DNA from: Gekko japonicus
Taxonomy: Eukaryota
Length of the DNA: 64,000 nucleotides
Reading direction: 5' to 3'
NCBI RefSeq assembly: GCF_001447785.1
Contig: NW_015177038.1
Span: 363,759 to 427,758, forward strand
The position numbers were made by a program, and so were the translations under genes. Position 1 is the stretch's first letter. The number at the start of each line of letters is the position of its first letter. The notes under the pieces were generated by a model. The model made no database searches. It saw only the letters and a list, made by a program, of their open reading frames with translations, and had not been told where the DNA came from. Positions 1 to 64,000 of this stretch are shown piece by piece.

Positions 1-2
1 GC

Positions 3-520
3 CTAGTAGCTCAAGGCATCCTGGAACCCGTCTCCCACGCAGCGTGGGAGACTCCCATAGTCGTGGTGAACAAACCTAATGGGGCAGTCCGCATCTGCGC
101 GGACTATAAATGTACCTTGAACAAGGCGCTACAGGACCACGCATACCTGGTCCCGGTAGTTAGCCACGTTCTGGCCACCTTGGGCGGGGCGAAGATCTTC
201 GGCAAACTAGATCTCGCCCAAGCATATCAGCAGTTGCCAGTAGATGAGGCAACTGCGGAGGCACAAACGATCGTAACACACCAGGGGGCATTCCGTGTCA
301 AGCGATTGAGCTTCGGAGTGAGCGTGGCGCCCGGGCTGTTCCAGCAACTGATGGACTCTCTCCTTAAAGGGATCCCCGGCATCACACCATTCTTCGATAA
401 TGTGATGATCGCCGCCACCACGCCCGCTGACTTAGCTGATCGCCTCCGCGCCGTGCTCAGCCGTTTCCAGGACGTTGGGCTGAAACTGAAGCTGGACAAG
501 TGCCTAGTTGCGGTCCAGCA
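3..520 (+). mobile_element. Ty3/Gypsy LTR retrotransposon reverse transcriptase fragment (runs off the left edge, truncated at ~520)
   Basis: Frame open from 3: [36 protein letters not shown]...[13 protein letters not shown]...[13 protein letters not shown]...FFDNVMI; Gypsy RT motifs, catalytic YxDD position reads FFDN; GC-rich sequence ends abruptly. Confidence 0.9.
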
Positions 521-1372
521 GGAAATGACCCCTGGGTATCATCAAGAATAGTACAAGAAAGGAGGGGAATGGAAGGGGATATTGTTTCTACACGTCCCAC
601 TGTCTTCGGACAGTCTCTATTATACACTCATTTTCTTTTCCTTTTTCTCTATTAACAATAAGCTCCCTTGATGGGATGTCTTGAGCCATACAATAAAATC
701 ATGGTGCAAGTATCAATAACAATTACAAAATGATGATAAAATAAAATTATGCCACTAGTAAAAAACAGAAGATTATCATATTAATACTTAGTAGTAGAAT
801 GTCTCAGGGATATTATAATAGACAGTAATTTGGCCAGAGATCATATAACTGCAGGACTAATGTCAGACAACAAAAGGAAACTACCTGCAGTTCAATGGCA
901 AGTTGGTAGTTGCTCAAAATGGGGGAAATCCAAAGTTCTTGTAATGATGGCCATTGGTTATGGAACAAGAAAACATGATCCATGATCTCAATCATGCCAG
1001 GGGCACAATGACAGAGGAGTCCAGAGAATGGAGTATTAGCAAATTGCCCCTTGAAGTGCACAGCAGCTGCTAGAAACACTAATATATTTTAGTTATGGAG
1101 GGAGACTTGCAGGTGGGAGTATACACTTGTTTTGATTTTATTTACTGAATTTACTCAAATGTAAGACTAGATATTTTTTCCAGATAGGCTATCCAAAAAA
1201 AAAGAGGGGAGCCATCTTAAATTTGTATACAAATTACATAATTAGGGGGCCATCTTACATTAGAGTTGCCTTCCTTTTGAGTAAAAGTAATGTTTTTAGG
1301 CCACTTTTAAAAACTAACATATCCACAAGGAGGTTTATATATAAAATTATACAATGTAAATATATAATATTA

Positions 1373-1708
1373 GGAGCTGCGGTGGCTCAAGTGGTTAAGT
1401 CAGTGAACTGCAGGCTGGAAGGTTGGTAGTTCAGCAGTTCGAGACCTGAGTGCTGCATGCTGGAGTGAGCTCTCGTCTCTGGTTCCAGCTCCTGCCAAAC
1501 TAGCAGTTCAAAAGCAAGAAATTGCAAGTAGATAAATAGGAAGATAGGAAGGTAACAGCATTCTGTGTGCCTTGGTGTTTAGTCATACTGGCCACATGAC
1601 CACGGAAATGTCTTCGGACAGCACTGGCTCTTCGGCTTGGAAACAGAGATGAGCACCGCAACCCTAGAGTTGGATTCGACTAGCTTTCGAGCATGGGAAA
1701 CCTTTACT
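1373..1708 (+). mobile_element. Sauria-type SINE (tRNA-derived head)
   Basis: A-box-like ggtggctcaagtggttaag, body ctagcagttcaaaagca...gtagataaatagg, tail gggaaacctttac; related copy at 6216-6556. Confidence 0.8.
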
Positions 1709-4300
1709 ATATATAAAATGTTAAAATAATAACACAAGAACAGCCAAAAGGGGAAAAATCCAGTTAACACAGCTGATTATTGGTTTAACTAAGCCCATAA
1801 CCTTGCTGAAATGTAACAGTTGTCACCCATGTCTTTTGAGTGGCATCATTAAGGAAGTTAACTATGTCTCCTAGGAGAGAATTTCTCATCCATAGCTTTG
1901 GTGACACCGCTGGGGGAAAAAATCATGTTGCTTCCCAATGTACCTCAGAGGGGAACATTGTACCTGGTGAGGAGGATCAAAAGTCAATGAGTCTCATAGA
2001 AGACAAGGTGGTCTTTCAGATAACCTGGCCACAGACCAAGCCTGAAGTAAAATGAATAAAATGACTTGGATATGGATCATCCATAGTTTCTAAACATATT
2101 TTTAGAGCTACCTCACACAAAGCACAATGCAGTGATCTAGTTTATAGCTCACCAGGACATGTGAGAGCAAAATTTTCTTGTCAAGGATATGGTATAGTTG
2201 ATATACCAGCTTTAGCTGGTAAAAGCCACTACTGGTCACCACTAATACCATTTGAACATTCAAGTGCCACACCAGATTTAGGAATACACCCAAGATTTGG
2301 TCTCAGTGGAAGTCCAACCACTTTCAAGACAAGCTGAGCACTAATTCTAGATCAGTTGTGTCCCTAGTCATCAAAACTTCTTCCTGACCTGGATTAAGCC
2401 TTAACTTGTTTATTTCTATTTAGATATATAATTCATATTAGCACCTTCCTCAAATGAAAACACAAGATAACCAGACTTGGGTTTCTTTATTTACAATTAT
2501 TTACTGTCATTTACAATAGTAATCCAAATATGGGGTTCTTTGTGTGCCCCTGGTTCAATAAGACACACACAAACAAGGTTTCTTTTTTATTTAACAAAAC
2601 CAGCAGGAGCTTTATTAATAATAAAGGAGACCCCAGCAGAAAATAACCAAGAGGTCTGTCCAAAGCATCATGGTGTTAGTATGCAAATTACAACTTGTTG
2701 TTACTTGCCCTGAGCCCGCTTGCAGGATAGGGTGGGATATAAATTGCATAATAAATAAACTTTGATACCCTAATGATGAGAACACCACGTAAACAGTTTC
2801 CCACCCTTTGCTTCAGACTTCTCACAAGCTCTTATTGTTCCCTTATCTATCCCGTGTTTGCTAATAGATGTTACTGTGGTTTAAACTGTGGCCTTCAGAA
2901 TAACCACTACAAACAATGGCTTCACTTTTCCAGCATGTATCTACCTTACAAGCTTGTTTGTATTCTCACACACCTTCTAGTTAAGTTACCTGTCAACAAG
3001 CTAGCAGATAAGCTTTCCAGTTACAAAAACATAGGCCCAATCTAATTGTGCAGATCAAAAAATCAGCAATGGTGGTTACCCAGGGATAGGTTGTATCTTT
3101 CTGCAAATGGGATAACTGTCCTGGGGACAGAAGATCCTTAATAATAGTGAGTGAGCTCCATCATCCCAAGCATAAACAGCATCCCAAAACTATCTCCAAA
3201 CTATATAAATAGATAACCAACTGGTAATTGAAATTCAAAGGAAATAACTATGGACTAAGTCCACTGGTTCTTATAAAGTGCAATAAATGACTCCTGAGTA
3301 ACCACTAAATACATCCTTGACAAAGTCTGTTAAAGATAGAAGAATCAGTAATTAAGTTGGACTAACAACAGGTGTTTGTGTATCCTGGGAAAGGTGAATC
3401 CGCTCATAAGGATTAGGAATGATGTAGCTGAGGACAGACTGAATTCCATGAATTTACACAACATGAAGTCTTTAAAAAAATGTTTTCGGGAACTAAGAAT
3501 GAATTGATATTTATTGATACATTAGCTTTAATATTTTAGTGATAACCTGATTGAGTTGCTAGCTATTGTCAGGAGTTGATGGCATATTCTGTATTTTATA
3601 GTTGTTTTATAGGCATTTATTGCCCTTTATTAGTAACAGCTGAATGTTATACTTTGCAATACCCTCATATATAACTCTTTTGTAAATACATGGAGTGAAT
3701 GTGATCTACTTGGCATGACATGAACCATCAAGGATAGTTAAAAATCAGAAATAATAATGGATATCAGATTTGGACTTATACCAACAGGAGGGAATAAAAG
3801 AAACCAGACATCCTTATAGAAGGTATAATGCCTTATAGAAGGTATAATCCAAAAAGCTGCTCCAAATTGATTTTTACTTCTTCAAAGAGACGATGTTCAG
3901 GAATTAGCACATTTAAATGCTGATGAATTTTTCTGCATAATGTTAATTTTGAAGTTAGCCGACCAATAATATGGAATACATTTAAAGCTTACCTCAGAGG
4001 AATATTTATTTAAAGTGATTACAAAATCAAACCAACCAGCACATTGAAACAGATTTACCCATGGAAGACGTCAACAGCTATCAACTAGAGCATAATGATC
4101 TAAGAGGAATCAGCAAGTAGCGCAAGAAAATAGAAGTCATCCCGGGGTTCCATGTTGCACTATTTCAAATTTCCAGATCATCTTCAAGTCTTACAAAATA
4201 AGGTTGTAAAAGCATTGACTAGAATGGTAAAATAATCCCTGTTCAAAAAGAGGTGGAGCCTTAGATAAAATAAGCAGCATATACTAAGTTTTCCCTGAAA

Positions 4301-5288
4301 TCATTTTGGTACCTTCAGTTTCTTAAACAGCTTTCCTAATGCCGATAGCACATCCCGGTTCCTCAGGCTATATATGAAAGGATTCACTGTGGATGTGGCA
4401 ATCGTACACAATACAGAAAAAATCTGCACTTGTTCTCCTGGGTAAGAGGATAGCGGTTTTATGTGTCTCAATATGGCTGATCCATAGAAGATGGTTACCA
4501 CACACAGGTGGGACAAGCAAGTATCCAGCGCTTTGTGGCTTCTTGCAGCCAAAGGCTGTGCCTTCATGATCTGCAAAAGGATGGACATGTAGGAGGCCAC
4601 AATGACTGAAAAGGGAAAAAGAAGGAATAAATTGCCACCAAAGAATAGGGACACCTTTTCAAAGAAGGATGTATCTGAACATGACAACTTGACCACAATG
4701 GGAAATTCACACATGAAATGGTTCATCGTGTTTGTCCCACAGTAGGACAGAAGTAGTAAATAAATGGCTCTTATCAAGGCATATGGAAAAGATGTAACCC
4801 AGGCACCTGCTGACATGAATAAGCAGATGGTCTTCCTCATGAGAACAGGATATTGCAGGGGCCTGCAGATGGCTACATATCGATCATAGGACATGATAGC
4901 TAGAAGGAGACATTCTGCTCCTCCTATGTTGAGCATGAGAAATACCTGAGCAGCACATTGAAAAAGTGTGATAGTTTTTTTCTGTGTTACAAAGCCTACT
5001 GTTGTTTGAGGGACAATAACGAGGACTTGGCACATATCCATGAAGGACAGCTGGCTGAGGAAAAAGTACATTGGGGTCTGAAGAGCTGAGTCTAGCTGAA
5101 TTACCAGCAGGAGGGTCTAGATGAATTACCAGCAGGAGGAGACCATTTCCCACTAAAGCAATAACAAACATAAGGAAGATTGCAGCAAAAGCATAGGTGG
5201 CTATCTTTGTTTGGCTCAGAAACCCCAGGAGAACAAACTCAGTCCAGGATGTGGAATTCATTATTCCAATTTCTCCTCCATTTGACAT
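4301..5288 (-). pseudogene. OR-A, olfactory receptor (class II, OR2-like), frameshifted
   Basis: PMYFFLSQLS, MSYDRYVAICRPL, KALDTCLSHL, NPFIYSLRN motifs; N-terminus (4884..5288 ORF) and body (4301..5071 ORF) are in different frames because of a 25-bp tandem duplication at 5090-5139. Confidence 0.92.
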
Positions 5289-5959
5289 TCTTCAGTCTGA
5301 AAGGAGAATGAAATGATTTGAACAGAGATGTACATTAATTGTATACTTTCCCCCCCTCCATCCCTCCTTAAGCATTTCATTTTTATCACACCCTTTCTTC
5401 CAAGGAACTCAGGGGGCAAAAACAAACATAACAGCATACAAAGGTGACGGTCCAACTTGTAGATGCTGCCTCCATTTTACAGAGAGTTTAAAATGTTGTG
5501 AGGGCATAACAAAGGTGTGCTGCGGCCCTCTTGTTCCTTTCCCCAGGCCTTTTCAAGTGCCAAAATGGCCACAGACATGCATTCCTGAGGCTATTTTGCA
5601 CTTGAAAAGGTTGGGGGGGGGGAGCACCTCAGCCCTTTGCATTGTGGACCAACAGCAGCCCAACGCTTGGGAACCATCACGTCTAGTTTCCCCTCAGAGT
5701 TGCAGACAAGGTGCAAGTCATTGTATCCTCATAACAACCCTGTGGCAAAGATTAGGCTAAGAACAGCAATTACTCTCAGGTCATGCAAGGAGACGTGACC
5801 TGGATTCAAGTTTCCTCTGTCCAACACTCTTGTCTTTGAAATTACATGCCAAATTCACTGCTTAGCAGCTGGGGCAGAAGAATTGCAGGGGGAAAAGCAG
5901 TGGCTGAATCAACTATTGAACAGTCCACTTATCTTCTTCTTCCGTCTGCTAGAAATCAC

Positions 5960-6134
5960 TAGGTTTGCCAACCTCCAAGTGGCATCTGTAGATCTCCTGG
6001 AATTATAACTGCTTTAAAGGGTTGACCCTATTAAATTATACCCTGCTGAGGTCACTCCAATCCCTAAACCCTGCCTTCCCCAGGCTTCACCCTGAAATCT
6101 CCATGAATTTCCCAATCCAGAGCTGGCAACCCTA
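5960..6134. mobile_element. Non-autonomous hAT MITE (TIR tagggttgcca); paralogous copy at 16630-16801
   Basis: taggtttgcca...tggcaacccta with 8-bp TSD gaaatcac; present in both duplication units, so older than the duplication. Confidence 0.8.
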
Positions 6135-6215
6135 GAAATCACCCGCTTTACTTTTCTCTCTTATAGGAGTTCATAGGTTTAAAGGAATGGGTCCAGCCTT
6201 GTGCTCTTCTCAAAA

Positions 6216-6556
6216 AGGTAGAGGTAATGGTTTCCCTTGCTCGAAAGCCAGTCGAATCCGACTCTAGGGGGTGGTGCTCATCTCCGTTTCCAAGGCAAAG
6301 AGCCAGCATTGTCCAAAGATTTCTCTGTGGTCATCTGGCCGGCATGACTAAATGCCGAGGCACATGGAACACTTCCCACCAAAGTGGTGCCTATTTATCT
6401 ACTTGCAATTTCTTGCTTCCAAACTGCTAGGTTGGTAGGAGCTGGGGCCAGAGAAGGGAGCTCACTGCATCGCGGGGCTTAAGGGTCTCGAACTGCCAAG
6501 CTACAGCTCTTCCGGTCTGCAGTTCATCATCTTAACCTCTGAGCCACTGCGGCCCC
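6216..6556 (-). mobile_element. Sauria-type SINE
   Basis: Reverse complement similar to 1373-1708; empty site in the paralog at ~16880 (ctcttctcaaaacca). Confidence 0.85.
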
Positions 6557-6820
6557 TATTCTACTCAAAACCAGGCACCAAAACGTCTGGGCATAAGCTG
6601 ATGAAACTGCTCCTGCCAGCAGAGATGCCTTAAGCCTGGGCACGGGTATCTGTCTGTACTGATACTGGTGCTGGAATGATTCCGCAAAGCACAACCAGGG
6701 ATTGCATCTGATAATTTTATGTGGACCAGTTGTGTGTTTTATGGCAACGGCTGGTAGATCCAGACTGAGGATTTGGGAAGACTCACATATCTCTTTTCCC
6801 ATTAAAATTGGCTTTCTAAT

Positions 6821-8072
6821 AAGGGGGATTTGCATTACCCAATTGGCAATTATACTACTTTGCAGCTTCTATGGGTTGGATTAAGGAATGGGCTAAATTA
6901 GAGGATACAAGAACATTAGCTTTAGAGGGACATGATTTGGCAATGGGTTGGCACACATACTTATGGTATGGAACTTTCATACACATATAACTAGAAGTGC
7001 CCTTATAAAAGTGTGGAATTTAATAAAAATCAAGAACTACAATAGAATACCAATGTGGATTTCACCTATAGAGGCATTTGCAAAACCATAATTAATATTA
7101 GGGAAAACTAAAGAGACGTATGGTCAGTTACTAAACAAAGCAATGGAATTGAAAACGGATGAAACACTATTAAAACAAACTATAGAGCTTTCTTGGTGAG
7201 AAAAAAATGTATTGAAATCGAGATACACGGAAGATAAGAAAATAGGATTTTATAATAGCCCAACTGAACTCGATAAAATATGGCTTTCATCAAGTGATAA
7301 ATTAATTCAGAAAATGTATAAAAAATTGTTAGAAGACTTGTTAAAAGATGAGACTATAAAAACATCAATGACAGCTTGGATGAAGGAGATTGGGCACACA
7401 ATAGAGACAGATCACTGGTTAAAAACATGAAAAACGCTAAAATACATGAGAGTGACACCATACAAGGAAAATATATATAAAATGTTTTATAGGTGGCATT
7501 GGACCCCTGAAAAAATTGCAAAATGTTTCCCGAAGGCATCAAACATCTGTTGGAGATGTAGAAAAAATATAGGTTCATATCTCCACGTATGGTGGAGATG
7601 TGATAAAATTCAAATTTTCTGGGAAAAAATTATAAAATATTTTAGAAGTATTAAAAATTAATATGCCACTAATACCAGAAACATATTTACTAAATATGAT
7701 ACCAAAAACAATAAAATACCATACACATATAATTGTATATATACTGACAGCAGCTAGAATACTTATAGCAAAACGGTAGAAATCAAAAAGCATACCCTCT
7801 ATAAAAAAAATTAAGTATAAGATTCTGGAAGTAGCAGAAATGGAAAAATTAAATATAGTATTAAAAAATAAACCAGAGGAGCTATTTTGGGATAGATAGA
7901 TGGGAAATAATTTATGCCTGGCTAAAGATGGAGGAGATCAAACAGATCTGAAAATATGCTAGTTAAAGACAGATGATGTTTAAGAAGGAAGAAGAACTTT
8001 ATGTTATGTTATGAAATGTATAAGCTTTAAATGAAATTGTTTTGGCGAAAACTGAAATAAATTTATATTAAA
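6821..8072 (+). mobile_element. 5'-truncated L1 LINE (ORF2 C-terminal part), degenerate
   Basis: GGFALPNWQLYYFAA..., Cys-rich CWRCRKNIGSYLHVWWRC; aataaa plus A-tail; perfect 17-bp TSD aaaattggctttctaat (6804-6820 / 8073-8089); empty site in the paralog at ~17144-17160. Confidence 0.9.
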
Positions 8073-8678
8073 AAAATTGGCTTTCTAATGTGAAATAGTT
8101 AACAGAATTAGAATCAAATACGACAATAATAAGGAATGGTCTAGGTTGAATGGGGTGTATTAGAATGCCCTTTTAAGTGAGCAGGCTTCCAGAAACATTT
8201 CTTTCCTCTAACTGAAGGTTCCTCACTAAGTTGTTAATTAATTAATTGCTCACTAGAGAAAGGGATCCATTGGGTCCATTCCAACATCTCTTTGTGTGGG
8301 GTAAAAGCACAAAGCCTCTCATTCGATAGATCAGATAAAATGTCAATACTGAACCAGTGGACATGGTCAGACCAGCACAACTCTAAAGTAGATGCACCTC
8401 CATTGTCAGAATATGTTATTAGGCTGCAATGAATTTGGAGAAATGTTTTCAAGCAAATTCTCCCAGATCACTATTGAAAATTCAACCTGCCATAAAATAA
8501 AAAGGAACTAGAGTGATGTAAAATGATTGTATCGGATAAGGTAATGTTTATACCAAAACTTTTTGCACAGCAAGGCTATGCAGTGGTTCTTGAATGAATG
8601 GCTTGAAGTGGGTTTGCATAAGATTTAAACTTTGGAGGAAGTAAACTAAGAGCTTGAGAGAAATTTTAGAAGAAAGTA

Positions 8679-9220
8679 ACATACCTTTCCAAGAGAAATT
8701 TGCATTCATCGCTCCAGAAGAAATCCCATAGTTCTAGAACGGAAATTTTGGAACACACAATTAGAGACATGTGTTAGTCACAGCCCTCACATGTCTATCA
8801 AACACCCATTTCATGGAAAGGGGAAGGGCAGTACTGTTTTATTGCCCCTAGTGAAATGTATAATACTAGAATGCACTCTGCTCTCAGTGACAGAGGAAAA
8901 GGACACACTGAACTATACTGTTAATACCATCTACATTTAACAATAGGACTTCAAGAGAAGGAGCATCCTCAAGGAAGAGATGGTGTTTTTTTCCTTTCCT
9001 TGTTCAGAATTAAGAAGCTGAATAATATATAAAGGAGGGTGGGAGGTTTCAAATCCCCAAGGAAAATCTACAGTGCAAAAACAAACTCTGCTGCAGTCCA
9101 CAATGTTTCCCATGTGCCTTGTGTTGTACTGTTTTTGGTAACACTTGCTAATCATAGGGGAAACATTCTTAAACTAGATTAGTGAGTTGCTTGGAGAAAT
9201 CTTATAATGGGTATTTTATG
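8679..9220 (-). promoter_or_regulatory. Putative OR-A promoter and non-coding first exon
   Basis: Minus-strand donor AG|GTATGT at 8684; TATA-like tatata ~9025; O/E-like tccccaagga ~9054; TAAT cores; almost identical in the paralog (donor at 18684). Confidence 0.5.
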
Positions 9221-10595
9221 TAATTTCTATTGGGTTGAATAATCCATCAACAGAAAGCACTGGTGTTCATGGATCTTCCATGCAATAATTTCCGACCCAG
9301 TGAAAGTTGATTCCAGTGGTCACAACAAGACCACTGTAGTAGTTTCAATATGATTTCACAGGTTGCAGTAAGGAGGGGAGGGAGTGAAATCACACTTCCT
9401 ACTTTGTCTTTCAGCCCATCTGGCTTCTCTTCAGTGGAATAGCCCCACTAATGGAAGAGGGAGAAGAGAGTGTCTAGGATTCACCTGAAACTCTGTGGGC
9501 TTAACCACAGAGATCCAGGTAAATCCTAGAGCACCCTATGACACAGCTCCCAGTTATGTTATGTGTTATACATATTTGGATATGTGGATTTTGTTCTGTT
9601 GTCTCTTTGAGAAAGCTGAGAAGATATAGAATTAAAGGTCGACAGATCCGTCAGAGGCTACATTAGAACGTCCATAAATCACCCACAATTACTGGATTTG
9701 AAAAGAATGAAGGACATAAGGCCATTTACTACAGCACTAGCACTTTAATCTTGGAAAGAACACTAACAGGCACTTTCATTCATCATTAGAATGGACTGTT
9801 GTCAGTGATAATGAATTGTTTATTGTGATTAAGATATGTACTGTTGTAGAAACATATGCACTATAATAAGAAAGTATTGAAGTATTGAAGTTGCCATAGT
9901 TATAATTTCATGGTTCTTGTATTTTTCTGATGATACCTTGTTCCTGTGTATCTCTCTGGATTATACTTTCTGGCGCTGGGCTGGGAGGCACTGACAGCAT
10001 CAGGAGCAGCAGGGAGTTGTGGAAGGGGCAGATACTTCACACACATACACATACACCCCAAATCACCGCCGTAGGAGTCCGCTCTTCAAAATTGTGTTGT
10101 TAACTGCTGCTGTCTGGACTGTTTAGTGTCCTATGAGAGCCCCATGGACAGAGCAGAGGAAGGAGTCTTCAAGACCCCTGCTGATGACGTGCTGGGGATA
10201 GGGACATCCTCCTGAGAAGATGCCTCCATTTGGTGCTGAGGAACAGGGCCATCTGGTACATGGGAGGATGAGGGCTTCCTCCCCCCAGAAAACCACCCCT
10301 TCTACTTGCTCTCACCCTCATGGGGCTGAACCCTCAGACACCCAAAGCCCATTGCAGAGAGAGAGCCAGAAGATCCCAAAAGACGGGTGAGGTGAGTGGG
10401 GTGTGTGAATGCAAGCCTTCAGGTGATGCGCCCACCATCTATATCCCACTGCTCAGCATGAGCAGAGAGGATGTGTGGAATCAGAGACAATCCACAAACA
10501 CCCAAAGCCCCCAGCAGAGAGAGAGTCACAACTTAGCGTAGAACAGAAACTGAACACAGTAGAAGAAAAACAAAGCCCTAGGCGGGGTGTGGCAC

Positions 10596-10970
10596 TAGGG
10601 ATGCCAGGTCATATTGTCACACCAGTGGGGGGAGTTTGGGGGGGCATTCTGGGAGCGGGTGGTGACATTGTATCATGCACTGTCACCCGGAAGTAACATC
10701 ATCACGCCAGTGACATCATGGGCGACTCTCTGGTTTATGGGCAAAACTCTATGGTAAAACTGGCATCAAACCATAGAATTTTGCCCAATAACCAAAGTGT
10801 TGCCTCCAGCATCCCTGACATGATGATGTCACTTCTGGGTGTTGGGGATGTCGCGCAGCGACGTCACTGTTTGCGGGTAGGGTTTCCCCTGCCGGCCAGC
10901 TGGATAGCAGTGGGCAGAAGGCCCCAAAACTAGGGTATCCCCTACCTGGAACTGGGGAATGGCAACCCTA
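10596..10970. mobile_element. Non-autonomous hAT element (TIR tagggttgcca)
   Basis: tagggatgcca...tggcaacccta, perfect 8-bp TSD tgtggcac. Confidence 0.85.
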
Positions 10971-11131
10971 TGTGGCACACAGAGCTCTAGTGCAGCAAAC
11001 ACAGCACACTTCATCCCAGAGAGTTGATCAACAAAAGAAGGGGGGGGGGAGAAATGCAGGTCCTCTTCAGAGGAACCCACAAGCAAAGCTCCACCTCTCA
11101 ATGTGAGCAGAAAGGCTGGGTGCTGTGGCAC

Positions 11132-11745
11132 TGTAATGTATCCGGTTCTGACCACGTGTCCGCCTTGGGCTCCACGCGGTCAAGCGCAAACATAGAGTTT
11201 CACTCAGGGAAACAATGGACTAAGTGGATCCTAGCCCGCGCCTATCCGAGGGCTAGGTTCCCAGCCAAGAGCCTATGGAACTCTCGGCCACTGTAAATAA
11301 CCTATTGGGGTGGGGGGGTGTTCAGGGTGGTGGTTTCATGGGGAATATAAGCCGGCCTGCGAGCCGCACCAGGAAGACACCAGCACACTTAAAGGATGTG
11401 TGGATGTGTTGCAGACCAAGGGGGGAGGGGTGTAATGTATCCAGTTCCGACTGCGTGGCCGGTTTTGGCTCCACGCGGTCAAGCACAAACATCGAGCTTC
11501 TCTCAGGGAAACAATGGACTAAGTGGATCCTAGCCCGCGCTTATCCGAGGGTTAGGTTCCCGGCCGAGAGCCTATGGAACTCTCGGCCACTGTAAATAAC
11601 CTATTGGGATGTGGGTGTGTGGGTGTGTTCAGGGTGGTGGTTTCACGGGGAATATAAGCCGGCCTGCGAGCCGGCTAAAGTTGTCTTGTTTATCACTAAT
11701 AAAAGTACGTTAGCTGAAACCACTCGTCTGTCTGCGTACTTTTCA
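11132..11745 (+). mobile_element. Internally deleted Gypsy-type LTR element (partial 5' LTR, ~65 bp internal, PPT, 315-bp 3' LTR)
   Basis: TG...CA ends, 5-bp TSD ggcac (11127-11131 / 11746-11750), direct repeats starting at 11132 and 11431, purine tract at 11418-11430, TATA-like aatataa and aataaa in the LTR. Confidence 0.88.
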
Positions 11746-12017
11746 GGCACACATGGAGCTGAGAGCAATCTCCTGCCCAGCAAAGCCATGTGGTAATAAT
11801 CACAATTGCAATTCACTGATCCTCACCAACTTGCTGCAAAACTCCAACAAAGGAAGGTGGGGCTGTGCCCATGCTTATATAGTTTTCAGATCCCATACAG
11901 CCAAATGGGAGCTCGCTAATTGGCAGCCAGCAGTTCCTGTTCAGGTTTTTTAGGATTCCTATTGGTGTTCCAAGGCTGGGGAGAATTCCACCTTCACTGT
12001 TGCCTGATAGTTTGACC

Positions 12018-12330
12018 CAGGGCTCTAGTCGGGGGGGAGCTCTCAGGTACGGAGCTCCGGAAGAGAACCTCTAGGGGGCGGGGCGGTCACGTGGTGAAGC
12101 CCCGCCCCCTTCTTTACCCCGCCCTCTGCTTTGATCCTCATTCCGTTTGGGAATGAGGATGAAGCAGGAGGGTAAGTAGCCGGGCCTTCTGACACACTTC
12201 CGGTGATGTCAGGGGGTGTGGCCTTCTGTCACTTCCGGTGATGTCAGGGGGCGTGGCATATGCAAATAAGTTATGCTAATGAGTTATGCTAATGAGCTCC
12301 GGCAGCTCTTTTTCTACAACAAGACCCCTG
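12018..12330. mobile_element. Non-autonomous hAT element (caggg...ccctg) carrying atgctaatgag repeats
   Basis: Perfect 8-bp TSD gtttgacc; family members at 46044-46518 and 49751-50145. Confidence 0.85.
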
Positions 12331-12354
12331 GTTTGACCCATCGATCCCAGGTTT

Positions 12355-12619
12355 TCTGGGAGAGCTTTAAAAGGGGATTAGACAGATTCATGGGGGATAA
12401 GACTATCAGTGACTACTAGCTGTGGTGGCTGATGGGAACCTCCACATTCAGAGGCATTAAACCTCTGAATCCCAGAGCCAGGAAGCAACATCAGGAGAAG
12501 GCCTCAGCCTCTGTGCCCTGTTGTTGGCCCTCTGGAGTAACTGATTGGCCACTATGTAAGACAGGATGCTGGACTAGATGGACCACTGGTCTGATCCAGC
12601 AAGGCTCTTCTTATGTTCA
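12355..12619 (+). mobile_element. CR1 LINE 3' fragment
   Basis: FKRGLDRFM ORF2 end, ggactagatggacc...tctgatccagc 3' UTR, cttcttatgttc tail. Confidence 0.75.
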
Positions 12620-14199
12620 CTGAGACATTGCCTGCATTTTTAGTGGGACTAATTCACTTAACTCCCATGTAGCCTATTCAGGCTGCTTCCCTTTTATTAT
12701 GCCAGGCAGTGCCTTTAGGCAGAGTGGAATGTTGGACTTATTTAGGCTCCTTTACTTCAGTACTGCTGGGGAGGGCCTGCCTTCAGACTGAATGGAATTT
12801 TGCTGGAGCTCCCATCTTAATTTTAGTTTAGTATAGGAATATTCCCTTATGGATAACTATGTGCTCTGTTATCCCTCACCATGTTAAGGTGTGTATTCAA
12901 TACAAGGCTGGTAGTTGGCAGAAGAATTGGTCACTGATGACTTATGGTTTTGAAGATTAAAAGGCAAAGTTAATAACTGTAAACAGAAAGGTGATAAATT
13001 TCCCTTGGTCTAATTTTGGACTAAGGTTGTAATGAATAAATGTGGGGGTTCCGTTAACGAAGAAAATCAGATATTATTCCTTCTATTTGAACAATTGTTG
13101 GGGGTTATTCCCTTTTTTAGTAGGAATTAGCTCTATTTTTGTTTTGTTTTTGTTTTTCTTATTTTTATCTGTTTAAAAAACTCTAATAAAATATTTTAAA
13201 GAAGGAACATAAATCAAATAACTACAGACAAAGTCAACTGCTTCTAATAAACTGCAATAAATGACTCATGAGTAACCACTAAATACATCCTTGACAAAGT
13301 CTGTAAGGATAGAAGAATCAGTAATTAAGTTGGACTAACAACAGCGGCTTCCATATACTGAGAAAGGCGGATCTGCCCATAAGGATTAGGAATGATGCAG
13401 TTGAGGATGGACTGAATTCAATGAATTTACACACCAAGAAGTCTGTATAAAAATCTTTTCTGGATTGAGTTGCTAAGTGAACGTTGATGGCATATTCTGT
13501 ATTTTATAGCTTTTTAATAGTCATTTATTGCCCATTATAAGAAACAGCTGAATGTTATATGTTGCAATAGGCTCATATATAACTGTTTTGTAGATACATG
13601 GACTGGTACATTGACTATATTGGGTGAGAGATTTAGTTTTAGTGACTGAATGTGATCTTTTTTGGCACGATATGAACCATCGAGGATAGTTAAAAAGCAG
13701 AAATAATAATGGATATCAGATTTGGTCTGCTATCAACAGGAGTGAATAAAAGAAACCAGAAGGTATAATGCCTACTTTAGAAAAATCCAAAAAGCTGCTC
13801 CAAATTGATTTTGGCTTCTTCAGAGAGATGTTCAGGAATACATTTAAATACTGATGAATTTTTCTGCATAATGTTACTTCTAAAGTTAGCTGATCAATGA
13901 TATGGAATGCATTAAAAGCTTACATAAGATGAATATTTATTTAAAGTGATTACAATACCAAACCAACCAACACACTGAAAAAGATCTACTGGTGGAAGAC
14001 ATCAACAGCTATCACCTAGAAAATAACCATCAAAGAAGAATTAGCAAGCAGCAGGAAAAAAAATAGAAAAGGTCTTCCTGAGGTTGCATTTTGCACTATT
14101 TCAAATATCCAGGTCATCTTTAAATCTTACAAAATCAGGCTGTAAAGGCATTGACTAGAGTATTAAGATGACCCATTTTCAAAAAGAGGTGAAGACTAA

Positions 14200-14899
14200 A
14201 GTTGCGGTCACATGAGCAGTTCACGCCAATATAGTTGCAGCACCTCTGCAGATTTAAAGAGCATGATCAGACAACAACATCAGCCTCCTGTGCCGCAGTC
14301 ACTGGCACCTGGTTCTGGCCTGCCATCAAAGCAGAGTAAACAGACACCAGGGAAAGTCCAGTCTTTACAAATGCCAGTGCTTCCACTCTGCTTTTCCAGA
14401 CATCTGAACTCCCCTGTTGTGGACTGAACCTGGATGAGAAGTCTGAACCATCAGGTCTGTTTCTGCTTTTTCTTTTATTTTCCGAGGCCGAGGCCGCTGG
14501 AAGAAGCCAGACTCCAACAACAAGCCCTGCTGCTGGGTGCTGGTAGGAAGTCACCCCTCCGTATAATTGTGGCCTTAGTTAGGAACCAATGGTTGTGTGT
14601 AAGCCACTCAGAGACCCTTCGGGGTTCGAGCGGGATATAAATTGAATGAAGAAATAAAATAAATAAATAAATTTTCAAGTAGCATATGCACAGGTGCCTG
14701 CCTGTATTTTTTAAAAAAGGACTGGACAGTGCGCTCCATGGTTGAAGCACTACAGTAATGTGGATGCTCCAGCACTGGACGAGTGTGGGGAAAACGCCTC
14801 AGGGAGTGCTGTCTGGTCGGACCTTCCCAGAACAATTTCAAACCAGTGAGATTAGAGGTATGCCCAAACTGCGCCAAGCCTGCAGTTTGACCGCAGCAA
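14200..14899. mobile_element. TIR-bounded non-autonomous DNA transposon (Harbinger-like?) with a nested L2-type tail fragment
   Basis: gttgcggtcaca...tttgaccgcagc inverted ends; absent at the paralogous site ~4260. Confidence 0.55.
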
Positions 14900-14938
14900 T
14901 AGATAACATAAGTAGCATATACTAAGTTTTCCCTGAAA

Positions 14939-15874
14939 TCATTTTGGTACCTTCAGTTTCTTAAACAGCTTCCCTAATGCCGATAGCACATCCCGGTTCC
15001 TCAGGCTATATATGAAAGGATTCACTGTGGATGTGGCAATCGTACACAATGCAGAAAAAATCTGCACTTGTTCTCCTGGGTAAGAGGATAGCGGTTTTAT
15101 GTGTCTCAATATGGCTGATCCATAGAAGATGGTTACCACACACAGGTGGGGCAAGCAGGTAACAAGAGCTTTGTTGCTTCTTTCACCCAAACGCTGTACC
15201 TTCATGATCTGCAAAAGGATGGATATATAGGAGGCCACAATGACTGAAAAGGGAAAAAGAAGGAATAAATTGCCACCAAAGAATAGGGACACCTTTTCAA
15301 AGAAGGATGTATCTGAACACGACAACTTGACCACAATGGGAAATTCACACATGAAATGGTTCATCGTGTTTGTCCCACAGTAGGACAGAAGTAGTAAATA
15401 AATGGCTCTTATCAAGGCATACAGAAAAGTTGTAACCCAGGCACCTGCTGACATGAATAAGCAGATGGTCTTCCTCATGAGAACAGGATATTGCAGGGGC
15501 CTGCAGATGGCCACATATCGATCATAGGACATGATAGCTAGAAGGAGACATTCTGCTCCTCCTATGTTGAGCATGAGAAATACCTGAGCAGCACATTGAA
15601 AAAGTGTGATAGTTTTTTTCTGTGTTACAAAGCCTACTGTTGTTTGAGGGACAATAACGAGGACTTGGCACATATCCATGAAGGACAGCTGGCTGAGGAA
15701 AAAGTACATTGGGGTCTGAAGAGCTGAGTCTAGCTGAATTACCAGCAGGAGGAGACCATTTCCCACTAAAGCAATAACAAACATAAGGAAGATTGCAGCA
15801 AAAGCATAGGTGGCTATCTTTGTTTGGCTCAGAAACCCCAGGAGAACAAACTCAGTCCAGGATGTGGAATTCAT
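14939..15874 (-). CDS. OR-B, olfactory receptor (class II, OR2-like), 311 aa, single coding exon
   Basis: Uninterrupted 7TM ORF from ATG 15874 (MNSTSW, N-glycosylation site) with LQTPMYFFL, MSYDRYVAIC, NPFIYSLRN; splice acceptor ctttcag just upstream (~15903). Confidence 0.93.
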   Translation of the reverse strand: MNSTSWTEFVLLGFLSQTKIATYAFAAIFLMFVIALVGNGLLLLVIQLDSALQTPMYFFLSQLSFMDMCQVLVIVPQTTVGFVTQKKTITLFQCAAQVFLMLNIGGAECLLLAIMSYDRYVAICRPLQYPVLMRKTICLFMSAGAWVTTFLYALIRAIYLLLLSYCGTNTMNHFMCEFPIVVKLSCSDTSFFEKVSLFFGGNLFLLFPFSVIVASYISILLQIMKVQRLGERSNKALVTCLPHLCVVTIFYGSAILRHIKPLSSYPGEQVQIFSALCTIATSTVNPFIYSLRNRDVLSALGKLFKKLKVPK

Positions 15875-17416
15875 TGCTCCATTTTCGCCTTCATTCTTCA
15901 ATCTGAAAGGAGAATGAAATAATTTGAAGAGAGATGTACATTAATTGTATACTTTCCCCCCCTCCATCCCTCCTTAAGCATTTCATTTTTATCACACCCT
16001 TTCTTCCAAGGAACTCAGGGGGCAAAAACAAACATAACAGCATACAAAGGTGACGGTCCAACTTGTAGATGCTGCCTCCATTTTACAGAGAGTTTAAAAT
16101 GTTGTGAGGGCATAACAAAGGTGTGCTGGGGCCCTCTGGTTCCTTTCCGCAGGCCTTTTCAAGTGCCAAAATGGCCACAGACATGCATTCCTGAGGCTAT
16201 TTTGCACTTGAAAAGGTTGGGGGGGGAGCACCTCAGCCCTTTGCATTGTGAACCTAATCAGGATCGAACCCTTGTGGCATTTCTAAATGACTTTAAAATG
16301 GCAGTGGCATCCACCAGTCCAACACTTGGGAACCATCACGTCTAGTTTCCCCTCAGAGTTGCAGACAAGGCGCAGGTCATTGTATCCTCATAATAACCCT
16401 GTAGCAAAGATTAGGCTAAGAATTCGACCAAAAAGAGCAATTGCTCTCGGGTAATGCAAAGAGAGTGGAACTGATTCAGGTTTCCCCGTCCGATATTCTT
16501 GTCTTTGAAATTACATGCCGAGTTCACTGGTTAGCAACTGGAGCAGAAGAGTAGGAGGAGGAACGGTAGTGGCTGAATAAACTATTGAATAGTTCCACTC
16601 ATGTTCTCCTTCCCTTTACTAGAAATCGCTAGGGTTGCCAGCCTCCAAGTGAGATCTGGAGACCTCCTGTAATTACAACTGTTTTAAATGGCTGACTGAA
16701 TCACAGTATACCCTGACATCCCTCCCATCCCTAAACCCTGCCTTACTCTGACTCCACCCCAATAAATCCAAGAATTTCCCAACCCAGAGCTGGCAACCCC
16801 AGAAATCGCCCACTTTACTTTTCTGCTTTATAGCAATTCATGGATAAGGTTTAAAAGAATGGGTCCAACCTTGAACTCTTCTCAAAACCAAGCACTAAAT
16901 CTTCTGGGCATAAGCTGTTGAAACTGCTCCAGCTAGCAGAAATCACACAACTGTTTGGGCTTAAAGATAGCTTAAGCCTGGGGATGGTTATTTGTCTGTA
17001 CTGACCCTGGTGCAGGAACACACACACAGCACAACCGGGGATTGCAGCTGATAATGTTATGTGGACCAGTTGTATGTTTTATGGCAACAGTCGGTAGATC
17101 CAGACTGAGGACTTGGGAAGACCCACATATCTCTTTTCCCATTAAAATCAGCTTCCTAATGTGAAATAGTTAACTGAATTAGAACCAAATACGACAATAA
17201 TTAGGAATGGTCTAGAATGAATGGGGTGTATTTCTCAGCTTGACTAGTCAATTCATAGTACAGTGGTTGACAAGGAAATTACAAAATATAATGAACAACA
17301 ATCCTAAAACAAACATTTCTATGCCATTTTCATGTACATACTTCTTGGTATCCCCTGTCTTGTCAAGGGATGGCTCCCAGAGAGCGTCTTCATCTTCAGA
17401 ACAAATGACATTTTCT

Positions 17417-17549
17417 ACACACTCACTCATTCACTCACTCACTCACTCACTCACTCACTCATTCACTCACTCACTCACACACATAAATTCTCCATTGGTT
17501 TCAATGTGACCGTTGTTTCTAAGACAGACAGACAGACAGACAGACAGAC
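17417..17549. repeat. (CACT)n and (GACA)n microsatellites
   Basis: Direct reading. Confidence 0.9.
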
Positions 17550-17794
17550 TGTCTGATAGGGTTCCAAGATGGCAAATTAGTATAGAAAGGGAATAGGGTT
17601 TGCTAACCTTCTAACAGAGCAGAGAGAGAGAATGTGAGGTTCCCTGGGCAAGGAATTCTACAACTAAGCTGCCCATACGAAGAAACCCCCCAGAGGATAT
17701 AATGATTCTTCTGCCAGCTGTGCAGGAGCTCAAAGAAAAGACACTCCAGTGTTTCAGAACTGAGAAAAATGTTCTCTAATGAGATTTTGGGTTT

Positions 17795-18071
17795 TAAGAA
17801 GAAGAAGAGAGAGATTGGATTTATACCCCGCCCTTCACTTGGAGTCTCAGAGCTGCTTACAAACTCCTTTCCCTTCCCCTCCCCACAACAGACACCCTGT
17901 GAGGTGGGTGGGGCTGAGAGAACTCTGACACAAACTGCTCTTTTTCAAGGACAGCTGTGCCAGAGCTTGTGACTGACCCAAGGTCACATCAGCAGGTGCA
18001 AGTGGAGGAGTGGGGAATCAAACCCGGTTCTCCCAGATTAGAGTCAGCACACTTAACCACTACACCAAACT
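17795..18071 (-). mobile_element. Squam1-like SINE (tRNA head, L2-like tail, (TTC)n)
   Basis: Minus strand agtttggtgtagtggttaag A box and ggtttgattcc B box; near-identical copy at 21696-21973. Confidence 0.8.
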
Positions 18072-18678
18072 CTCACTAGTTTTACAGAGAAATAGAGGGT
18101 TGGATACAAGAATGCCCTTCCAACTATGTTATACACATTATGTTATACACAAAACTCTCACTAGTTTTACAGAGAAATGGAGGGTTGGATACAAGAATGC
18201 CCTTCCAACTCTCCCCTCTGATGGTTCCTCACGAACTTGTTAATTAATTAATTGCTCACTAGAGAAAGGGATCCATATGGTATATTCCAGCATCTCTCTG
18301 TGGGGTAAAAGCACAAAGTCTCTCATTCAATAGTTCAGATAAAACGTCAATACCCTGAACCAGTGGACATGGTTAGACCAGCGTAACTCTAAAGCAGATG
18401 GACCTCCATTGTCAGAATATGTTATTAGGCTGCAATGAATTTGGAGAAATGTTTTCAAGCAAATTCTCCCAGATCAACCTTCTGTAAAATAAAAAGAAAC
18501 TAGAGTGATGTAAAATGATTGTATCTGATAAGGTGATGCTTATACCAAAACGTTTCAAACAGCAAGTCTATGCAGTGGTTCTTCAATGAATGGCTTGAAG
18601 TGGGTTTGCATAAGATACTTGTGTTTAAACTTTGGAGGGAGTAAACTAAGAGCTTGAGAGAAATTTTAAAAGACAGTA

Positions 18679-19230
18679 ACATACCTTTCTAAGAGAAATT
18701 TGCATTCATCGCTCCAGAAGAAATCCCATAGTTCTAGAAAGGAAGTTTTGGAACACACAGTAGAGGCATGTTTTAGTCGCAGCCCACACATGTCTATCAA
18801 ACACCCATTTCATAGAAAGGGGAAGGGCAGTACTGTTTTTTTGCCCCTAATCATAGTGAAATGTGTAATACTGGAATGCATTCTGCTCTCAGTGACAGAG
18901 GAAAAGGACACACTGAACTATACTGTTAATACCATCTAAATTTAACAATAGGACTTCAAGAGAAGGAGCATCCTCAAGGAAGAGATGGTGTTTTTTTCCT
19001 TTCCTTGTTCAGAATTAAGAAGCTGAATAATATATAAAGGAGGGTGGGAGGTTTCAAATCCCCAAGGAAAATCTACAGTGCAAAAACAAGCTCTGCTGCA
19101 GTCCATGGCATTTCCCATGTGCCTTGTGTTGCACTGTTTTTGGTAACACTTGCTAATTGTGAGGGAAACATTCTTAAACTAGGTTAGTGAGTTGCTTGGA
19201 GACATCTTATAATGGGTATCTTGCGTAATG
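18679..19230 (-). promoter_or_regulatory. Putative OR-B promoter and non-coding first exon
   Basis: Paralog of 8679-9220; donor AG|GTATGT at 18684, TATA-like and O/E-like motifs. Confidence 0.5.
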
Positions 19231-21695
19231 TTCACTGGGTTGGATAATCCATCAACAGAAAGCACTGATGTTCATGGATCTTCCACACTTCCTCTCCCAC
19301 AGCAATCATTTCCGACCCAGTGAAAGTTGATTCCAGTGGTCACAACAAGACTAGTGTGGAGTAGTTTCAATATAATTTCACAGGCTGCAATGAGGAGGTG
19401 AGGGAGTGAAATCATGCTTCCTACTTTATCAGCCCATCTGTCTCTTCTTCAGTGGAATAGTTCCACTGAGGGAAGAGGGAGAAGAGAGTGTCTTTCCCCC
19501 TTCCTCACTGTAGCCCGTCAACATACACTGCTATTACTCCCTATGAAACTGGCTTTCCTACAGTTGTAAATGGTATCTGGGGGGAGGGGAAAGTGTAAAT
19601 GATCTGCAATCACTGCTTGGAGATAAGGGAAGGTGCGTGGCTGCTCCTCTCCCTCCCTCTCCCTCCTCCCCATCCCTCCTGCTGCTGCCCCACAAAATTT
19701 CCCCACACCCTGCCAACACAAAATTTCTGGCTACGGGGCTGTCTCCAGGCCACACAGATCAGTTCCTCTAAAGAAAATGGCTGCTTCAGAGGGTGGACTC
19801 TATGGCATTATACCCTGCTGAGGTCCCTCCCCTCCTCAAATCCCACCTTCCCCAGGCTCCACCCCCAAATCTCTAGGAATTTCCCAACCAGGACTACGCA
19901 ACCCTAGTACAACCCTACCCTGGTATATCCCCATCACAAGTAGGTACAGTGGGTGCTGACTAGAATGGAGGCACCTTGCCTTTGGAACTCCCTGTTTTAT
20001 GTACCCTGCTGAAAGAGCTTGCAGCTCTAGTTCTTAAGTGGGATGGGGAGGTTTGATCAGATGCCCACAATCTCATCAAAAACCACCACACTCACAACAG
20101 ATTTGGAAATAAGTGGAATAAATTGGCCACAACTTTATTGATTACAGCTGTAAGAAGCATTGGCACAGCATGGGTCCACCGGATCCGATGCATCAGCTGA
20201 CCCACCGCCAGCTGATGAACCCTGTCACCCAGCCAGATGGCATGGGTGAAGATCGTGGAATGGCAGGTTGTTGGGGATCACATGGACGACTGCCCCTTTG
20301 TGATCTCTCCTGCCATCTGGCCATGAGGGAAAACGCTGGTAGTTCCTGAGCACGCTTGCTCCCGGCAGCCCTCATGCCAAGACCCCTTAAGGTGGTCCCC
20401 ATATCCAGTAATGGAATGGGTGGGCAAGCTGCTTGGCTGCAGGACAAAGGCCGGGCAGAGGAGGCGAGTGGCCGTCTTCCCTCTTTAAATCCTCCCCTCC
20501 CCCTGACCATTCCAGAGCTCTGCTATTGGCCCAGGGGAAGGGAGGGAGGACCTGCTTTCCCTGCCACACACCTGCTCTGTCCCCACCCAGCATCCGGCCA
20601 CCTCCCTATCCCCACCCAGCACCGCAAATTGCGGGCTGTGCCGAGCCAGGCCCTTCGAGCTTCTGAACTGTTTTATTACTGTTTTATGTTTCAGAATGCT
20701 GTTCTTAAGTTGCTCTATGTTGCTTTCATGCCACAGCAAATTTGTTCTCATTTTACTGATGATCTTTTTAATGATGATTTTATTGTTTTATTGTTGAGTT
20801 GCTTTTATTTTATGAGCCACTTCAAGCATATCTCTGGTGATGCAGCCTATACATGTTCCCAAATAAACAAATAAGCCTTTCCCCTGCATTTAATTAAATA
20901 ATTAAAACCTTTGTGAGTCCACTTTTCTCACAGATATCTAGGACTCATGTCAGGTAGCAGCAATAAAACCAGTTTAAAACAACTGAATTACAACAACCAG
21001 CAGGAACACTTAAAAATCAAAATAACAGATGGTAGTCTTTCAAGGCACCCACAGAGCAATCAGTAAGGATCCAAAGGGTCTTTACAGACCAGATAGATTA
21101 AGGACCACCTTCCAGCGTACAAACCTTTCCATCAGTTATCAGGCAGATTAACAAGCATTAACACTCCATGCTCCCTCTAATTGAAGTACATTGCCAGGTA
21201 GCAACCCATTTCTGTGCTAGGACTCAAACTCTGGACATCACTCCCGAGGTGAGTTCATTTTGCCATTACAGTTAACATGTAGTAAGCTTGTCACCTGTTT
21301 CCTTATTTGATATCTATAGATTCTGACATAAGGTAGATAACATTTTCTTAAGGTCTTACAATGTGTACATTATTTTGATTCCCCTAACATTGGGGTACCA
21401 GTCAGGGGCCATCTTTTTCTCTTATGCTTTCAGTGATATTTAAGACTTTTTAAAATCTGATTTTCCTAGTCTTTTCTAGTTTTAGATTAAGGATGCTTTG
21501 TTGTATGCTTTGTTGGTTTTATTTTCAATTGTTTAGTATTTTATACATTTTATTTATTCATTTAAAACATTTTACACCTCTTCTCTAACCAGTTGAAGAT
21601 TTGTGCAAACCAAACAGCCAGCTCCATCTAAATAGTCTTCCTGCCAAAGAAGCCCAATGCAACATCCTTACTAGCATCCAGTTTAGAAATCAGCT

Positions 21696-21973
21696 AAGAA
21701 GAAGAAGAAGAAGAGATTGGATTTATACCCCGCCCTTCACTTGGAGTCTCAGAGCAGCTTACAAACCCCTTTCCCTTCCCCTCCCCACAACAGACACCCT
21801 GTGAGGTGGGTGGGGCTGAGAGAACTCTGACACAAACTGCTCTTTTTCAAGGACAGCTGTGCCAGAGCTTGTGACTGACCCAAGGTCACATCAGCAGGTG
21901 CAAGTGGAGGAGTGGGGAATCAAACCCGGTTCTCCCAGATTAGAGTCCACGCACTTAACCACTACACCAAACT
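21696..21973 (-). mobile_element. Squam1-like SINE
   Basis: Only a handful of differences from 17795-18071. Confidence 0.8.
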
Positions 21974-22604
21974 AACCACAAACTAACCACAAACACCAAA
22001 ATTTAGCAGTAAGTCAATAGAATGTGGTTATTGTGAAAATAAATGATACTGGAAGACGGAAATGATAACCTTTAAAATTTATTTAGCATTTCAGAGGTAT
22101 CAAAGGACTTACATACATTCTCCCACTCACCCTTATAGAAGTTATGAGAAGTCAGTTAGTAACTTTGTTGATGAGTGCAGCTAAGAAATACCAGCAGGAT
22201 TAAGGCCATGTAACGATAATGGGTTGTATCTCACAGATATGCTCTACTACCAGTGGCACTTTTCTATCGCGCAAGGAGCTATGAAAGAGGGTCTTCTGCA
22301 AAGCTTATGCCCTGGAGGACAAACGTTTTGCAACAGCAAACTTATACCTTACACCAGGGGTAAGTGCTGCCATTAGTAGAACAGATGCACAGGATCCAAC
22401 CCTATATTTTAAAAAATATTAGCTGAACAACAAGTCACATAATGCAACCTGTTAATACACTTTCCTTCTTGGTGACAAATAGCATTATAAAAGTATGCTC
22501 CATCTTACTTTTGGTTATCATGTGTTACTTTGAGCTCCATTTATGTTGATGCAGCACTATTGGCTTCCAAGAGAGTACACATTTTCATTTGTTTTTCTTT
22601 CAAA

Positions 22605-23540
22605 TCATTTCCTTAAGCAGGCATTTGAAAAAAGTTTTCTTAGTGCTGCTAACACATCCCTGTTCCTCAGGCTGTATATGAAAGGGTTCATCATGGGAGG
22701 AACGATGGTAGTGAACACTGAATTTATCATGGCCTTTTGTGCTGAATAGGAGGATACAGGTGTCATGTAGGTTAAAATGGCTGCTCCATAAAATAGTCCC
22801 ACCACACACAAATGGGACAAGCATGTTCCAAAGGCCTTGTGGCTTCTTTCAGGTGAATGCACTCTTAGGACTTGCAGGAAAATGGCTATGTAGGAAGCAA
22901 GGATGACTGAGATGGGGATGAGAAACACCAAGAAACTACCGAGATATATTACTTTTACAAAGGCAGAATTGTCCGAGCAAGACAACTGTACAAGGGCTGG
23001 ATATTCACAAAGGTTATGGTAGATCACATTGGACTTGCAGTATGGCAGAGGTAGGACATAAAGGGAACATGTCAAGGCCTGTACAGAAGACCAAAACCAG
23101 ACTCCTACTGACAAGATGTAGCAGATTTTTCTCCTCATGAGGACTGGATATAACAAAGGCCTGCAGATGGCCACGTACCTGTCATATGACATAGTAGCCA
23201 GGATGAGGCATTCTGCTCCTCCCATGGCCAGTGTGACAAAAATCTGGATGACACATGCATAGAGTGAAATTGTGTACTTCTGCATTGCAAAATTCACAGT
23301 CATTTTAGGAACAACTGAGAGAACCTGACAGAGGTCCATGAGAGATAACTGGCTGAGGAAAAAATACATTGGGCTCTGCAGACCAGAGTCCTTTTTAATT
23401 AAAAAGAGAAGGAGGCTGTTTCCAAACAGAGCAATGAAGAACATGAAGAGAATCACACCAAGAAACAACATGGGTGACTTTTGTTGTTGAAGTCCGACAA
23501 GAACAAACTCTGTCCAGGATGTTGTATTTGCTTCTCCCAT
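22605..23540 (-). CDS. OR-C, olfactory receptor (class II, OR2-like), 311 aa
   Basis: Intact ORF MGEANTTSW...LQSPMYFFLSQLS...MSYDRYVAIC...KAFGTCLSHL...PMMNPFIYSLRN; acceptor ttag at ~23567. Confidence 0.95.
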   Translation of the reverse strand: MGEANTTSWTEFVLVGLQQQKSPMLFLGVILFMFFIALFGNSLLLFLIKKDSGLQSPMYFFLSQLSLMDLCQVLSVVPKMTVNFAMQKYTISLYACVIQIFVTLAMGGAECLILATMSYDRYVAICRPLLYPVLMRRKICYILSVGVWFWSSVQALTCSLYVLPLPYCKSNVIYHNLCEYPALVQLSCSDNSAFVKVIYLGSFLVFLIPISVILASYIAIFLQVLRVHSPERSHKAFGTCLSHLCVVGLFYGAAILTYMTPVSSYSAQKAMINSVFTTIVPPMMNPFIYSLRNRDVLAALRKLFSNACLRK

Positions 23541-24645
23541 GTCCTCTTCATTTGTCCAAATTTCACCTAAATCATAAGGAGATAATATAAAACATTAAGT
23601 GCTGGGAATCAAAGGCATTAAAAGCTGGAAAAAAAGCTAAAAATGAACATGTGGAACTAAAGCATGCTTACAACAATGTTTTGTTATGTGAATACACCAT
23701 AATTTCACTTCCATCCACAGACCTCTTGTAAGGGTGTGACCTGAGAAAAATTTCATTATATTTTCAGATATGAGGTTTGGGGAAAAACATTCACTGTGAT
23801 TTCTGGTTTTGGGGTCATCCATTACCATTTGGGATTTCAAATCTGTGTTTTTTCCCAGGTTCCAATGTTTGGGACCAATTATTTTCATTGTGGAACCAAT
23901 TTGAGGGTCTGAGGAAGCTTTTTAAAAAGATAATGCCACACATAGTCCACCCTATGACCTAAACACCCCCCAGATTTCAGGCAAATTGGATCAAGCACTT
24001 TTGATGCAAGAACGTTTCTCTCTACTCTTGAAACCATTATTTTCAATGGGGGAATTTATTTGAGGGTCTAGGGTAGATAATGATACCAAAGTTGTGCAGA
24101 ACATAGCCCTCCCTCTAATGTAAACACCCTCCAAGTTTTGGGTGAATCGCACCAAGGACTTCAATTTTACAGACCCCGAATTAGGTGCCTTTCAGCATGT
24201 GTGTGTTTTTCTCTCTAAGTGGTGTCATTATTAAAGAAAATCCCTGTTTGCATTTGTTTCATTTTCCTAATCTTACAGTGACTGACTGACACAGTGACTT
24301 ACAGTGACAAAAAATTGTATCTTTCCATTGAAAACTGAGTTTGCCATCCCTGCTTGCTGTGGTCAGTTGTTTGTTCCATTTCACAAATAAAGGCTTCCTT
24401 TGCAGAGAACCTTCCCCCTTCTCATCCCTTTTGCTACTAGTTCAAAAAATTGATAATTCAATTTTTAAAAAAAATTAAAATATTTTAAAGGGTGTCTCTG
24501 TGTTAATGAATGTGATTAATAAATTGCTATGAGATACATTGCCCAGGAAATCAGTAGAATCAAAGAAAAACACAAGCACCCATTGTAGCAGTCTAGCAGC
24601 ACTGAAACACACACATAAAAGAAAACCACAGATTTGGGGGCGAGT

Positions 24646-24863
24646 TTGTTGTTCAGTCGCACAGTCGAGTCCGACTCTTTACGACCCCATGGACCAGATC
24701 ACACCAGGCCTTCTTGTCTTCCGCCATCCTCTGAAGTTTGCTCAACTTCATGTTCGTTGCATCTATGACACTGTCTAACCATCTCATCCTTTGCCGTCCC
24801 CGTCTTCTTTGACCTTCAATCTTTCCCAGCATCAGGGTCTTCTCCAGTGAGTGTTCCCTTCTC
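24646..24863 (-). mobile_element. BovB (RTE) LINE 3' fragment
   Basis: SLEKTLMLGKIEGQRRRGRQRMRWLDSV, (CAA)n tail; near-identical to 58252-58566. Confidence 0.88.
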
Positions 24864-25049
24864 ATTTGGGGGGAGAAGGTTTCATAATTTGCACGAATTT
24901 GTGATGTGTGTTACTATTCTGAATGATTATGGTAACACTCAAGACAGCTATTTTTGTGTATATTTTCAGCTCACAGATTTTGGAATGCATGGTGTTGGGG
25001 AAGAGCTTTTTGGATATTTTGGACAGCCAAAAAGACAAATAAATGAGCT

Positions 25050-25340
25050 ATAGAACAGATCAAGCCTAAATTCTCCCTAGAAGTTAAAATGACTAAACTG
25101 AGGCTATTGTATGAGAAAACAAGAGTGACTGGGGGGAAATAATGCTAGGAAAAGGTGAAGGCAGCAGGAAAAGAGGAAGACCCAATATGAGATGGATTGA
25201 CTCTAAAGAAAGCCATGGCCCTCAGTTTGGAAGGCCTGAGCAAGGCTAGTAATGATAGGACATTTTGGAGGACATTATTTCATAGAATTGCCATAGATCA
25301 GAAGCAACTTGATGGCACCTAATACACACATACACACACA
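25050..25340 (+). mobile_element. Older RTE LINE 3' fragment
   Basis: MLGKGEGSRKRGRPNMRWID-like coding remnant and (CA)n tail. Confidence 0.7.
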
Positions 25341-26774
25341 TGTGCCCCTATACTCTTGTTTTAAAGTCAAAATTCCAGTAATTGGTAAGGAAGGGAAAGT
25401 GACAGGGAGAGTGACAGAGGACTAAACCAAATTCTACTCACCATGCCCCGCAGGATGGTAGCTCTTAAAGCAGAATTATGTCTATGCCTCCCTAATGGCA
25501 AAATGGGGCAGGGAGGAGTGCTGAGCACCTAACTTCATGAAGTTCCCCATCTAGTTTAGTCTTTCAGGTTATCAGTACCAACAATTGGGTCAGGAAAAGG
25601 GCTTCCCACATTTAAAATAGAGTTCTAATAAGCTTCCTTTTAAAAAATCATTTGATAGTTGTTGCTGTTTTGTTCAGTTTTCTATTCATTGTTGAGTAAC
25701 GGAAGTTAGTAACACTTTGGATTTAGAGAATTTTTAAAAATGAAATGCACTTCACTCCATTGACTTCAGTAAATTTAGAGACAGGCTAGATGTGATGATG
25801 AGCCAATCTCCAGTTGTTGTTGTTTTTCTGATTTTTGGAAAGCAGCTTTGCAAGGCTCTGTTTAAGACTGGGGTCACAACTGAGGGATACAGGACCTAAA
25901 GACTTTCCCCCAGTATATTATAGTGATCTGAACTGTCCCCCTCCCTTCATGGCTGCCCTTCGATACACAAATAATTATTTGGTGCATTTTTATTCTGCCC
26001 TTCCTCCAAGGAGATCCTGGTAGCATGAATGCTTTTCAGAGTAACGCATAAGACCCAATACTCTCCGTATACAAACAGAGCCATAAAAGCAGCATTTGAT
26101 AAGAAGAGCAATGTTTTGCTTTTCATGAATGAAAAACAGAAGAATGTGGTTTTGCTAGGAAATCAGAGATTGCATAGAATTTAAGTATTAATTGAAGATG
26201 TTATCTCAAAAATTGGCTAAAACATTTTTTTTGTTCCGAATGGTCAAAAACCAGATAAGAAAATATATACTTGCCTTATTAACAGAGTTATAGAAATCAA
26301 AGTCCATCTTCAAACAATGGATTCATGGTTTGCTTGAGAGGCAAAGAGTGGCTTCTCTTTTTGCCCAAGCACATCTTACACCACAAACAGAAAACTTGGA
26401 CAAAGGAACTTTACTTCTTATGTAGCACTCAGTTGGAAATATCTCTTGAATTATTCAGGATTCATTATTAACAGAGAGCCCTCTGCTGCTGGAACAAAAA
26501 CCAATAGACATCTGACCTTATAGAAAGGCTAAACAACAGAGGGTTTCAAGGTAAGCCCATCAAGAACAGCTTCCACATGAATTGTGTGTGTGAATTTGTG
26601 TACTGGCAGTTTAATGACTGAAATATCTCTGTAGTCAAAAGTTTGAAACCAGCTCTGCCGACAGTCTAAACTCTTGGTTACAAGTATTTTCTTGATTCCA
26701 CTTCTCCCTTGATTTCCTTTGAAACATTTAGAATTGTAAACCTAAAATTACCTCACTTTAAGGAGAGGAGACAT

Positions 26775-27175
26775 ATGTTAATGGTTGAGCATCTGCTTAG
26801 CATGCAGAAGGTCTCAGGTTCAATCCCCAACATCTCCTGTTGAAAGGATCGGGTAACAAATGATCCTGCCTGAGATCCTGGAGCAGTGTTCCCTCTAAGC
26901 TGAGTTAGTGTGAGCTAGCTCACAGTTTTTTATCCTCCGTCTCACACATTTTTGTCTTAGCTCAGGAAGGGCAGCTCGAGAACAAACTAATTTATACAGT
27001 AGCCAAATCGCTCATTCACATCTTTAATACCAGTAGCTCACAAAGTAACATTTTTGCTCACAAGACTTCAGATCTTAGAGGGACCATTGTTCTGGAGAGC
27101 CACTGCCAGTCTGACAATGCTGACCTCGATGGACCAAGGGTCTGGTTCAGTATAAGGCAGATTAATGTGTGTTCA
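26775..27175 (+). mobile_element. tRNA-derived SINE with CR1-like tail (Squam3-like), interrupted by a hAT MITE at 26884-27089
   Basis: ggttgagcatctgcttagcatgcagaagg...ggttcaatccc head; MITE TIR cagtgttccctctaag with TSD tcctggag/ttctggag. Confidence 0.75.
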
Positions 27176-27350
27176 AAAGTATTTCAGACTCCAGAACTTG
27201 AAGGGGGGGAAGCATTCTTTTAAAAGTACCATTTTCTATAGCCATCACTGCTCCGCTGGCTTTCTGTAGAGGAAGAATGGTGCAGCAGTTATTTCTTTAT
27301 ACATCTAACATCAGTAGCAGCACTTTCGCCTCTAGAGTATGTCACTGTTT

Positions 27351-27470
27351 AAAAGCCCCAAGGAAAATTCTTCACCTCTACCACCTATAGGGAATTTTGC
27401 CCCTAGACTTCAATTAAGGAGTAGTGACAGAAGTGGAAAACCGTAAAAATCTTCAAAGTTCTGTACCTCA
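27351..27470 (-). promoter_or_regulatory. Putative OR-C promoter block (O/E-like and homeodomain sites)
   Basis: Clearly homologous to 39815-39925 upstream of OR-D; also shares ccccaaggaaaat with the OR-A/B promoters. Confidence 0.55.
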
Positions 27471-28174
27471 TGTGCAGTTTTGTGTTATGTTCTATATCTT
27501 TGCACACAAAATACTTCTCCTCAATGAAACTTAAAATTGGAGGAGGGAGATTGAATATGGTATAATTTTTGGGTTGCCAACGGGGAAACTCACAACGTGG
27601 TATTGTCACAGCAAGCATTATTTTATCTTTTTAATGTTGCAGTGGAAAGGATGCAGAGATGGTGGGCCACTGAGTTCTCTAGCGGCCTCATGGCTGCTAT
27701 CATATGTAGCTTTGGCTTCTGTAGAAGATGGATAAGGAACTGCAATTGCAGAGAATTACTTTTAAAGTAGTTTTTAAAAAATGATAAGCAATAATGACCT
27801 TTTCCATATAGCAACACTATAGAAGCCCCCATGTCACTGTGGCTAGGGTATCAATCGGGCTTCCACATGGACGGTTTCCCCACATTTTCCCCATGGTGAT
27901 CTCCTCCCCCATTCCACTGTCTATAGAAATCAAGTTTTGTAAATTTGGTAATTGACATATCAATATGGCACTTGAGGACCATGATCAGGTGGAAAGGCAA
28001 CATAAACATATTTTAAATAAATAGCATTATATCACTAGGTTATAGCAGTATATCACTGTGTCAATTGCCGATTTACAGCAAAACTCAAAAAGTCCCTGGT
28101 TGAGCATGAGTTGATCTCTGCTGCTGGGACTGGGGAACGGGAACTGGTGCTGATGTGGGCAGAACTGGGAAAAT

Positions 28175-30899
28175 CATAAGAACATAAGAGAAGCCAATTT
28201 TGGATCAGGCCAATGGCCCATCTAGTCCAACACTCTGTCACACAGTGGCCAAAAATACCAGGTGCCATCAGGAGGTCCATCAGTGGGGCCAGGACACTAG
28301 AAGCCCTCCCACTGTTGCCCCCACCCCAAGCACCAAGAATACAGAGCATCACCTGCCCCAGCCTGTGAGTTCCTATCTATACCTTGTGGCTAATAGCAAC
28401 TGATGGACCTCTGCTCCATATGTTTATCCAGTTCCTTCTTGAAGCTGTCCATGCTTGTAGCTGCCCCCACCTCCTGCGGCAGTGAATGCCACATGTTAGT
28501 CACTCTTTGGGTGAAGTACTTCCTTTTATCTGTTCTGACCCGACCGTTCAGCAATTTCATGGAGTGCCCATGAGTTCTTGTATTGTGAGAAAGGGAGAAA
28601 AGTACTTCTTTCTCGACCTGCTCTATCCCATTCATAATCTTATAAACCTCGATCATGTCACCCCTCAGCNNNNNNNNNNNNNNNNNNNNNNNNNNNNNNN
28701 NNNNNNNNNNNNNNNNNNNNNNNNNNNNNNNNNNNNNNNNNNNNNNNNNNNNNNNNNNNNNNNNNNNNNNNNNNNNNNNNNNNNNNNNNNNNNNNNNNNN
28801 NNNNNNNNNNNNNNNNNNNNNNNNNNNNNNNNNNNNNNNNNNNNNNNTATGATACTGGCTGATTTGTTTTCAATTCCCTTCCTAATAATCCCCAGCATAG
28901 CATTGGCCTTTTTTATTGCAGTCACACACTGTCTTGACATTTTAATTGAGTTATCTACTATGACTCCAAGATCTCTCCCTTGGTCAGTCTCTGCCACTTC
29001 AGACCCCATCAACATGTGTATTTATAGTTAGGATTTTTGGCTCCAATGTGCATCACTTTGCACTTGGCCACATTGAACCCCATTAGCCACGTTGACGCCC
29101 ACTCGCCCATCCTCGGCCGATCCCTTTGGAGTGCCTCACAATCCTCACTGGTTCTTACCACCCTGAACAACTTCGTGTCATCCACAAATTTAGCCACTTC
29201 GCTGCTTACTCCCAACTCCAAATCATTAATAAACAAGTTAAAAAGCATCAGACAAAGTACTGATCCCTGCAGTACCCCACTGCTTACCACCCTCCACTAA
29301 GAAAATTGCCCATTTATACTCACTCTCTGTTTCCTATTAATTAGGCAGTTTTTGATACACAAAAGGACGTCCTTTTATCCCGTGACTATTGAGCTTACTT
29401 AGGAGCCTTTGATGAGGAACTTTATCAAAAGCTTTCTGGAAGTCAAGCTAAACAACATCTATTGGGTCCCCCTTGTCCATATGTTTGTTCACTCCCTCAA
29501 AGAACACTAACAAGTTAGTGAGACGAGATCTTCCCTTACAGAACCCATGCTGAGTCTGCCTCAATAGGTTTTGTTCAGCTATGTACCTATTAATTCTTTC
29601 CTTAATAATAGTTTCCAAGTCAGACTGGCCTGTAATTTCCCGGATCTCCTCTGGAACCCTTTTTAAAGATGGGAGTGATGTTAGCTACCTTCTGGTCCTC
29701 AGGAACGGAGGCAGATTTTAATGAAAGATTACATATTTTTGTGAGGAGATCCACAAGTTCACATCTGAGTTCTTTCAGAACTCTCGGATGTATGCCATCC
29801 GGGCCTGGTGATTTATCAGTTTTTAAGTTGTCTATCAGTCATAGGACCTCCTCTCTCGTCACCTCAATTTGATTCAGGTCTCTCAACACTGCTTCCAAAA
29901 TCAGTGGTTCTGGAGTGGGCAAGCACTTCTCATCTTCCACAGTGAAGACAGAGGCAAAAAATGCATTTAGCTTCTCAACAATTTCCCTATCATCCTTCAG
30001 TACTCCTTTTACCCCTTGGTCATCCAAGGGCCCCACTGCCTCCCTGGCTGGTTTCCTACTTCTACTGTATTTGAAGAAAGTTTTATTGTTGGTCTTTATA
30101 TTTTTTTGCTATATGCTCTTCATATTCCTTTTTTGCCTGCCTGATTACAGACTTGCATTTTATTTGCCACAGCCTGTGTTCCCTTTTATAAACCTCACTG
30201 AGACTAGCTTTCTGTCGCTTAAAGGAATCCTTCTTACCTTTTACAGCTTCCATTACTTTGTTAGTTCACCATGCAGGCTTTTTCCTATACCTATTTGTAC
30301 CTTTCCTAATCTGCGGTATATGTTTTTTCTGAGCCTCTAGGATTGTAGTTTTAAATAGTCTCCAAGCTTCCCCAATGGTTTTGACCCTTTCTACTTTTCC
30401 TTTCAGTTTCTTCCTCAAATGTCTCCTCATATCAGAAAAGTTACCCCTTTTAAAGTTAAAACTGGTTATGTCAGTCTTTTTGGCCAATTTCCTATTTATA
30501 CAAATGTTGAACTCAATAACATTATGGTCACTGTTCCCAAGTGGTGCAATCACTTTTACATCTCTCACTGGGTCTTGGGCATTACTTAGGACCAAATCCA
30601 GGATCGCCTCTCCCCTGGTAGGTTCTGTGACCATCTGCTCCATAGCACAGTCATTAAGAGTGTCTAGAAACTCCATCTCTTTTTCCCGACTAGAACACAT
30701 ATTGACCCAATCAATGTGTGGGTAGTTAAAATCACCTATTATGACAAAGTTTTTTTGTCTAGCCGCTATCTTTAATTCATTCATCATTTTATAATCCTCC
30801 TCTACATTTTGATCTGGTGGGCGATAACAAACTCCCAGTGTTAAGCTTCCTTTTGGGCCTGCTATTTCAATCCATAGCATTTCCAGAAGCAAATCCAAT
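28175..30899 (-). mobile_element. 5'-truncated CR1 LINE (degenerate ORF2; contains the assembly gap)
   Basis: APE (GDFNYP, SDHN) and RT fragments, (ttcttatg)n tail; same family as 40355-44697. Confidence 0.95.
28670..28847. other. Assembly gap (178 N)
   Basis: Run of N inside the CR1. Confidence 1.
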
Positions 30900-32463
30900 G
30901 CAGACTTCCCCGTCCACAAGGCAGCAGCCATTCAAGCTCTACAGCATTCTTTCCCAAATATTATAGGAAAGCAGGTTTGGAAAAGATCACAGTGAAGAGG
31001 AAAACCTGGACGGTGTGTGAAAGTACCACAATGCTGTGGGGAACCAGGAAAATAACAGCATCCAAGCTGGGGCAACCACCTCATCTCTAAGGGACCAGCA
31101 TCTCAGAATATTCATGTTCAGAGTTAGATCCTGTGAATAATTTCTGTTAATGGAAGAGGGAAGATGATCTTCCCCCTTCCAATGCAGATGTGCAAACCTT
31201 TGTGTTTCTCCTGGGCATTCCTCCCCCAGTAACTCTTTCAATAGGGCATTTCTGGCTGCAGCAGAAGAGTCAAGGGAGGGAAGTCATACTTCTGTGCATG
31301 GAATTTACATAGGATTAGGGGTGAACACTTAAAAATAATATGGTTATAATTCTGTATTGGAAAGTTGGGAAGGACCCTCAGACAGTCCACAGGTCATTCA
31401 CCTATTAAATTTTAGAAGGCCACTATGTCACTGTCTAGTAGACCTAGCCTATGGATTCCACCCATTAACAATATTTGCCCTTGAAAGTTAAAAGGGCCAA
31501 TGTCCAGCAGACCAGCCGGGGAGTACTCCCTCCTACATAGGTATTCCTGCCTCCCCAACATGATTCCCAACTCTGATATTATCAGAAGTGGGTTGGGGGA
31601 CATATTTTGTGGTATCATATATTGCCAACCAATCTGATGCTGCAAATATTGGGCATTTTATCAGGTCAGCCATATCTGATTGCACTCCCCTACATAGGAT
31701 CCAACTTGATGCTCTTTGAATTCTCCTGGGAGCTGCATTTCATGGACACTGTGTGGGCTGCAGCAGGAGGGGGGGGAGGAGGAAGTTTTTCTCTACTGGG
31801 AAAAGTCGACTTTGGGGAATAGAATTTCACTTCTGGCTTGGATCCAGCAGAGTGTTTCTGTGGGTGGAAGGATTTCAGCCCATGTAGCACACCTTTCTCA
31901 CCTCCCTCTCCAGCCCCAAATGACCCACAAAATGCTGTTGTTGGCATTCCTAGGAACATTGTATTTTGGGGGTGTATTTTGGGCTGCAAGGGGGAGGCAA
32001 GCAGGTTGTACCCTGTAAACAGAAATCCTTTGGACCACAGAAACTCTCTACAGGATCCAAACTCCTGACTGGTATTGAAATTCTTCTGGTCAGTTACTAA
32101 GAAATGTTTATAGTTTTTTTCATGTATATGCCAGCTGAAGCTGCAGTCTGCTATTACAGGCATAAACAGGGCTAATCTATACATACAGCTGTCTTTTATG
32201 TGCTGAAATAGCTTTGTGCTTTCTGCATGACAGATTGCCTCTACATGCTCATCCTACATGATCATCCTTTTATTTGTTTGTTTGTTAGTTATAACATGTA
32301 TGTTCCACTTTTCCTCATGGTTCAAGATGGTTACCTGTGTATATGTACAACTATGTGATAATTTGATTATCCCAATACTTTGAGTTGGATACTGCTAGCA
32401 TCAGTGGAAGGCCATGATGTTTGCTGATCTTCCTGATAACGTCTCATATTTGAACCTAGACTC

Positions 32464-32800
32464 GTAGAATCATAGAGCTGGAAGGGACCTCCAGGGTCAT
32501 CTAGTCCAACCACCTGCAGAATGCAGGAAATACCTCCCCCTCCACAACAGCAGTGACTGCTATTCCATGCCCAGGAGATAATAAAAAACCTCTCCAGGAT
32601 CCCTGGCCAAACTGGCCTGGAGAAAATTGCTTCCTGACCCCAAAGTGGTGACCAGCATTTCCCTGGGCGTGTAAGAAAGGACCACAAGAACTAAGCACTG
32701 AGGCAACCCTTCCTTCCCTCCCTCTCATGATCTGCTGAAGTTCACACAATCAGCATTGCTGTCAGATGGCCATCTAGCCTCTGTTTGAAAACATCCAAAG
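32464..32800 (-). mobile_element. CR1 3' fragment (different subfamily, attctatg-type tail)
   Basis: agaatcatagagctggaagggacctccagggtcatctagtccaac is the reverse complement of a typical CR1 3' end. Confidence 0.75.
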
Positions 32801-33558
32801 AGGTTTTCAACCTGTCCAGGAGAAAAAAATATATCTCAAATAGTGGAGTGCAGTAAAATAAAATTGGTACAGGATGGTAAACTCTGTACACACAAGTCAT
32901 CTAGCTAAGTTGAAAAAGAGATACACACAAAGACCTTGCTTTACACAAGCATGGATGGATTCATGCATATTTGGTCACCTCACAGCTGAAGTACTTTTAT
33001 GTTAATAAAAACCCATGCCCATGAGATCTCAGTGGTTAAGAGTGTCGGACTAGTATCTGGGAGACCTTGGTTCGAATCCCCAATCTGCCATGGAAGCTCA
33101 CTGGGTGGCCTTGAGCCAGTAACACTGTCTCAGCCTAACGTACCTTACAGGGTTGTTGTGAGGATAAAATGGAAGACAGGAGAATGATATAACCCACTTT
33201 GGGTCCCATTGGGGTACAATATAATTAAATAAGCTCTTGATTCAACAGCTGCAGTGTGCAAAAATAGATCTATGACTGTTTGTTATCACTGATCTCAAAA
33301 ACAGTTCCAAATGACATCCATATCACTAATCACTCAGCAATTGTGTCAGGAAAAAACCCTGATCCTGCTATGCAGATTTCAGCAAAAACTACAGTTTAAG
33401 AATTGTCTGCCAAATTATGGAGGCTCTGGTGGAAACAAACAAAATTATTAGATTGTGGAAGTGGTAACAATACTTATCAATGCAGTACTTTTTAATGTTC
33501 ACAATGCTCATATGTTGTTCTAGTCACTGTTTCAACAGCCTTCCAAGATTAACATTAT

Positions 33559-33969
33559 TATCCTTGTGTTACGGATGGTGGGCTGGAGAGTGGCTTGCTA
33601 AAGGGCCGATCATGATACTATTCTATTACAATGTTCCTTCAACAATACTCTAAAAGGTGAAGTTTGAATACACTTTTCATTGCAGTTGTAGACAAATTGG
33701 AACAGGTTCTGAGGAAGGCTGCAAAAGAGGGAGGGGATAGAACTCTTCCTATAACTGAAGGGCTGTCATAGGGAATTAGATAAGCAGATGGAGCAGAGGT
33801 ATCCTTGTGTTACGGATGGTGGGCTGGAGAGTGGCTTGCTAAAGGGGCGATCATGATACTATTCTATTACAATGTTCCTTCAACAATACTCTAAAAGGTG
33901 AAGTTTGAATACACTTTTCATTGCAGTTGTAGACAAATTGGAACAGGTTCTGAGGAAGGCTGCAAAAGA
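33559..33969. repeat. 170-bp direct duplication with a templated spacer
   Basis: 33559-33728 matches 33800-33969 with one mismatch. Confidence 0.9.
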
Positions 33970-34339
33970 TGGTTAAGGATCTAAAACATAAGTCTGGCGG
34001 TTGAATGAATTAGGTATATTGAACATGACGATGAGAAAAGGGGAGGGGATAGAACTCTTCCTATACCTGAAGGGCTGTCATAGGGAAGAGACCAAGGACT
34101 TGTTCTTTGCTGCTCCAGAGGGCATGACAAAAGAGTTTAAGTTACATGAGGGTAGATTTCAGCTGAACATTGGGAGAAATGTCTCAACAGAAATAACAGT
34201 TCAACAATGGAACCAATGAGCTGGTTGGGGTGTCATTAGAGGTCTTCAATCAGAGGCTAGACAGGTATCTGTCCAGGTCAGGATGCTCCTGAATATGATT
34301 TCCTGTATTGAGCAAAGCATAGATAAAATGGCCTGTAGG

Positions 34340-35225
34340 CAGTGTTCCTTCTAAGCTGTGCTAGGGGGTGCTGGCACACAACATTTTAGCTAGCTGCTCA
34401 GACAATTTAGCTTCCAGCTCAGGAGCGTTTTCCCCTTCATTGGATGGGGACACCTCATTCTGGAGCCCCTAGAAATAGACTCCTTAGTCTAAACTGGGGG
34501 GGGGGGAGTTAGGACAAAACGGGTTTCGCATTGTTTCTTTTAACTCACAGTTGTTGTCCTTCTTCAAAGAAGTCTGCTGACGAAGAATTTATGCCGGTAA
34601 TCCGGCTCGATCGGCCACTATAGAGTTGCTTGGCACTTGCCTTCTTCGTGGGAGGAGGTCAAAGCCCAATTCAGCTTCTTCCGAAGCTGGATTACGCCAA
34701 CCTCACACTCCCTCTAGGGCGCTGCTGCCTGCTTGTCCCCCCCCCTCGCTGGGGAGTGATGCGTTGGGCTGTATATTGCCCAAACTGTTGAAAGTGGCCG
34801 TCGCTCGCTTCGCACGATCGCGAAACGCTTCAGTCCTCCATCTTAGCCAGACCGGAAGCTGGTATTTTTTTAAGGCTTGGTGAAGGGTGATGGTCTGAGG
34901 CCAGGTCTACCAATATAGTGGACTGGGGTGGGTAGACCTGTTCTCTGGAGGCCTGGTCTACCCCCGCAGAAGACAGTCTTTTCTGTAATGAAATTTGACT
35001 TGATTCTGTTTTCTCTTATAATGTTTAAATTATTGTTAAAATATAGTTTAAATATAGTTTAAAAGAATTTATTCTGAGATTTTTAAATTATGAAAAATAA
35101 TCTTCTAAGAAACTAATTTATGTGATAGTCAAATGTAGACTCATTCACAACTTTAATGCTACTAGCTTTTTTCACTCATGGCAGAATTTTTGCTCACAAC
35201 ACTATGGAGCTTAGAGGGAACATTG
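34340..35225. mobile_element. hAT element (TIR cagtgttccctctaag) carrying a CpG-rich, L1 5'UTR-like fragment
   Basis: TIRs at both ends, TSD cctgtagg/cctctagg; 886 bp versus ~205 bp for other copies. Confidence 0.75.
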
Positions 35226-35403
35226 CCTCTAGGGCCCCTTCCTACTCAATAGCTGCATCATTGATTAAAATGGCTATTTGGAAATAAAATATGCTCAGAC
35301 TTTGCTTCTGTGATTGTATCATCATTTATTTTCAGGTGCTTTAATCTTGGTATAATCTCCTAGATTCCCCAAGGACTGCATGCTGATTTCTAATTCTGCC
35401 AGA

Positions 35404-36336
35404 TCATTTTTGCAACCCATATTTTGTAAAAAGTTTCCTCAGTGCCCCTAACACGTCCCGATTCCTCAGGCTGTATATGAAAGGGTTCATCATGGCAGGG
35501 AACAGGGTGGTGAACACTGAGTTAATTGTGGCCTTTTGTGCTGAATAGGAGGATACAGGTGTCATGTATGTCAATATGGATGCTCCATAGAAGAGCCCCA
35601 CCACAAACAAATGAGACAAGCAGGTGCCCAAAGCCTTGTAGCTTCTCTCAGAGGAGCGAGCCCTCAGGACTTGCAGGAGGATGGCTATGTAGGAAGCAAG
35701 GATGACTGTGATGGGGAGGAGAAATGCCAGGAAATCTCCAAGATAAGTCGCCTTTTCAAATGCCGAGGTGTCAGAGCAGGAAAGCTGCATAAGGGCCATA
35801 TACTCACAAGCAATATGGTAAATCACATTAGACCTGCAGTAGGGAAGAGGCAGGACATAAACAGCACAGCACAAGGCCTGCACAGAAGACCAAACCCAGA
35901 CACCCACTGACAAGATGTAGCAGATTTTTCTCCTCATGAGGATTGGATACTGCAGAGGCCTGCATATGGCCACATACCTGTCATATGACATGGCTGCCAG
36001 GATGAAGCATTCTGCTCCTCCTAGGACCAGTGTTACAAAAATCTGGGTGACACATCCATAGAGTGAAATCGTATACTTCTGGGTAACAAAATTCACTGTC
36101 ACTTGCGGAACAACTGCTAAAACCTGACAGAGGTCCATAAAGGCTAACTGGCTGAGGAAAAAATACATTGGGGTCTGCAGACCAGAGTCCTTTTTAATGA
36201 GAAACAGAAGGAGGCTGTTTCCGAGCAGAGCAATAGCAAACATGAAGAGATCCACACCAAGAAAGATGGTGGGTGATCTTTGCTGCTGGAGTCCAACAAG
36301 AACAAATTCTCTCCATGATGTATTCTCTTCTCGCAT
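35404..36336 (-). CDS. OR-D, olfactory receptor (class II, OR2-like), 310 aa
   Basis: Intact ORF MREENTSW...LQTPMYFFLSQLA...MSYDRYVAIC...KALGTCLSHL...NPFIYSLRN; acceptor tacag at ~36363. Confidence 0.95.
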   Translation of the reverse strand: MREENTSWREFVLVGLQQQRSPTIFLGVDLFMFAIALLGNSLLLFLIKKDSGLQTPMYFFLSQLAFMDLCQVLAVVPQVTVNFVTQKYTISLYGCVTQIFVTLVLGGAECFILAAMSYDRYVAICRPLQYPILMRRKICYILSVGVWVWSSVQALCCAVYVLPLPYCRSNVIYHIACEYMALMQLSCSDTSAFEKATYLGDFLAFLLPITVILASYIAILLQVLRARSSERSYKALGTCLSHLFVVGLFYGASILTYMTPVSSYSAQKATINSVFTTLFPAMMNPFIYSLRNRDVLGALRKLFTKYGLQK

Positions 36337-36967
36337 TTCCCTTTCATTTGCCCATATTTCATCTGTAGAGATAAGGAGATAATTTGTGGGGATGAAATTT
36401 ATACAGTGACAACATTTAGGGACATCCTTCCTTGTTTTTAATCAATAAAATGTGTTATAAAATATAATATGCTTAGAAGAACTTATGCTTTTCTTCTCAC
36501 AATATTGTTTTGAATTGCATTTGTTCTGTTCAATAGAATATGAATAGAGCAGTTGAGCGGCATGCATGGAAGCTCTTTTTAAACACCAAAATCCCACCAA
36601 ACAGCAGTAGGACGCTGCACCTTTGTTTAAATGGCCTTCTTTTCTCTAAAGATGGCTAACGAATGGCAAAAAAAATTACAATATAACCCATAGAACCATC
36701 AGTTGACAACACTGAAGCAAATACAGGACTGGCAATAATAATTACATTTCCCATCTGCCATACATGCAGAACTAGGGTACTAGTTATGAACTCAAGGTTG
36801 TGCGCAAATGCCATTTTAAAGCAATGGCTATAGATAAAGAGGTATTGTTGCAGGGTACCACATAAGATGAAACAGTTCAAAGATGCCAAACAAAAAAATC
36901 CACCAGTTTTACCAGCTTGCCTCATCAAGCCACCAAAGAGAAACTTGCAGAAAGGACCAGTCTCTAC

Positions 36968-39154
36968 TAGGGATGGGCATAAACCAAATTAGGAACTGAA
37001 ATCCACAAACCTTGGTTTGTGGATTCAGTTCTCCCATGAACTGCCCTGTTTTCACGGACGTTCATGAGGTTTGTGGGAGCGATTCATGGGCCACACATGC
37101 TGGCGCCAATGAATCAATTGTCCAGGGAATGGGGGGTGGACTTCTGCAGCCCTTCTGCAGCCTGGAAATACCAATAATGACCCTCCAAAGCTTGATAGGC
37201 ATCACTGGCTGCCAACCAGAGAGCTCCCATTCTGCTCTAAGCCTCTAGCTTGCAGGGGGGTCTGTTCAACTCACACCTGAACCTGTGGCTTCTGTGATTT
37301 AAGAACATAAGAACATAAGAACATAAGAGACGCCAATGTTGGATCAGGCCAAAGGCCCATCCAGTCCAACACTCTGTGTCACACAGTGGCCAGAAATACC
37401 AGTGCCATCAGGAGGTCCAGCAGTGGGGCCAGGACATTAGAAGCCCTCCCACTGTTGACCCCCCCCAAGCACCAAGAAGACAGAGCCTTGTGCTAAGCAA
37501 GTTGTTCTGGAGGCACTTGCTTTGGAGGGAGGGTACTACTCAGTCCCCCAAAGCCAATCTGCTCACAACTTGGAGGACAAGTAGAGGGGCATCCTGGGGA
37601 GGTCCGCTGCAAGTTGGATGCCTCTAGCTTGCAAGGAGGCTGTTCAACACACTCCTTCCCGTTTTGCACATTGGACCCTCAGATCTCCCCCCCCCCCAAG
37701 CCAATCTGCACACAACTTGGAGGTCAGGTAGAGGGGCATCCTGGGGAGGTACGCTGTAAATTTGAAGCCTCTAGCTTGTGCGGGGGACATTCAACACACT
37801 CTCCCCCTTTTGCATTTTGGACCCTAGGATCTCCCCCCCCCAAAAAAAACCCCACTCTGCACACAACTTGGAAGGCAGGTAGAGGGGCATCTTGGGGAAG
37901 TTCACTGTGAGTTTGAAGCCTCTAGCTTGTGCGGGGGACATTCAACACACTCTCCCCCTTTTGCATTTTGGACCCTAGGATCTCCCCCCCCCAAAAAAAA
38001 CCCCACTCTGCACACAACTTGGAGGGCAGTTAGAGGGGCATCCTGAGGAGGTCCACTGCGAGTTGGATGGCTCTAGCTTGCAAGGCCATTTGACACACTC
38101 CTCCCCCTTTTGTACTTTGGACTCTAGGATCTTCCCCTCCCAAGCCAATCTACACATAGCTTGGAGGGCAGATAGAGGGGCATCTTGGGGAGCCTCTAGC
38201 TTGCAGGGGGGACATTCAATACACTCCCCCCCTTTTGCATTTTGGACCCTAGGATCTCCCCCCCCAAAAAAAGCCAATCTGCACACAACTTCGAGGGCAG
38301 TTAGAGGGGCATCATGAGGAGGTCTGCTGTGAGTTGGATGCCTCTAGCTTGCAGGGGGCGCTTGACATACTCCCCCCATTTGCACATTAGACTCTAGGAT
38401 CTTCCCCTCCCAAGCCAATCTGCTCACAACTTGGAGGGCAGGTAGAGGGGCATCCCAGGGAGTTCCGCTGCAAGTTTGATGCTTCTAACTTGCAGGGGGC
38501 TGTTCGACATACTACTTCCCTTTTTTGCACACTGGACCCTGGGAACTTCCCCCCCCCCAAGCCAATCTGCTCACAACTTGGAGTGCAGGTAGACAGGCAT
38601 CCCAGGGAGTTCCGCTGCAAGTTTGATGCCTCTAACTTGCAGGGGGCTGTTCGACATACTACTTCCCTTTTTTGCACACTGGACCCTGGGAACTTCCCCC
38701 CCCAAGCCAATCTGCTCACAACTTGGAGGGCAGGTAGAGGGGCATCCTGGGGAGGTCTGCTGTGAGTTTGATGTGTCTAGCTTGCAGGGGGGCTGTTCAA
38801 CACATTCATTCCCCTTTTGCCCACTGGACCCTGGGATCTTCCCCCCCAAGCCAATCTGCGCACAACTTGGAGGGCAGGTACAGGGGCATCTTGGGGAGGT
38901 CTGCTGTGAGTTTGAAGCCTCTAGCTTGCGTGGGGGACATTCAACACACTCCCCCCCCTTGCACTTTGGATCCTAGGATCTTCCCCCCTTTAAATGGCTT
39001 TAAATGGGATTGCTTTAAGTGGCTTTTGCAAGCTGTGCCATATCACAAACCATTTTGTTAAATGGAAAGTTTCATGGGGGGTTCATGGTTTGTGAGACCT
39101 CACAAACCATGAACCTTCATGAACCTCTATTTTCCCAGGTTATGCCCATCCCTA
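36968..39154. mobile_element. 2.2-kb non-autonomous hAT element with an internal tandem array and a nested CR1 tail (37300-37487)
   Basis: TIR tagggatgggcataa...ttatgcccatcccta, perfect 8-bp TSD gtctctac. Confidence 0.88.
37545..38990. repeat. Tandem array, ~10 units of ~145 bp
   Basis: ccaatctg/ccactctg anchors at 37554, 37701, 37852, 38003, 38145, 38274, 38415, 38562, 38707, 38851. Confidence 0.92.
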
Positions 39155-39767
39155 GTCTCTACCTCTCAATTTAACTTACCTCATGAAACGGAGAGAACAC
39201 CTTCTCTTCCTTTTGCTCTTTAGAGGGTAGCAGTTTCTGTTTCCCTGGTGATATTTAAGTCAAGGCATGGATTAGAATCAGCTTGAAACAGAATCTTGTA
39301 GTCATAAAAATTTCTGCTGCACATAACTGAGCATTAAAGATAGGCTTTAGTCCCAAGTCTTTGCTATATGTGAAGAACAGCCAAGCTTTGCTTTTCAAAA
39401 GTGTAAAAATAGAATCTCACAGCCAGAAACAAATGAAAAGGAATGCCCTCCATATCAAAGAACCCTAATGGGATTTTCTCCCCATCTCATATACAGGGCC
39501 ACACAGGCAAAGCATTCAAATAAACAAGGCACAAAAAGGGTCAAGCCGAGGTTTCTACACATCTCTTCATTATGCACCTTCAATTTGTTTCCCACCCCAA
39601 AATCCTCATCAAAATATGGTGTAAACATATTTGTTTTCAAGCCAAAACAGATGCCCAAATTTCTCCACTAAAGAGCTTTGAAAATATTGCATCAATAGCA
39701 CAAAATGAGATAGTGCAAGAAAAACAGGCATTCAATAGAGGATTTAAAGGAAAGCAAATAAGGGAAT

Positions 39768-39925
39768 ACTTACCCATAGATTATATCATGCCCTAAAGCT
39801 TGGGGGGAAATTCTGGTTAACTACAGGAGAAATTTTGAACCTCCACCACCTTTGGGGAATTTAGCCCCAAGACTTTAATTAAAGAGCCATGTTAGAAGTG
39901 GAAAATTGCTACCCTTCAGAGTTTG
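39768..39925 (-). promoter_or_regulatory. Putative OR-D promoter block and first-exon donor
   Basis: Homologous to 27351-27470; TAATTA beside an O/E-like gccccaag; canonical donor GG|GTAAGT at 39773 (second candidate AG|GTAAGT at 39179). Confidence 0.55.
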
Positions 39926-39991
39926 CTTCCCATTTTTTGTTTTATGTTATATTGTTGGGTATAAAATATTTTTTATTTTAGTTATGCTTTA

Positions 39992-40350
39992 TGCGACAGA
40001 ATGGGCCTCTTCCAGGTTTTCCCAACACGAGAGGCTTTTCTCTCTCTCTCTGGTAATCCACCACTACCACTTGACCTTTGTAGGGATTGCTCACAGGGAG
40101 GGTCAGGACTTCCAGCTTCCCTTCCAAGTTCTGAGGCCTCACCTCTGTGTCTCCCACTGCCCAGCACATGGTCACCACGAGGACAGTTTACTGCCTTGTG
40201 CGCCCCTGGAGGGAGGATAGCCACTTGCCAAATGCCTGCCTTTCCCCGGCACTCCTTTTAAAAAACCTTGTCCAAGACAGTGGAGGTCTATGTGGTACAG
40301 AGAACAACTACCAGCACAAAAGTTATAAAGTATTTATTAAAATGTTCACG
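39992..40350 (-). mobile_element. 3' part of an LTR related to 46895-47951
   Basis: Reverse complement shares aataaa...tctctgtaccacatag(a/t)cctcca...ggcctcagaact with 47600-47830. Confidence 0.65.
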
Positions 40351-40560
40351 AGCGTAAGAACATAAGAACATAAGACGCCAATGTTGGATCAGGCCAAAGG
40401 CCCATCCAGTCCAACACTCTGTATCACACAGTGGCCAGAAATACCACGTGCCATCAGGAGGTCCACCAGTGGGGCCAGGACATTAGAAGCCTGTTGACCC
40501 CCCCAAGCACCAAGATGACAGAGCATCACTTGCCCCAGAGCCCCTATCTATACCTTGTGG

Positions 40561-43458
40561 CTAATAGCCACTGATGGACCTCTGCTCCATATGCTTATCT
40601 AATTCCCTTTTGAAGCCGTCCATGCTTGTAGCCGCCACCATTTCCTGTGGCAGTGAATTCCATGTGTTAATCACTCTTTGGGTGAAGAAGTACTTCCTTT
40701 TATCCGTTCTAACCCGACCACTCAGCAATTTCATTGAGTGGCCACGAGTTCTTGTATTGTGAGAAAGGGAGAAAAGTACCTCTTTCTCTACCTGCTCTAT
40801 CCCATGCATAATCTTATAAACCTCGATCATGTCACCCCTTAGTCATCATTTCTTCAAGCTAAAGAGCCCTAAGTGCTTTGTCCTTTCCTCATAGGGAAAG
40901 TGTTCCAACCCCTTTATCATTCGAGTTGCCCGTTTCTGCACTTTTTCCAAAGCTATAATATCCTTTTTAAGGTGTGGTGACCAGAACTGCACACAGTATT
41001 CCAAATGAGGTCTCACCATTGATTTATATAGGGGCATTATGATATTGGCTGATCTGTTTACAATACCCTTCCTAATAATCCCCAGCATAGCATTGGCCTT
41101 CTTTATTGCAGTCACACACTGTCTCAACATTTTCAGTGAGTTATCCACTACAACTCCAAGATCTCTCTCTTGATCAGTCTCTGCCAGTTCAGACCCCATC
41201 AATGTGTATTTATATTTAGGATTTTTGGCTCCAATGTGCATCACCTTGCACTTGGCCACATTGAACCCCATTTGCCATGTTGACGCCCACTCGCCCATCC
41301 TTGACAGATCCCCTTGGAGTGCCTCACAATCCTCACTGGTTTTCACCACCCCGAACAACTTTGTATCATCCGCAAATTTAGCCACTTCACTGCTTACTCC
41401 CATCTCCAAATCATTAATGAACAAGTTAAAAAGCAGTGGACCAAGTACTGATCCCTGCGGTACCCCACTGCTTACCACCCTCCACTGAGAAAATTGCCCA
41501 CCTACACTCACTCTCTGTTTTCTATGAACTAGCCAGTTTTTGATCCATAAAAGGACTTGTCCTTCTATCCCATGATTTTTGAGCTTACTTAGGAGCCTTT
41601 GATGAGGAACTTTATCAAAAGCTTTCTGGAAGTCAAGGTAAATAATATCTATTGGATCCCCCTTGTCCACATGTTTGTTCACCCCCTCAAAGAACACTAA
41701 CAGGTTAGTGAGACAAGATCTTCCCTTACAGAAACCGTGCTGAGTCTGCCTCAATAGGTTTTGTTCATCTATGTGCCTACTAATTCTTTCCTTAATAATG
41801 GTTTCCACCAATTTACCCGGTATCGACGTCAGACTGACTGGCCTGTAATTTCCCGGATCTCCTCTGGAACCCTTTTTAAAGATGGGAGTGACATTAGCTA
41901 CCTTCCAATCCTCAGGAATGGAGGCAGATTTTAAGGAAAGATTACATATCTTTGTCAGGAGATCTACAAGTTCACATTTGAGTTCTTTCAGAACTCTCGG
42001 ATGTATGCCATCTGGGCCTGGTGATTTTTCAGTTTTTAAGTTGTCTATCAGTTTTAGGACCTCCTCTCTCATCACCTCAATCTGACTCAGGTCTTCCAAC
42101 ACCCCTCCTGAAATCAGTGGTTCTGGAGTGGGCAAGCACTTCTCATCTTCCACAGTGAAGACGGAGGCAAAAAATGCATTTAGCTTCTCAGCCATTTCCC
42201 TATCATCCTTCAATACTCCTTTTACCCCTTGGTCGTCCAAGGGCCCCACTGCCTCCCTGGCTGGTTTCCTGTTTCTAATGTATTTGAAGAAAGTTTTATT
42301 GTTGGTTTTTACGTTTTTTGCTATATGCTCCTCATATTCCCTTTTTGCCTGCCTGACCTCAGACTTGCATTTTATTTGCCATAGCCTGTGTTCCGTTTTA
42401 TCAGCCTCACTGTGACTAGCTTTCCACTGCTTAAAGGAATTCTTTTTACTTTTTACAGCCTCCATTACTCTGTTTGTTAACCATGCAGGCTTTTTCCTAT
42501 ACCTGTTTGTGCCTTTCCTAACCTGCGGAATATATATTTTTTGAGCTTCTAGGATCGTAGTTTTAAATAGATCCCAAGCTTCCCCAATTGTTTTGACCCT
42601 TTCTACTTTTCCTTTCAGTTTCCTCCCCACGTGTCCCCTCATATCAGAGAAATTACCCCTTTTAAAGTTAAAAATGGTTGTGTGAGTCTTTTTGGCCAAT
42701 TCTCTATTTGTACAAATGATGAACTCAACAACATTATGATCACTGTTTCCAAGCGGTGCAATCACTTTTACATCTCTCACCAGGTCTTGAGTGTTACTTA
42801 GGACCAAATCAAGGATCGCCTCTCCCCTGGTAGGTTCCGTGACCATCTGCTCCATAGCACAGTCATTTAGAGTGTCTAGAAACTCAATCTCTTTTTCCCG
42901 ACTAGAACACATATTGACCCAATCAATGTGTGGGTAGTTAAAATCACCTATTATTACACAGTGTTTTTGTCTAGTTGCTATCTTTAAGGCATTCATCATT
43001 TTATAATCCTCCTCTATCTTTTGATCTGGTGGGCGATAACAAACTCCCAGTGTTAAGTTTCCTTTTGGCCCCCCTATTTCAACCCATAGAACTTCCAGAA
43101 GCGAATCCAATTCACTTAGCCTCTCAATCTTTCTAGACTTTATACCCTCTCTGACATACAGAGCTACCCCACCTCCAACCCTTCCCCCCCTATCCTTCCG
43201 ATATAATATATAACCGGGAATCACTGTGTCCCACTGATTTTCCTCATCCCACCAAGTTTCAGAAATACCCACAATGTCTATTTTTCCCTCCGACACCAAG
43301 CACTCCAACTCCCCGATTTTACCTCGGACACTTCTAGCATTTGTATAGAAACAGCTGTAATTTCCCTTACAAGTTAAGCCTGCATCCTTCCTCTTGCTAT
43401 CTCGAGTCGTTGTCCGGCAGTCCATGTCACCAGCCATGGCCTCTGTGGACAATTTCAA
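40561..43458 (-). pseudogene. CR1 ORF2 (APE endonuclease + reverse transcriptase) with two in-frame TGA stops near the C-terminus
   Basis: YTNARS, SETWW, GDFN, SDH; QHGF, LDFQKAFDKVPH, GVPQGSVLGP, FADD; ...LKK TGA TGA LRGDMIEVYK continues in frame to 40561. Confidence 0.93.
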
Positions 43459-43559
43459 TCCACCTCCCTGTAGAAAAGCAACCGGTACCCCCTCACCTCT
43501 CTCAGATGAGCCAACCCGAACCAGAGACTTTTCATCTCCTGTCGGCTTTCCCCCAATAT

Positions 43560-44468
43560 TCAGTTTAAAAGCTGCTCTGCCACCTTTTTGATTTTAAGTG
43601 CCAGCAGCCTGGTTCCTTCTCGGGACAAGTGGAGACCGTCTCGCCTGTACAGCTCCCTCTTGTTCCAAAAAGTATCCCAGTGCCTAACAAACCTGAACCC
43701 TTCCCCCCTACACCATCGTCTCATCCACGCATTGAGACTCCTGATCTCTGCCTGTCTCTCCGGCCCTGCGCGTGGAACAGGTAACACTTCTGAGAAGGCT
43801 ACCTTGGAGGTCCTGGACCTAAGTTTCCTGCCCAGCAGCCTAAATTTCTCCTCCAGGACCTCACGACTGCATTTCCCCACATCGTTGGTGCCGACATGCA
43901 CCACGACCACTGGCTCCTCCCCAGCACTATCTACCAGCCTATCTAAAACACGCGTAATGTCCGCTACCTTCGCACCAGGCAGGCAAGTCACCATACGGTC
44001 AGTACGCGGGTTCGCCACCCAGCTGTCTACCTGCCTAAGGATCGAATCACCCACTACCAAGAGCCCCCCTCCCACCCTGCTCAGGGATGGTTCCTTGGTG
44101 CAAAAGGAGAGCCGCTCACCAGCTGGGGAAGAGGTCCCTTCTGAGGGCACATTCCCCTTATCCTCAGCATGGTGCCCTGTTTCCCCTAGACCCTCATGCT
44201 CCCTGACAGCAGCGGGGCTGCCAGATCCAGAGTGGGACGAAGCTAACAAGTCCCCGAGAGTCTTTTCTGTGTGCCTAGCTGACTGTCTCTGCTTCTCCAG
44301 GTCAGCCACCTTGGCCTCAAGGGAGCACACACGTTCCCTGAGAACCAGGAGCTCCTTGCACCGAGGACACACCCAAGACTTCTGCCCAGTGGGCAGATAG
44401 TCATACATGTGACACTCCGTGCAAAACACTGGATAGCCCCCAACCCCCTGCTGGCATTCTGGCTTCAT
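43560..44468 (-). CDS. CR1 ORF1p: zinc finger, coiled coil, SGNH/GDSL esterase domain, 302 aa
   Basis: CTECHM...CPRC, heptad LEAKVADLEK, VVGDS, HVGTND, DGLHL. Confidence 0.93.
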   Translation of the reverse strand: MKPECQQGVGGYPVFCTECHMYDYLPTGQKSWVCPRCKELLVLRERVCSLEAKVADLEKQRQSARHTEKTLGDLLASSHSGSGSPAAVREHEGLGETGHHAEDKGNVPSEGTSSPAGERLSFCTKEPSLSRVGGGLLVVGDSILRQVDSWVANPRTDRMVTCLPGAKVADITRVLDRLVDSAGEEPVVVVHVGTNDVGKCSREVLEEKFRLLGRKLRSRTSKVAFSEVLPVPRAGPERQAEIRSLNAWMRRWCRGEGFRFVRHWDTFWNKRELYRRDGLHLSREGTRLLALKIKKVAEQLLN

Positions 44469-44697
44469 AATTCTTTTAAAATAAATAAATATAATCCCCC
44501 TTTTAAACCCTTGGTATTTATGTGGGTTTTGTTATCAAGTCAAATTATTTTACGGGAAAGACAAAGAGCCTAGGGCCTTGTCTTTCTGGCTCTTTTTGGG
44601 CTTCTTACAGCGCCCCTAGTCTAAGAGTCCCTAGGCTAAGAGCCACAGGCAAAGAGCCCTTTAGCTCACCCTTCGGCTCGTGCCAGAGGCTCGTGCC

Positions 44698-45142
44698 ATT
44701 TCAACCCATAGAATTTCCAGAAGCGAATCCAATTCTCTTAGCCTCTCTATCTTTCTGGACTTTATACCCTCTCTGACATACAGAGCCACCCCACCTCCAA
44801 CCCTTCCCCCCCCCATCCTTCCAATATAATATATAGCCGGGAATCACCGTATCCCACTGATTTTCCTCATCCCACCAAGTTTCTGAAATACCCACAATGT
44901 CTATTTTTCCCTCCAACACCAAGTGCTCCAACTCCCCGATTTTACCTCAGACACTTCTAGCAAGCCTGCAACCTTCCTCTTGCTATCTCGAGACCTTGTC
45001 AGGCAGTCCATGTCACTAGCCATGGTCTCAGTGGACAATTTCAATCGACTGCCCTGTAGAAAAGCAACAGGTACCCCCTCATCTCTCTGAGATGAGCCAA
45101 CCCGAACCAGAGACTTTTCATCTCCTTTCGGCTTTCCCCCAA
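44698..45142 (-). mobile_element. Internal CR1 fragment (start of ORF2) abutting the 5' end of the full-length copy
   Basis: Matches 43076-43557 with a ~40-bp deletion. Confidence 0.9.
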
Positions 45143-45494
45143 GCATACTTTTAGCACAGCACTTGATTGCCATGTCAGACAAGACCGTCTTGGTGAACTC
45201 TTACTTTTGTGATTCAATGATTTTATTCTGTTTTAATCTGTTTTAATCTTGTTTTATATGTGGGCATTGTTGCCCTCTTGTAAGCCACCCTGAGCCCACT
45301 CGCGGGGAGGGCGGGGTAAAAATACAAATAAATAAATAAATAAATGGCTTAAGGACCTACAACGTCTAGGGCAGAGTCAGCCACTCCTCATTGCTGAGTA
45401 GTCTTTCTCCTTGCGCAATGATGACCTCCAAGGCTGCTCTGACCAGGGCGGTCTTCTGCTCCACCAAATGCTCAAGTGGAGTTCCAGGGAGCAC

Positions 45495-45698
45495 CAACGC
45501 TCCCTCTAAGCTGTGGAGTCTTGTGAGCAAAAATTCTACTTTGTGAACTACTGGCATTAAAGTTGAGTGAGCAATTTGGCTACTGCATAAATTAGTTTGC
45601 TCTGGAGCTGTCCTTCCTGAGCTAAGACAAAAATGTGTGAGCCAGAGGCTACAAAACTGTGAGTTAGCTCACAATAACTCAGCTTAGAGGGAACACTG
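45495..45698. mobile_element. ~205-bp hAT MITE
   Basis: TIR ca(a/g)tg(c/t)tccctctaagctg; TSD gggagcac/gtgagcac. Confidence 0.85.
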
Positions 45699-46894
45699 GT
45701 GAGCACTGATGTTGCTAATCAAGCAGTGCTTTGGCACGTCTGTCAGAACCTGCTTCTCACACGGCAGATGGATAGCCTTCACACTTCATGAAAAGTGACT
45801 TGTAATATTCCAGCAGTTCTGGAGCAGATGCTGGAAATCACATGCCTGCAGAACTCAAACCCAGGACATCCCTCACTGCAGATGTAGGAAGTGAGCCACA
45901 CAGTAAATGTACTTCAGGCCTACAGCCTTTGCTACTGCCCTAATATTTGTGCCTTAACTCTGGTTGAGGACAGCCGGATATCTTTCAGGCCAGGGATCTC
46001 CATGAGATTCTTCTCCACAGATAGTAATGCTCTTCTGGGGATATAGAGGTCATTTCGGGGGGATTGCGGGGGATCGCAGTTCCCCTGGGTGAGGTACGGG
46101 GGGCAGGGCACATGACGAAGCCCCACCCCCTGCTTCCGGCCGCCCCGCTTCCGGCCCTCATTCAGCCAGGAGGAGGCAGGAGAAGAGGGAGGGTAAGTTC
46201 CTTCCTCCCTGCCTCTCCCCACCCCTGCCTACCTGGGGCCAGGGAGGGCCTTTGCGGGGCTTCCTTGCACTCCCGCCGGCCTTGCAGGTCCACCGCCGGT
46301 TCCCTGATGGGGCTCGGCAGTGGAGCTGCAAGGCCGGCGGCAGTGGCCGGGACCGTTGGGGGTGGGGGGTGTGGCCTTATGACACACTTCCAGTGATGTC
46401 AGGGGGTGTGGCCTTATGACACACTTCCGGTGATGTCAGGGGGTGTGGCATATGCTAATGAATTATGCTGTCCTTCCTGAGCTCTTCCCCTAGCTCTTTT
46501 TCTACGAAACGACCCCTGTGGGGATATACCAGGAGACGCAGTCCCAGAGATATGTTGGTCCCAGACCATTTAGGGCCTTGAAGGTTAGTACCAAAAGCTT
46601 GAATCTGATCCAATATTCAACCTGGAGCTGGTGCAGCTGGCGAAGTACCGGTTGAATGTGTGCTGTCAGGGGGGTTCCAGTAAGGACCCAAGCTGCTGCT
46701 TTCTGGACCAGTTGTAATTTCTGAGTCAGCCTCAAGGGTAGCCTTGCATGGAGCAAATTACAGTAGTCTAACCTAGAGGTGACCATTGCATGGATTACTG
46801 TGACTAGGTCAGGGTGAGACTGAAAGGGGGCCAGTTGCCTAATCTGGCGCAGCTGGAGAAACGCCAGTCTAGCAACATTTGTGATCTGGGCTTC

Positions 46895-47951
46895 TGTGGA
46901 GAAATGCCTTGCCACCTGGAAGGTTGGCGAGCAGGCTTTAAAAATTTCTTCCTCTGAGCTAGAAACAAGCAGGAAGGGGGGAGGAAATAAGCCCATAGCA
47001 TTCCAGAAGCACCTGAGCTACCTCTTTAGAAATGCTAATAGGTCTGGCAGAAGAGACAATGCTCCCTTCTCCAGGAAGGAAACATAGTTGTGCTAGACCA
47101 GCCCCAGGGACTATCTCTAGGAATGACCTGGAGATTTCCCGGAATGCCTTCCAGGAGGGCTCCCAGGATGCACCTACATGTCCCAGAATGCACCTGAGTG
47201 TCCCAGGGTCCACCTGTGTGACCTGGGCAGACCAGGTCAAAAGGGGTGAAGAGAGTGATGTAAAATGGGTGGAGTCAGAGGTTATATAAAAGTGTTTGAT
47301 CCAAGGAGCAAGGCTGTGTGCTGACTCTTGGAAGGGAACAGACCTGGTAGTGTCAAGGTGGGCGGCAAGGGGGGGGGGGGGATGTGGCCCAGCCCACTGG
47401 CTGCAAGGAGCCTGAGATAATGGGACATCTTTAGAATGTTTTGCAACTTTCTAAGTTTGTAAGTATCTACTCTGATTGTGGCATCTAGTTGGAGTAAGTT
47501 TTAGAACCAGGGAAAGAAGGATGCATTTATAACCAACTTTTCTCTTTTCTTCCGTGGGCTGAACTGTTGTTGTGATTAAGTGTGATTGAACTTTCTTTTT
47601 AATAAATCCTTTTCTATATTGGATGTGGCCCTAAGTCTCTGTACCACATAGTCCTCCAGCTGCTTGGACATGCTATTAATTTGACAGAGGGCCCCCAGAT
47701 TGGGAAGAAAGCAGTGAAGGCACCCATTGCCAATCCCCCTAGGGGAAACCCAAAGTTGCATTTGGTCTCTGTGGTAACCAGGTGCTGGGTAGCAGGAGAT
47801 CTTGAGGCCTGGCCTCAGAACTGGGAAGGCGGGTCGAGAGTCCTTATTCAGGACCCCTAAACTGAGCAGGTGGTGGCAGCTCACCCTAGTGGCAGGAAGT
47901 GGAACAGTGCAGAACAGGGTCTGTAAGTCAGAGCAGGTCTGCTTCATCACA
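46895..47951 (+). mobile_element. Solo LTR, 1057 bp (Gypsy/Gmr1-like termini)
   Basis: TGTG...CACA ends, TSD gcttc/gcctc, TATA at ~47283, aataaa at 47601; interrupts L2 at SMEA|QI. Confidence 0.75.
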
Positions 47952-48260
47952 GCCTCCATCGATAAGGAGGCATCCAGAAGCACACCCAGCTTCCTGGCGG
48001 TCAGTACCAGTGTTAGAGGTACACTGTCAAGAGCCGGAAGTTGGCACCCCATCCCTGAATTCCCTCTACCCAGTGACAGAACCTCCGTCTTTGATGGATT
48101 CAATCTCAGCTGGCTCTGTTTCAACCATCCAACCATGGCCTCCAGCCCCTCAGCCAAAATAGCTGGTGCCGCATCCTGCCAGCCATGCATCAACAGATAC
48201 AGCTGGGTGTCATCTGCATACTGATGGCAACCCAGCCTGAAACTCCACACCAGTTGGGAG

Positions 48261-48659
48261 TGTCGGATGTTAATATCCAGCTGTCAGATCATGGTGATCT
48301 ATGTGTCAGCAGGCAAGCTGCTGGTAACAGATCCTGACCGGTTGAGACCTGATAAGGGATGAGGTCAGTGACAATGAGTCAGCACTTAGCTGATTGGACG
48401 CTGTATGTATATAACTGGACAAGTACTGCTCTGTAAATTCTCTTCTCTTGTTATGGTGATTGGCGGAGCACTTTGTCAGTGGACTGTAAATATTGTAAAT
48501 AAATCTGTATATAGTTTACCACAGGACTGTCTTGGTGTGGTGCTATACAGAACTTACTCTGCAGTGAGTGCTGGTGAGTGCTGGAGTGGCTGGAAAAGTC
48601 CTGGTGGCTGGCTACTGCTGGCAGAGGCAGGCAGGCTGTCCTACGCGCACCGTGCAACA
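48261..48659 (+). mobile_element. Solo LTR, 399 bp
   Basis: TGT...ACA ends, perfect 5-bp TSD gggag, TATA and aataaa. Confidence 0.82.
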
Positions 48660-49519
48660 GGGAGAGGGGGCACATATAGATGCTGAACAACACTGAAGAG
48701 AGGATTGCCCCCTGAGGGGCCCCACATACAAAGAGGGGTGGCCTTGAAGTGGCTTACCTGATTTCTCCAGGGTCAGGGACAGAAGGTAGCGCTACCCTCT
48801 GTCCCTGACCCTGAAGAAATGAGGTAAGCCCCTTCAAGGCAACCACATGAATTCCCACATTAGCATGGGATTACAGCATATGGGATCACCGCATACGTTG
48901 GGAGAACATCTGCCATTCAAATGCCAAGGAAATAATAAGGAATTTTAAAATCTCTCCTGTACAATCCTCAGTTTTCTCATGCATAAAATTATATTAATTT
49001 TCTTATCCAGTGCATGGTATTACCAAGATAACTTATCAGAGGCCTCAGCTATAATAGGTCTCTAGTCACAAATAGGTAATATATACCCAGGATACTTTAC
49101 TTCCAATTTGTTAAAGCAATGCTTTGGTGAAAAACAAATAAACAAACATGCCCCAAAGTGTAATAGGAGATAATTGCATCAGAGTTTGAGTTTGTTCCCT
49201 CTGTAATTCCCTGGGGAGATGATCTTTTCAAACTTAAATACTCTCAAAAGCCAAGAGTTGAATAAATTAAGAAGTGAACCTTTACTCATTGTTTCTTTGG
49301 GGAATGGCACTCTATCCAAACTATTTTAGACGTTCTTCAAAAACATCATACAGTCTACATTTTTAATCATTGTATGATATTGAATTCTAAGAACCTAGGG
49401 ACTTTTGGTTGCCATTTTATGGACATTTCCCTGGGAGTTTCACAGCACCTATTGCAATGACCTTCATTACCAGCCATAGAACAGTTAGTCTAATACAATT
49501 CATATTTTGTTTTTTGCAT

Positions 49520-49677
49520 GCGTAAAGTGTTGTCAGGTTGCAGCTGACTTATGGTGACCCCAGCAAAGGGCTTTCAAGGCAAACAAAAGGCATAGGTGGT
49601 TTGCCATTGCCTTCCTCTGCAGAGTCTTCCTTGGTGGTCTCCCTTCCAAGTACCAACCCTGCTTAGCTTCTGAGATT
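49520..49677 (-). mobile_element. 5S rRNA-derived SINE with RTE-like tail
   Basis: Minus strand atctcagaagctaagcaggg...gtacttggaagggagacc (5S A/C boxes) fused to gaaggcaatggcaaacc; second copy at 56101-56233. Confidence 0.75.
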
Positions 49678-49750
49678 TAAAAAAAATCCACACATAGTAT
49701 AATTTGTCCATTAACATATGCCGGAAACACATATTTCATATTGCTGCAGC

Positions 49751-50145
49751 CAGGGCTATTTTGGGGCAGGAACGCACAAGAACGGAGTTACGGCTGGCTC
49801 CCAAGTTGGCCATGCCCAGCGGGAACTCATTAGCATAATAGGCCACACCCAACAGAAGAAACTCATTAGGATTGGCTACTTTAGGGGTGTGTGGCCTAAC
49901 ATGCAAAGGAGTTCCTGCTACAAAAAAGTCCTGGGTTTTGACAACAACCAAGGTAAACAGAATATGAAGCAAAAGGTGGGTGTGGCTGGATGACCACACT
50001 TCTGGTAACATGGGGGTGCATCCTAATGTGTTAATGAGCTGTGCTGGCAGGGGTGTGGCCTAATATGCTAATTACTTTCTGGTGTTGGGTGTGGCCTGTT
50101 ATGCTAATGAGTTCCTGCTGGGCTTTTTCTACAAAAAGAGCACTG
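49751..50145. mobile_element. Non-autonomous hAT element with atgctaatgag / ggggtgtggcc repeats
   Basis: cagggct...agcactg ends, perfect TSD gctgcagc. Confidence 0.8.
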
Positions 50146-50591
50146 GCTGCAGCTAATATCTCAGAAAGCCAAAACAAATGAAGGGTCTTCACATTACAGA
50201 ATTCTTTCAGCTAATGAAGGGACAAGAGGAAAGGAAACTCAGAACAGATTTTTTAAAAATATATATTTTTATTCAATTTATAACAACATAAAATACGTGT
50301 ACTGCTTTACAATTTTATCAGTAAATTTAGTTTCACGATGCTAAGTATTTCAAAAGATAAATCCTCACTTGAATATGCAGAGTAGACTTAGTAATGTTGA
50401 TGATACGAAGCCTATTGATTTTTAGAACCCTGTGAGAGTAATTAATATAGGACATTGGCAAACCCACTAACATTTAGAAGTAAATTCATAGTGTCAACCA
50501 TTTGTGGTAGCATGGATTAGATGGAAGCATATCATTTGCTATCAAGAAAGAAAATATTTGTGTTATGTATTGATACGGACATGTCTGGACA

Positions 50592-50870
50592 TGTAGCGTT
50601 AGGAAGCCATGCGGTCTAGCGCACCTTCAGGATTTAGAACAATAGCCGACTCGGATACTAGTGCGGACCAATAGGTTTGCCTGGATCCTAAGGTTGACCT
50701 ATGACGGACTCTTACACTGTAAATAGCCAATCACAGGAGTGGGGGGGTGTTGTGTGCTGCACAGATAAAAGCAGGGTTCGAACCCGGCTAGTTTGTCTCT
50801 AATAGAGCAGAGTTTCACTAATAAATATGAGCTGATCACTTGCTAACGCGTCTGAACCCAGTACATTATA
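50592..50870 (+). mobile_element. LTR-like sequence related to 11431-11745
   Basis: TG start, shared cactgtaaata, gggtgtt, cactaataaa and cgtctg...gtac blocks; no TSD found. Confidence 0.55.
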
Positions 50871-50909
50871 ATTGGGAACCAAACTGAGTCAGATTTAGAG
50901 TAATACAAG

Positions 50910-51815
50910 AGGGGACCCGCAACAAAATGTTGCTGGAGCCCGGTCCCAGCAAGTGAGGTCGACGGGGGCCCCAAGAGAGCCCGTGGGTGACGCTGCCTTT
51001 GCAGTCCCAGGCACTGACTTTTTGCTCGGAAGGAGGGCAAGAAGTCCTCCGTGCCGGGGCTGTCCCGCTATGTCCCTTCAGCCGCCCCCTCGCCCTTCTG
51101 CACTTTCCTCGACCTCCGCAGCACCAATTGGGGGCGGGCCCCGCTATCACCGAGACAACACCGGGAGCGGGGAGGAAAGGAGGAGGGAGGAAGCCTCTTT
51201 AAAGGCAAAGCGTCCGCGTAATGCTGCTCCGTGCGACTCCCAGTCCTTTTAAAGCCCTCGGCCGCAGAAGGGCGGAGACACACCGAGGCCATTCAGCTGT
51301 GGAGGGAAGCCGCTTCCACCCCCTCCCCCCGGGGAGGGGGAGCCGGATAAGGAAGGATGAGGGAGCACAAATCTCTCGGGGCTCCTCCTTGCCGTCTGCC
51401 CATCCGCAGGAGGTGGGGGAGAGCGGAGCCCGGCAAACTTTGCCAACTTGGCAATCTCTCCCGCTCCCCACATTGCCAACATCCCCGGGGGACCCCGGGG
51501 GACTCACCCCGAACGATACAGGACTTCAGCTGTGGGGGGGGGAGAATGGCGGCAGGCCTGGGGACGGTTCCTGTGGCGACATGGACGGGTGCTGCTGCTT
51601 TTCCCGCGGCTTTTCCCGCGGCTTTTCCCGTGGCTCAGTAAGTACGCATGCGCACAGAACGCAGTTTTACTTTTGGGGGGGATTTAAGTATCCCCCCGAT
51701 ATTTTTTCAAACTTTTAATAGGTATCCGCGGGCCCCAGGTGTGCACAAAACTCTCAATCCCCCCAGCTGCCCCCGGTGCGCGGATTTAGGTATCCGCACA
51801 CCAGGGGGCGACTTC
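50910..51815. promoter_or_regulatory. CpG island promoter, probably of the zinc finger gene and possibly bidirectional
   Basis: High GC/CpG; GC box ggggcgggc, YY1-like aatggcggc, triple ttttcccg E2F-like, NRF1-like acgcatgcgc, donor-like gtaagt at 51638, CTCF-like 51798-51812. Confidence 0.75.
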
Positions 51816-51859
51816 AGTGTTAGATATATAGATGTTGCACCTGTTTTTGTTCTATTTAA

Positions 51860-52320
51860 CTTGTCTGAGATTTTTGCTCCCGTATCTTATATCAGGCAGT
51901 GAGCGTAGGTGGTACTGGGGATTTCCAACAGGAGGCAATGGCTAAAGATGCTGTTGCAAGAAGTCTAGCGGTTAGGTCTTTCTTCCTATCAGTGATTGAT
52001 TCATCCCAGTGATTCAATAGTAAGATTTCTGACCTAAAAGTGATGTTCTGAGCTGTAATTTCGTTAATTTGTTTTGTGATTTCTTCCCAGAACTGAAGAA
52101 TCCGACGACAACTCCACCAGCAATGAAGGTAAGATCTTACATGTCCACATTTTTTCCAACACAATGGACTATTGTTTGTGTTTATCCTGTGTAATTGTTG
52201 AGGGGTCATGTACCACCTCGAAATGAGTTTAAAATATTGTAATAGAATATTATAAATGCTAGATGTGTTTGCAGGCGAAGCCCAGATATCGTCCCAGTTC
52301 TTTTCCTGCCACTGAAATTA
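51860..52320 (-). mobile_element. L1 ORF2 C-terminal fragment
   Basis: RWYMTPQQLH...CWKKCGHVRSYLHCWWSC...FWEEI. Confidence 0.8.
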
Positions 52321-53272
52321 GAAATTTTTCACTGTCTCAGTGTGACGAATAGATTAAGAACCCCTCATTCGGGACCAAAATATTTCACTGTCAGCCCCAA
52401 AATACAGCATTCAAGGAGATTTCTAGCCCACACCTAGTGGTTGGCAACTAGGATTTCCAGGCATGGCTTGGCAACCAGTGAGAGATGGGGGAGGCAGAGA
52501 CCTATGGTGTGGGGAGGTGCTTGTCATTGCCCAGTGCAATGCTGCCATTTCCTATGTGCTCCTCAAGTGATATAATGCCAGGCATGTTGTCTTAGCATTC
52601 ATCCAACACTCCCAGCACAATGATATTACTTCCAGGTTGCCCTAGAAGTAGCATCATTGCACTGAACAGTGCCTTCCCCTAACCTAATTACCATCCTCCA
52701 GGGGAGGCCAGGAGCTCTCCTGGAATTAAACTGATCTCTAGACTACAGAGATAAGTTCCCCTGAAGAAAATGGCTGCTTTGCAGGGTGGACCCTAAGTCA
52801 ATATACCCCACTGAACATTCTCCCCTCCCTAAATCCCTCCATCCCCAGGTTCCACCACAAACCTCCAAGCATATCCCAACCTGGAGTTGGCAACCCTATA
52901 TCTTAGCTAGCATATCCACCCCTTAGAAATGTATTTTCATTTAGCTATACCTTTACATGGTCTCTGTTTTTCTAACTGGGTGTGCTCATCATGATTCACC
53001 CTGTACTTTCTTTGATCTGGTCTGATTTTATGTTAATTCTTTACCTGACTAGTACTACCAGCTGTTGGAAGTGGTCCTCAGTCACTCGGAGTGGATAGAT
53101 CACTTGTTGTTTGGCTCTTGTTCTAAACTGACTGCTCTTTGCAACACCTTTCTCATCCCAGCCTTTCTTTTGTTTGTAACTTTAAGTAGAAATTGATCTG
53201 CCTGCCTAAGGGATGTACACTTCATATTTATATGTGTGTATACCAGTACCATACACTGAACCCAGTCAGGAG

Positions 53273-53692
53273 CAGTGTTCCCTATAAGCTGAGTTAGTGT
53301 GAGCTGGCTCACAGTTTTTTAGCCTCCAGCTCACCTATTTTTGTCTTCTCTCAGGAAGGATGGCTCCAGAGCAAACGAATTTAGGCAGTACCCAAATCGC
53401 TCGCTCACAACTTTAATGCCAGTAGTTCACAGAGTAGAATTTTTGCTCACAAGACTCCACAGCTTAGAGGGAGCATTGCTTCCAACCAGTGTTCCCTCTA
53501 AACTGAGTTAGGTTGAGCTGGCTCACAGTTTTTTAGCCTCCAGTTCACAGATTTTTGACTCTGCTCAGGAAGGATGGCTCCAGAGCAAACTAATTTGTGC
53601 AGCAGCCAAATCGCTCCCTCACAACTTTAATGCCAGTAGCTCACAGAGTAGAATTTTTGCTCACAGGACTCCACGGCTTAGAGGGAGCATTG
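53273..53692. mobile_element. Head-to-tail dimer of the ~205-bp hAT MITE
   Basis: Copies 53273-53478 and 53487-53692, 8-bp spacer, outer TSD gtcaggag/gtcaagag. Confidence 0.9.
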
Positions 53693-54557
53693 GTCAAGAG
53701 TCATGTTTAAACTGTGCTGACACGTCCAATTGGGATGGGGCTAGTAAAGCAAATAGAAACCTTTAAAAAGTTGCTAAGCGTATATGATTTGGATCAAATA
53801 ACGTCTGTTCAGGGGCTCAGACGTTCAAAGGCAGAGGGATGTGCGGCTGACAGAGGAAAGGATTCCAGTCAGGGAAAAAGCGTTTTCTGGTTGCCCACCA
53901 GAGGGCTCCGGCTTTCACTAGAAGAGAAGAAGGTGCCGACTTCTCTCTCTTTGCTCCAGACAACAGGGTCTTTTTTTCCGGGTTAGACCGAGGTCGCTGC
54001 ACCTTCATCTGTCTCTGACGTTTGGGTTGCAATGAGGCCTCGGCCGGGAAAACCCTCTCCCCCCCCCTTTTCGTTGCTTCGGTTTCCAGCGAAGACCGTC
54101 TCCTGCATCCTTCCTCTCCGGCTGCTTGGAGCAATTAACCCTTAACCACCCAGATACACGCCTGCAGTGAAAAGCTCTCCAGCAAAGGATTGCGCGGGGG
54201 GGGGGGGGGGGGGGCGACAACAACAACATTTCCCCTCTCCCATCTTTCTGTGCCCACCTCTGCCTTCCCTTTCCGCTGCTCCACTTTTATTTCAGAGGTG
54301 TGTGTGCAAGATCAAAAGAAGGCGCATAAGACAGGAGAAGGCTATAACAGGACTTGGAACTGTTGCTGTCTTTTGTTCAGGCTCCTCCTGTGGGAAACTA
54401 GGACCTTAATATGAAGCAGAGTTCAGTGATGATAACGCTTTGTCCAGGATGCTGCCATAGAACATGAAGGAAAGGAAAGAGCGTTTTAAGAGCGCCTTCA
54501 CTCCCATCTCGAATCTGTTTGTTATTCCTTGTATTTTTAGCCTTAAGAAGTCAGGAG

Positions 54558-54759
54558 CAATGCTCCCTCTAAGCTGCAGAGTCTTGTGAGCAAAAATTCT
54601 GCTCTGTGAGCTACTGGCATTAAAGTTGTGAGTGAGCTATTTGGCTACTGCATAAATTAGTTTGCTCTGGAGCCATCCTTCCCTGAGAGAAGGCAAAAAA
54701 CTGTGAGCTGGAGGCTAAAAAGCTGTGAGCTAGCTCACAATAACTCAGAGGGAACACAG
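54558..54759. mobile_element. hAT MITE, inverted relative to the dimer
   Basis: Perfect TSD gtcaggag. Confidence 0.88.
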
Positions 54760-55055
54760 GTCAGGAGCACTTAAGTGACAACCCTGTCTCTTGTATGTCA
54801 TGTAGATGTTAGTCACATTTCAGACTAAAGCTTGTGGTGAAACATCACTGAGAGCAGTGTAGAACTTAGACTCTGAGAATACAGTGGAGAAACCCAAGTT
54901 CAAGCAGTCACTGGGGGCAGTCAGGGTTGTTGTGAGGCTAAAGTGGTAGGGAGGGAGGGCCATTTATGCTGCTCTGGGTTCCAGGGCAGAAGACTATGAC
55001 AATGATATTGTCTCATTTTGCTTCTATCCCACAGGCTGTAGAGTTCCCTTACAGA

Positions 55056-55529
55056 ATGGCTTCCCAGACGTTTCCGCTTTCACAGAAACAAGCAGAAGAA
55101 ACTGGATATTTTGACCCGACGGATCTCTTTGGCACCTGGACTGGAATGGGGTGGATGCCCTCCTTGTTTTCTTCAGTCTCCAGGAAGGCTCCAGAAGCCT
55201 GTTGCTCCCTAAAAGAAGATCCAGTTGACACACCCCCCGAGGTCATCGTCGCTGTGCCCAAAGACATCGAAGAAAGTAACAGACAGAGGTTTCGCTTGGG
55301 AACCGTTCCTGTGGGAGAAACTCCCTGGCAGACTCTGTCCCGGCTGGATGAGGCAGCCCAGAGGTGGCTACGGCCGCAGGATCGCACCAAAGGACAGATT
55401 GTGGATATGATCGTCCTGGAGCAATTTCTGGAAGTGCTGCCGTGGGGAATGCAGACCTGGGTGAGAGCCAAGGAACCAAGAAGCAGTGAGGAGGCAGCTC
55501 GGCTGGCTGAGGCCTACCTGGGGCAGCAG
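55056..55529 (+). CDS. SCAN-KRAB zinc finger gene, coding exon 1 (SCAN domain)
   Basis: Acceptor cccacag at 55034, ATG 55056, RQRFR...RWLRP...LEQFLEVLP...WVR...EEAARLAEAY, phase-0 donor CAG|GTATTG. Confidence 0.85.
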
Positions 55530-56300
55530 GTATTGTCTGAAAGAGAAGGTCACATCTGCATATTTTGTGCTGGTGTTCTCAGACCCTAGGAAAGCAAAGC
55601 ACTCGCACACGACGGATCTCTCCCCTAGGCTTGAATAAAGACTGGGGTTTCCTCACTCCCTATAGGGGTTAACAGCTGGGCACTGCCCACTCTTTACAGT
55701 TGTTAAGTTGTTCTTCCTGTCTTGTTTCACCCTGCACCTTCCTTGGCTAGATTTTATGTCTATCCTATTCTGTCCATCTCCTCCAGTTAGGTGTCATCCT
55801 AGGGGAGTCATCTTTACCCACCTTACCCTATTGAAGAATATGGAACTTTGGAGTAGACTTGCTCAGCATTACACCCAGAACCACCTACGTATGCATGGAT
55901 TAGGAAGCTGGCAATCTTCCTCTTATCTCAGTCAGGGCATATACAAGAAGAGAAGACAGTAAGCAGCCATTCCTTTGGCAAGTGTTCCTGCTCAACAGAG
56001 AGGCCTGATGCATATGTTGCAATCCATTGAACTAAGATAAAGACATCATAGCACCCACTATAGTATATTTATATTATTATATTATTATTATTATTATTTG
56101 TTCAGAGGTGGGTTTGCCATTGCCTTCCTCCATACAGTCTTCCTTGGTGGTCTCCCATCCTAGTACTAACTATGGCAGACCCTGCTTAGCTTCCAAGCTA
56201 TGACCAGGGTGGGCTAGTCTGAGCTATTAGGCTGCTGCTAATAATAATAACAATAACAATAACAGGGTCAAATATATAATGTGCTTGCTTTCTTTACTAG

Positions 56301-56477
<177 letters not shown>

Positions 56478-56582
56478 TAGCAGCTGTGGTCCATGCTGCA
56501 TTTCCCTCATGCTGCTACAGGCTATGCCAGTCGCACAACTGGGAGCTTGGGTTGACTTGTGATAATTCAAAATTGCTGTGGC

Positions 56583-56789
56583 CAATGTTCCCTCTTAGCT
56601 GTGGAGTCCTGTGAGCAGAAATTCTACTTTGTGAGCTACTGGCCCTAAAGTTGTGAGCAGGTAGTTTGGCTGCTGCATAAAATTAGTTTGCTCTGGAGCT
56701 ATCCTTCCTAAGCCAAGACAAAAATGTGTGAGCTGGCTGCTAAAAAACTGTGAGCTAACTCACACTAACTCAGCTTAGAGGGAACACTG
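56583..56789. mobile_element. hAT MITE
   Basis: TIRs and perfect TSD gctgtggc. Confidence 0.88.
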
Positions 56790-57109
56790 GCTGTGGCTGT
56801 GAATCATTACCCAACAAAATGAGGACTGGGTTCAGCGTATGGTATGGGTATACACACAAGTGGTTCAAACTATAGGATCATAGAGGGAAACAAGGGTGGG
56901 CTACGTGAAAACAACAGATATCCTTGGGAGCTATGGATATGCCCATCATCTAGAAAGTAAAATGATCGATTTGTTAGATTTCTTTACCTTGCTTGCTGAT
57001 TTTCTATGCCAGCACTGAATATAAACTTGCACTGAACTGACTTTAATGCTGAGTTTAGATGGCTGTTCCATAAATCTATCATTCCCTGCCATCTCTTTCC
57101 TCGTCCCAG

Positions 57110-57247
57110 AGCAACTGATTGCAACATCTGATCCAGTTCTCCATCCTGAGTGTATGGAAGAATCACACATCATGAACCTCCAAAAGCCAAATAAAAAGGA
57201 AATCACTTGCAAAGGTGTTACAAGGAGCGACAATGTAACTGAGTTTG
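57110..57247 (+). CDS. Zinc finger gene, linker / KRAB-B-like exon
   Basis: Pyrimidine-rich cccag acceptor, open 138-bp phase 1-1 exon, G|GTGAGT donor. Confidence 0.7.
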
Positions 57248-58251
57248 GTGAGTGCCTTTCTCCATTTATTGATTTCAGGCATTAATACTCCACCTATAGG
57301 CAGCTACACGTTCAGTGCAATCGAACATAAAACCAATAAAATCATACATCACAATAGCAAGATTAAAAAATAATAATTCAGCAGCATTTAACACATGTCC
57401 TGAAAGACAGGAAGAAAAAAGACAGATGGGCTTTCCCTAGGAAAACAAAGACTTGAACTTTGTTCCCTAGGAAAGGAGCATTATAATCTAGGGGCTACCC
57501 TCAAAATGGTCCTGTCCTTTGACAGCCATCTATACAGGATGAAGTTTAACATACATCACACCCTTGGGGGATGACCTAAGCCTAGACAACTGGGGAGGTT
57601 CCTATGAGAGCAGGTAGTCCTAGTAGCTTGGACCAGACTAATAGGGCTTTAAAGATCACAATCAACTTCTTGAATTGAACCCAGAAATGAATTGGGAGCC
57701 AATTAGCAGTGCAATCCCATACAGAACAGTCTAAGCCCGTTGGTTTTAATGAGCTTAGATTGGAGTACCTCTGCATAGGATTGACATGGAAATCCAGTAA
57801 GAATGAGATGTGATTGTGCTCTTTGTGGTGGGCATGCTTTATTGATTAGATTCAGCTAGAATGAGGACGGATGTTTATAATGATACCAGCCGTGTTATCC
57901 CCCATGCGTAACCAACATTCTGCCCCCTTTTCTAGGAATAATCCATGAAACCGAAATACAATTGGGACATATATTGTTTCCACTTCCTTTCCATGTTCCC
58001 CAAGACTGGAAGGAACAGGTCTAGGCTATGCTTTGTTAGTACTATCATCATTTATTCCAGTAATTCCCCCAAAATGACCAGGAACAGGAAGCGAGGAGTG
58101 TCTGAATAATGAAAGTATCTTGTGAAAGAAGAACATCCACTGAAAGGAACGACACTGTGTCTCTACATGATTTCCCACTCTGGGTTTGCTGCCTTCATTT
58201 TTAAAATTAGTTTTAAGCCACTTGAAGCAGGGCTCTGGAGAGGCAACATAT

Positions 58252-58566
58252 TTTTGTTGTTCAGTCGCACAGTTGAGTCTGACTCTTCGCGACCCCATGG
58301 ACAAGATTACGCCAGGCCTTCCTGTCTTCCACCATCCTCTGAAGTTTGCTCAATTTCATGTTCGTTGCATCTATGACACTGTTTAACAATCTCATCCTTT
58401 GCCGTCCCCGTCTTCTTTGACCTTCAATCTTTCCCAGCATCAGGGTCTTCTCCAGTGAATGCTCCCTTCTCATTTGGTGGTCAAAGTATTTGAGCTTCAG
58501 TTTCATTATCTGGCCTTCCAGGGAACAGTCAGGGTTGATTTCTTTTAGGACTGAGTCAATCCTAAA
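58252..58566 (-). mobile_element. BovB (RTE) LINE 3' fragment
   Basis: SVLKEINPDCSLEGQIMKLKLKYF...SLEKTLMLGKIEG; 11-bp TSD aggcaacatat. Confidence 0.9.
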
Positions 58567-59899
58567 AGGCAACATATACATTTTCTAAATAAATGATGGC
58601 TTTTTAATTGGAGGTTGCTTGTTGCATCTCTGCATGAATCCCTGCAATAGGATAGCCTCCTGTCAATCAAGAGGTGCACTCAGATAGAACACTGACTTGC
58701 ACAGAAACTAGAGGCAAATGATTCTTGCACTTTCATATGATAAAAGTAAACTACTTTGAGATGTAAGAGTTAAATGTCACTCCTATTTTTTTGAACAAAG
58801 TACCTTAGCTATTAAAAGTTTAAGATACACTAATGTGTTCTCAAATGATTCTAGCAAAGAACAGAGCAGGGAAAGATAAAAGAGACCACAATGTTATCAC
58901 AAATTATCAGTGCTTTCCAATACAACTTACTAGTCACACCCAAGGCACTTGGGCTGTTTTAAATTGCTGTGGGCAGGTGGCAACATCAACTTCATTATGT
59001 ATCTCGTTTTTATCTTGCCCTTCCTCAGGGTGGCTTACACCATTTTCCCTTTTTCCATTTCATCCTTACAATGACCCTACAAGGTAGCGTCATCTGAAAG
59101 ACAGGATTGGTCCAAGCTCATCCATTTCCTGAAGTGATTCAGTTCAAGAAAGCAAAAGGTTATATATGTCTCCTGCCTTTGCCCTGTCCCACAGTAGGCA
59201 ATGAGAAAGGCTCAGTGGTAAAACATCTGTTTTGCATGGTCTCGGGTTTAATTCCTAGCATCTCTGGTTAAAACATTGAAGTGATGTGGAAAAACCTCTA
59301 CTTGAGGCCCTGGAGAACTACTGCAGTCAGAGGAAGAGAGAAGCAATGGTCTGCTTCAGTAGAAAGCAAGCTCATTTTTTACACTATGTTATTTTCCTTT
59401 GACGATAAGGTAGTTTAAAGAAAGTTCCCAGAAGTCATTTGCTCCTCTAGCTGGTTTATAGACCATATTCACATTTCTTTTGCACATTTCCCCTTAGCAC
59501 AGAGATGGAGGTTAATTAAAGACAGCCAAGCGACCTGACGAAGCATTGAGGGAAACAGATTGTTTACCCGGGAAATCTGTAGTTGCATGGCAATTGTTGG
59601 AAGCAGCAGCAGCACTGCATGACGTTAAATAAAGAAACAAGAAGAAGAAGAGGCACATTCGTGGACTGTAATTGGACTACAATCAATTTTGCACAATGAA
59701 CATTGGTGGGGTGCAACCTTGGTTGAGTCACTGTGGTCCATTTGTGGCTGGAAGAAACATCTGGCCAGCCGCTGCAGGAGACAAAAGGCTGGATGAGCGA
59801 GACTTTTTGTTAGATCCACAGTGGCAGTTTGAATGCTCTTGTTTATCATAAATGTTTTCTGCATCCTTCCTCTGATCTTGCTTGTTTTCCATGATCCAG

Positions 59900-60025
59900 A
59901 ATTGCCATCTCCCAAACTAGACAAGATTTCCTCTCCCCATGAATATGACTGGATGTTCCAGATGCGACAAGAGAAAGAGATTCAGATGCTGAATGAGGAG
60001 AATTGCCAAAGAGACTCTTGCTCAG
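59900..60025 (+). CDS. Zinc finger gene, KRAB-B-like exon
   Basis: 126-bp phase 1-1 exon ELPSPKLDKISS...DSCS, CAG|GTGAAC donor. Confidence 0.7.
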
Positions 60026-60843
60026 GTGAACTAAGCCTATGTTGAACAGGTACAGGGGAGTATTCTGGGAGGGGGGGCAAACAGCTGAACCACAACTAGC
60101 ATGAATCTCTCCTTGCTTTCTTCCTTCCCATATGTGAGAAGAACCAGCAGCCTGAAGTATTCTACGGAGTGCCCCTTTGATACACTCAGCATTCTATTGC
60201 GACTAGAACCGCTACATTCCCACTGTAGTGCTTGCTGAAGTGATTCAGGGCTTTCCCTTCCTTCATCTCCAAACCAGTAGACCCAGCCCTTGCTTCCTCC
60301 ACATTATTGGAGGAGGAGCTACTCCAGAAGAGCCTGTTAGGTATTACCTTTTTGTCTGGAGGAAGCACCCATTTGGAAACAGCTCCCTCCATCATAAAAC
60401 AACACTTGGCTTAGAACCTGCTGGCTATTTTGTGATTGCACCCAGTACCAGTTCTTAAAATTCCAGAATTGCCCATGAACTCAACTTTGTGGGTCACCAA
60501 TGCAGAGAAAGATCAGCAGTGGAAAACCATCTTTCACTGGAGGTCATCGGCCATTGCAGATCTCCCCATTAGAGAACCACTGCTGAGTTTCCAAAGAACA
60601 CAGTTTTTAAAGCTTTGCTCTAAGTCTAAGTCAGGCTTGCAGTCCTTCCTCATTCTGTCAGTGCCATAGAGTCTTGAAGCCAGGGCTGCTTGTGGCGTAT
60701 ACGCTGTTAGTTAGCTGCCTTTATATCGGCAGATCAATTTCCTTCCCTCAATCATTGCTCTGTTTCCTCTTTGCAGTTCCTGTCACTTTTGTCTTCTCCC
60801 ACTCTCTGATCAATTCGCAATGGGATTTTCTTTATTCCTGCAG

Positions 60844-61913
60844 GCGATGAGTCAGAAAGTATCGATGTGTGTAAGAATCCTCAGCAGGGAGATGCAACAG
60901 TAGAGCAACCGCCTGAAACCTTGTGGTGGGATTTATTCTTTGAGCCGAAGCTGTCCAAAGCAATCGAGATGAAGTCAGTAGGACATCAGGGAATACTGCC
61001 AGAGCTCACGCAAGGATATTCAGCTCCTAAGGAAGGAAATTTCACAAAAGGCTTGCCCCAGTTAAGAGTGTCCAAAAGAAATTATCCCTGCTCTGTTTGC
61101 GGGAAAAGTTTTGATCGGCGTGCTAACCTGATTAAACACCAGAGAATCCATACGGGGGAGAAGCCGTATTCATGTGCTGAATGCGGGAAACGTTTTGATC
61201 AGCAGTCCAACCTCAATGTCCATTTGCGAGTCCATACGGGAGAGAAGCCTTATGGCTGTCCTGACTGTGGGAGGCGTTTCAGCATCAAATCTCACCTCCA
61301 CGGACACTACAGGATCCACACCGGAGAGAAACCCTACGAATGCGAAGGATGCGGGAAGAGGTTCCGTGTGAAATCGTGCCTGAATAAGCACCGAAGAATC
61401 CATGCGGGAGAAAAACCCTACAAATGCCTCTCCTGCAAGAAAACTTTCACCTGCAGCTCTGATCTTATTAAGCACCAGGTTACTCACTCAGGGGAGAAAG
61501 ACTACATGTGCTCTGAGTGCGGGAAAAACTTTGCCAATAGATCAGATCTTAACAAGCACGAGAGAATCCACACAGAAAAACCCTACAAATGCCTCTCCTG
61601 CAAGAAAACATTCACCTGCAGCTCTGATCTTATTAAACACCAGGTTACTCACTCAGGGGAGAAAGACTACATGTGCTCTGAGTGTGGGAAAAACTTCACC
61701 AATAGATCAGATCTTAACAAGCATGAGAGAATCCACACAGGAGAAAAACCTTTTGTGTGCCCCATCTGTGAGAAAAGGTTCCGTGATGTTTCTCAGAAGA
61801 ACAAGCATCAGAGAATCCACACAGACGGAAAACCTTATGAATGCTCCATGTGTGGGGAAAAGTTCAGAGATGGCTCCCAGCAAAACAGACACCAGAGAAT
61901 TCATGTGCTATAG
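60844..61913 (+). CDS. Zinc finger gene, terminal exon with 10 C2H2 fingers (spliced product predicted 644 aa)
   Basis: ttcctgcag acceptor, ten CxxC...HxxxH units with TGEKP-type linkers; exon lengths 474+127+138+126+1070 = 1935 nt, in frame. Confidence 0.93.
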
Positions 61914-63560
61914 AACACCTAGGTACACACAGGGGAAAATACATAGGGTTTTGTTGTTGTTGTTGTTGTTTTGCAATGTGATTACATTCTCAAAAGAAAC
62001 ACTATAGGTGCTCCCAGGTGCATAGAAAAAATGCTTTGGATCTTAATAACCCACACAGCTAGGAAAAAGCACCAGAAAAGCAAAATCAGTGAGAAATATG
62101 GAACTTTTCCACACAGGTTATCTGTCTCCGCTTCAATGCGAAGGGAAGCAGGTGCTTACATACATCCCCAGAGTACTGGGGCACAATGCTGCACCTTCCA
62201 GGTTTCCATGACCTTTCCCAAACCTCCTTTGCTGCAAGACTGCAGCAAAGCCTGGATGGCCGCCACGTGGGTACGAAAGTTTGAGTTTTCCCAGTCCTGC
62301 CTACACGAGCAGCCCTTTCCCAATCCCCACCACCATTTTTTTTAATTGGCAATTGAATCGCTGTAATCTTATAACAGCATGCATATAAGGGTCTCTGAAT
62401 TTTTAGCTTGCATTTTTTAAAAGTTTCTAGTCCCCGTCCTTGCAGAAATATGCCTTTCCCCTTATATCTAAGCAACGATATTTAAAAAATGAAAGCTGAG
62501 AATTCAGAGAATTGGATACACAGATCATTATAATGATATTCAAAAGGTAACAACAACAACAACAAAAAACCCTCATGGTATGGGGAGGAGGATGGCCTCT
62601 GATGGGGGAGTGGGTTAGGGAAGCTTGCCACATGGAAGCCCCGTTGCTGCTGTGTTGTATTGGCAGCCTCAGCAGCAACAGGGAAACCACACAAACCTGT
62701 CCCCTTGTGGGAAACACCCACTTTCTTGCAATTCTGCATTTGATTAGTTAGCAGTGAATCCAACTGGGGTTCAGATGTTTAACAGATTATCTATGGGTGG
62801 GTGGGGTAGGGTGTTCTAGCGACTAAATAGTACATACACCATTCTTTTTTGTGCATGACTGTGAATAGCTGTCACCATAGGGGATGTTCTATTTTACACT
62901 GAAGTCTGCTGTGGAAGGGCTGTGGTTCGCATCGGGTGATTCTGCATTGGCTTTTCCCTCCGTTGTTTTACCAAGCCCACCTTGGAACAGAATTTCCCCT
63001 CCACACTGCATGCCGCTTTCACTTTCTTCGATCATCGGGTTTTATGGTACCCTCTGCATAGATTTATGGCCATTCAGGGGTGACTTTGCAGTCAATATGG
63101 CGTTGCTCTGGGGGGTATCTGAATGTGGTTTTGAGCTGCACCTTTTCCTCGGCGTTGAGAAAATGTGGAGGGAATGCCAGATGCAGAATCGCCCATCCTT
63201 TGCATGCAAAAAATTCCCCAGTTCAGTCTGTGATACCTTCTGTTTAAAAGATCTCAGGCAGCCGATGCAGACTCTTCTCTGCCTGAGACTCTGGAAAGCT
63301 GCTGCTGCAAGTCCGTGTTGCCAATGCTAAGCTAGGTAGGCTTCAGATCCTTGGCTGGTTGAGGCAAATTCAGTAGACCAGCAACCAGCTCCCCTTGAAA
63401 TGGTCTGCAACCCGACAGCCAGCCAGGGTCATGCTAGTGTCTGGCAAAGCAGTGCTTTCTTCTTGATAAGTAGGATCTCATCCTGATTCAAAAAGGCGCA
63501 TCCATTTCCTCCAGTCCTGGGAGTGAAACTGAGCTCAAGAAAGGGCAAAGAGGCACGGGG

Positions 63561-63779
63561 AGAGTCAGTTTAGTGTAGTGGTTAGAAGCGCAGACTCTAA
63601 TCTGGGAGAACCGAGTTTGATTCTTGCACTCCTCCACAAGCAGCTGCTGGTGTGACCTTGGGTCAGTCATGGCTCTCTCAGAGCTGTTCTGTCAAGAGCA
63701 GTTCTTGAAAGAGCTCTCTCAGCCCCACCTTCCTCACAGAATGTCTGTTGTGGGGAGGGAAAGGAGATTGTAAGCCATC
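63561..63779 (+). mobile_element. Squam1-like SINE
   Basis: cagtttagtgtagtggttag A box; same body as 17795-18071 in the opposite orientation. Confidence 0.75.
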
Positions 63780-64000
63780 AGTTTGTAAAGCTTCATAAAT
63801 CTTGCTTTAAACATATGTGGTCTACAAAGCCTGATGACCAGATGTAACCAAGCCGAGTCTGATGCAGTATTTTAGGCCCTGCCACAAAACATCCTCCTGA
63901 AATCTGCTCATGAAACCGAGGGTTGTTTTCCCCCACTGCTGTGTGAGTTAGTCTGGTTACTCCCATTATTTGTTATTACCATGACACTTTTTAGCACATG

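Follow-up and report, generated by a model that had tools for sequence, protein, structure and literature searches.

Introduction

The coronavirus ORF1a/1b signal consists of the slippery sequence U_UUA_AAC and a pseudoknot, and in retroviruses and LTR retrotransposons the -1 frameshifting between gag and pol joins a structural ORF to a reverse transcriptase (RT) ORF at a fixed low ratio. The RNA structures that stimulate frameshifting usually start 5-9 nt after the slippery site. CR1 is a dominant retroelement of reptiles and birds, and in place of poly(A) its 3' end carries short 8-nt repeats in tandem.

According to the accessible part of a review, the APE-type non-LTR retrotransposons TRE5-A and TRE3-A of Dictyostelium need a -1 frameshift, so frameshifting in a LINE has precedent, although these elements belong to another clade and carry another ORF1. 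In the bicistronic LINE RNAs of human L1 and silkworm SART1, ORF2 depends on the translation of ORF1, as stated in the accessible portions of PMC2881922 and PMC3894237. Both elements make a separate ORF2 protein, L1 through unconventional reinitiation and SART1 through coupling at UAAUG, whereas the CR1 element described here keeps a slippery heptamer and a fixed -1 overlap. A 2013 commentary (PMC3894237) calls LINE ORF2 translation 'an interesting-and important-question', and its available text considers reinitiation, IRES and 2A, but not frameshifting.

The ORF1 type IVB of CR1 subgroup 7, which combines a zinc finger/leucine zipper with an esterase, and the esterase ORF1 of ZfL2-1 have the same ORF1 architecture as our element (accessible parts of PMC4120745 and PMC3905857). 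The word 'frameshift' is absent from the main text, as far as available, of these two papers and of PMC11303007, and 'CR1' is absent from 300,000 of the 449,034 characters of a large frameshifting review. We found no report of CR1 frameshifting in the literature searched, which mostly excluded subscription papers and supplements, and an earlier proposal is possible.

Results

A CR1-type element with a slippery heptamer at its ORF1/ORF2 junction

We analyzed a stretch of 64,000 nt from contig NW_015177038.1 of Gekko japonicus, referred to as the window. The element and its immediate neighbor comprise the following features, in window positions.

40355-44697, minus strand: full-length copy of a CR1-type LINE from a young, abundant family, with TTCTTATG-type repeats at the 3' end
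43560-44468, minus strand: ORF1, 302 aa, with an N-terminal Cys motif and coiled region, then an SGNH/GDSL esterase, and a C-terminus of Leu-Asn-stop
43563-43569, minus strand: slippery heptamer U_UUA_AAC, in the X_XXY_YYZ register with ORF1
43560-43562, minus strand: ORF1 stop, directly 3' of the heptamer; TGA in this copy, whereas other lineages have TAA or TAG
40561-43563, minus strand: ORF2 region, read in -1 and encoding APE endonuclease and RT; normal stop at 40563-40561
40848-40846, minus strand: premature ORF2 stop of the window copy
43342-43562, minus strand: linker of 221 nt that separates the heptamer from the Asn codon of the endonuclease (43341) and is open in -1
43435-43437, minus strand: first in-frame ORF2 ATG, not conserved
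44698-45142, minus strand: 5'-truncated, decayed fragment of the same CR1 family, 86% identical, starting after heptamer and stop

Pfam assigns the GDSL esterase family PF13472 to ORF1 and PF03372, PF14529 and PF00078, that is endonuclease and RT, to ORF2, and it detects no protease domain in either. Both the Cys motif and the SGNH esterase of ORF1 are present by alignment, by Pfam and by a match to 4c1b, an 'ORF1-encoded protein' that is the closest solved relative of the ORF1 profile (E 3e-45). The TTCTTATG repeats terminate the window copy as well as the copies L377 and L378. We describe the element as an esterase-type LINE of CR1 type; this label comes from its architecture and its 3' end, and its assignment to CR1 rather than L2 is in part our assumption.

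The family is young, as the 431-nt junction is 100% identical in 40 of the 40 candidates scored (of 1,007). Six young copies were hand-picked from the match lists, and both frames are intact in three of them, with 1,002 open -1 codons counted from the heptamer and a predicted fusion of 1,302 aa; one of the others has an early stop, and two are truncated or shifted. The ORF1-ORF2 fusion of ~1,300 aa envisaged by an earlier, sequence-only reading of this DNA is thus predicted for intact copies, but the ORF2 of the window copy itself stops early. The same reading took ~45090-45142 for a second copy. It is part of the 5'-truncated fragment of the same family (45142-44698), which starts just past the heptamer and stop and therefore lends the signal no independent support.

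Other repeats lie in the window. The fragment abuts the 5' end (44697) of the full-length copy in the same orientation. Sequences of this CR1 family or its close kin, 5'-truncated, 87-92% identical and without the junction, also occupy 28175-28668, 28848-30902 and 37308-37486, all on the minus strand. An array of ~10 copies of a 150-nt unit, 60-94% alike, spans 37554-39001, and decayed frames at 46502-48753 resemble, by eye, pieces of another LINE reverse transcriptase.

As the sequence-only reading had noted, the heptamer T_TTA_AAC at 43569-43563 of the minus strand lies in the ORF1 frame immediately 5' of the TGA. Starting at 43593, the -1 frame stays open across the endonuclease and RT (up to the stop at 40846), and the first ORF2 ATG, at 43437, follows 42 codons on, in the context gccATGg. 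These 42 stop-free codons are weak evidence by themselves (P about 0.08 in shuffles). Canonical slippery heptamers occur at 4 of the 1,211 in-register positions of the window element, none of them the junction heptamer; this rarity, taken with retention in 11 of 11 lineages, places the heptamer beyond chance.

Conservation of the heptamer at the nucleotide level

Lineages A, to which the window copy belongs, to G were drawn from the Gekko japonicus genome by ORF1-anchored searches, an upstream pattern, a junction pattern and DNA searches. Lineages M1-M4, at ~30% ORF1 protein identity, came from metagenome and contaminant contigs and are likely invertebrate, since a gene model that bears the name of the tubeworm Lamellibrachia contains a related esterase. 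Copies were sorted by the nucleotide similarity of their junctions to seed copies that carry the heptamer. Lineage G was first reached with a junction pattern that contains the heptamer and is biased in this respect, whereas the other ten were found independently of it. Metagenome and prokaryote-genome contigs provided 59 loci, 25 of which were assigned to M1-M4; the remaining 34, comprising heptamer-less esterase ORF1s (L122, L124, L126), bacterial GDSL-like genes, duplicates and sequences that were too short or weak, were excluded.

TTTAAAC is the commonest heptamer in all 11 lineages, the seven from the genome and the four M lineages, and it is exact in 169 of 212 distinct copies, with the remainder scattered as in decayed copies. 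The distinct copies with the exact heptamer are distributed as follows.

Lineages A, F, G and B: 25/26, 33/45, 19/29 and 34/40
Lineages C, D and E: 22/27, 13/15 and 5/5
Lineages M1, M2, M3 and M4: 2/2, 4/5, 11/16 and 1/2

The ORF1 ends of the three main lineage groups are ~27-36% identical to one another. From -6 to +1 every position is the same in all 11 lineages, and position -7 takes all four letters. The residue before the Leu can be L, A, H, Y, F or C, and its codon always ends in T. A codon control on 10 lineages, with G omitted for its poor upstream alignment (all 11 lineages gave only 6 columns), covered 16 conserved ORF1 columns with a choice of codon, and only this Leu and this Asn use a single codon in all 10. 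Fixed synonymous codons, together with a fixed T before a varying residue, indicate that the constraint acts on nucleotides. Free variation at the synonymous positions of the heptamer, which the earlier reading had proposed to look for across the family, was not found: these positions are invariant. When this genome was searched for an esterase family that lacks the LN end, family A alone came back, and a search of viral contigs found no relatives.

Reading frame of the linker and start codons of ORF2

From the heptamer to the endonuclease Asn the 11 lineages measure 221, 221, 233, 182, 167, 122, 128, 125, 125, 125 and 110 nt. These are eight values between 110 and 233 nt, all of them 2 mod 3, and at the level of alignment columns ORF2 is consequently in the -1 frame in 11 of 11 lineages. 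When copies are counted one at a time, -1 is the most frequent frame class in 10 lineages, and in lineage G it is found in 0 of 4 measurable single copies. Stops that are the commonest codon of their column number 3 in the -1 frame of all linkers versus 37 and 64 in the other two frames. The three belong to F and C, which are old families, and show the TGA/CAA/CGA mixes typical of CpG decay; apart from these CpG-type columns the -1 frame, checked from heptamer to ORF2, has no stop as its commonest codon. Synonymous changes are not in excess in the linker (24 synonymous vs 94 non-synonymous in -1, compared with 13/92 and 26/73 in the two alternative frames), which suggests that it behaves as a loose spacer. 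In the lineage C linker (for example in L186, L193 and L198), an insertion of ~21 nt common to 9 of 27 copies would preserve the -1 frame.

Instead of slipping, ribosomes might terminate and reinitiate as in L1, SART1 or caliciviruses, restarting in the -1 frame at an AUG, at a CUG that overlaps the stop or at any codon, and producing a separate ORF2 protein. An in-frame AUG is indeed available within the linker in lineages A, F, B, C and E, and the sequence-only reading had named the strong context of ATG 43437 as a caveat. This caveat is weakened: the codon is ATG in 15 and GTG in 8 of the 26 distinct family A copies, the AUG positions vary by lineage, and in 6 of 11 lineages (G, D and M1-M4) no in-frame ATG precedes the catalytic endonuclease Asn. 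Stop-start reinitiation uses an AUG that overlaps the stop or lies within about 20 nt of it, as described in the accessible part of PMC10275272, and the commonest-codon ATG nearest to an ORF1 stop is 32 nt away (lineage B), outside that distance. Given that L1 ORF2 initiation is described as AUG-independent (PMC5009743, in the portion available), a missing AUG alone proves nothing, and the use of near-cognate CUG has been reported for TURBS elements (PMC10275272, same part). The -1 codon overlapping the ORF1 stop is CTG in A, G, B, D and E, as such a restart could exploit, but CTA in F, C and M1-M4, so that M1-M4 have neither an AUG nor an overlapping CUG. TURBS elements are moreover located upstream of the stop, going by the same part of PMC10275272, whereas the G-run conserved here is downstream. 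Reinitiation would also leave unexplained why seven nucleotides are invariant and their synonymous positions fixed. We therefore regard reinitiation as improbable.

Breadth at the protein level and a clade with different endings

Of 87 ORF1 homologues, the tail is complete in 68, of which 52 end in LN. The named relatives with this end include turtles, coelacanth, a mormyrid fish and rays. The only named protein from a lizard has LK instead. Of the best 150 representatives, 83 have a complete tail, which is LN in 50, GN in 8 (7 QGN and 1 AGN), KN in 1 and something else in 24, with a slight bias towards LN matches because the profile used contained the LN end. Given these 24 of 83, the signal is not universal among esterase ORF1s, and the esterase ORF1s P0036 and P0037 and those at loci L122, L124 and L126 have neither the LN end nor the heptamer.

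In a tree of 66 esterase domains, from which the tail was left out, 8 of 9 GN rows and the KN row fall in one clade of 12, with support of 95/92 and a position among LN clades; two groups lack the signal. At the level of protein, the Q-G-N ends of this sister clade would fit G_GGA_AAC and the KN end would fit A_AAA_AAC. The residues found before GN, namely Q, A and S, all permit a G-ending codon, as G_GGA_AAC requires (protein sequences only). A stingray gene model (P0235) runs from the esterase through F-K-L into the endonuclease, which is the -1 frame reading of the heptamer. Longer proteins, a weak test, contained no full-length fusion; the two matches were both gene models that join the esterase to something else.

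Several relatives turned up in unexpected places. The plant-labelled protein P0020 is 71% identical to the ORF1 esterase and continues into a CR1-like endonuclease, probably through contamination or mislabelling. Pieces of CR1-type LINEs occur in Metamycoplasmataceae MAG contigs (L245-L251, L253-L256, L259) and on short Labedella and Aeromicrobium scaffolds (L252, L257), and animal DNA contamination is the likely source in both cases. In the available part of PMC4120745, esterase-type ORF1 is said to be found only in vertebrate CR1 and L2 groups; P0038-P0077, P0236 and M1-M4 place an esterase-type ORF1 beside an APE endonuclease in invertebrate-like sequences.

The heptamer might have been kept for a different reason, as a C-terminal Leu-Asn motif or as a DNA or RNA binding site, with the -1 relation simply inherited. 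The near invariance of the Leu-Asn dipeptide would agree with this, as would the linker, which is without protein-level constraint, and the shared ancestry of the lineages. However, a protein motif would permit other Leu and Asn codons, as the 14 other control columns do, and would not fix the preceding T, and a binding site would neither hold eight linker lengths at 2 mod 3 nor predict the GN and KN endings. We thus consider this explanation very unlikely.

RNA reads across the junction

The whole junction is covered by three raw RNA runs (X19, X20 and X21) and by one contig set. Both mate orientations are about equal in the raw libraries, which consequently give neither the strand nor full-length element RNA. 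Three reads in X19 skip the 56 nt from 43528 to 43583, with GT..AG ends on the coding strand, and join the flanks in frame. A joining of the ORFs at the RNA level, either through a polymerase that slips on the T/A run or through excision of this GT..AG segment (43583-43528), could draw on these reads but is highly improbable. The skip makes up ~0.2% of a local depth of ~1,560-1,700 and is absent from X20 and X21. Its joint carries 5 letters of microhomology, which would be expected of a deleted genomic copy or of a template switch. The skip also deletes the heptamer and so cannot account for the conservation of the heptamer, and no indel at the heptamer reaches 2% among the RNA rows listed (rarer events are possible).

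Downstream RNA structure and the G-run

The sequence-only reading had proposed that an 8-nt spacer leads to an H-type pseudoknot or to a long alternative stem. The features that we find past the heptamer are the following.

43550-43554, minus strand: G-run, after a spacer of 8 nt; candidate stimulator or conserved Gly codon
43516-43545, minus strand: predicted hairpin H1, from +17 nt after the heptamer; kept in A, F and G
43492-43510, minus strand: predicted hairpin H2, from +52; changes on both sides among A, F and G

Eight nucleotides reach the G-run (43554-43550), and the first strand of the proposed stem, AGCCGAC, begins only after 15. Both stems of the pseudoknot share U43509, which leaves no room for loop 3. 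Across 40 A/F/G copies the proposed pairs form in 64% of cells (52% for stem 1 and 76% for stem 2), and lineages F and G have lost the long alternative stem. As stem 1 breaks in relatives and the stems share one base, this pseudoknot is unlikely to be the stimulator.

The 93 nt past the heptamer fold with a z of -1.92, and 7 of 200 shuffles were as good. In 40 hand-picked A/F/G copies, 83% of the H1 and H2 cells are paired and 43 changes are two-sided; H2 occupies the strand assigned to stem 2 of the proposed pseudoknot. None of 500 shuffles scored as high for H1 and H2, a result that gives no probability because the structure was derived from the same related sequences, and the A/F/G consensus fold is weak (RNAalifold, -1.67 kcal/mol). 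No stable pseudoknot or stem-loop is conserved 5-9 nt downstream of the heptamer; the hairpins that are kept start at +17 and are seen in A, F and G only. Lineages B-E and M1-M4 show no unusual fold, with z between -1.5 and +0.7 (one copy each, by a pseudoknot-blind method and with decay possible). An Rfam scan of 43300-45300 gave 5 matches, all far below the gathering score.

The G-run is the only downstream feature common to all lineages. It mostly has 4-6 G after a spacer of 8-11 nt, and the G at +12 and +13 are kept in all lineages. In the trans-frame peptide it also encodes an invariant Gly, as GGG or GGA. The G-run may have a role in the RNA. The lineages share no local pairing partner for it, since a good nearby one exists only in B and the best partners elsewhere lie at unrelated positions. 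In lineage B (for example L060 and L184; +4 to +55), by eye, the G-run can pair with CAUCCCC ~40 nt further on and the spacer can pair with a loop stretch, so that this lineage may have a pseudoknot of its own.

Discussion

Comparison of 11 lineages suggests that programmed -1 frameshifting at a conserved U_UUA_AAC joins ORF1 to ORF2 in this CR1-type LINE, a reading to which we give a probability of roughly 0.8. In this respect the proposal made earlier for the window copy has gained strong comparative support, although the specific H-type pseudoknot that came with it is unsupported. A minority of ribosomes would slip back by one base at U_UUA_AAC and then read on into ORF2, with tRNA-Leu and tRNA-Asn re-pairing from UUA/AAC to UUU/AAA according to the established X_XXY_YYZ rule, and the junction peptide would read ...EQLLN-LNIGGKP. 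The products would be mostly free ORF1 protein and, at a low rate, an ORF1-ORF2 fusion of ~1,300 residues, which is likely to stay uncut given that neither ORF has a protease domain in Pfam. Slippage may thereby set a high ratio of ORF1 to ORF2 and tether the endonuclease-RT to its own ORF1 partner, as in Gag-Pol.

Judged from sequence, the signal would work like the -1 signals of coronaviruses and gag-pol, but without a canonical stimulator. As in coronavirus ORF1a/1b, the heptamer is U_UUA_AAC in the same register, and the polymerase is encoded in -1. The CR1 signal differs in the stop directly after the heptamer, in the kept G-run and in its LINE host, and we found no conserved pseudoknot. 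The likeness to gag-pol is that a structural ORF and an RT ORF would be joined by a -1 shift, which for CR1 is proposed from sequence. In contrast to gag-pol, CR1 is a non-LTR element with an APE endonuclease, its ORF1 is an SGNH esterase rather than Gag, and no protease was found. Our best guess for the stimulator is the G-run that follows after 8-11 nt, assisted by the stop codon and, in A, F and G, by H1 and H2. With no pseudoknot and a fixed G-run, the stimulator would be an unusual one.

A broader and more tentative reading, which we find possible but doubtful, is that a Gag-Pol-like fusion is produced without a stable RNA structure by esterase-type CR1 LINEs of animals ranging from invertebrates to amniotes, that the G-run recruits a protein or a distant RNA, and that the sister clade has swapped the heptamer for G_GGA_AAC. 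If so, animal genomes would hold an ancient and widespread recoding signal with an unusual kind of stimulator. New in this work are the failed test of the pseudoknot, the G-run, the hairpins H1 and H2, the codon control and the GN/KN clade.

If frameshifting at this heptamer is true, it would answer how CR1-type LINEs translate their reverse transcriptase. The active enzyme would bear ORF1 at its N-terminus, annotations that start ORF2 at the first AUG would be wrong, and impossible for the AUG-less families, and the native junction would have to be kept in retrotransposition assays. A retrovirus-like expression strategy would then be ancient in animal LINEs.
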